Virus record (IMG/VR): IMGVR_UViG_3300012952_000048
Location: 1 to 36,437 of that record
Direction: 5' to 3' (one strand)
Length of the DNA stretch: 36,437 nucleotides
Source: a virus
Lineage: Duplodnaviria; Caudoviricetes
The first letter of the stretch is position 1. Each line of letters starts with the position of its first letter. The notes below the pieces were generated by a model. The model saw nothing but the letters and a program-made list of their open reading frames with translations. It searched no databases and had not been told where the DNA came from. Below are positions 1 to 36,437 of this stretch, piece by piece. Position numbers and translations under genes: made by a program.

Positions 1-123
1 ATGGAGCAGGAGCGCCTTGAGATCGAAGCCTATGAAATGGAGCAGCTTGAGATTCAAGAAGACTCCGAGCGCTTCCGCTATGAAGAGATCGCCTCTTCCC
101 TTGGCTTCTCAGAGTACAGCTAA
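1..123 (+). CDS. 3' part of a small acidic hypothetical protein (probably truncated by the window edge)
   Basis: Open frame from base 1 to TAA at 121-123, followed by the typical AACGGAGA leader of the next gene. Confidence 0.5.
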   Translation: MEQERLEIEAYEMEQLEIQEDSERFRYEEIASSLGFSEYS

Positions 124-156
124 CCAAAAGACCAACGACCAACGGAGATAACCACC

Positions 157-354
157 ATGAAATGCCTTGAAACATTGCCAACCAGAAAAGAAGACCTCGC
201 AGAGGGGACACCTAACCCCGAACTGATCATCGCTCTTAATAGGCAGATGAACGCTCAAGCGGAGCGCATTAAGGCGCTGCTCAGCCACATCGGACAGAAC
301 ACCGAAATCGAAGAAATCGAAGACGAAGACGAATTAATCCTTGACGTAGCGTAA
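157..354 (+). CDS. hypothetical protein, acidic C-terminus
   Basis: CAACGGAGA RBS upstream; 65 aa. Confidence 0.75.
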   Translation: MKCLETLPTRKEDLAEGTPNPELIIALNRQMNAQAERIKALLSHIGQNTEIEEIEDEDELILDVA

Positions 355-369
355 AGTGCGATATATAAT
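341..369 (+). promoter_or_regulatory. sigma70-like promoter with operator-like palindrome
   Basis: TTGACG-17 bp-TATAAT; spacer TAGCGTAAAGTGCGATA. Confidence 0.8.
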
Positions 370-404
370 AAAAGAGTAACCACCAAGACCACAACGGAAA
401 AAAA

Positions 405-668
405 ATGACAACCTCAGTATTCATCGTCCTGACTCACACCGCCGAATTTCTCGGCGTATTCAATAACAAGAAAGACGCTTGCTATGCAGCAGTGAACAGA
501 GGAAACTTTTACGATCTTGTTGAGAAGACAGACTTCGATCCCTCTTTTCGGCGCGGAAGACGAACAGTGTATCGCCGAGAAGGAGGAAAGGGAGAGGAAG
601 GCTTCGTCGAAGTCGTCGAAGCAATCGTCGCGAGCGACGAGCAAGGAAACATGAACTTCTACATGTAA
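405..668 (+). CDS. hypothetical protein
   Basis: Directly downstream of promoter and CAACGGA leader. Confidence 0.75.
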   Translation: MTTSVFIVLTHTAEFLGVFNNKKDACYAAVNRGNFYDLVEKTDFDPSFRRGRRTVYRREGGKGEEGFVEVVEAIVASDEQGNMNFYM

Positions 669-696
669 GAACAACCAACCCAACAACGGAGAAGAG

Positions 697-960
697 ATGA
701 AAACCTATATCGTCACAGGACAAATTGCGTTCTCGTATAAATTTGAGATTGAAGCGGAAGACGAAGCCGAAGCGGGAGCAGAGGCAAACGAGCGAGCATC
801 GAACGCTCTGCATAGCAACGACTGCTATCATCTGACCGAGATCCATCAGGAACAGGATGAGATCTACTCGGAAGAGGAAGAGGAAGAGGAAGTCGACTCA
901 GAAGAAGAGGAAGAAGAGGAAGAGGAATCAGAACAAGAAAGCGAAGAGGAGAGCGGATAA
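697..960 (+). CDS. extremely acidic small protein with poly-Glu tail
   Basis: CAACGGAGA RBS; C-terminal runs of E. Confidence 0.75.
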   Translation: MKTYIVTGQIAFSYKFEIEAEDEAEAGAEANERASNALHSNDCYHLTEIHQEQDEIYSEEEEEEEVDSEEEEEEEEESEQESEEESG

Positions 961-1379
961 TGAAAACGACCTTTTACTATGTATGCGTCAAATACGACCC
1001 CCTTTTCGCGGAGGAGAACTTCGACCGATTTACAGCGAGCAAGTCGGAAGCGCTGAGGATTGCAAAAGAGCAGGCAAAAAACGCCCAAGAAAACACAGTG
1101 GTCGCCGTCTATCTCATGACCACCGCAGAGCTTCCAGCCAAGCGACTGATCGAAGCGGCTCTAACCCAGACAACGACCCGAAAAGGACCGCTCTGGCTTA
1201 TCGGAAACCTCTGGAGTAAGACACAGCTTATCGCGGATAATGCCGATGGGATACTGAATCTCAAGCCTCACAAGATCAAGACCCATCCGAACAAGCCTGT
1301 CGTGTGGACATCGGAAGAGAAGCCGAAAGAAAAGCCGAACGATGACGGAGACGACGACATAACCATCAGGAGAAAGTGA
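960..1379 (+). CDS. hypothetical protein
   Basis: TAATG stop/start overlap with upstream gene. Confidence 0.7.
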   Translation: MKTTFYYVCVKYDPLFAEENFDRFTASKSEALRIAKEQAKNAQENTVVAVYLMTTAELPAKRLIEAALTQTTTRKGPLWLIGNLWSKTQLIADNADGILNLKPHKIKTHPNKPVVWTSEEKPKEKPNDDGDDDITIRRK

Positions 1380-2044
1380 TGCGCTCAGACGACGAAAAGA
1401 AGCTCATAAAGAGGGGAAGAAAGGACTATATGCTCTCTCTGGTGGGTAAGCTCGCCCGATGCCTTCGGGACAACGTGAGAGCCGATATCATGGTCCAGAC
1501 AGGCAGGGATCCAGACCTCAAGCTAAAGCTCACAAGCGCCGATCATTATGTGGGCTGGACTCCGTTTGAGCTTATCGAAAAGACCACAATACCAGCCCAT
1601 CAGATGGACAGGTTCGACGCTTGCTGGAGGAATAACAGATATCAAGTCCTTTCCAGACTCATGCAGCCAACAGATGAGGACTTTGAATCCTCCATGCTCT
1701 GGCTGTCGATCAAGACTCTCCTCAATGAGCCCGTCCATGACTGGAGGGATCTCCAACGAATCAAGAACGACCTCGGAGGAACGTCCTGCACAGGGATCGA
1801 GATCTATCCTCCCAGCGCCAGCCTCGTCGATACATCGAACCAATATCATCTCTGGGTCATGAGACCTAACGTGACCATTCCCTTCGGCTACAAGACGAGA
1901 GACGTATTCCACACTCAGAAGGAGATCGAAGCTGAGTTTCCGAACTGCAAACAGCGCGACTTTAAGGAGCACCACAAGGACGAAGGGCTCGCGGATGTCG
2001 GGAAAGCTTGGAGGTATTACGAAAAAAATGAGGAATCCCCTTGA
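1376..2044 (+). CDS. conserved phage hypothetical protein (HDWRDLQRIKN...EIYP...NQYHLW motif family)
   Basis: Coupled start; motif pattern recalled from many phage hypothetical proteins. Confidence 0.75.
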   Translation: MMRSDDEKKLIKRGRKDYMLSLVGKLARCLRDNVRADIMVQTGRDPDLKLKLTSADHYVGWTPFELIEKTTIPAHQMDRFDACWRNNRYQVLSRLMQPTDEDFESSMLWLSIKTLLNEPVHDWRDLQRIKNDLGGTSCTGIEIYPPSASLVDTSNQYHLWVMRPNVTIPFGYKTRDVFHTQKEIEAEFPNCKQRDFKEHHKDEGLADVGKAWRYYEKNEESP

Positions 2045-2069
2045 CACCTAACGCATTATGTCTTATCCT
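2041..2069 (+). promoter_or_regulatory. sigma70-like promoter with operator-like palindrome
   Basis: TTGACA-17 bp-TATCCT; TAACGCATTATGTCTTA at 2049-2065. Confidence 0.7.
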
Positions 2070-2075
2070 TTAATT

Positions 2076-2195
2076 CATAAGCTTCTGTCGGGCGCCTCGC
2101 CCAACGGAAAGGGGGAACTATGGAAAAATCCCCAATACCTTTTCTCTATCAGTGGGATGACGGACTGAGAAGACGACAGCGGGGATTTTATAATA
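2076..2195 (+). ncRNA. candidate small structured RNA (alternatively a 26-aa ORF at 2120-2200)
   Basis: Own promoter; CTGTCG/CGACAG, GGGCG/CGCCC, TCAGT/ACTGA and AAAATCCCC/GGGGATTTT complementarities. Confidence 0.4.
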
Positions 2196-2283
2196 TATAA
2201 GGCGCCACTTAAAACCACGCAAAATAAAATGCAGACCATGCATTCGATTAGATGTTTATTTTGATTTATTTTCACTCTTATCC

Positions 2284-2311
2284 TTGACTCTAACGTATTA
2301 TGTGCTATCTT
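2284..2311 (+). promoter_or_regulatory. sigma70-like promoter with operator-like palindrome (ardC)
   Basis: TTGACT-16 bp-TATCTT; TAACGTATTATGTGCTA. Confidence 0.8.
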
Positions 2312-2347
2312 GTATGTGTAACCACAAAACACCAACGGAGAAACATC

Positions 2348-3259
2348 ATGGCTAAATCAAAACTGACATCAAAGCAAAAAGCAGACATCTTTTATCAGGG
2401 CATCACCGACGCTCTCGTCGACGCAATCGAAAACGGCGCGACTTCATGGGTCAAGTGCTGGAACGGCGCCGATCTTAGCGAAGTCCCTCACAATCCCGTC
2501 ACAGGCTCAACCTATAAAGGAATGAATACATTCTGGCTCTGGCTTATTGCTGGCGCTAAGGGCTACAGCGACAACCGCTGGGGAACCTTCAACAATATCC
2601 GCAAGCTTAACGGAAAAGGTGTCCGCAAAGGCGAGAAGGGAACCAAGGTCGCATTCTGGAAGCCCATCTTCAAAGAGAACGATGCTGGAGAGATGGAGCT
2701 TGTCACCTTCTACGTCAAGGAATGGACCGTCTTTAACTACGACCAAGCTGACGACATGCCCGAAGCGGACAAGTCCGAGCAGACGACTGGAGACCTCAAC
2801 GAGGTAGCGCAGGCATACCTTGACGGTGAGAAGATAGAGGTAACCTTCGGCGGGAATAGAGCATGCTACAGCCCCACAGGAGACTACATCAAGATGCCAC
2901 ACCAGAGCGCTTTCACCTCTGACGCTGAATTCACTTCTACTCTCTTCCATGAGATCGCTCACAGCACAGGACACAAGAGCCGCCTCAACCGTCTGGAAGA
3001 CGGCGCCTTCATGGGCTCCCACGCTTACTCTTTTGAAGAGCTTGTCGCCGAGTTCACCGCTGTTTTCATGTGCGCCCAGCTTGGCATCTTGGACCAGCAT
3101 GACGCGACATTCAAGAACAGCGCTGCTTATCTCCACTCTTGGAGCAAGCGCCTTAAGGAGAACCCTGACTGGGCTCCTCGCGCCGCTCAGAAGGCACAGA
3201 AAGCATGTGAGAGAATCCTCTCTCACTCCGCAGAGAAAGAGGAAGAGGTCGCCGCATAG
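2348..3259 (+). CDS. ardC: ArdC-like antirestriction / ssDNA-binding protein with zincin-like (MPTase) domain
   Basis: PHNPVTGSTYKGMN, WGTF..VRKGEKG, HEIAHSTGH..RLNR and YSFEELVAE motifs; start at ATG after AACGGAGA. Confidence 0.9.
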   Translation: MAKSKLTSKQKADIFYQGITDALVDAIENGATSWVKCWNGADLSEVPHNPVTGSTYKGMNTFWLWLIAGAKGYSDNRWGTFNNIRKLNGKGVRKGEKGTKVAFWKPIFKENDAGEMELVTFYVKEWTVFNYDQADDMPEADKSEQTTGDLNEVAQAYLDGEKIEVTFGGNRACYSPTGDYIKMPHQSAFTSDAEFTSTLFHEIAHSTGHKSRLNRLEDGAFMGSHAYSFEELVAEFTAVFMCAQLGILDQHDATFKNSAAYLHSWSKRLKENPDWAPRAAQKAQKACERILSHSAEKEEEVAA

Positions 3260-3270
3260 GCGCCTCCTCT

Positions 3271-3290
3271 GCCCCTTCGGGGGCTTTTTT
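3271..3290 (+). terminator. intrinsic terminator
   Basis: GCCCC-TTCG-GGGGC followed by T6. Confidence 0.9.
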
Positions 3291-3343
3291 CGGTTTCTAT
3301 TCGATGCGCTGCTCGCCAATGCAAAAATAATCGATCTTTTTCC

Positions 3344-3371
3344 TTGACTATAATACAGAATGCGCTATTAT
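3344..3371 (+). promoter_or_regulatory. sigma70-like promoter with operator-like palindrome
   Basis: TTGACT-16 bp-TATTAT; TAATACAGAATGCGCTA. Confidence 0.75.
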
Positions 3372-3415
3372 TAAAGGGTAAGCAAAACAAAACAAAACAA
3401 AACGGAGTAACCAAA

Positions 3416-3682
3416 ATGTTCAACACTTCCCTTCTCTCAGACCAAATCGCAGAATCAGCAATCGCCATTATTGACGATGGAAACCTCTGGAGCGAAGGCA
3501 CCTGCACCATCATGGACATGTTCGCAGATGTCGAGGCTTACCTCCAGAACGATGATCAGATGATCTCACACAGCATCATCGACGCTCTCCTCGTTATGCT
3601 GATGGGTGAGTATGACGAGGACATGGACGGCTCCCTTCCTGAGTGGTATCTCCACAACGAAGGATACTACGACAGAGGCTAA
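3416..3682 (+). CDS. small acidic hypothetical protein
   Basis: ATG after AAACGGAG; monocistronic promoter-gene-terminator unit; 88 aa. Confidence 0.8.
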   Translation: MFNTSLLSDQIAESAIAIIDDGNLWSEGTCTIMDMFADVEAYLQNDDQMISHSIIDALLVMLMGEYDEDMDGSLPEWYLHNEGYYDRG

Positions 3683-3686
3683 ACTC

Positions 3687-3711
3687 AGCCCCTTCGGGGG
3701 CTTTTTTTTTT
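3687..3711 (+). terminator. intrinsic terminator
   Basis: AGCCCC-TTCG-GGGGCT followed by long T tract. Confidence 0.9.
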
Positions 3712-3761
3712 GCCTCTATTCGACATGCTGCGCTCTATTGGGGAATAGTTTAAAATAATCC

Positions 3762-3790
3762 TTGACATAACCTATTATGTGTTATAAGAT
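3762..3790 (+). promoter_or_regulatory. sigma70-like promoter with operator-like palindrome
   Basis: TTGACA-17 bp-TAAGAT; spacer TAACCTATTATGTGTTA. Confidence 0.8.
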
Positions 3791-3818
3791 AAGAACATAA
3801 CCAAGACGGAGAAAACAA

Positions 3819-3944
3819 ATGACCCGCAAAGAAGCGAACGCAAACTCAGAAGTAAAGTACAGCCCCCGCAAGGAAAGCCGCAAGGCATTCCACAAGGCAA
3901 CCCGACAAGCCTCTAAGAAGGCTCTCAAAGCCCACATCGGCTAA
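3819..3944 (+). CDS. 41-aa basic microprotein (MTRKEANANSEVKYSPRKESRKAFHKATRQASKKALKAHIG)
   Basis: ACGGAGA RBS directly after promoter; below ORF-track cutoff. Confidence 0.7.
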   Translation: MTRKEANANSEVKYSPRKESRKAFHKATRQASKKALKAHIG

Positions 3945-3961
3945 ACCAACGGAGAAAACCA

Positions 3962-4084
3962 ATGACCCGCAACCAAGTTCAAAACATGATCAATAACGGA
4001 TGGAAGGTTCGCAACCTGAGACGATGCACCCGCAGCGCCAAGAACACGCGGCCCATCCAAGTCTGGATGAAGACATCTAACTAA
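3962..4084 (+). CDS. 40-aa basic microprotein (MTRNQVQNMINNGWKVRNLRRCTRSAKNTRPIQVWMKTSN)
   Basis: AACGGAGA RBS; start region nearly identical to that of the preceding gene. Confidence 0.7.
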   Translation: MTRNQVQNMINNGWKVRNLRRCTRSAKNTRPIQVWMKTSN

Positions 4085-4133
4085 CCACACCACCGACCCC
4101 CTCTCCGAGAGGAGGGGGGAAAGGAGACCCACC

Positions 4134-4352
4134 ATGAAGGCAGGCGACACCATTGTCATCGCTCCAACCAAGGGAGCAAACCAAAGGACAAAGAACAGGA
4201 TCCGCGAGCATGGAAGCACCTTCAAAGTAATCAGCGCCCCTCAACCATGCTCCTGCTTTCAAGGGATGATCGGTGTTCTTCTTGACGCTCCAGACGGCTG
4301 GAGAGGAAGCCTTCAAGTCAGGCACATAAAAATAATCGATCTTTTTTCTTGA
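4134..4352 (+). CDS. hypothetical protein
   Basis: AAGGAG RBS; 72 aa. Confidence 0.65.
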   Translation: MKAGDTIVIAPTKGANQRTKNRIREHGSTFKVISAPQPCSCFQGMIGVLLDAPDGWRGSLQVRHIKIIDLFS

Positions 4353-4377
4353 CATATCTTATTGTGCGTTATAAGCT
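4349..4377 (+). promoter_or_regulatory. sigma70-like promoter with operator-like palindrome
   Basis: TTGACA-17 bp-TAAGCT; spacer TATCTTATTGTGCGTTA. Confidence 0.75.
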
Positions 4378-4408
4378 ATCTATGTAAACAACCAACGGAG
4401 ACCACCTC

Positions 4409-4603
4409 ATGAACTATTCAATCAGAACTCAAGGCTTATACGGAAAAGCGACAAGACCTTCAAAAAATGGATACTGGACTATAACCTTCCGAGGAAGGCT
4501 CGCGGCTCAACTCTTCGGAACCGTCAGCGAGATGAAGCGAGAAGCGAAGAAGATCGTCAAGTCCTACGGATTAGAGTCGAAAGTCATTTTCACAAAGTAC
4601 TAA
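4409..4603 (+). CDS. small basic hypothetical protein
   Basis: CAACGGAGA RBS after promoter. Confidence 0.75.
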   Translation: MNYSIRTQGLYGKATRPSKNGYWTITFRGRLAAQLFGTVSEMKREAKKIVKSYGLESKVIFTKY

Positions 4604-4612
4604 TCTTTTTCC

Positions 4613-4641
4613 TTGACATATCTCATAGTGCGCTATAAGTT
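4613..4641 (+). promoter_or_regulatory. sigma70-like promoter with operator-like palindrome (alkB)
   Basis: TTGACA-17 bp-TAAGTT; spacer TATCTCATAGTGCGCTA. Confidence 0.75.
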
Positions 4642-4668
4642 ACTTACATAACCACAGCGGAGAAGATC

Positions 4669-5232
4669 ATGCTCAACCAAGCCGACATCACACTGACCAA
4701 CCTCTTCAGCGCCGAAGAGTCAGAGGAACTTTTCAACTCTCTGGAGAAAGCGATCCAGTGGCAGCAGAAGACGATCAAGCTGTACGGAAAGACCTTTAAC
4801 GTGCCGAGGCTCACTGCATGGTTTGGAACTGAAGGATATACCTACAGCGGGATTTTTCATCCAGCGACAGCCCTTCCCGCAGCAATCGAAAAGATCAAGA
4901 CAGCAGTCGAAGCAGAAGCAGGGCAGACATTCAATTCCGTCCTCTGCAATTTGTATCTTGACGGATCTCATTCAGTATCATGGCACTCGGACGACGAACC
5001 AGAACTCGGCGCCGATCCTGTGATCGCTTCCGTCTCTCTTGGAGGCTCAAGAGCTTTCTCTATGAAACACAAGACCGACAAGAGCGACAAAGTTAAATTA
5101 GAGCTTGAAAGCGGATCTCTTCTCATAATGGGGAAAGGAACTCAGCCGAACTATCTCCACTCGGTCCCAAAGACAAAGAAGACCGTCGCTCCCCGAATAA
5201 ATCTAACCTTCAGAACAATAGGACAACCATGA
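4669..5232 (+). CDS. alkB: AlkB-family 2OG-Fe(II) dioxygenase (ALKBH2/3-like)
   Basis: PRLTAW, NSVLCNLY, HSDDE (HxD), IASVSLG, HSVPK and RINLTFR motifs. Confidence 0.93.
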   Translation: MLNQADITLTNLFSAEESEELFNSLEKAIQWQQKTIKLYGKTFNVPRLTAWFGTEGYTYSGIFHPATALPAAIEKIKTAVEAEAGQTFNSVLCNLYLDGSHSVSWHSDDEPELGADPVIASVSLGGSRAFSMKHKTDKSDKVKLELESGSLLIMGKGTQPNYLHSVPKTKKTVAPRINLTFRTIGQP

Positions 5233-5636
5233 AAAATTGTATCATAGCACTCCCCTTTATCGACTTCCCAAGCGGAGACAGCTATCGACTTATCGAAGTC
5301 GGCGCCGATAGGCAGGGATTAGCGGATCTCTTCACTGCAATGTACAGCGGAGGATCTCCGCATGAAGGGACGAACAAGGTTAACATCCAGAAGCCCAAGA
5401 AAGACGCTATATCGCGCACCAAGGGACTTTTTGAGCGTCATGGTATGGAATGCCCCGACGACATGGTCTATATGACCTTAAACAGCAAATACGACCGATC
5501 TGAAGGAGAGAAGAACACGTTCGCCTCTGACCTTCTCCGAACCAACGACCGCAGACCTTCCGACCTTGAATTCCATGGAGCGGTTGCTCTGTTTTCCGAG
5601 AGCCTCTGGGAAGGCTGGGAAAAACAAAGCTTGTAA
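5229..5636 (+). CDS. hypothetical protein
   Basis: ATGA overlap with alkB. Confidence 0.7.
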   Translation: MKNCIIALPFIDFPSGDSYRLIEVGADRQGLADLFTAMYSGGSPHEGTNKVNIQKPKKDAISRTKGLFERHGMECPDDMVYMTLNSKYDRSEGEKNTFASDLLRTNDRRPSDLEFHGAVALFSESLWEGWEKQSL

Positions 5637-5679
5637 TACCTGATACTGTAAAGGTTTTAATTCTTGTAATTCTTAAACA

Positions 5680-5949
5680 CTAATCGGGTCTATGCTTAGC
5701 CAGCCAGTCCGCTCCAGACTCAAGCGTCCAATCCTCTCCGCCTTCTGCGTACCATACATAAAAGCCGAGATGAGGACTGACGACGATTTTTCCGTCGGTG
5801 TGTGTCCAGATAAATCCGATTCTGTTTCCCTCTGGAGACAGGATCTCGGTGGTCTTGTTTCCGAGGTATGGGTTTGTGAAGACCTCGCCTATCGTCCACT
5901 TTTGAGGGACGAGGCTTGTCGCCTTAGACGATCTCTTCTTCCGACTCAT
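5680..5949 (-). CDS. hypothetical protein
   Basis: ATGA overlap with upstream minus-strand gene; last gene of the minus-strand run. Confidence 0.65.
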   Translation of the reverse strand: MSRKKRSSKATSLVPQKWTIGEVFTNPYLGNKTTEILSPEGNRIGFIWTHTDGKIVVSPHLGFYVWYAEGGEDWTLESGADWLAKHRPD

Positions 5950-6386
5950 CCCTCATCTGCCTTGGTCAGTTTTCGCGCCATGTCTCGGAGCTTGGCTTCT
6001 TCTTCCATCTTCTTGATTGACTCCATTCCCTTCTCTATGAGAAGATGAGAATTTCTCTGAGCCAAAGAGACCGACTCGATCTGGATCTGGATAGCGTCGA
6101 AAGGGATCTTGTTAATCTGGCTCTCTACCTGCGAGATTTTCTCTGCAAGGTTGACCCTTATCGCTGTTCTCTCGTCGTTGTATGATGCGATCACCTTGTC
6201 ATAGCGCTCCCTCATCTCCTCGATGTCGTCCTTCTGTTCTCCTCTCAGCTTTTCAAGCTGTGTCTGGAACTTGTCCACAAGAGCGTCAAAGCGCTTTTGC
6301 ATACTTAAATGCTGCCATACAAGGAACGCAGCAAAGAGCCCCAGAGAACCATATTCCAGCAGGATCTCGGTTATTCCTCCTTCCAT
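5946..6386 (-). CDS. membrane-anchored coiled-coil protein, possible BhlA/UviB-like holin
   Basis: GGAGGTG RBS; N-terminal hydrophobic LLEYGSLGLFAAFLVW then heptad-rich charged region. Confidence 0.55.
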   Translation of the reverse strand: MEGGITEILLEYGSLGLFAAFLVWQHLSMQKRFDALVDKFQTQLEKLRGEQKDDIEEMRERYDKVIASYNDERTAIRVNLAEKISQVESQINKIPFDAIQIQIESVSLAQRNSHLLIEKGMESIKKMEEEAKLRDMARKLTKADEG

Positions 6387-6469
6387 TTTCTCACCTCCCT
6401 ATTCGGCTATATCTTACGCCAAAAAGCGGACAAGGGTTAGACGATTGTCCATATATGGAGCGCAGTCCA

Positions 6470-7081
6470 TCAGTAATTTTCCCGTCTTCTTGCTCGACAT
6501 CTGAAGTACTGAGAGACACCCGCGCCCTCGATCATCGGCGCTCCGTCGCATAGAAATTGCTCTCCTGTGTCGTCGTTCACAAAGATATCTCCAGCCTTCG
6601 GAGTGAATGAGCAGGTATAGGGAAGGATCACAGTGATCGTCTCTCCCTGCTCCGTTCCTGAGATCGGGTTCTTCCAGCTTGGGAGACCTCTGCTTATGGT
6701 TGCAGGATAGCAGGTCGCCAGAGATGTCCGAAACGGCGCCGAGCCTCCGTCTTCGGTCCTATAGTCCATCGTGACCGTCACACTGGACGACCATCCAGAG
6801 CAAGCCAATTGCGTGACGGTATCGAAGAGCTTGACCCCGACAGCGAGACCCTTCGTCCCAGAGCTATAGCTCTTCGGAGTTATGGTCTCTGTCTGAGCGC
6901 CTCCGTTAAGCGTCCCCGTTACGGTGACACTTCCCGCCTCATAAGGAGCTATAGCGATCTGAACCACAGCAGGAGTTATCGGGTTGCTGGTGACGGAGAT
7001 CGTCGCCGCTGCTGCTTCGCTAATCGCCTTCGTTGACTGTCTCTTAATGGTTATCCTGTCTCTGGATATGGACGCGAGCAT
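6470..7081 (-). CDS. putative virion (head-closure/neck-like) protein
   Basis: Beta-rich, Thr/Ser-rich; C-terminal PKAGDIFV...EQF pattern reminiscent of head-closure proteins; position in late module. Confidence 0.45.
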   Translation of the reverse strand: MLASISRDRITIKRQSTKAISEAAAATISVTSNPITPAVVQIAIAPYEAGSVTVTGTLNGGAQTETITPKSYSSGTKGLAVGVKLFDTVTQLACSGWSSSVTVTMDYRTEDGGSAPFRTSLATCYPATISRGLPSWKNPISGTEQGETITVILPYTCSFTPKAGDIFVNDDTGEQFLCDGAPMIEGAGVSQYFRCRARRRENY

Positions 7082-7089
7082 GTTCCCCC

Positions 7090-7998
7090 CTATGCGATGA
7101 AGATCCGCTTTTTCTTTTTCCGCTTGGGTTTCACTATAACTGGATCAGGCTTGCTTTCCAAAGCGACCACCTCTGGAGCTACAGGAGGAGGCTTAGAGAC
7201 GACCTCTGGAGCCTTTTTCTTATTCGGAGGGGGAACGATAGGCGTTACCTCCGCGATAGCTTCACGCTGCCTTTTTGCGCGTCCTGTGACCCTGCTCGCT
7301 GCCCTTCTTATTCCAAGAGCGCCCTCAAAAGGATTCCGACGAGGAGGAGCTTTCTTAGGGAGAGCCTTGCTCGCAGACTGGGTCTCTTTTGGAACCTCTT
7401 GGACGACGTACCTGACCCGCTTTCTCTGATCATCCTGTGGAGCCATTGCGCGACTAACGCAAGCCGCGAGATCCTCGATGGAGCTTATGCAGGGAATAAG
7501 CGACGATGAAGCGCGCCCACCTCCGCCATTCTGGACATGAGTCAGGGGAGATTCAACAATATCCACCTTCATCGAGCGAGAGACCTTGTCCACAATTCCC
7601 GTCGCTGTGCTGGTCCACCTTCGCGCCGAGTCTAATTTCTTGGTGTCGTGGTACTCATAGTCTGGAAGCACGCAACAGACAGAGAACCCGAGCGCTTTAA
7701 GCTCTTGGATCAAAGCCTTGTATTGTAGCCCGAACCAAGTCCGAGATCCTCCGCCAAGAGCTTCCTGATAGCCGAGAGCGACAAAGATCGTCGTCTCTTC
7801 GTTTGGCTTGCTCCATCTCACAAGCTCGGAGCCCTGTTCTCTAACCTTGGAAAGAGCATCGGAGAGACCAGAGCTAACGATGGTCCGACCCCTCATTCGG
7901 AAGACGTTGTCTCCATGCTGGAGAACGCGATCAACAAAGCCGATCTGATCTTTTGGGTTGCCGCTGATCTCGTCAGCTATGTAGAGAAATCCTTTCAT
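7090..7998 (-). CDS. hypothetical protein: alpha/beta N-terminal domain (possibly SGNH-like) plus Lys/Pro-rich tail
   Basis: GGAGG RBS; 302 aa; fold guess only. Confidence 0.6.
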   Translation of the reverse strand: MKGFLYIADEISGNPKDQIGFVDRVLQHGDNVFRMRGRTIVSSGLSDALSKVREQGSELVRWSKPNEETTIFVALGYQEALGGGSRTWFGLQYKALIQELKALGFSVCCVLPDYEYHDTKKLDSARRWTSTATGIVDKVSRSMKVDIVESPLTHVQNGGGGRASSSLIPCISSIEDLAACVSRAMAPQDDQRKRVRYVVQEVPKETQSASKALPKKAPPRRNPFEGALGIRRAASRVTGRAKRQREAIAEVTPIVPPPNKKKAPEVVSKPPPVAPEVVALESKPDPVIVKPKRKKKKRIFIA

Positions 7999-7999
7999 C

Positions 8000-9004
8000 T
8001 TAAACCTCCATCCATAGAGTGTTTTCTGGTTTCAGATACCAAGCGACGATCCGCTCGATTGTGTCATCCAAGCTCTTCGGTTTCCAGCCCATATCTTCCA
8101 TCTTGGCGCCGCATAAGGCATATCGTAGGTCATGCCCTGATCTGCTGCTGTGGAAGTCTACAAGCTCATGTATGAGCGGCTTTCCAACCCTTTCGGAGAT
8201 CATCTCTGCGAGGCTGAGATTGTCAATCTCCTTGGCTCCGACGATGTTGAACTTGTCCCCCCTTTCCAAAGTCTCATATCGAGCCATGAGAAAGAGGACC
8301 GCATCTGCGACGCAGTTCGCGTCGATATAGAAGCGGCTTCCTGCCTTGGTACAGGTTGGATCGGCATGGACAAAGATCTTCTCTCCCTTGTCGATCTTCC
8401 TGATACAAAGAGGAACGTACTTCTCTGGGTGCTGCCTGTATCCGATGACGTTCATCGTGTGAGTTATGTTAATAGGCATCCTGTAAGTGTTAGCGTATGC
8501 GAGGCATAGCTCCTCTGCTCCTGCCTTGGAGGCGCTGTATGGGTTGCCGCTGTTATATCGGTCCCATTCTTTATAGTCGACACCTTCTGGAGCCGTCCCG
8601 AACACCTCGTCGGTCGAAAAGTACAGCAGCCATTCCAGCGCTGGACAATGGTCCTTAGCGTAGTTCAAAAGGTTGCAAGTCCCGACGACATTATCCATAA
8701 CGAATTCCATGGGGAACTGGATCGACCTGTCGACATGAGAACCAGCCGCGAGATGGAGGATATGCGTTATCTCTCCGATCTGAGCCCTCACCCTGTCATT
8801 AAGATCAGCTTTCAGATCATGGAAGACGATAGAAAGGCGCTTCCTATATTCTGGATTGTCCTCGACGATATGAGCGAGACGCTCAAGGCTTCCGCTTGTG
8901 TCCAGCCTGTCAAGGCTAACGACCTCGACGGTGGTCTTCCTCAATAAATGCTCTATGATATGGGATCCAATAAACCCCGCGCCACCTGTTACCAGAACTC
9001 TCAT
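8000..9004 (-). CDS. NAD-dependent epimerase/dehydratase (dTDP-glucose 4,6-dehydratase, RmlB-like)
   Basis: MRVLVTGGAGFIGSH, HLAAGSHVDRSI, STDEV, PYSASKA (YxxxK), GHDLRYA; start at TAATG overlap with GGAGGA RBS. Confidence 0.92.
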   Translation of the reverse strand: MRVLVTGGAGFIGSHIIEHLLRKTTVEVVSLDRLDTSGSLERLAHIVEDNPEYRKRLSIVFHDLKADLNDRVRAQIGEITHILHLAAGSHVDRSIQFPMEFVMDNVVGTCNLLNYAKDHCPALEWLLYFSTDEVFGTAPEGVDYKEWDRYNSGNPYSASKAGAEELCLAYANTYRMPINITHTMNVIGYRQHPEKYVPLCIRKIDKGEKIFVHADPTCTKAGSRFYIDANCVADAVLFLMARYETLERGDKFNIVGAKEIDNLSLAEMISERVGKPLIHELVDFHSSRSGHDLRYALCGAKMEDMGWKPKSLDDTIERIVAWYLKPENTLWMEV

Positions 9005-9573
9005 TAATCTCCTCCGTAAATATGAATTAAATTGGTGTCTATTGCTTTCCTGTAGGCTTTCCATACATCGACTTTCGTATATCTTAGACCAAGAGGGGAC
9101 CGTCTTAACTGCTGCCATGCAGCGCCCCAGTTCTCAAGAAAAAATGGATATCGAAGAACAGTAACAGGAATGTTTTCTCTCGCGACTACTGAAAAGAAGC
9201 TCGCATATCCCTGCTCGATAAAGCTTCTCATGCGCTCCGCATCATTTGAGCCTCTGCCCTTTATGTCGCCCCATTCGCTCCATATCAGAGCATCTTTTGA
9301 GAGCCTGCTCCCTATCACCTGATCCGTATCGCGAACGCATAGATAGACATGGGAAACATCGACCTTCTGGACGACCTTGTCCATCTCAAAAAAGAACCTC
9401 GGATTCTTTACGATAGGCGGAAGGTCTGAGCGACCCAGTTCTTCCGTCGTACATAGCTCAAATCCTGCGCTTACGCTCTCATTGAAGTAGCAAGGTGGAA
9501 CCTCACCCAGCTCGATCAAAAGACGCATCAGCGCCGACGTTCCGCTTCTTCCTGTCCCTGTAACTAATTCCAT
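9004..9573 (-). CDS. sulfotransferase-like protein
   Basis: N-terminal VTGTGRSGTS 5'-PSB-like loop; KNPR and CVRD...S motifs. Confidence 0.7.
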   Translation of the reverse strand: MELVTGTGRSGTSALMRLLIELGEVPPCYFNESVSAGFELCTTEELGRSDLPPIVKNPRFFFEMDKVVQKVDVSHVYLCVRDTDQVIGSRLSKDALIWSEWGDIKGRGSNDAERMRSFIEQGYASFFSVVARENIPVTVLRYPFFLENWGAAWQQLRRSPLGLRYTKVDVWKAYRKAIDTNLIHIYGGD

Positions 9574-9657
9574 ATATTTCTTACTCCGTCACCGACACCA
9601 TAACACAGAACCCGATAGCGGTCCACAAAGTTTTTTTCATTTATTTTCCCCATCCCC

Positions 9658-9686
9658 TTGACATAACTTATTATGTGTTATAGAAT
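9658..9686 (+). promoter_or_regulatory. sigma70-like promoter with operator-like palindrome
   Basis: TTGACA-17 bp-TAGAAT; spacer TAACTTATTATGTGTTA. Confidence 0.85.
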
Positions 9687-9715
9687 ATAAGTATAACCAC
9701 AACGGAGAAACCAAA

Positions 9716-9931
9716 ATGATTTTCAACCCAGCAAACACCGAAGACTTTAGCAAAGAAGAACTCCAGCACGTTGGAAAGAGAATCGCAGAGATCCGACGCA
9801 CAGACCTCCCTATGGTTTACGACATTCTCCTCGCAGCAGATGCCGAGTTCACTCACTGGAGCGACAAGAGCGAGCTTCCTTCTGTTCTTATCACTGGCGT
9901 AGAAGAAAAAGACTTTTCCCCCATGGCATAA
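9716..9931 (+). CDS. small acidic hypothetical protein
   Basis: CAACGGAGA RBS. Confidence 0.8.
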   Translation: MIFNPANTEDFSKEELQHVGKRIAEIRRTDLPMVYDILLAADAEFTHWSDKSELPSVLITGVEEKDFSPMA

Positions 9932-9939
9932 AATAACCA

Positions 9940-9968
9940 TTGACATAACATAGATTGCGATATACTAT
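9940..9968 (+). promoter_or_regulatory. sigma70-like promoter with operator-like palindrome
   Basis: TTGACA-17 bp-TACTAT; spacer TAACATAGATTGCGATA. Confidence 0.75.
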
Positions 9969-9987
9969 AACTCAACGGAGAAAACCA

Positions 9988-10476
9988 ATGACCACCAAGC
10001 TCGCAGAACAAAACATCCACCAAGCCCTCACAGCCCCTCTTTCCTACGCTATCGTAGCAGCAGCAGAAGGGAAGTCCGACAGGAACCGAGAGACCACCTT
10101 CACAATCTGGAACACCGCTCGCGGCTCACATATTACCTTTCGCGTCCGTCGCCCCAAGGGCTTCCGCACCATGCTCATCGACGCTATGGTCGGCACCTGC
10201 AACGAGACCGACTTTGAGTATGTCGGCTCCATGAATCGCGGACTCTGGATCAAGGCGAAAGAGGACATTAGCCCAGAAGCTGCCAAGGTTCTCAACGCTA
10301 TCCAGTGGACCATGCCTCGCATAAAGTCCGAGAGCCTTCCATCTATCGTCGAGATACACCATAGCGGCTCTTGCTGCTGCTGTGGTCGCAAGCTGACCAA
10401 CCCAGAGAGCCTCGACACAGGGATCGGACCTATCTGCGGAAAGCGACTTCTCAAGAACAAGAAAGGAGAAAAATAA
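9988..10476 (+). CDS. DUF6011-like zinc-binding protein
   Basis: C-terminal CCCCGRKLTNPESLDTGIGPIC motif; start at ATG after CAACGGAGA. Confidence 0.8.
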   Translation: MTTKLAEQNIHQALTAPLSYAIVAAAEGKSDRNRETTFTIWNTARGSHITFRVRRPKGFRTMLIDAMVGTCNETDFEYVGSMNRGLWIKAKEDISPEAAKVLNAIQWTMPRIKSESLPSIVEIHHSGSCCCCGRKLTNPESLDTGIGPICGKRLLKNKKGEK

Positions 10477-10520
10477 TTCGCACCACTGCGCTCTGTTTTT
10501 ATTTATCCTCATCTTTTTTC

Positions 10521-10549
10521 TTGACATAACCTATTATGCGTTATAAGAT
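10521..10549 (+). promoter_or_regulatory. sigma70-like promoter with operator-like palindrome
   Basis: TTGACA-17 bp-TAAGAT; spacer TAACCTATTATGCGTTA. Confidence 0.85.
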
Positions 10550-10578
10550 ATTAAGGTAAACCAAACAGGAGACACAAG

Positions 10579-10884
10579 ATGACCACAAGAACAGTAGAAA
10601 ACACAGTTGCAAACTTAAAAGAACGAGCCAACAAATTCGGCGCCAGAACTCTTGAATCCACCCGCGAAGACTTCGTCCTCATGGCTAACGGTGATCAGAT
10701 GACAGAAGGCTGGACCTCTTGGCTCGGCGGGGTGAGCGAGGATTCTACCCTCCATGGGCTCGGTGGATTTCGACAGGCGCACTTTGAAAATTGCGAAGAC
10801 AAATTTTTTCAAGATGTATGCGACGAGATGGGCTGGCGCGAATGGCGCGGAGCTTCATGCCCACTCGATCAAAAGGGAGCATAA
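10579..10884 (+). CDS. hypothetical protein
   Basis: CAGGAGA RBS. Confidence 0.75.
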   Translation: MTTRTVENTVANLKERANKFGARTLESTREDFVLMANGDQMTEGWTSWLGGVSEDSTLHGLGGFRQAHFENCEDKFFQDVCDEMGWREWRGASCPLDQKGA

Positions 10885-10885
10885 A

Positions 10886-11212
10886 ATGACTAACAATAAA
10901 ACTATTGACCTGATATCATGCAAGGAAGAAGACCTTCTCCCATTTGAGGCGAATGAGTTTCGAGAAGCCGCAAAGTTGTCCCATAATGTCCGCGAGTTCT
11001 TAATCGATTCACACGAAAAGACTCTTGAAGATATCAAGGCAGAAAGGGAACACCTTGCGCGGCTGTTGCCGATCTCAGCATCGGACTGGTTCTTCGACAA
11101 GAACCGCATTCGTCAAGAGCGCGCAGATCTTCTCCTTGAACGTGCCGATCTATGGTGCAGGCTTCAAGTCCTTAAAGCTGTGAGAGATCCAGAACACTGG
11201 GCGAGAGTGTGA
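10886..11212 (+). CDS. hypothetical protein
   Basis: GGGAG RBS; ATG one base after upstream stop. Confidence 0.7.
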   Translation: MTNNKTIDLISCKEEDLLPFEANEFREAAKLSHNVREFLIDSHEKTLEDIKAEREHLARLLPISASDWFFDKNRIRQERADLLLERADLWCRLQVLKAVRDPEHWARV

Positions 11213-11412
11213 TCCGCTATCTCAGGATCCGCGAGGATCGCCATGGGCGGACGATAGAGGCTATGGTCTGGGAAGATACTCCCCTCATAGAGGAAGCGCC
11301 CACAGAGACGGCTAAGAGGGACTTCTCGCCTTTTGTTATATTCCCGCTCCGCCTTGTCCTTTTCGGGTCTTTCGGCTATTTTGTTGGGACACAAATCGCG
11401 GGAGCAATATGA
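11209..11412 (+). CDS. small protein with C-terminal hydrophobic segment
   Basis: GTGA/ATGA overlaps on both sides. Confidence 0.6.
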   Translation: MIRYLRIREDRHGRTIEAMVWEDTPLIEEAPTETAKRDFSPFVIFPLRLVLFGSFGYFVGTQIAGAI

Positions 11413-12074
11413 ACATAATGGAGCAGCTAAAAGCGGCAGGGATAGAAGTCAAAAAAGCCGAGACTGTTTATCAGGGATGTTCTAAATTCCTGTCTTGGCG
11501 CGGCGTTATGGCTTGCCAATCGATCAGGGTGACCGAGGTATTCACCAAGGACTTTCTTGAGCAGTTCAGCAGGATCATAGAACTCGGAACGCACCGAGGA
11601 GGCTTCTCTCTCTTTCTGGCTGATCACTTCAGCGGGAACGTCTATTCTTTCGACCTCAAAAGACCAGATCACTACATGAAAGGAGTAGGAAGGAACCTAA
11701 TGGGAGAAGTCCCCGAAAACCTCAAGCTATCCATTCTTGATATCTTATCAAGCGAAGGACAGAAGCAGATATCCGACCTTATAAAGGAAGAAGGGAGATC
11801 TCTCGTCCTGTGCGACGGGGGGAATAAAATGAAAGAGCTTGACCTCTTTTCCCCTCACCTCAAAGATCAAGATGTGATTATGCTCCACGATTACGAGCAT
11901 TCAAAGGAAAGCCTGTCCGAGATCCGACAGCGCTCAGAATGGTTTTTCGATAGTGAGTCCTACAGAGTCAAGGCAGATCCGATCCTCCAGCGGGAAGGAC
12001 TGGAAGAACATGAAAAATATGCTGACTTCTGCGAGGCTATCTGGGGATCGTTCATAAAAAAACCGAACGCATGA
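11409..12074 (+). CDS. class I SAM-dependent methyltransferase (CmcI/Methyltransf_24-like)
   Basis: IIELGTHRGG, YSFD, LVLCDGG and VIMLHDY motifs. Confidence 0.8.
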   Translation: MNIMEQLKAAGIEVKKAETVYQGCSKFLSWRGVMACQSIRVTEVFTKDFLEQFSRIIELGTHRGGFSLFLADHFSGNVYSFDLKRPDHYMKGVGRNLMGEVPENLKLSILDILSSEGQKQISDLIKEEGRSLVLCDGGNKMKELDLFSPHLKDQDVIMLHDYEHSKESLSEIRQRSEWFFDSESYRVKADPILQREGLEEHEKYADFCEAIWGSFIKKPNA

Positions 12075-12106
12075 GGGGCAATTTGAAAATAGTTTAAAAC
12101 TACCCC

Positions 12107-12134
12107 TTGACGCTAACGCAGAATGTGCTATCTT
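12107..12134 (+). promoter_or_regulatory. sigma70-like promoter with operator-like palindrome
   Basis: TTGACG-16 bp-TATCTT; TAACGCAGAATGTGCTA. Confidence 0.8.
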
Positions 12135-12168
12135 ATGAATGTAACCACAACCGAAAACGGAGATCACA

Positions 12169-12477
12169 ATGTTAGAACTTACCGCAAATCAGACAAAAGT
12201 GTTGGAGCACATCTACCGCACAGTCCAGAACAACGGGCGCCGAGTGCGAACCCGCAAGCAAGGCGAAGTAACCCGAACATTGAGGGATCTTGTCATTTTT
12301 GCGAGTAACCCGAAAAACTCTCGATACGTTCCACAGAATGTTTCAGACGAAGTCTGCATGAGTGCCGCCTCCAGCGTTGCTAACCATAAAGGACCATGGG
12401 AAGACAGCCTTCGCCGACCCCTTCAGTTAATCGCAAGCTGGAAGGCAGAAACCAATCGGATTCGCCGAGGAGAATAA
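12169..12477 (+). CDS. basic hypothetical protein
   Basis: AACGGAGA RBS. Confidence 0.75.
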   Translation: MLELTANQTKVLEHIYRTVQNNGRRVRTRKQGEVTRTLRDLVIFASNPKNSRYVPQNVSDEVCMSAASSVANHKGPWEDSLRRPLQLIASWKAETNRIRRGE

Positions 12478-12510
12478 AAAAAGAAAACTCCCCCGAATTT
12501 GTCGGGGGTT
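12476..12510 (-). terminator. probable minus-strand intrinsic terminator inside a plus-strand cassette
   Basis: CCCCCGA-N5-TCGGGGG stem with A-rich tract on its left (U-rich tract on minus transcript). Confidence 0.5.
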
Positions 12511-12545
12511 CGCATTGTCTAAGTGAGACACAAAAAGGAGAAAAT

Positions 12546-13013
12546 ATGAAACTGATTTTTATCAACGAACAAGGCATCGGGATCAAGGACTTCCAGACCT
12601 TCTGTGACATCCGCCGAAACTTGGCGCCTGAGAGCAGAAGCGAGAACGGGAGGATTCCCCTCGCTGAGGTTTACAGAGTCCCCTATAACGGGATGAAAGG
12701 GCGCCTCTCTGGAGGGACGGCTCAGGACTGGGAGGACAGATTCGGGAAGCATGTCTTCCAAGGGATCAAGCTGCTCCGAAACATTGCAGCGAACACCGAG
12801 ATCAACCTCAAGAACCCGATCCTCTTGATCGATGAGGAAGCTCGCCTCTTCTTGGATAACGATGGCGCGACATACGTTAACGAATGGGCGACCCGCCTCT
12901 TCGGTTTCGGTCGAACGATCTACGGTGGAGTCGTCGTCATCGACGAGGACGACTTCGATAACAAACTTCCCTATGGGTCCGAGTACATCGGACAAGAGGG
13001 AGCGGAAGCGTGA
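12546..13013 (+). CDS. DUF3846-like protein
   Basis: LLIDEEARL...NEWATRL...IYGGVVV pattern; AAGGAG RBS. Confidence 0.65.
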   Translation: MKLIFINEQGIGIKDFQTFCDIRRNLAPESRSENGRIPLAEVYRVPYNGMKGRLSGGTAQDWEDRFGKHVFQGIKLLRNIAANTEINLKNPILLIDEEARLFLDNDGATYVNEWATRLFGFGRTIYGGVVVIDEDDFDNKLPYGSEYIGQEGAEA

Positions 13014-13318
13014 GCGACTATCTCTCGCGAAAATACGAGATCTGGTGAGCGGTCGTCGTTGGTCATGGTCCGAAAGGATCCCGACCCGCTGGGAGTCTCC
13101 CAGTGTTCACCACCGACACCAAGGAAGAAGCGGAAGCCCTCATCGCTCTCGCCTGCCCTACGAATACAGCAGGACAGCACATAGCTCCAGAGCTTGCAGA
13201 CGAGCAGAACATGGAGAACCTCCAAGCCTTCAGCGCTCGCCTTGAGAGGCTTTATAAAAAAATAAAATGGAGACCTATGCCCCGTTTAGGATGTTTCCCG
13301 AAAAATAGTTTAAAATAA
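13010..13318 (+). pseudogene. gene with in-frame TGA at 13046-13048 (nonsense mutation or readthrough)
   Basis: Coupled GTG start at 13010 is in frame with the 13103-13318 ORF, with a single TGA between them. Confidence 0.5.
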
Positions 13319-13321
13319 TCC

Positions 13322-13350
13322 TTGACGTATCATAAAATGCGTTATAGAAT
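13322..13350 (+). promoter_or_regulatory. sigma70-like promoter with operator-like palindrome
   Basis: TTGACG-17 bp-TAGAAT; spacer TATCATAAAATGCGTTA. Confidence 0.85.
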
Positions 13351-13383
13351 ATAAGAGTAAGAAACAACCAACGGAGAAAAGAC

Positions 13384-13617
13384 ATGACCTCAACAACCGA
13401 ATTCATCCTTAACGCCCTCGTCGAAACCGCTTTTGATGGCGTACCTACTTGGGAAGTCTGCATCTCAAAGCAAGAACTTGATCTCGTAAAGGCTCACAGC
13501 CAGATCGGCGCTCTTGAGCGAATGGGAGCCGTCATCGAAGATATCACAGTCGTCCCGACCCATATCGAAGATGTCTTGATGGTGACCTTTTCCGTCGACC
13601 TCTGCTCTCCATTCTAA
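13384..13617 (+). CDS. small acidic hypothetical protein
   Basis: CAACGGAGA RBS; stop overlaps stop of convergent methyltransferase gene. Confidence 0.75.
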   Translation: MTSTTEFILNALVETAFDGVPTWEVCISKQELDLVKAHSQIGALERMGAVIEDITVVPTHIEDVLMVTFSVDLCSPF

Positions 13618-14225
13618 GGAGATATAGAGAGAACTCTCCTCATCTCTTCCAAGGGGGTGAGGAGGCTCTCTCGCTCACTTTCCCACCATTCCCAAGACAG
13701 GGAGGGGGGAAGAGCCTTGAGATTGCTTCCTGCGCGGTTTTGAGCCATCTCCTTCGGGACGATGACACCAAGACCGAACTCTTCATCCAAGAGAAAAAGC
13801 CTGTGTGTCCCGTTGTACTCTCCAAGCTCGGCGCATAGCCTGATCCAAGCCTTCCAGACATCTCCTGTCCAGTGATAGTCGGTTGGCTCCTTGGTGGTCC
13901 AAGATTCTTGTGTCGGGAAGCAGTCATCCAGAACGATGATCCCTCCCTCGTTGAGGCAGTTGAGAGAGTTGATCGTATCAAGATAAGCAGCATCAGCCTG
14001 ATGGAGACCGTCTACGAATACGAGATCAAAAGTCTTCTTGTTTCGCTTGAAGAACTGGTCGCTCTTGAGGAGAACCGTCGCCTCAGACATCGGATCGGGA
14101 TCGACTCCGACCTTGTCGTCGACCTCGACCCTGTTAAATGTCTTCCCCGTCTGAACTCCGATCTCAAGGTAGCTCTTCGCTTCAAACCTTCTCGCGAGTA
14201 GATTAAGCAATTCGTGACGGGTCAT
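13614..14225 (-). CDS. class I SAM-dependent methyltransferase (Methyltransf_24-like)
   Basis: SYLEIGVQTG, GVDP, FDLVFVDGLH, GGIIVLDD and WTGDVWK motifs. Confidence 0.88.
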   Translation of the reverse strand: MTRHELLNLLARRFEAKSYLEIGVQTGKTFNRVEVDDKVGVDPDPMSEATVLLKSDQFFKRNKKTFDLVFVDGLHQADAAYLDTINSLNCLNEGGIIVLDDCFPTQESWTTKEPTDYHWTGDVWKAWIRLCAELGEYNGTHRLFLLDEEFGLGVIVPKEMAQNRAGSNLKALPPSLSWEWWESERESLLTPLEEMRRVLSISP

Positions 14226-14512
14226 TTCTTGGATGCTGCCTTCTTCGCTGGAGCTTTCTTCGCTGGAGCTTTTGCCTTCGGCGCCGCTTTCTTCGCTGGA
14301 GCCTTCTTCTTCGGCGGGTTTAAGAGCTTTTCAGCCCATTCCCTGTCTGCGCCCCTTGCATACTTGAAACCATGCCTAACGACCAATTCTCGGGTAATTC
14401 CGTCCGCGCCTTGATAGACATAGCTCTCGCCTGCGTCGACGACTTCGACTTCCCCGCTGTGTAGCTGGAAGAGAGATCCTTTTGCTCCCTTGCGTCTGTA
14501 TACGATTTCCAT
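14222..14512 (-). CDS. small protein with histone H1-like PAKKA-repeat tail
   Basis: AGGAGG RBS before MEIVYRRKG; C-terminal KKAPAKKAAPKAKAPAKKAPAKKAASKK. Confidence 0.8.
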   Translation of the reverse strand: MEIVYRRKGAKGSLFQLHSGEVEVVDAGESYVYQGADGITRELVVRHGFKYARGADREWAEKLLNPPKKKAPAKKAAPKAKAPAKKAPAKKAASKK

Positions 14513-14522
14513 TTTCTGCCTC

Positions 14523-15148
14523 CTATGCTTTCTTGTTTTCAAGACCAAGAGCGAAAACCCTTCGGTGCTTGCTGAGTATGCGAGAAGCCATAAGCGGAAT
14601 GAATGTCCCGCTCGCACTGTCCACAGAATAGCTATACCCTGCGGTCCTCTCGCTTCTGAATCCCAAATGAGATTGTTGATTGAACAGGGAGACAGCTATC
14701 ATGTTCCCCGCATACTTCAGATCGCTCGGAATGTCGGCTACTGCCCATCCAGCTTTATAGGTGATCTCGACGATGCCTCTCCCGTCTGGAAAAGTGACAT
14801 ACATCGGATCCAGCTTAATGATTCCGATATCCTTGTTAACCATGTAATCGCTTTCCCCTGTAGCGCCGATCCCTCCGTTCTCATACTGTAGCGCTCCGCC
14901 TATCGTCAAAGCGACGACACTGGTGACAGGAGTGTATTTAAGCGCCACTTCTGTCACAGGGAAGTTAACATCTATCTGCTCCGAATAGACCGTCTCGACA
15001 GCAGATTCCAGACCAAGCTCGTCCAGAACGATCTGTTCGACTACAGGCTGGAGATCCTCGATAGCTGAGTCGTATCGAGTAGACCCACAGGAGCCATCGC
15101 TCAGATTGAGCATTCTTCGGATCTGCTGCAAGTCGGAAAAATAGGGCA

Positions 15149-15149
<1 letters not shown>
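14523..15149 (-). CDS. head-tail connector/adaptor protein
   Basis: PVTSV...VEITYKAGW...IPSDLKYA...GYSYS pattern; downstream of capsid gene. Confidence 0.75.
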
Positions 15150-15457
<308 letters not shown>

Positions 15458-15510
15458 TCACGTTCTCCATTCTATCATAAAATACCATATCATGATATCA
15501 GCGCATAAGC

Positions 15511-15538
15511 AAAAAAAACCCCCTCACAGGGAGGGGGC
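15511..15538 (-). terminator. intrinsic terminator after major capsid gene
   Basis: Minus strand CCCCCTC-N5-GAGGGGG followed by T8. Confidence 0.85.
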
Positions 15539-15560
15539 TGATTGACTGCGCGGAAAGCTA

Positions 15561-16568
15561 TCAGCCTGAGATGTTCAGAAGCAGAGAGCCGCCGAGAGTA
15601 TTGGAAAGGACGTTCGTCATATCCGTATACATGTCGAACTGGTCGAACTGGGAGTCGGTCTTTGCCAGAGGCATGACAGTCGTCGGAGTCAGTTCGCTCA
15701 GGTATCCGTAGCGAGTATTAAGAACCATCAGACCAGTAGACGTTCCAGAGTTGTCCTTGATCATTCCGCTCGCTTCGACTGTCATGGTGTTGGGCATGGC
15801 AGTAGAGACGATGAGAGGAATTCCATCGTAGGTTCTGACGCGGAAGCCACCAGCAACCTCAGTCACGTCGTTAAAACGCTGCTGAGCTTGAAGCTGAGAG
15901 TTGATCTGTCGGATACCAGCAAAAGAGCCGAGAATGACGAGATCGCCTCGCTGAGATGAGCCCTTGACGAGATCGATAGCTTGATCGAGCTTAGCAAGAG
16001 ACAGAGCAGCAGCGGAACCCGTTCCAGAGTTATTGACGACCTGAGCCAGAGATCCACCGTTATAGTTGATCAGAGTCAAGTAGCCGCTCGGAGCGTTTGC
16101 CATTGCACCACCGAAACCAGTTCCGAGGTTGGCATACATGATTCCTTGCTCAAGGACATTCGCGAAGTCTTCGGCTTTTGCAGCCATTTCCAGAGCGAGG
16201 ATGTCAGCATAGGAACGACCTGTCGCCATCAGCTTTCTGGTGATCTTTCCGCGAGTCACAAGGGACTTATAGGGAAAGGTCGCCTGAGCGTAGGTTCCAG
16301 TGCCTTCGGTCACAGCGTCGGTATCAGCGAGCCATGATCCAGCGTTTGTCGCTGCGGTCCTGCGGTTGATATATTCAGCGTTACCAGTTCCAGCACGACG
16401 CGGGAGGACGGCTTGAAGACCGAACTCTCGGAGAGTCAGCATCTGAACGGTGCGGTTGATGAAGGTTTGCAAAAGCTCGGATCCAGCACCCGACACGTTC
16501 ATGGCGCGCTCAAAACGCTCCTTGGTGCCTTGATCAGATCCGATCCAGTTTGATTGAGATGGGTACAT
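15561..16568 (-). CDS. major capsid protein (HK97 fold)
   Basis: 335 aa after protease/scaffold; LSLAKLDQAID and RTYDGIPLI patterns; biased codons; strong downstream terminator; start at ATG after GGAG. Confidence 0.88.
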   Translation of the reverse strand: MYPSQSNWIGSDQGTKERFERAMNVSGAGSELLQTFINRTVQMLTLREFGLQAVLPRRAGTGNAEYINRRTAATNAGSWLADTDAVTEGTGTYAQATFPYKSLVTRGKITRKLMATGRSYADILALEMAAKAEDFANVLEQGIMYANLGTGFGGAMANAPSGYLTLINYNGGSLAQVVNNSGTGSAAALSLAKLDQAIDLVKGSSQRGDLVILGSFAGIRQINSQLQAQQRFNDVTEVAGGFRVRTYDGIPLIVSTAMPNTMTVEASGMIKDNSGTSTGLMVLNTRYGYLSELTPTTVMPLAKTDSQFDQFDMYTDMTNVLSNTLGGSLLLNISG

Positions 16569-16580
16569 ATTGGTCTCCAA

Positions 16581-17075
16581 TTATTGCCAGTTGTTTTCGT
16601 GGGGCTGGGAAAGAAGACCGTCCACCTCTGCGGCGCGGAGTCCAGCAGCGAGAAGATCTTTTAAAGCGTTGATTTGCATCTTGGAAACTTCAGTCTCTTC
16701 CGCGAGAGTCTCCTTGTGTCGTGCGACCAGAGCAGGAAGAGCAGCAGCACCGACTTCCTTAGCTCGGTTAACAAGACCGTCCAGAGCGCTTTCGGCGCCG
16801 ACTGAGCCTCCTCGGACTTGGATGGTGGTGTGCCGACCTTGTCTGATGGGGGTCTCCATGACGCGGAGAAGCATGTCTTCGGTCTTCTGGAGTCGCTCTT
16901 GAAGCTTTACAACGTCAGCAGGGAGAGTCTTAGCTTCTTCCTTGTTAGCTGGACGGGTAGGCTCTGCGGAGCGCGTCTCTTGTTGGGTGTTTTCCAGCGC
17001 ATCGAGCCGAGCCGTTATGGGGTCCAAGCCTGAGCGGAGGAGATCTGCGATCTTCTTGATGTCGTTCTCTGTCAT
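16581..17075 (-). CDS. putative nested in-frame scaffolding protein (164 aa)
   Basis: Internal GGAG-AAGAC-ATG (MTENDIKK); TTGACA-17 bp-CATAGT about 90 nt upstream. Confidence 0.55.
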   Translation of the reverse strand: MTENDIKKIADLLRSGLDPITARLDALENTQQETRSAEPTRPANKEEAKTLPADVVKLQERLQKTEDMLLRVMETPIRQGRHTTIQVRGGSVGAESALDGLVNRAKEVGAAALPALVARHKETLAEETEVSKMQINALKDLLAAGLRAAEVDGLLSQPHENNWQ

Positions 17076-19292
17076 GTCTTCTCCAGTAGAGTTTGATTCT
17101 GGCTGAGCTTGCGCTTTCGCGTCGTTCTCTATACCACTATGCTTTAGAGCCGACAATTTGTCAAGCTCAGGTGATGGGGTCTCCTCAATATATTGAGCAG
17201 TCGGGGTCGAGTCGGAAAGCTCCTCGGCAGTCGCCGCGCCCTTTAAGGCTGGAATTTCCTTGTCGAATTTCTTGTAATACTTGGCAAGAACAGAATGGGC
17301 GATCTCACGCTCTTCCTGCGTCAAGCCCTTAACTCCTCCTCTTGCTCCGTTAAGAGCAGCGAGAGCAGCGGCGCAAGCCTTAAAAAAGACGCGAAGCTCG
17401 CCGTCGTCCATCTTGGCAATTGGGAGCTTGTATGCTTCCTTTGTTTCCCAGTCCTTTCCATTGTCCATGTATAGGTGAGCGACTGCGTAGCGCTTCCAAT
17501 TGTCGAGCCCTTCGCCGAGGACTTCGTCTTGTGCTGTGGTGTTCCATTCCCAGTCTTTGTCGACTTCAGCCAGAGGCATGTCGTCTCTGTACTTCATCAC
17601 AGTCCTGTCCTCGGTCACCTCAAGCATCGGATTCCGCTCGTTGCTGTCATCTGGAAAAGCTTCCCCGTCTGGGTCTGCGTTCTGGTTGTCGTCGGCGCTT
17701 GCGTTAAGCTCGTCGAGAGGATCTGGTGTCCCCTCTTCGGAAGCTGGACCTCCTCCGTCATAGGGCTCAGCGATAATCGTTTCCTCGGTGTCGAGATAAG
17801 CTTTTCGCTCTTCGGTAGGCTCAGCATTAGTCCGCTCTTCGGCTTCGGCTTCGGTGCGCTCTTCTGCTGGGGCTTCGTCTTGACGTTCTTCCTGCATGGT
17901 GTTTCTCTCCTCGATAACGGGTGATTTTTCTAAGTCGAGAGCGCCGTCTACCTTGAACATAGAGAAGTCAGCGTCTTTCTCAAACCTTGCGACGATGCAG
18001 TCGTCCTCTTCGACGAGGCTGATTATGTGCCGCTTTATATCTGGCTTTCGCTCTTCAAGTTTTTCGATGGGCTCTTTTTTGACTTCGGCTTTCATTTCTT
18101 GGATCTTCGACCTGATCGAATGGGTCATCAGACCATAGCTGTCAGGATTGGCAGGTGCTCGCGTTACAGCAATATGATCAAGGGTGACAGACCGAACGAC
18201 GATCCGCTCTATTTCTCCTGACATGTTCTCGATAACGTCGACTTTCTCAAACCATCCGCCGATAGATTGACCGATAGGCTCTCCTCTCTTGAGGCGCCTT
18301 ATAAGCTTTCTGGAGACTTCCTCATCACCATATAGCCGAGAGCGTAGAATTAGCGTGTACTGCTTATCCGCTCTGTCTGCTGCATAAGCTACGTCGTCCG
18401 TCATGACGATGCTCGCGTCGTATGACCGACCGATAACCTCGTCCCACTCTGCGACTCCGCCATTCTTCCCCGCATGTGCTGGAAGGATAGGCACCCCTCT
18501 CTGCATCTGCTCGGACATTCCGACAAGAGCTTCATAGCTCATCTCTGTCCCATAAGAGTCGATAGACGTACTGGAAGCAATCCCTTCGATGTTGTAATAC
18601 TTGGGAGGTCTTCCTCTTCCGTCTTCTCCCCGCTCTTCTTGAACTTCGGAGACAGCAAGGTTCTCAAGGGGAAACCATGCCCTATGGGCGCCGCTCATTG
18701 TGTACCTTGTCCGACCGTCCTCGATGGATTCAGAGGACAGGCATTTCATCTCTTCCGCCTTTCGGATAGCGGCTGTCTTCGGGATCTTCATAGTTGACCT
18801 CTTATTCTCTGTCTTGGCTTCAAGCTGCTGGACCTCTGCCATCATGTAGGACATAAGCTTAGACATGTCGTTCGCTGCTACGGTGATCTTGCTCTCTGCC
18901 CATGCTGGAGCATGCCCATAGTCCTTTATGATGTCCCGCAATTCGGCAGCAGAAAGACCGATAGCCTTTAGCTGGGTTAAGAGCATCTCCCGCTCTTTAT
19001 CGGTCAGCTTGTTATCTTCATCGAGAAGACCTCTGCTGGCGATCTTGCTGTAAAAGATGTCCGTCAAAATACCGATCAGAACTTCATGCTCTGTCTTTTC
19101 TGGGGCTCTTTCATTCGGAGAAGCGGGAGGGGGCTCAAGCTGAGCGTCTCCATCTTCTTCCTCGTCAAATTTTTCGTCCTCAAATACTTCGGAGGCTCCG
19201 CCGTCAAGGCTTCGCTTTGCAACCTGATCCGCGACTATCTCTGTAATCTGAGAGCGGAACATGCTTTCGGGTATTTCAAGGCTGATCTTCAT
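16581..19292 (-). CDS. multidomain prohead protease / scaffold protein
   Basis: IEGIASSTSIDSYG, QSIGG and LDHIAVTRAPANP HK97-type protease motifs; acidic linker; YKLPIA..DGEL..AAL.GARGG domain; C-terminal coiled coil. Confidence 0.85.
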   Translation of the reverse strand: MKISLEIPESMFRSQITEIVADQVAKRSLDGGASEVFEDEKFDEEEDGDAQLEPPPASPNERAPEKTEHEVLIGILTDIFYSKIASRGLLDEDNKLTDKEREMLLTQLKAIGLSAAELRDIIKDYGHAPAWAESKITVAANDMSKLMSYMMAEVQQLEAKTENKRSTMKIPKTAAIRKAEEMKCLSSESIEDGRTRYTMSGAHRAWFPLENLAVSEVQEERGEDGRGRPPKYYNIEGIASSTSIDSYGTEMSYEALVGMSEQMQRGVPILPAHAGKNGGVAEWDEVIGRSYDASIVMTDDVAYAADRADKQYTLILRSRLYGDEEVSRKLIRRLKRGEPIGQSIGGWFEKVDVIENMSGEIERIVVRSVTLDHIAVTRAPANPDSYGLMTHSIRSKIQEMKAEVKKEPIEKLEERKPDIKRHIISLVEEDDCIVARFEKDADFSMFKVDGALDLEKSPVIEERNTMQEERQDEAPAEERTEAEAEERTNAEPTEERKAYLDTEETIIAEPYDGGGPASEEGTPDPLDELNASADDNQNADPDGEAFPDDSNERNPMLEVTEDRTVMKYRDDMPLAEVDKDWEWNTTAQDEVLGEGLDNWKRYAVAHLYMDNGKDWETKEAYKLPIAKMDDGELRVFFKACAAALAALNGARGGVKGLTQEEREIAHSVLAKYYKKFDKEIPALKGAATAEELSDSTPTAQYIEETPSPELDKLSALKHSGIENDAKAQAQPESNSTGEDMTENDIKKIADLLRSGLDPITARLDALENTQQETRSAEPTRPANKEEAKTLPADVVKLQERLQKTEDMLLRVMETPIRQGRHTTIQVRGGSVGAESALDGLVNRAKEVGAAALPALVARHKETLAEETEVSKMQINALKDLLAAGLRAAEVDGLLSQPHENNWQ

Positions 19293-19394
19293 AATACAAT
19301 TCCCTATGCGTTAGCATATAGCATATCTGAAAAAGTGATCACTCATTGGTCAATATATAGCTGAGACTTTTTTTCGTCAAATGCAATTTTTCCC

Positions 19395-19422
19395 TTGACA
19401 ATAACACATTCTGTGATATCTT
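19395..19422 (+). promoter_or_regulatory. sigma70-like promoter with operator-like palindrome
   Basis: TTGACA-16 bp-TATCTT; TAACACATTCTGTGATA. Confidence 0.8.
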
Positions 19423-19446
19423 ATAAGTGTAACAACGGAGAAAAAA

Positions 19447-19626
19447 ATGTATTCACTCAAGTACTGGAACAATGAAAACTCAAGACCCGAACTCAGGGAA
19501 GGCATCCCTTACGCTCTCGCTTACGCTCTCGCAACCCGCGCAGGATACGCAAAAGCTCAAGTGATTTCCGAAGAAGGGATCGTCGAGTACGAGACCCGAT
19601 GGGACACCTCTGGATGGGACGACTAA
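19447..19626 (+). CDS. 59-aa hypothetical protein (MYSLKYWNNENSRPELREG...)
   Basis: CAACGGAG RBS after promoter; below ORF-track cutoff. Confidence 0.75.
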   Translation: MYSLKYWNNENSRPELREGIPYALAYALATRAGYAKAQVISEEGIVEYETRWDTSGWDD

Positions 19627-19627
19627 G

Positions 19628-19942
19628 ATGGCTCGCTGTGGAAGGTGCGGTCTTTGGGAGAAGACTCCTCCAGACGAGAGAGAGCAGGTCTGGGCTGGAA
19701 CATGCCTCTGGTATCACACAAGGCTGGAAAGCGACTTTGAATATGACGAGAGGAACTGTCCCGATTTCGTGGAGCGGATTCCTCCTCATGGAGCCTCATG
19801 GCATTTCGACCACAAGGTAAAGAGGGAGAACCTCGGAGACGCATACGAAAAAGCCAAGCAGAGCGACAGAAGAGCGATGATCGCTCTCGGCTTCTCTGTT
19901 ACGGGTTTGATAATATCACTTAGCAAGCTCATAGCGGGGTAA
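19628..19942 (+). CDS. Cys-motif protein with C-terminal hydrophobic helix
   Basis: CGRC..GTC..CPDF motif; ATG one base after upstream stop. Confidence 0.7.
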   Translation: MARCGRCGLWEKTPPDEREQVWAGTCLWYHTRLESDFEYDERNCPDFVERIPPHGASWHFDHKVKRENLGDAYEKAKQSDRRAMIALGFSVTGLIISLSKLIAG

Positions 19943-19944
19943 TC

Positions 19945-20265
19945 ATGGCAATCGAAAAATTCATCTTCAAGGCTGGAGAGAGTAGGGGAGTCGACGAGTC
20001 TGGAGCAGAGATCTGGGGCTCGACTGCGACCACCTGCGACCCTGACTGGGTAACCCTTCCTCATGCTTTAGGAGGAGGGAGAGCAAACGTGATTAGGTCG
20101 ACGCTTATGAATTGCCCCCATGGATGCCAGCAGAAGAGAACCGCTCTGGAGCTTGATAGGGTTTATCCTGTCGGAGACGGAGAGAAGAGCCTTGCTGTTA
20201 TCGAATGTCCAGTCCATGGATTCCTCTGGGTGGCTCATGTCTCGGCAAGGGGAAAGATGGAATGA
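19945..20265 (+). CDS. hypothetical Cys/His-rich protein
   Basis: CPHGC and CPVHG motifs; operon spacing. Confidence 0.7.
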   Translation: MAIEKFIFKAGESRGVDESGAEIWGSTATTCDPDWVTLPHALGGGRANVIRSTLMNCPHGCQQKRTALELDRVYPVGDGEKSLAVIECPVHGFLWVAHVSARGKME

Positions 20266-21428
20266 TCGAAGTCCTGACCGAGAAAGGCATCAGACATCTG
20301 GAGCAGATGGAAGAAGCCGATCACAGGATCACCATTTTCGACCTTGAGGGCTTTATAAAGCTACAGGTGAAGGGAGAGCCATCGAAGCACTGGGAGGTCA
20401 TAAGAGAAGCCGCACAGAGGGCATGGAGAGGAACTTCCAAGGGGAAGAGGAAGCTCCGATTCCTGTCCCTGTTCTCTGGTATTGAAGCGGCATCTGCCGC
20501 ATGGCATCCGCTGGGCTGGGAATGTGCAGCAGTAAGCGAGATCGATCCGTATGCTTGCGAGGTATTGTCGCGGCGCCTTCCAGACTCACCAAACCTCGGA
20601 GACATCACACAGATAAAAAGGGAGGATCTCGATGCAGTGGGTCCAATTGACGTTATCGTGGGGGGATCCCCATGCCAGTCCTTCTCGGTCACAGGACTCC
20701 GAAAAGGTCTCCAAGACCACAGAGGATCTCTCATGTTCCACTATATACGAGTCATTGACATCGTTCGTCCTCGGTGGTTCGTCTGGGAAAATGTACAAGG
20801 TGCGCTCTCCTCCGATAAAGGGCGAGCCTTTGGAACCCTCATCGGGTCGCTGGGAGAATTCGGGTATGCTATGGGGTGGAGAGTGCTGGACGCTAAAAGC
20901 TTCGGTGTGCCTCAATCGAGAAAGAGAGTCTTCCTTGTCGGAACTACTACAGGACCATCGAAAGCTCACTCCGTCTTATTTGGGTCGAACCTTAGCCGCT
21001 GGAATGCTCAAGAGGATACCAAACAGACCAAAAGTCAAGCCGATACTCCTCCAAGCTCTGGAGACAGCCAGAGACAACGATCAACCCTTTGCATGGTCAT
21101 CAACGGAAGCGGACACCCAAGACTACAGGGAGGCTCTGGCGATTGCGCTTGCTGCCTGCTGGCGACACGCGGATCGTCCATGAGGAACTGGATTATCCAC
21201 CTAAGCGGAGGAGACCACGAAGACGCTCGCGTCGACTGCGTCCGACGGCTTTCTTCGGTCGAGATGGAAAGGATACAAGGCTTCCCTGACGGTTGGACAG
21301 ATATTGAATGGAAAGGCTCAGGGTCGAAAGACATTCGTCGACAATTCGCTCTGGGTAACTCGATGGCTGTTCCTGTGGTGCGCTGGCTTGGAGAAGGTAT
21401 CCAAGCGGCGATCTGTTGGCGCGGATAA
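20262..21428 (+). CDS. DNA (cytosine-5)-methyltransferase
   Basis: Motif I SLFSGI, IV GSPCQSFS, VI ENV, VIII QSRKRVF, IX RRLSSVEMERIQGFP, X GNSMAV. Confidence 0.93.
   Translation: MIEVLTEKGIRHLEQMEEADHRITIFDLEGFIKLQVKGEPSKHWEVIREAAQRAWRGTSKGKRKLRFLSLFSGIEAASAAWHPLGWECAAVSEIDPYACEVLSRRLPDSPNLGDITQIKREDLDAVGPIDVIVGGSPCQSFSVTGLRKGLQDHRGSLMFHYIRVIDIVRPRWFVWENVQGALSSDKGRAFGTLIGSLGEFGYAMGWRVLDAKSFGVPQSRKRVFLVGTTTGPSKAHSVLFGSNLSRWNAQEDTKQTKSQADTPPSSGDSQRQRSTLCMVINGSGHPRLQGGSGDCACCLLATRGSSMRNWIIHLSGGDHEDARVDCVRRLSSVEMERIQGFPDGWTDIEWKGSGSKDIRRQFALGNSMAVPVVRWLGEGIQAAICWRG
20632..21183 (+). CDS. overlapping alternative-frame ORF inside the C5-methyltransferase (EcoHK31I beta-like)
   Basis: GGAGG 6 nt before ATG; 183 aa open; SSGRWENSGM..GECWTL..SSLSELL pattern. 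Confidence 0.6.
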   Translation: MQWVQLTLSWGDPHASPSRSQDSEKVSKTTEDLSCSTIYESLTSFVLGGSSGKMYKVRSPPIKGEPLEPSSGRWENSGMLWGGECWTLKASVCLNRERESSLSELLQDHRKLTPSYLGRTLAAGMLKRIPNRPKVKPILLQALETARDNDQPFAWSSTEADTQDYREALAIALAACWRHADRP

Positions 21429-21449
21429 ACCATCGCAGAGCATTAAGCT

Positions 21450-22112
21450 CTAATTCCATTCTGTCTCTTCGATTTCGCATGGAGTGAGAACCTCCATGGA
21501 TTTCGCGGACATCTCGTACTCTGGAGCTTTCCCGCTTGGTCTGCATCGCCACCACAAAACAGAGAGATCGCCGATGTCTTCGGAAAAAGGATCTGTCTTG
21601 TTAGACATTGTCTGGACAAGCTTCCTCGGCTCGATGGATTTGGTCGACCCGTTCTCGATCATCCGATTGAATACAGTACAGGACTCCACTGGGCTATTGT
21701 ATGTCATCAGGATCCCGTCTTTTGTATACAGGACAGCAGAAAGGACATAATGGGCGCACTTCACACCCTCGGCTATAGCAGAGGCTTCCACTCCGAGATT
21801 CATCAGGCTCTCTATTGTCGCAGCCTCTGTCGGTGTAGCGTCTGAAGCGATTATCGCATCCCCTATCGAAAGCACAGCGTCGACGACCTTGGTCTCGCAC
21901 AGGATGGAGATACACTCAGAAACTTCCTTCTGGGCTATGTCTTTAGGAGGATCTGCCATCGGCTTCGTTATCACCGTCCCATCTGGACGCTTGCAAAATG
22001 CGACAAAAGCTTTCCCTGTCCCCGTCATCTCGTTAACACCGTCCTCGGCGCCGCGAACCCATCGCGCAATTCGGAAGATGTCGTCTGCTGATTCGATTAT
22101 CTCTGTGGACAT
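21450..22112 (-). CDS. hypothetical protein
   Basis: GGAGG RBS; 220 aa. Confidence 0.7.
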   Translation of the reverse strand: MSTEIIESADDIFRIARWVRGAEDGVNEMTGTGKAFVAFCKRPDGTVITKPMADPPKDIAQKEVSECISILCETKVVDAVLSIGDAIIASDATPTEAATIESLMNLGVEASAIAEGVKCAHYVLSAVLYTKDGILMTYNSPVESCTVFNRMIENGSTKSIEPRKLVQTMSNKTDPFSEDIGDLSVLWWRCRPSGKAPEYEMSAKSMEVLTPCEIEETEWN

Positions 22113-22441
22113 GTCGCCTCCAAGTCTTTCGCCATTTCTGTATAGTAAAGATTTCGGGCTCGATCATGCTCATCGCAAAGGGCGGATAAGATCGCATCGT
22201 ACATCTCGACCTCTTCCAGCCAGTCCCAGAACTCGTCGGGTCTCATGCTGCGTCGTTCCTTGTGGGTCACCGAGTAGACCTCGACAAACCCAAGGATCTC
22301 GGAGATCTCTGGTCCCTCTTCTGGTTCTAATCTTGTCGCGGGAAAACCCGTATCCAGACGAAAGCTTCCGCGAACCCTGTAGGTCTCGCCATCTTTAAGC
22401 TTCGCTTCGGTTATGACTGTGTATTGTGTTCCTCTTGCCAT
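22097..22441 (-). CDS. acidic hypothetical protein
   Basis: CCAAGGAG RBS after operator-bearing promoter. Confidence 0.75.
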   Translation of the reverse strand: MARGTQYTVITEAKLKDGETYRVRGSFRLDTGFPATRLEPEEGPEISEILGFVEVYSVTHKERRSMRPDEFWDWLEEVEMYDAILSALCDEHDRARNLYYTEMAKDLEATCPQR

Positions 22442-22468
22442 GTTGCTCCTTGGTTATCTTACATGAAC

Positions 22469-22496
22469 ATCATAACTCATAACGAGATAGAGTCAA
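22469..22496 (-). promoter_or_regulatory. sigma70-like promoter with operator-like palindrome
   Basis: Minus strand TTGACT-16 bp-TATGAT; TATCTCGTTATGAGTTA. Confidence 0.75.
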
Positions 22497-22795
22497 GGGA
22501 TTTTTTCCAAAATCTTCTCACAGCGCTCACCCCTCTCGATCCCCTCTTGGAAGATAGAAGCAGCGTCAAGATACTTAGCCATGATCGGATTCGGAAGCCA
22601 AGATAACGCAAAATGTCCAAGGATAAAACGCTTCTTCGGATCGGTCTCTTTCCACTCCTCAAACAAGAGCCAAGCCTGTCGACCTTGTAGCTCGTCATGC
22701 TCGTACATTAAACGCTTTACGTTATCAAGACCCTCTCTTAGACGGATCATTTCTGTCTTTAAGGACGACGAGATATCTTCCTTGGATTCCATCAT
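22493..22795 (-). CDS. hypothetical protein
   Basis: ATGA overlap with portal stop; 100 aa. Confidence 0.65.
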   Translation of the reverse strand: MMESKEDISSSLKTEMIRLREGLDNVKRLMYEHDELQGRQAWLLFEEWKETDPKKRFILGHFALSWLPNPIMAKYLDAASIFQEGIERGERCEKILEKIP

Positions 22796-25608
22796 CTTCC
22801 CAGATGATAGGTCAACACACAGCGACAGCGTCCTCCGCATGGAGTCCCCCCAGCAGGCATAACCGAAAGCTCTGAGACTGGGCGGCGCCCCATCGCGCCC
22901 TGAGTATTGCAAAAAGCGCAAGTCCTATTATCTCCGACAGCATTCCACTCCACCCACCAAACGGAAGCCGATGTCGCAAATATCGCGGCGCTGTCCCTGT
23001 TCGCGACCTCTACGAGGCGACCACTGAAGAGAGCGATCCGATACTCATTCTTAGCCCAGAGAAGATATATCAATGCAGCAGCAGCGGCAGCGTCAACCTT
23101 ATAGAAGTCCTCAAGCTCATCCTCACCCTCGACCTCATAAGCAGGGATATCCCTGAGATGAATAGACCGAGCCTCTTGAAGCATGGAAGCCATTCCGACG
23201 CGGAGATCTTTCACAAGCCCATTAGACAGATAGCCCATCTGCTGCTCAAAATATGCGCGGCGCTGAGAAGAGAAGTCTATCGCCTGCGCTCCGCTTACCT
23301 CCTGAGCCCACTCCGAGCCAAGATCTCCAGCCTCTGAATATAGATCCTCGGTTACGTCTCCCCATCCATCGGTCAGGCTGAGAAGAACCTTAGCGAGATC
23401 CTCAGAAGCCTGAGCGACTGACAGCTTCTTAGAGAAGACCTTCTTAATGATCTTGAGAGACTTCTCACGATGCTCTCTATAGACTGGAAGAACCTTCTTG
23501 GCATAGCTGGACACCTGCTTCGCAAGCTTCGGAAGAGGAAGAGCTACGTCCCCCTTGAAGCGTCCCTCTGGTTGCCAGTCAGACGGAAGAGCCAGCGCTC
23601 TCATTAGAGCAGCCTCACGATCATCGTCGCTCATGTGAGAGGCGCTTTCTCTGCTTCTTATCGAGAGATAGGAAGCGCTTGAACAATCTGGAACCTTGCA
23701 GTTTTTATCTGTGCATTCTGAATGAGTCTCCGAACTTAGCTTTTTCATCTCATCGCGGACGAGGTCTTTCATATACTTCTGACCACGCGATCCGACGACA
23801 AGCCACTTTATTTGTGCAATAACTCCAGCTAAACGAAAATCTTCTTCATGGCGTGCAGCCCATGCCTCTCGTACCCTAACGGCTTTCTCATCGGTCTCGG
23901 TATTTATTCCGCTATTGATAACCCGCTTCAGTCTTCTGAACTGCTTCCCTCCGAGGATGTTCCCGCCCCTCTTCCAGATGGAAGGGTAGTCAAGTCTAAT
24001 CATCTCGGCGAATTCGAGATCAAAGACATCATATTCCGAGTTCCTCAAAGAGACCTTTTTGTTATCTCCCGCCTTCGGGAAGTTGGTCGGATCAACATCT
24101 CCAACAGCACGATGAGCGTAGAAAGAAAACGCTTCGATCTCCTCAGCTTCGATCTCTTCTTCGTCGGCTATATCTGAAGGCTTGAACGGCTCAACGGGAT
24201 CCCCTGCTGGCTCCGATTCCTTCTCGTCCTCCTTCGGCGCCTTTCCAAGACTGGACAGCGGTGAGGGCATTCCAGCGACCTCAAATGTCGGAACGTCTCC
24301 ACCTTCCAGCGGAAGGAAGCCAAGGATCTCGCGGACCTCGTTCCGAGTCATGATCCCGTTTTTCACATAGATCTGCTGCATCTCTGCGAGCTTCTTCTGG
24401 TCATCAGGATCCGCCCTGCTCTCCCTGTCAAAGCGGAAGGTTATCCGAGAAGCGTACTCCTCGCCGATAAGGGCAGGAAGTATCTGAGCATTGATCTTCG
24501 CCTGCAATAGCTCAAGGATCGGAGTCACAAGATGGGAGGATGCGACATCCATCTGGACGGTCGCTGTCGCTCTCGGCATTCCGTCAGTCATCCCCATCTC
24601 AACAGGCATAACGCCAAAAGTACGATAGACCGAGCGCCTGATCGATTCGACAAGCTCCCGCATGGTGATCTCTTTCGGGTTCCGCTTTAACTGGAGCCAC
24701 TGGGCTCCCGTACCCGCTGGATCTGGTGTCGTCATCACCCTGATCTTATGGTCCTGTCCTCTCAAGCGCTGAAGGTCCGCCTTAGCCTGCTCCGCTGCTT
24801 TTCCAGCTATGCCCGAAAGGATGAGAATGCCTTGAGGGATCTCGTCGGCATCGAGAGCTAACATCGCGTGTTCCGATGCTCGGAGAAGAGCTATGATCTC
24901 ATTTACCAGCGATTCGGTCAGAGGCATCCCGACGGGGTTGGCAGTATTCGCGAACAAGGAAAAGAAAAGCATCTGATTCGGCTTAAACTCCACAGCCGTC
25001 GTCTTCTGTGGTCCATCATCCACTGGAAGCTGGAAAGCGTCACCGCTCTCATACATTGTCTGCTGATACATCAGAATGCGCCCATATTCGTCTGTGATAG
25101 GCGTTACACTGCTTCCCCTGATAGGAACAAGCTCCGCGAGCTTTCCGTCCTTGGAATAGACGATCTCGATGGCTCCAGCGTCAAAACACAGGACATCCGT
25201 TAGGAAGGCAGTCATAATCTCCTGCCATGTGTGTCCGTTCTTGTTGGGTCGCTCCAGAAACGTCTTGACCTTCTGGGAGATCTCCGCAAGCTCCGTATAG
25301 CCCTTGTCCTGTGGGCTAATGGATGGCTCCACAAGCCAGTCAAAAGTCGCCACCCTCCGAACGATGCTGTCGATAGAAGCTCGGACATCTGAACAGCGCC
25401 GATAGACTTCCCAGATCTGGGAGTCGGAAAGGATCCTGTCGGGTCTCCTGTAGTCGTCTGTCAGACCGCCAGTCGGCGCCTGATACATGTCCATGAAGTA
25501 ATGGAGACCCTTCCGCTTCCGTATCTGGATGGGAGATGCCCATGTTCCTCGGCTGGGTTTTTCCTCTTTCCTTTTGACTATGGAAAGCGCTTGTCCTGTA
25601 AACTTCAT
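22792..25608 (-). CDS. portal protein fused to an inserted domain and a C-terminal MuF-like head morphogenesis domain
   Basis: N-terminal ~450 aa portal patterns (RPNKNGHTW, ELVPIRG, GMPLTE, FGVMPVEMG, GIMTRNEVREILGFLPLEGGD); C-terminal WNAVGDNRTCAFC...CGGRCRC. Confidence 0.88.
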   Translation of the reverse strand: MKFTGQALSIVKRKEEKPSRGTWASPIQIRKRKGLHYFMDMYQAPTGGLTDDYRRPDRILSDSQIWEVYRRCSDVRASIDSIVRRVATFDWLVEPSISPQDKGYTELAEISQKVKTFLERPNKNGHTWQEIMTAFLTDVLCFDAGAIEIVYSKDGKLAELVPIRGSSVTPITDEYGRILMYQQTMYESGDAFQLPVDDGPQKTTAVEFKPNQMLFFSLFANTANPVGMPLTESLVNEIIALLRASEHAMLALDADEIPQGILILSGIAGKAAEQAKADLQRLRGQDHKIRVMTTPDPAGTGAQWLQLKRNPKEITMRELVESIRRSVYRTFGVMPVEMGMTDGMPRATATVQMDVASSHLVTPILELLQAKINAQILPALIGEEYASRITFRFDRESRADPDDQKKLAEMQQIYVKNGIMTRNEVREILGFLPLEGGDVPTFEVAGMPSPLSSLGKAPKEDEKESEPAGDPVEPFKPSDIADEEEIEAEEIEAFSFYAHRAVGDVDPTNFPKAGDNKKVSLRNSEYDVFDLEFAEMIRLDYPSIWKRGGNILGGKQFRRLKRVINSGINTETDEKAVRVREAWAARHEEDFRLAGVIAQIKWLVVGSRGQKYMKDLVRDEMKKLSSETHSECTDKNCKVPDCSSASYLSIRSRESASHMSDDDREAALMRALALPSDWQPEGRFKGDVALPLPKLAKQVSSYAKKVLPVYREHREKSLKIIKKVFSKKLSVAQASEDLAKVLLSLTDGWGDVTEDLYSEAGDLGSEWAQEVSGAQAIDFSSQRRAYFEQQMGYLSNGLVKDLRVGMASMLQEARSIHLRDIPAYEVEGEDELEDFYKVDAAAAAALIYLLWAKNEYRIALFSGRLVEVANRDSAAIFATSASVWWVEWNAVGDNRTCAFCNTQGAMGRRPVSELSVMPAGGTPCGGRCRCVLTYHLGR

Positions 25609-25626
25609 AACCTACCTCGCAGAATG

Positions 25627-25656
25627 ACTATAGCATAGTTGAGGAAGAGACGGCAA
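25627..25656 (-). promoter_or_regulatory. putative late promoter (extended -10) of portal gene
   Basis: Minus strand TTGCCG-18 bp-TATAGT with TATGC directly upstream of -10; no operator palindrome. Confidence 0.5.
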
Positions 25657-25759
25657 GGTCAGCACCCTTGCCGCCATTGGAAAATTAAGGAAGGATAAAG
25701 CCTGATAGCGGGGGCTGGTCTGTCCCGCTATCTGCCGAAAGGCTCTTAAACATTATAGC

Positions 25760-25939
25760 TTACCAGCGACCACCTCGGCAGGCTTTGCGGGACTTTTCCC
25801 GCTTGCGGTTCTTGGTTACGGTGCGGGTTCCGCCGCGCCATGAAACAAGGTCTCCACCATTGGCGAAGTGCTGCTCTCGCTCCACTCCGCGAGTCGCCTT
25901 GAGGCGCTTGAGCATTGCTTTCTTTTCTCGCTTGGTCAT
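25760..25939 (-). CDS. 59-aa highly basic protein
   Basis: CAACGGAGA RBS after operator-bearing promoter; ends KNRKREKSRKACRGGRW. Confidence 0.8.
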   Translation of the reverse strand: MTKREKKAMLKRLKATRGVEREQHFANGGDLVSWRGGTRTVTKNRKREKSRKACRGGRW

Positions 25940-25965
25940 TGTTCTTCTCCGTTGGTTACACTTAC

Positions 25966-25993
25966 ATAGTATCACACTGTGCGTTAGTGTCAA
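25966..25993 (-). promoter_or_regulatory. sigma70-like promoter with operator-like palindrome
   Basis: Minus strand TTGACA-16 bp-TACTAT; TAACGCACAGTGTGATA. Confidence 0.85.
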
Positions 25994-26029
25994 GGAAAAA
26001 GATAGACTTTTTTTAATCGACCCACTGCT

Positions 26030-26548
26030 CTACAATTTGCCAACCTCGTCGCCGATCATCGTCCAGCCTTCTCTCTGTTTCGATCTGCTGAACATATAGA
26101 GATAATCCCCGACAGAGCGCGCCTCGACAAGGTCATAGAATGCCTCTGGCTTCTGGGAGTGCTTTCGCTTCTGAGCCTTGATAACGCTTGAGATCGAATT
26201 GACTGGACGCTTGAGAGCGGCGCCTCTTCCCCTCGTTCCGAAAAGGCAAAGCTCATGCTGTCCCCGAAAATAGTAGCCGAGACCGAAAGAAGGCTTGATC
26301 CAGCAAAGGTTCGTTATGTAACGGAAGCCCAGCGCATCGAATACGCGGAGACCGTCGGCAAGAAAATTGTTCGTCACCCAAAGATAGAAGTGAAGGTCTT
26401 CGCCTAGCTTAACTGTGTCCAGCCAGTCCCCCATGAGGTCGATCCCGTCGTCTGTTTTCAATAGCCGATAATGACGATCCGCTCCTCGCTTGATCCTTCC
26501 TCCGCCTTTCTCGTTCCATGGCGGATCTGCCACTATAGTCCTGATCAC
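26030..26548 (-). CDS. MT-A70 family adenine methyltransferase
   Basis: IVADPPW, YLWVTN, WIK..FGLGYYFRGQHE and HSQKP motifs. Confidence 0.9.
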   Translation of the reverse strand: MIRTIVADPPWNEKGGGRIKRGADRHYRLLKTDDGIDLMGDWLDTVKLGEDLHFYLWVTNNFLADGLRVFDALGFRYITNLCWIKPSFGLGYYFRGQHELCLFGTRGRGAALKRPVNSISSVIKAQKRKHSQKPEAFYDLVEARSVGDYLYMFSRSKQREGWTMIGDEVGKL

Positions 26549-26551
26549 CAA

Positions 26552-26653
26552 TTACCTCCTTACAACCATAATTATAATGCAGCCCGTAACCAGACCGACG
26601 ACCACAAGCATAAGCAGAAACCAGATCTGATGAGCCATGAAGATCGCGTCCAT
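26552..26653 (-). CDS. 33-aa single-pass membrane peptide
   Basis: MDAIFMAHQIWFLLMLVVVGLVTGCIIIMVVRR; fills the gap and carries the RBS of the next gene. Confidence 0.55.
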   Translation of the reverse strand: MDAIFMAHQIWFLLMLVVVGLVTGCIIIMVVRR

Positions 26654-26678
26654 TAACTCGGTCCATATATAGATAAGA

Positions 26679-27152
26679 TCATCGACCATTCCGCAAGATG
26701 CCCATCCAAGCCTTTTGATTTTCAAGAACAAAGCTGTCCGTCAACCGCTTCGCTTTCATGTCCTCTATCCAGCGCCAAAGACCGTCTATGCTTACATCCT
26801 TGATCTTGACATCGGAGAAGATGCCAGAAGAGCCATTCTCGCGCAGGTAGACCCTGAGCGCGGCTATAGCCTCATAGTCCCCCTGCATACCGTTTAAATC
26901 CAGAGGACAGCCAAATACGGAGTAATGAGACCGCTCTATCTCGTCGGCTCCTGCCCAGTACTCGCAAAGGATGAAAACGCTGTTCGACGAATCATCCGAG
27001 AACGTATCCATCGAAAGACCCATCAGACAAGTGTAGTCCTCTCCGCCTACCATGTGCGGCTCAATGAAAGACCCGAAAGGCGTTAGATCAAACGCCTGAT
27101 AGCCCCATAAAAGCATTCTAAGCTCTTCCCTGAGCATCTCTCTAATCTGCAT
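26679..27152 (-). CDS. hypothetical protein
   Basis: Starts 10 nt after terminase stop; AGGGGG RBS. Confidence 0.7.
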   Translation of the reverse strand: MQIREMLREELRMLLWGYQAFDLTPFGSFIEPHMVGGEDYTCLMGLSMDTFSDDSSNSVFILCEYWAGADEIERSHYSVFGCPLDLNGMQGDYEAIAALRVYLRENGSSGIFSDVKIKDVSIDGLWRWIEDMKAKRLTDSFVLENQKAWMGILRNGR

Positions 27153-27162
27153 AGCAAACCCC

Positions 27163-28860
27163 CTATAAAGCCTCGTATGAGCCCGTCATCTGAGCCATGT
27201 CGAAAGCTATCCGATCATAGACATCGGCGAAACGATAATGGTCAGGCGCGCTCCCTTCTGTCCAGATCACCCGAGATCTCTCGGTGTCAAGAACTCGGAC
27301 AGGCGCTCGCATCTGTTCCAAGTAGCCGAGAACAGTGAACACGTCGGAAGGAATCAAACGCTTTCCATTCACGATCTCGTCAAAGGTTACGTCCATAACC
27401 TGAGTCCTGTCAACCGTTACGATCCGATCCCGCCAGTTAAGCTTTCGACCATAGCTCTCGCTTGAGACCTTGGCGTTAGGATGGAAACGGCAGAGCCACA
27501 CCCGACAGTCTGTCTCGCGAGTCGCCCAGTCCCGTAGCTCCTGACACTTCCGCGTCTCTGGCATCGAGTCGATAACCATCGAGTCTATATTAAATCGGAG
27601 AATCAGATCTTGAAGCTCGGAGAAATGTCGGCAGGCGCCGATTAGAACCGACTTCCGAACGACCTCCTCGTCCCCTGTCTCTTCGTCGCGAACAATCTTG
27701 TGAGCGACCGAAATCGTATAGTTAAGAACGGAACCAACGTCAACGCCGCAAGACACCACGAGATCGTCATAAAAATCCCCGCCACCATAGTCCAAGACAT
27801 CGCCTGTCGCAACAGCGCGAAGATGGTCTCCTGATAGTCTCGCTCCGCTGTATTCAAAGCCTTGCCCAAGTACGGAAGTGTAAAAGGTGGATAACCTGTT
27901 GATATCACCCTGAGCAAGCATCCATTCCTTGAATAGACCCGTCAGGCTGTCGCTCAGTACGTCCAATCGGCTGATCCTGTAGCTCCTTCGGTCTCGGCTA
28001 CCATAGGAGGCGACCCACTCTCCAACCCTGTTCCGCTGGAAAGGCTGCTGGCACTTCCGACACACTGGACGGATCTCCCGCGTCAATTGGTCCCAGTTAG
28101 AAACATTCAGACCCCGAACCTCTGGATCCCTCGGAACATATTCCCCAGTATCATCATCCCGAATAACGACATTCTCAAACCAGTCCAAGTTCTGCCACTC
28201 TCCGCACCTCGGACACTGAGTCACCCAAAGACGCTGATCACCCTCGTCGAAAAGCTTGCAGATCCCGACATTCGGAAGAGTCGGGTTTCCAAGCCTGTAG
28301 ATCTTCGGATCCTTCGACGCTCTCAGACGGTCGCGAGCTTTCGCGAGGTTCGCAGGATCGCACTGGTCAAGCTCGTCGATGATCAACGTGTCAGCAGAAA
28401 ACTCGACGAAGTCTATCGTCGTATTGGAGCCGAGAAAAAGAAGCGAACCGCTTCCGAAACGCTTGAGCTTGTTGTTCCCTGTATCCCAGCGAGTCCCTTC
28501 CCTGTTCGATGGCAATAGCTCCCGATAGCCTTCCGACTGCAACAGAATCCGATTTATCCGCTGAGCTACAAAACGATCCCGAGCGCCAAAGGTCGGAAGA
28601 ATATAGGCGACGATCTTCCCCTTCCAACCAGCATGATGCAACGCGAGACAGATGAAAAGCTCAGAGAGTCCCGTCTGCACACCCTTGCAGATGTCCGCAC
28701 CTTGACCATCGGGAAGTTCCGCATATAACGCAGGCAAAAAAGGAAAATCCAAAAAGGACATAGCCTCGCCCCGAGTGTTCCTGTGGTGCGTCAACGCTTG
28801 ACCAACCATCGGGAACATCGAGCAAGTCTCACCGAGCAAGCTCCTATATTCGTTCAACAA
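27163..28860 (-). CDS. terL: terminase large subunit (lambda GpA family)
   Basis: KGVQTGLSE (GpA-type Walker A), LIIDELD Walker B, GNPT, DQRLW..CPRCGEWQ.LDW zinc motif, GVDVG nuclease motif, DHYRFA. Confidence 0.92.
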   Translation of the reverse strand: MLNEYRSLLGETCSMFPMVGQALTHHRNTRGEAMSFLDFPFLPALYAELPDGQGADICKGVQTGLSELFICLALHHAGWKGKIVAYILPTFGARDRFVAQRINRILLQSEGYRELLPSNREGTRWDTGNNKLKRFGSGSLLFLGSNTTIDFVEFSADTLIIDELDQCDPANLAKARDRLRASKDPKIYRLGNPTLPNVGICKLFDEGDQRLWVTQCPRCGEWQNLDWFENVVIRDDDTGEYVPRDPEVRGLNVSNWDQLTREIRPVCRKCQQPFQRNRVGEWVASYGSRDRRSYRISRLDVLSDSLTGLFKEWMLAQGDINRLSTFYTSVLGQGFEYSGARLSGDHLRAVATGDVLDYGGGDFYDDLVVSCGVDVGSVLNYTISVAHKIVRDEETGDEEVVRKSVLIGACRHFSELQDLILRFNIDSMVIDSMPETRKCQELRDWATRETDCRVWLCRFHPNAKVSSESYGRKLNWRDRIVTVDRTQVMDVTFDEIVNGKRLIPSDVFTVLGYLEQMRAPVRVLDTERSRVIWTEGSAPDHYRFADVYDRIAFDMAQMTGSYEAL

Positions 28861-28933
28861 AAATTTTTCCCCTTGTCAAGACTTCGACCATAAGGTAACT
28901 ATAACATAACGAGTTATGTAGGGAAGGCAAAAC

Positions 28934-29239
28934 ATGAAATGTCCAAAGTGCGAATCTAATTGGAATGTAAAAAACACAGCGGACAGTTCACAAACAGAAA
29001 GACAGGCTCTTATCTCAATCGTCGAACCCCTACTCGCTTGGTACGGGGGAGACTTCAGAGTCCGAGCGAGAGAATGCAGAGAATGCAAAGAACGAGGACA
29101 CACCGTCGAAATATCCATCGAAGATCTCCTCGGAATGCTACAGCACGCAAGAACAGACCCAAAGCTACAAGCTGGAGCAGTCGAGGTCTGGTGTGACCTG
29201 CAAGCTATCGCACACTGTCAAAAGAAAACACCCATCTAA
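28934..29239 (+). CDS. NrdR-N-terminal-like zinc-ribbon protein, possible transcription regulator
   Basis: MKCPKC...VKNT...RARECRECKERGHTVE resembles the NrdR zinc ribbon; no ATP-cone. Confidence 0.65.
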   Translation: MKCPKCESNWNVKNTADSSQTERQALISIVEPLLAWYGGDFRVRARECRECKERGHTVEISIEDLLGMLQHARTDPKLQAGAVEVWCDLQAIAHCQKKTPI

Positions 29240-29378
29240 AACGTAAATTTGGACGGAAAAAATTCGCGGGGTAGGGGCAGAGGAGAAAGGGCTTTCTTCT
29301 AAAACGGCGCCCGAGGGGGGGGTAAACCTCCCCGAATTGGAGAGCCCCTCTCTGGTTGCAAAAAAATAATCTTTTTTG

Positions 29379-29406
29379 TTGACACTATCGCACTCTGTGT
29401 TATTAT
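29379..29406 (+). promoter_or_regulatory. sigma70-like promoter with operator-like palindrome
   Basis: TTGACA-16 bp-TATTAT; TATCGCACTCTGTGTTA. Confidence 0.85.
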
Positions 29407-29440
29407 GTAGTTGTAAGACAACCAACCAAGGAGAACCACA

Positions 29441-29968
29441 ATGGACCGTCTCGTAATCACAACCGACTCAAAAGGGCAGAAGATAGCTGTCCTCTTCGAC
29501 CTCTCTAAAAGCTGGGGAGAAGTTAAGGCGAACAGCGCTGACCAAATGCAGACCAAGCTCTTCAGCGATCTTCTCTTCGCTCAGCTTAAAGACGCAACCG
29601 ACAGCAAGGGCAACAGGGCGACCGCTGATGATATCAGCGAAGCTATGCGCTTGGAATGGGACAGCCTCAACACCGAACGCAAGGGAAGCGGAAAGGGCTG
29701 GGCTGTCAAGCTTGGCGACCACTTGCTCCACCACCGCACAAAGGGAACCATGTTCATGCAGGGTGTCGCTCTCGACACTCTCGTTATCGAAGCTGTAGAG
29801 TCGGCGCCTAAGAAGGTCCGAGGCTCCCGCAATGGCGTAACCCTTGCGCGTAAAGCTGTCCGCTCTCTTCTTCCTGTGGCTCTCTGGAAGATGGTCAACC
29901 TGACAGACGCGCAGATCTTCAGCGGCGCCGAAGCTGTGGAAAAGTGGAACGAGCTTCAAGGCGCATAG
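29441..29968 (+). CDS. hypothetical protein
   Basis: CCAAGGAGA RBS; biased codons. Confidence 0.8.
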   Translation: MDRLVITTDSKGQKIAVLFDLSKSWGEVKANSADQMQTKLFSDLLFAQLKDATDSKGNRATADDISEAMRLEWDSLNTERKGSGKGWAVKLGDHLLHHRTKGTMFMQGVALDTLVIEAVESAPKKVRGSRNGVTLARKAVRSLLPVALWKMVNLTDAQIFSGAEAVEKWNELQGA

Positions 29969-30073
29969 CCTTGCTCGGTCTTCTTATGACTTGCCCCCAT
30001 GACCTACCCCCCCATGGTAGGCATGGGGAGCCTATGAACCAATCAATCACCAACAAAACCAAACGGAGAAGAT

Positions 30074-30472
30074 ATGAGGATACCGCAATCAGACAGGCAT
30101 GAGATGGAAGAACAGATCTCAAAGCTTGAATCAATACGAGAACAGATGGAGACTGCTGTCGCCGACCTTATCCTTGAGATGAAGGACAGCGGGAACGCTA
30201 CCACCATCCTCACCCTTGAGGAGCAATGGAACGACACCAGAGCCAAGCTCATGGGTCTCGCTCAGGCAGCGCAGGACAAAGCTCAGGAGAGCTATGATGA
30301 GAAGCAAGACGACCGAGTCGAAAGCATGATCGACAGTATCGAGGACTTTAAGTCGGAGATCGATGCGGAGGAATGGGGCATAACACTCGACGACATCGAC
30401 GACGCTATCGACGCAGCGGTAAGCTATCCAGACGTTCCAGAGATGCCCTGCCTGTCTTCGGATCAGTACTGA
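30074..30472 (+). CDS. acidic coiled-coil hypothetical protein
   Basis: AAACGGAGA RBS. Confidence 0.8.
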   Translation: MRIPQSDRHEMEEQISKLESIREQMETAVADLILEMKDSGNATTILTLEEQWNDTRAKLMGLAQAAQDKAQESYDEKQDDRVESMIDSIEDFKSEIDAEEWGITLDDIDDAIDAAVSYPDVPEMPCLSSDQY

Positions 30473-30562
30473 CGGACGAGGTATGCGCTCGGTGTTCCAT
30501 GTGGAACACTGTAGCGCAGTACGTCGAACAGGAATTAAAATAATCTTTTTTGATCTTTCTCC

Positions 30563-30590
30563 TTGCGGCTAACGCATAGTGTGCTATTAT
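30563..30590 (+). promoter_or_regulatory. sigma70-like promoter with operator-like palindrome
   Basis: TTGCGG-16 bp-TATTAT; TAACGCATAGTGTGCTA. Confidence 0.75.
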
Positions 30591-30626
30591 ATAAGTGTAA
30601 GACAAACCAACCCAACGGAGAAAACA

Positions 30627-30848
30627 ATGATTTACCCAGTAGGAACCGAACTCATCAGCACCGACACCGACAGCAAGGGCAACAAGACCAAGACGCTCTG
30701 GAGAGTTGTGAAGGTCGAAGGAAACGTCATGACGATGGAAACTCTTCGCTGGAGCGGCAGTTATAACCAAGCTTGGAACGGTGGCGGCATCTCATACACC
30801 GAGACCCGCGAAGTCGTCATCAACGAGAACAACGAGACAGTGGAGTAA
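30627..30848 (+). CDS. small beta-rich hypothetical protein
   Basis: ATG after CAACGGAGA; 73 aa. Confidence 0.8.
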   Translation: MIYPVGTELISTDTDSKGNKTKTLWRVVKVEGNVMTMETLRWSGSYNQAWNGGGISYTETREVVINENNETVE

Positions 30849-30851
30849 ATC

Positions 30852-31040
30852 ATGACCTACATTATCGACCCAGACTTCCAGTCCGAGTATCTTCTCGGAC
30901 CCTCCATCCTCCTCCGAGTCGACTCCCGACTCGTTCGCGGTGGATACGTCTACACCTACGCGCCTATCGACATGGATGGAAGACCCATCATGCGCGAGGC
31001 ATTTGAGGACTCATTCGGCGAGGTGATCCCCCGAAAATAA
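30852..31040 (+). CDS. hypothetical protein
   Basis: GGAG RBS; 3 nt after upstream stop. Confidence 0.65.
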   Translation: MTYIIDPDFQSEYLLGPSILLRVDSRLVRGGYVYTYAPIDMDGRPIMREAFEDSFGEVIPRK

Positions 31041-31054
31041 AATAATCTTTTTCC

Positions 31055-31082
31055 TTGCATGTATCGCATAGTGTGATACAAT
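31055..31082 (+). promoter_or_regulatory. sigma70-like promoter with operator-like palindrome
   Basis: TTGCAT-16 bp-TACAAT; TATCGCATAGTGTGATA. Confidence 0.8.
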
Positions 31083-31123
31083 GTAAATGTAAGACAAACC
31101 ACTAACCACAATCGGAGATCAAG

Positions 31124-31297
31124 ATGTTCCCAGAAATGAATCCAGCGCTCGCCGCTCGCGAAGCCCTCCTCCTCGCCGCTGACGAAGCAGCAGAGAACCG
31201 AGAGGACAAAGCTCCTCTTCCTCAAGCTGTGATCGTGGATGAGCAGAAGGCTGAAGCCGCAGCCGCGCTCTTCGCTCTTCTTGAGCTTCCCTTCTAA
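31124..31297 (+). CDS. 57-aa Ala-rich protein ending ...LLELPF
   Basis: CGGAGA RBS after promoter; below ORF-track cutoff. Confidence 0.75.
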   Translation: MFPEMNPALAAREALLLAADEAAENREDKAPLPQAVIVDEQKAEAAAALFALLELPF

Positions 31298-31492
31298 GGG
31301 GAAGAGACTCCTCTCTCCCCGATGGGGGAGGGTGGATCTTTATCAGGTATCCTCATCTGTGTAGTGTGCTAAGTCAATCCTTGACGCATCCGCTGCCGTC
31401 GCTCAGTGCTGAAGTAATGAGGAAAGCGACATTTATATTCGATGGACTGCGCTCTAATGTCCGAATAAATAAAGGTTTTTTCAAAATACTCC

Positions 31493-31520
31493 TTGCATAT
31501 ATCGCATTATGTGGTATTAT
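31493..31520 (+). promoter_or_regulatory. sigma70-like promoter with operator-like palindrome
   Basis: TTGCAT-16 bp-TATTAT; TATCGCATTATGTGGTA. Confidence 0.8.
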
Positions 31521-31551
31521 ATAAGTGTAAGCAAAAACAAACGGAGTTAAA

Positions 31552-31878
31552 ATGTTCAACCTCATCGACACCAACCTGACCGCAACCCAAATCATCGACA
31601 ACAACACCATATTGAGCGAAGCACTCTTCGCAATGAACCAAGAGGGCGACGACTGCCTTGAGATGGTTCAAGACTACATCATCAAGAGCCTCGGTCTGGA
31701 AGACACCCAGAGCATCCGCGACCAGATCTCTTATGAGCTTGTCGAAGTAGCTGGCGAGTCTTTTGAGTACGAGACCGCTGAAGAGCGCGACGAACACATG
31801 GACGAGATCGCTTACGAGCTTCGCTCGGAAGACGCTTGGTATGCTACCGCTCGCGAGTTCAACCGCTGGAACGCATAA
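31552..31878 (+). CDS. highly acidic 108-aa protein
   Basis: AAACGGAG RBS; monocistronic unit. Confidence 0.85.
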   Translation: MFNLIDTNLTATQIIDNNTILSEALFAMNQEGDDCLEMVQDYIIKSLGLEDTQSIRDQISYELVEVAGESFEYETAEERDEHMDEIAYELRSEDAWYATAREFNRWNA

Positions 31879-31884
31879 AGCGCC

Positions 31885-31907
31885 AAGCCCTTCGGGGCTT
31901 TTTTTTT
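31885..31907 (+). terminator. intrinsic terminator
   Basis: AAGCCC-TTCG-GGGCTT plus T tract. Confidence 0.9.
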
Positions 31908-31937
31908 GTTTTTTTTCGATTATTTTGTCGATTTCTC

Positions 31938-31965
31938 TTTACACTATCTCATTATATGTTATAAT
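31938..31965 (+). promoter_or_regulatory. sigma70-like promoter with operator-like palindrome
   Basis: TTTACA-16 bp-TATAAT; TATCTCATTATATGTTA. Confidence 0.8.
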
Positions 31966-31994
31966 AAGAACATAACCAACAACGGAGAACCATC

Positions 31995-32282
31995 ATGAAA
32001 AACCTTATCAGCCTCAACTCAAACAAATACATGGTCGTAATCATTCACGTTAACGACGTAGTCGAGAAAATCATCAATGTTCCGCATTATGATGCTGCTC
32101 AGCAATGGGTCTCAAAGGTTCGCAAATGCTCCCCGAAGATGATCGTCGTCCTCGACGAAGACGGAAACGACGAAACCCACATCTCTCGCGAAAGCGCCGA
32201 AGATCGCGGCGGCTTCATGTTCGGCGGAGGAAAGGCTTTCATGAGATGCGACGAGTCCGGTCGTACTTGGTGGACGAGCTAA
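31995..32282 (+). CDS. hypothetical protein
   Basis: CAACGGAGA RBS; monocistronic unit. Confidence 0.8.
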   Translation: MKNLISLNSNKYMVVIIHVNDVVEKIINVPHYDAAQQWVSKVRKCSPKMIVVLDEDGNDETHISRESAEDRGGFMFGGGKAFMRCDESGRTWWTS

Positions 32283-32289
32283 AGACCTC

Positions 32290-32312
32290 AAGCCCTTCGG
32301 GGCTTTTTTTTT
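32290..32312 (+). terminator. intrinsic terminator
   Basis: AAGCCC-TTCG-GGGCTT plus T tract, identical core to 31885. Confidence 0.9.
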
Positions 32313-32332
32313 GGCTTATTTTAATTTAGTTC

Positions 32333-32361
32333 TTGACTATTAACGCATTGTGCGCTATTAT
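32333..32361 (+). promoter_or_regulatory. sigma70-like promoter with operator-like palindrome
   Basis: TTGACT-17 bp-TATTAT; TAACGCATTGTGCGCTA. Confidence 0.85.
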
Positions 32362-32386
32362 ATAATTGTAAGCAACGGAGCAACCA

Positions 32387-32566
32387 ATGAAAAAATTCTT
32401 CCTCATCGACACCCAAGACGAAAACACAAGATTTTTCATTCGCGCCACCGTCAAGGTCGCCAACCAGACTATTCGCGACCTCCACGCTCAAGGCATCAAA
32501 GCCAATCTCCGAAGCTGCAAGAAAGCAAGCCAGAAGAGAGAAGCTCGCGAAGCACTCGCCGCCTAA
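32387..32566 (+). CDS. 59-aa basic protein ending ...REALAA
   Basis: CAACGGAG RBS; below ORF-track cutoff. Confidence 0.75.
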   Translation: MKKFFLIDTQDENTRFFIRATVKVANQTIRDLHAQGIKANLRSCKKASQKREAREALAA

Positions 32567-32629
32567 TCAACGTCCGCGCCGACGAGAGCGGCGCTTAACA
32601 TAACACAATCACAGGAGAGGATAGAGAAC

Positions 32630-33112
32630 ATGTCATTAGAGGAATACTGCGCTCAGCGCCTTACGAGAGCCATCTATGGGCTCGCCGAGGAGATGACTGA
32701 GTATATCATATTGCTGGAGAAGGCTGAGCCTCCGCCATGGATGAAGAACGATCAAGGCGCTTGCAGGGTAGCCGCAGAACTGCCGCTCGGCATGCCTCTC
32801 AAGGCTGCCGTCGTTAGGTCTACATCATGGGGGGAGGAGCGGTCCTTCCTTAGCGTCAGAGCCGCTCCTGACCGCTTCGTCGAGGTCGACATCCTGACGT
32901 ATCACAATCGGCTAACCTGCTTCGGCTCTCATAGCGGAGATGCCATTCTTGAGGAGAACTATGGGCGCCGCCGATGGCTCAAGGTCGCGAAGTTCGCAGA
33001 AGGCGCCGTCGTCGACATATTGATCGACCGCGATAACGGGATTGAGGATCCAGAGTATAATGGAGAAGACGAAGCCGAGGAGGAAAGCTTTCCCCTCTTG
33101 GAGGACCAATGA
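32630..33112 (+). CDS. hypothetical protein, acidic tail
   Basis: Purine-rich RBS; 160 aa. Confidence 0.7.
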   Translation: MSLEEYCAQRLTRAIYGLAEEMTEYIILLEKAEPPPWMKNDQGACRVAAELPLGMPLKAAVVRSTSWGEERSFLSVRAAPDRFVEVDILTYHNRLTCFGSHSGDAILEENYGRRRWLKVAKFAEGAVVDILIDRDNGIEDPEYNGEDEAEEESFPLLEDQ

Positions 33113-33321
33113 CACCCGCGCCAACAATCAAAGACAAGGTCGAGATCGAGACCGCGAGACTGGAGATCATGGTCCAGTACCTCTCGGACAAGGAGCTTCG
33201 CAGACTGATCAGAGCCAACCTCCGCAAGAGCAACCACAGAGACGCTCTCACGCGAGGACACGCGAGGCTCTCTGTGAGCATAGCCACCAAGGAACTCGGC
33301 GACAGGCGCCGAGCCTGCTGA
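33109..33321 (+). CDS. small basic hypothetical protein
   Basis: GGAGG RBS; ATGA overlap. Confidence 0.65.
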   Translation: MTPAPTIKDKVEIETARLEIMVQYLSDKELRRLIRANLRKSNHRDALTRGHARLSVSIATKELGDRRRAC

Positions 33322-33324
33322 GGC

Positions 33325-33621
33325 TTAGGGAAGCATCCCGAACCTTCGACCGCTGCGGCTATGGACCAGACCTTCGCCAAGGTGACGAAAGAAGTGATGA
33401 AGATCTCCATTCATGAAGTCGATCTTCCGAATGATGTTCTCAATCTGCTCTCTCTCTGTTCCGCTGGTGCGAGAGATGGTCTCAATGACTACGCCAGTAT
33501 CGACGAGGTGAAGGTTTCCGTCCTGATCGGTGATCTCCATAGTGCGAGAGTCAAGGTTCTTCTCAGAGAAGAAGCGACCGAGGAAAGATTCGCTGTGAAA
33601 GAATTTAGAAAAGTTGTTCAT
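33325..33621 (-). CDS. hypothetical protein (FFSEKNL...IRKIDFMNGDLHHFFRHL)
   Basis: CAACGGAGA RBS after operator-bearing promoter. Confidence 0.8.
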   Translation of the reverse strand: MNNFSKFFHSESFLGRFFSEKNLDSRTMEITDQDGNLHLVDTGVVIETISRTSGTEREQIENIIRKIDFMNGDLHHFFRHLGEGLVHSRSGRRFGMLP

Positions 33622-33646
33622 GATGATCTCCGTTGGTTATGTATGT

Positions 33647-33674
33647 ATATTAACGCACTGTGTATTAGTGTCAA
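33647..33674 (-). promoter_or_regulatory. sigma70-like promoter with operator-like palindrome
   Basis: Minus strand TTGACA-16 bp-TAATAT; TAATACACAGTGCGTTA. Confidence 0.8.
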
Positions 33675-33694
33675 GGAGATAATGGAAAAAGATC

Positions 33695-33724
33695 AAAAAA
33701 AAATCCCCCGCCGAAGCGAGGGGC
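33695..33724 (-). terminator. intrinsic terminator
   Basis: Minus strand CCCCTCGC-TTCG-GCGGGGG(A) followed by T tract. Confidence 0.85.
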
Positions 33725-33732
33725 TGGAATCT

Positions 33733-34035
33733 CTAATCGAGTCTATACTGTGCGGCGCGGCTCGCGAAGATTGCGAAGATCGCTGAGCGGATGGTTCGCG
33801 GCACGCGAGGGGGGCAGCTTGCGGGGCGGTGCGCTCGGAGGAACTTGCGGAACTCGATGTCGCCTCCTTTTCTCGCGAGGTGCGCGAGAGGAGCGAACGA
33901 GGAAACGAGGTCGTTAGCGTTGAGCCCTCGGTCAGCGGCGAAAGCGCGGACGGTGTTGACTGCGAAGTCGTTAAGCTCTACGAGGTCGGCTGCGGTTGCG
34001 GTTGCGATGATTGCTGGGGTTCTCATGGTTTTCAT
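33733..34035 (-). CDS. Ala/Arg-rich hypothetical protein
   Basis: ATG after CAACGGAGA; 100 aa; followed by terminator. Confidence 0.75.
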   Translation of the reverse strand: MKTMRTPAIIATATAADLVELNDFAVNTVRAFAADRGLNANDLVSSFAPLAHLARKGGDIEFRKFLRAHRPASCPPRVPRTIRSAIFAIFASRAAQYRLD

Positions 34036-34081
34036 TTTAGGTCTCCGTTGGTCTTGAAAGGGAAAGGGTATCATCCAGAAG

Positions 34082-34128
34082 AGCAGGTCTTATCGGCGCC
34101 TTCCAGAATGTCCCGCGCCCTTGCCTCA
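34082..34128 (-). repeat. 5' leader motif copy C (GAGGCAAGGGCG...AAGGCGCCGATAAGACCTGC)
   Basis: Homologous to 34929-34974 and 36318-36364; each lies right after a promoter. Confidence 0.75.
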
Positions 34129-34133
34129 TTTAT

Positions 34134-34161
34134 ATAGTATCACATAATGGGTTATAGTCAA
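34134..34161 (-). promoter_or_regulatory. sigma70-like promoter with operator-like palindrome
   Basis: Minus strand TTGACT-16 bp-TACTAT; TAACCCATTATGTGATA. Confidence 0.8.
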
Positions 34162-34189
34162 GAGAAAAGATCAAAAAGATTAAATTAAA

Positions 34190-34974
34190 ATGTAAAGAGT
34201 CGAGATCGGCGGGTTCGGGGTGATCAATCCCTCCCCCGCTTCTCTCTTGGTCGGTGTTCCCTTTATTGATATGGTAACGATCCGAGGCAGTTACCGTCCG
34301 CTTTCCTCGGCGCTTTTGCAAGATGTAGATTTAAAATAGGCGCGTTGGTGCGCCACCCCTCAAGCTTTATAGGAGCCTGACCACTGGGCTCCTTTTAAGG
34401 TAGGACCGTAACCTCCCGCGTATATTCTCCGAGATGGGTTTCGTGGACGGTTTCCTTTTCATTACGTTTTATGCCTGCCCCAGTAGCCGTAGCTTGAAGG
34501 AATCGAACCTCCCACGCAGGTCTGCAAAATAAAGTGTGACCGACAAACTAAATCATATATTAAAATCTCCACTCGCTGCCGTATTGGGCTTAACCCTTGG
34601 CGGCACTCAAGAGGCTCTGTGCCTCGGTGTACCTTGGCAGTGAGTGAACCTTTGCAAGAGAGGCGGGACTTGAACCCCCTCAGCGAGACTCGGAGAGTGT
34701 AAGCGAGAGGGACAGGATAATGACTCCCTGTCCCCTGCTCGCTTCAAGATGATCGGGGGTCGTTTTCATTCGGCAGGCTGGGGCAGCAAACGACACTAAG
34801 CATTAGCTTATTCATTAAATAAGCGACACGCGCTATCTTACTTCCGTCTCAAAGTACGGGGCGGCACCGAATCCGATCATCTCGGAAAATGTATATTAAA
34901 ATCAGGAGCATGTCTCTTCTCCTTGGTTAGCAGGTCTTAGCGGCGACTTCGTTTCCTCCCTCGCCCTTGCCTCA
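34190..34974 (-). ncRNA. candidate ~780-nt structured non-coding RNA (copy A)
   Basis: Own promoter; no convincing ORF; many helices, pseudoknots and two T-loop modules; 5' domain homologous to 36183-36364. Confidence 0.65.
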
Positions 34975-34979
34975 ATTAC

Positions 34980-35008
34980 AATATGACACATTATGCGTTA
35001 CCTGTCAA
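34980..35008 (-). promoter_or_regulatory. promoter with operator-like palindrome driving ncRNA A
   Basis: Minus strand TTGACA-17 bp-CATATT; TAACGCATAATGTGTCA; TGTCATATTGTAATTGAG shared with promoter at 36398. Confidence 0.7.
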
Positions 35009-35074
35009 ATAAATAATGCAAAATAAAATACTTTTTTTTGTAAACGCTGTCCTGCTCTGCAATAAATAATGAAT

Positions 35075-35460
35075 TAAAATGAGGAGAGAGACCCGATCCG
35101 CCGACCAGATCTCTCTCCCTGTTGAACCCGCTCGCTTCCACATCGCGCAAAGGCGGGAGGGAATCGAACCCCCAGCAAGTCGGATCTCCGTTAGCGCTGG
35201 TGACACTTGGCGGAGAACTTAGAAGAGAGCGACAGCCGCTTAGCCTTATACTCGCTCTCCTTAGTCGTCAGGTTTACCAGACCATCAGACCATTCCAGCC
35301 GAGAGACGATCTCAGCCGAAACCAATAGAACAACAGTTCGCAGTCTATAAGGAAGACCAGCCCCCAGCATTATGCAGCTTGGACGCTCCGTATCGTGGAT
35401 TGAACGGCAGCATTAAGCAGCTTGCGCGCATCGGCTCTGAAGAGAGCCAGCATTCTCCAA
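35075..35460 (-). ncRNA. structured 3' non-coding segment with short direct repeats, T-loop module and terminal hairpin
   Basis: CAAGCTGCWTAATGCTG repeats; GGGGG-TTCGATT-CCCTC; terminal 16-bp hairpin followed by CATTTTAATT. Confidence 0.5.
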
Positions 35461-35468
35461 GAGACCCC

Positions 35469-35684
35469 CTATCGAAGGGGCATCTCTCGGACTTGGACGA
35501 AGTCCACGCCGAAGCGGACATCCTCAAGGATGAGGACGAGGTCTCCTCGGTCGACGACTCGGTCGACGGTCTCTTCTTTCAAGACCGAGCGAGCGAAAGC
35601 GAGTGCTTCGGACTTGTCCGCGAAAGCCGCAAGGACGGAAGAGCCTTCGCAGCGCTCTCCCTGTGAAACGATAAAGATGGACAT
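35469..35684 (-). CDS. hypothetical protein
   Basis: CCAACCAACGGAGA RBS; 71 aa. Confidence 0.75.
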   Translation of the reverse strand: MSIFIVSQGERCEGSSVLAAFADKSEALAFARSVLKEETVDRVVDRGDLVLILEDVRFGVDFVQVREMPLR

Positions 35685-35837
35685 TCGGTCTCCGTTGGTT
35701 GGATTGGTTGAAGGTTAAAAGGTTAGAATGGTATTAGTAAGCCGCTCCATTCTGGCGCTCGTTGGTCTCCTGCTGGAGCATCATCAACGATTTAGACTCT
35801 TTGCTCCGCGCCGTTGTCTGTGGCGCGCCTCGATCAG

Positions 35838-35873
35838 TTACTCGCCGAGGGTTCTCAGTCGGTGGATACACAT
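35838..35873 (-). CDS. 11-aa mini-ORF MCIHRLRTLGE (leader peptide candidate)
   Basis: Full CCAACAACGGAGA RBS of the type used by the real genes. Confidence 0.4.
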   Translation of the reverse strand: MCIHRLRTLGE

Positions 35874-35894
35874 GGTTCTCTCCGTTGTTGGTGG

Positions 35895-36364
35895 GTTAAT
35901 GGCTGCATCGGTTCGGGTCTGGCGGGAAAAGGATGAGCTTGGGACATGAGTCGGCATAGCCGATCTGCTGGTTCTCTTCAGAGCCTTTGATACTGTGGGT
36001 CACCCGATGCAGCGATTAAAGCGTTCATAACGTATTCTCTCAAGTCAAATTTGATATCCATTGTCTTCGCGACGGACCATAACCCGTCATCGTCACTCAT
36101 CGGACGATCCCTCGGGGTTTATGACTTAAGCCTTAGTCGGCGAGAGAACACGATATCAACGCTCTAATATCGCGAAGGGTGAGAGTCATCGGCAGTCTGA
36201 GCAACTCGTTTCTCAGGATTGGGGCTTGAAGCCCGACACGCTTTCTTTGAGTCTATCGTCTGTTAGACGGTGCGGCACCGATTCATCTCAAGGGGTATTT
36301 CTCTTCCCCTCTTAGTTGGCAGCTCTTATCAGGGACTTTCCAGTTGGTCTCTCCCCTCGGCTCA
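35895..36364 (-). ncRNA. candidate structured non-coding RNA / long 5' leader (copy B)
   Basis: No ORF; 10-11-bp helices; 5' domain homologous to copy A with compensatory changes. Confidence 0.65.
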
Positions 36365-36369
36365 ATTAC

Positions 36370-36398
36370 AATATGACATGATAACGCATAATGCGCAA
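36370..36398 (-). promoter_or_regulatory. promoter with operator-like palindrome over -35, driving ncRNA B
   Basis: Minus strand TTGCGC-17 bp-CATATT; TTGCGCATTATGCGTTA at 36398-36382. Confidence 0.65.
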
Positions 36399-36437
36399 GT
36401 AAATAATTCAAAATAAGTTATCTTTTTTTGCTAATCG

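Follow-up and report, generated by a model that had tools for sequence, protein, structure and literature searches.

The window analyzed in this study (the whole stretch of 36,437 nucleotides) represents about half of a tailed phage genome (52% complete), in which the terminase, portal, and capsid genes lie on the minus strand. The best-matching terminases of cultured phages are less than 30% identical to that of the window, and the compared sequencing runs holding the window are marine or seawater metagenomes, or coded organisms, with no RNA run among those listed. From 29360 to the window end, a row of promoter-like sites with a common 17-bp near-palindrome is found, most of which are followed by short open reading frames (ORFs) and terminators. 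Many small ORFs, as well as an ArdC-like anti-restriction gene, have similar promoter boxes in front of them. The operator-like near-palindrome lies between or over the hexamers of many promoter-like sites (29360-36437, 2041-2307, 3333-3375, 19388-19429, and 25946-26003), and the same promoter type is present in a relative, L178. Genes for an ArdC-like anti-restriction protein, a nucleotide-sugar epimerase, and three DNA methyltransferase-like proteins were noted at 2300-3259 (+), 8000-9118 (-), 13614-14225, 20205-21428, and 26030-26551, some of them within the head-gene block. Another contig, L166, overlaps the last 123 bases of the window and extends past them; its positions 1-1824 contain three ORFs of 130-150 aa without Pfam hits, located upstream of promoter B described below.

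Two units on the minus strand, A and B, consist of a promoter-like site, two leader hairpins (H1 and H2), and a larger folded core. Promoter-like site A (34980..35008; TTGACA, 17 nt, CATATT, with TG upstream; 10/12 matches) carries the 17-bp near-palindrome in its spacer and would start transcription at 34973. It is followed by H1 (34930..34973), which has a lower stem AGG/CCU, an asymmetric internal loop with UAAGA at its end, and an upper stem GGCG/CGCC, and by H2 (34904..34923), a 5-bp stem with a 10-nt purine-rich loop, whose letter 34909 is altered towards the B loop in three other strains (X3, X5, and X8). Promoter-like site B (36370..36398; TTGCGC, 17 nt, CATATT; putative start at 36363) has a weaker -35 element, falls under the scan threshold, and has its 3' end in common with promoter A. 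Behind it lie H1 (36319..36363; lower stem AGC/GCU, upper stem GGGA/UCCC) and H2 (36291..36310). A third site, C (34134..34161; TTGACT, 16 nt, TACTAT), precedes a further H1 copy (34083..34127) that lacks H2 and core and lies ahead of a 100-aa ORF with unassigned function (33733..34035, minus strand), of which one other homologue is found (87% identity). H1 begins 7 nt after the -10-like hexamer, and its lower stem in B (AGC/GCU) is compensatory to that in A and C. Stability of the leaders is unremarkable (z 0.6 to -1.3). Judging from these motifs, transcription probably starts at the promoter-like sites. Leader B could also form 13 bp with a terminator arm, which is probably a chance product of purine and pyrimidine runs; this pairing is not kept in strain X5, since at locus B the X5 contig has a match to the beginning of leader A instead.

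The original prediction described two paralogous, covarying, pseudoknotted RNA domains built of eight ordered elements, and all eight were found on the minus strand in the claimed order. Paralogy is well supported: core A aligned to core B with a score of 46, which none of 2000 shuffles reached (17.4 +/- 2.8, maximum 35), and the two leaders scored 51, compared with a maximum of 39 among 1000 shuffles. Likewise, the 15-mer TCGGTGCCGCMCCGT occurs twice in the window (chance mean 0.02; 0/100 shuffles reached 2). No third copy of the core is present within the window. Both domains exist, but each continues further 3' than proposed and is closed by an outer stem, and the GAGATGA element, although present, is largely one strand of this outer stem. 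In addition, what had been taken as a single domain of about 200 nt is better divided into a common promoter-leader part and a separable core that is missing in close strains, whereas the proposal of a structured RNA that is maintained through compensatory change and has no Rfam 15 entry holds.

Core A spans 140 nt in its predicted fold (34745..34884, minus strand) and contains a 12-bp outer stem P0 (34884-34873/34756-34745), an inner stem P1 (34872-34865/34775-34768), hairpin a (34859-34844), the motif GCGUGUC (34831-34825), hairpin b (34824-34806), a weak hairpin c (34801-34777), and a pseudoknot (34794-34788/34765-34759). It is followed by a 17-bp hairpin (34701..34744, minus strand; -26 kcal/mol) that is lost along with core A and has no counterpart in B. 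Core B spans 111 nt (36180..36290, minus strand) and has the same helix order, with a 5-bp P0 (36290-36286/36184-36180), P1 (36282-36276/36194-36188), hairpin a (36269-36257), GCGUGUC (36241-36235), hairpin b (36234-36222), hairpin c (36216-36197), and a pseudoknot (36207-36202/36188-36183) that has 1-2 nt in common with P1 and the outer stem. P1 has 8 bp in A and 7 bp in B, A gaining one pair on both sides, and two G-U pairs lie beside the junction. In both copies, the pseudoknot pairs loop c with the linker behind P1. The fold is thus predicted to be a pseudoknotted four-way junction.

Structure is kept while sequence changes in some of these elements only. Hairpin b, which had been noted as a hairpin of unrelated sequence at the same place, displays true covariation (1/5 letters common per strand), and the pseudoknot and leader stems also differ in sequence between the copies; in H2, the predicted compensatory change (AGGAG/CTCCT versus AGGGG/CCCCT) proved to be one A-U pair of A that is G-C in B. 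In contrast, the supposed covariation of hairpin a (CCGT/ACGG versus CGTCT/AGACG) does not stand, being plain identity: the two copies are almost the same in sequence but are read in a shifted register, with 11/12 stem letters identical and only the 3-nt loop different. Conserved letters are located not in exposed loops but in P1, in hairpin a, and at the junction; those identical at the junction comprise CCGC, GCGUGUC, AAU, and the two adjoining G-U pairs, whereas the loops differ. A CGC/GCG pairing across the junction was considered and dropped, with a probability of only 0.02 and 0.1.

Energy calculations treat the two copies differently. The nested part of core B is approximately its predicted best fold, most pairs having probabilities of 0.8-1.0. 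In the ensemble of core A, P0 is firm and P1 reaches 0.47, while hairpin c, perfect in B, has two mismatches and is absent (pair probability about 0); the common nested model (-32.1) therefore costs about 11 kcal/mol relative to the best fold (-43.5). The A segment delimited by strain indels is strongly folded on the minus strand (z -6.5; 0/100 shuffles), compared with -4.25 on the plus strand and -5.1 for the lowest of 112 background windows, and the corresponding B segment is weaker (z -1.6; 5/100 shuffles). Blind 150-nt windows over both cores are unremarkable (z -0.9 and -1.6). Support for the pseudoknot, whose pairing does differ in sequence between the copies as predicted, is modest: loop shuffling gave P 0.024 (A) and 0.027 (B), and comparison with random genome segments gave 0.003 and 0.048, both tests having been made after the pairing had been seen. 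Separately, 34890-34878 can form a 13-bp helix with 34436-34424 (minus strand), an alternative partner for the P0 5' strand 450 nt downstream, and a 7-nt deletion is listed beside it at 34422 in X5.

Strain variation was compared in 7 of the 24 listed runs, of which X7 covered neither core and X12 gave nothing. Core A together with its 3' hairpin is skipped by a single X2 contig (194 nt, with 176 letters on the short side), and contigs from X3 and X8 skip 186 nt that include both as well, with just 21 letters on the short side, where the compared stretch ended. X2 and X3 belong to one study and X8 to another. Core A is present in X5 and, over 34802-35036, in X6. At locus B, one X5 contig skips 221 nt and has 109 other letters instead (short side 37), the main X2 allele is without core B, its loose ends joining a variant H2 straight to 36179, and core B is present in X6 at depth 2. 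Absence of the core takes two or more junction forms at locus A and was seen a single time at locus B. The joints lie right at the closing stems of the cores, where repeats of 2-5 nt are found; since hairpin-promoted slippage between short repeats is a known deletion route (PMC4134008), this coincidence fits slippage and is by itself no proof of a designed module. Presence of the core would be the ancestral state, given the collinear order of promoter, H1, H2, and core in both copies.

Alleles of the core provide a further comparison. The 186-nt core A segment of X5 differs from the window at four positions. Two of them form a double change from U-A to C-G in hairpin b (the chance of two of four sites being partners is 0.021), one changes a G-C pair of the 17-bp 3' hairpin to G-U, and the fourth turns G-C into G-A and breaks the end pair of the pseudoknot. 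Paired changes can also arise from template switching at DNA hairpins. Substitutions in X5 are no rarer in the core than in its flanks (4/186 versus 41/1490, P 0.81).

The surroundings of the cores offer little with which they could be coupled. Over its roughly 800 nt, transcript A contains no ATG-started frame longer than 31 aa; about 300 nt separate core B from the first ORF behind it that has a ribosome-binding motif, and the terminator-like sites nearest to the cores are at least 400 nt off; no ORF, ribosome site, or terminator overlaps either core. The sequences downstream of core A and core B are unrelated, implying that the core is tied to no single context. Transcript B would end at a terminator-like hairpin of 17 pairs (35082..35119, minus strand). 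Counts of 7-8 bp helices in both transcripts are within the range of shuffles and genome background. Transcript A has two long-range helices of at least 12 bp (3/300 shuffles), one of which is P0, and the long helices of transcript B have a value of 14/300 shuffles.

Several other RNA elements were observed in the two transcripts. Two T-loop-like hairpins lie downstream of core A (34676-34666 and 34509-34499, within 34499..34676, minus strand) and a third in transcript B (35170-35160, minus strand), all three without a tRNA body; none was found in the complete relative G002, and ARAGORN detected no tRNA or tmRNA genes in the window. These hairpins might be processing signals or tRNA decoys. 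In transcript B, a long G-U-rich stem (36168-36141 with 36042-36015, minus strand, within 36179-36010; z -6.0, with borders chosen by hand) encloses a 90-nt domain, which an X2 contig replaces with a short hairpin within the same closing stem. The 90-nt domain contains a hammerhead-like CCGAUGAG...GAA; a hammerhead at 36130-36041 was rejected, as stems I and III do not form on inspection (z -0.7). An optional 126-nt segment follows (36015-35890, minus strand; 10-bp closing stem, z -2.7), in place of which X2 and X5 have 11 nt. Within it, 20 nt are complementary to 35452-35433, a region with several indels in X5, and the two stretches may represent an antisense pair or an inverted duplication. 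Other strain indels in this region also fall inside closing stems.

Searches of catalogued families and sequence collections were largely negative. In agreement with the statement that no known RNA was recognized, neither copy has an Rfam 15 match even at E 10; no match in the window reaches the gathering score, and 33000-36437 gave four weak matches, none on the cores. The core was searched for in viral contigs, cultured phages, plasmids, and five terminase relatives, and metagenome and genome collections were scanned with the leader. The first viral scan returned 119 loci from 45 of 64 parts, of which 102 had none and 17 had one of five context features; the second returned 24 loci, none with the 3' half; and the third and fourth returned one and three loci, all unrelated. 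Thus, no distant core homologue was found in the viral collections scanned (four scans, one incomplete). BLAST against cultured phages and plasmids yielded short chance matches alone, and the five terminase relatives (67-75% identity; most are fragments and only G002 is complete) contain neither leader nor core. A literature search with motif strings gave nothing relevant among the matches listed, and six motif strings had no hits in three supplements of PMC10690425; this catalogue and PMC5737381 may already hold the motif.

Leader searches in viral contigs returned zero and four loci. In metagenomes, 15 loci were obtained, comprising three from the window itself, one from its overlapping continuation L166, and 11 that represent seven distinct outside sequences; the genome collection gave one locus, within a coding stretch. 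The variable lower-stem pair is kept in 7/8 outside matches (P 0.035). These matches were nevertheless not accepted as homologues, being near chance and of mixed, often coding, context. A sequence in L163 (about 1400-1449) folds exactly like H1 and lies just upstream of a gene whose product presumably resembles a type IV prepilin at its start. This sequence could be a chance likeness or belong to a wider H1 family; weaker H1 look-alikes are present in L161, L174, and L175.

Taken together, the locus is a duplicated phage cassette that, as read from its sequence, comprises a promoter-like site, a two-hairpin 5' leader, and an optional core of 110-140 nt. The paralogy, the modular layout, the absence of the core in close strains, and one compensatory double change between alleles are direct observations, the "family" consisting of two paralogues plus one sequenced allele. 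The core very probably is, or recently was, a selected RNA structure, and we regard it as a real, optional, and uncatalogued structured RNA module of one phage lineage. The whole unit may have been duplicated long ago to give copies A and B, and the core, likely transcribed early from the promoter-like site, may then have been lost repeatedly through slippage involving the short repeats located at the base of its closing stem. Acting in trans, this folded RNA would work on its own and bind a host factor, rather than switching a neighboring gene.

Such an accessory, trans-acting RNA, working as a decoy for a host factor, is our tentative first choice among the possible functions. It was placed first because the same promoter class also precedes small accessory genes, including the ArdC-like one, and because the core is patchy among strains, patchy presence being typical of host-interaction cargo. 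Several results count against this binder: the low z of B (-1.6), the unremarkable blind windows, the hairpin c mismatches and the cost of about 11 kcal/mol in A, the broken pseudoknot pair in X5, the lack of substitution depletion, the possibility of template switching, and the short side of just 21 letters in X3 and X8. A self-cleaving ribozyme of an undescribed class, cutting long early transcripts into leader and downstream RNA modules, is rather unlikely but was placed close behind, as the common letters crowd the junction. Indeed, the location of the conserved letters is explained by a catalytic or ligand pocket at least as well as by a protein decoy. The compact pseudoknotted fold has the size of a ribozyme, identical letters cluster at the junction and adjoining G-U pairs while loops differ, and the two divergent copies lie in non-coding phage DNA upstream of T-loop modules. 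To our knowledge, however, few orphan phage motifs have turned out to be ribozymes; the core has no match to an Rfam ribozyme, twister-P1 included, at E 10, A and B have different internal loops between the two outer stems, the place of twister cleavage, and hairpin c is degraded in A. On the other side, ribozymes near phage genes and the processing of polycistronic transcripts are discussed in PMC6765202, and theta ribozymes adjoin phage tRNAs (PMC10879173). The bolder version, in which the core would be the first member of a new self-cleaving class, carried as an exchangeable cartridge behind a standard promoter-leader with presence/absence polymorphism in marine phages, is unlikely.

It is also conceivable, although quite unlikely, that larger ornate RNAs of about 800 and 1300 nt carry the core as a plug-in domain at their periphery, resembling GOLLD and ROOL, phage RNAs whose linkers vary (bioRxiv 10.1101/2024.12.08.627333). 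Almost no ORFs are present in transcript A, which has T-loop hairpins as well as two helices of at least 12 bp, one an alternative P0 partner about 450 nt downstream, and the other strain indels also lie inside closing stems. One larger RNA is nevertheless disfavored because the A and B contexts are unrelated and whole-transcript pairing is near background apart from a slight excess of very long helices: 7-8 bp helix counts show no enrichment, one long helix of A is P0, transcript B reaches just 14/300, and no GOLLD or ROOL match was found. A decaying relic or DNA-level hairpin element whose RNA function is gone appears improbable. It would account for the two or more junction forms of loss at locus A and the loss at locus B, the lack of substitution depletion, the broken pseudoknot pair, the weak fold of B, the strong score of the A plus strand, and the lack of a homologue among five records of related phages, which are mostly fragments; yet five helices and the pseudoknot persist although hairpin-b and pseudoknot sequences are unrelated, and both the G-U pairs and the change from G-C to G-U agree with the minus strand, the strand of the promoter-like sites. 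Cis action on transcription or stability seems quite improbable; in this reading, H1 and H2 would serve as a put-like antiterminator or 5' stabilizer, and the core would modulate or sense a ligand. H1 and H2 occupy the first 70 nt or so behind the promoter, similar to HK022 putL, which has two stem-loops of about 70 nt just behind PL (PMC9378689). Three transcripts, one of them an mRNA, begin with H1, and leader B can pair with the terminator arm; for the leader alone, such a role is plausible. However, the core overlaps no ORF, ribosome site, or terminator, X5 does not keep the terminator pairing, and no put match is among the Rfam hits. A riboswitch is unlikely for the same uncoupling from genes, given the lack of a frame above 31 aa in transcript A and the distance of about 300 nt to the ORF behind core B.

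Orphan structured RNAs of phages are already known as a kind, and this core is one without an Rfam family. Its value lies in the natural controls at hand, i.e., two copies that have diverged, one allele carrying a compensatory change, and near-identical strains that lack the core, and both cores are short enough for a one-day test of self-cleavage and folding. If it cleaves itself, it would represent a new ribozyme class, and if a binding partner is found, an RNA-based host-interaction strategy. The layout suggests that phages can swap RNA cargo behind one promoter-leader, as they do small accessory genes.

Comparison with known systems places the core apart from each of them. The defining arrangement of a riboswitch, in which a terminator or ribosome site upstream of a gene overlaps with the aptamer, is absent. 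Group I introns have a terminal G, and group II introns have GUGYG...AY ends; an intron of either group was rejected because the B joint has no register with a final G or an initial GUGYG and the A and B joints differ at the 3' side. Twister RNAs of the T1 layout consist of an outer stem, an internal loop, and an inner stem closing a multi-way junction, with the last hairpin loop paired with the 3' linker. The core resembles this layout in outline (PMC8495972) but is about twice its size, has no match to twister-P1 (RF03160; 0 at E 10), and lacks the U-A cleavage dinucleotide beside P1, the 5' side of the loop being empty in A and UGA in B; of the two pseudoknots of twister, one is supported here (P about 0.025 per copy), and a putative second one would have 2 bp. 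Compared to HDV-like and theta ribozymes (PMC8495972, PMC10879173), copy A can be drawn as a nested P1/P2/P3 knot and has a phage setting near tRNA-like elements; however, P4, P1.1, the catalytic C before the last P2 strand, and the G-U at the start of P1 are missing, and copy B cannot be drawn so. The leader is like HK022 put, an RNA that binds RNA polymerase and suppresses termination, in layout only (PMC9378689), with two stem-loops in the first 70 nt or so and more than one copy, but has no sequence match, and its third copy has the first hairpin only. Finally, the core differs from GOLLD and ROOL in its size of 110-140 nt, its duplication in unrelated contexts, the lack of an Rfam match, and the absence of dense pairing over 600-800 nt, whereas it is like them in being a non-coding phage RNA with a pseudoknot, tRNA-like neighbors, and variable inserts (bioRxiv 10.1101/2024.12.08.627333).
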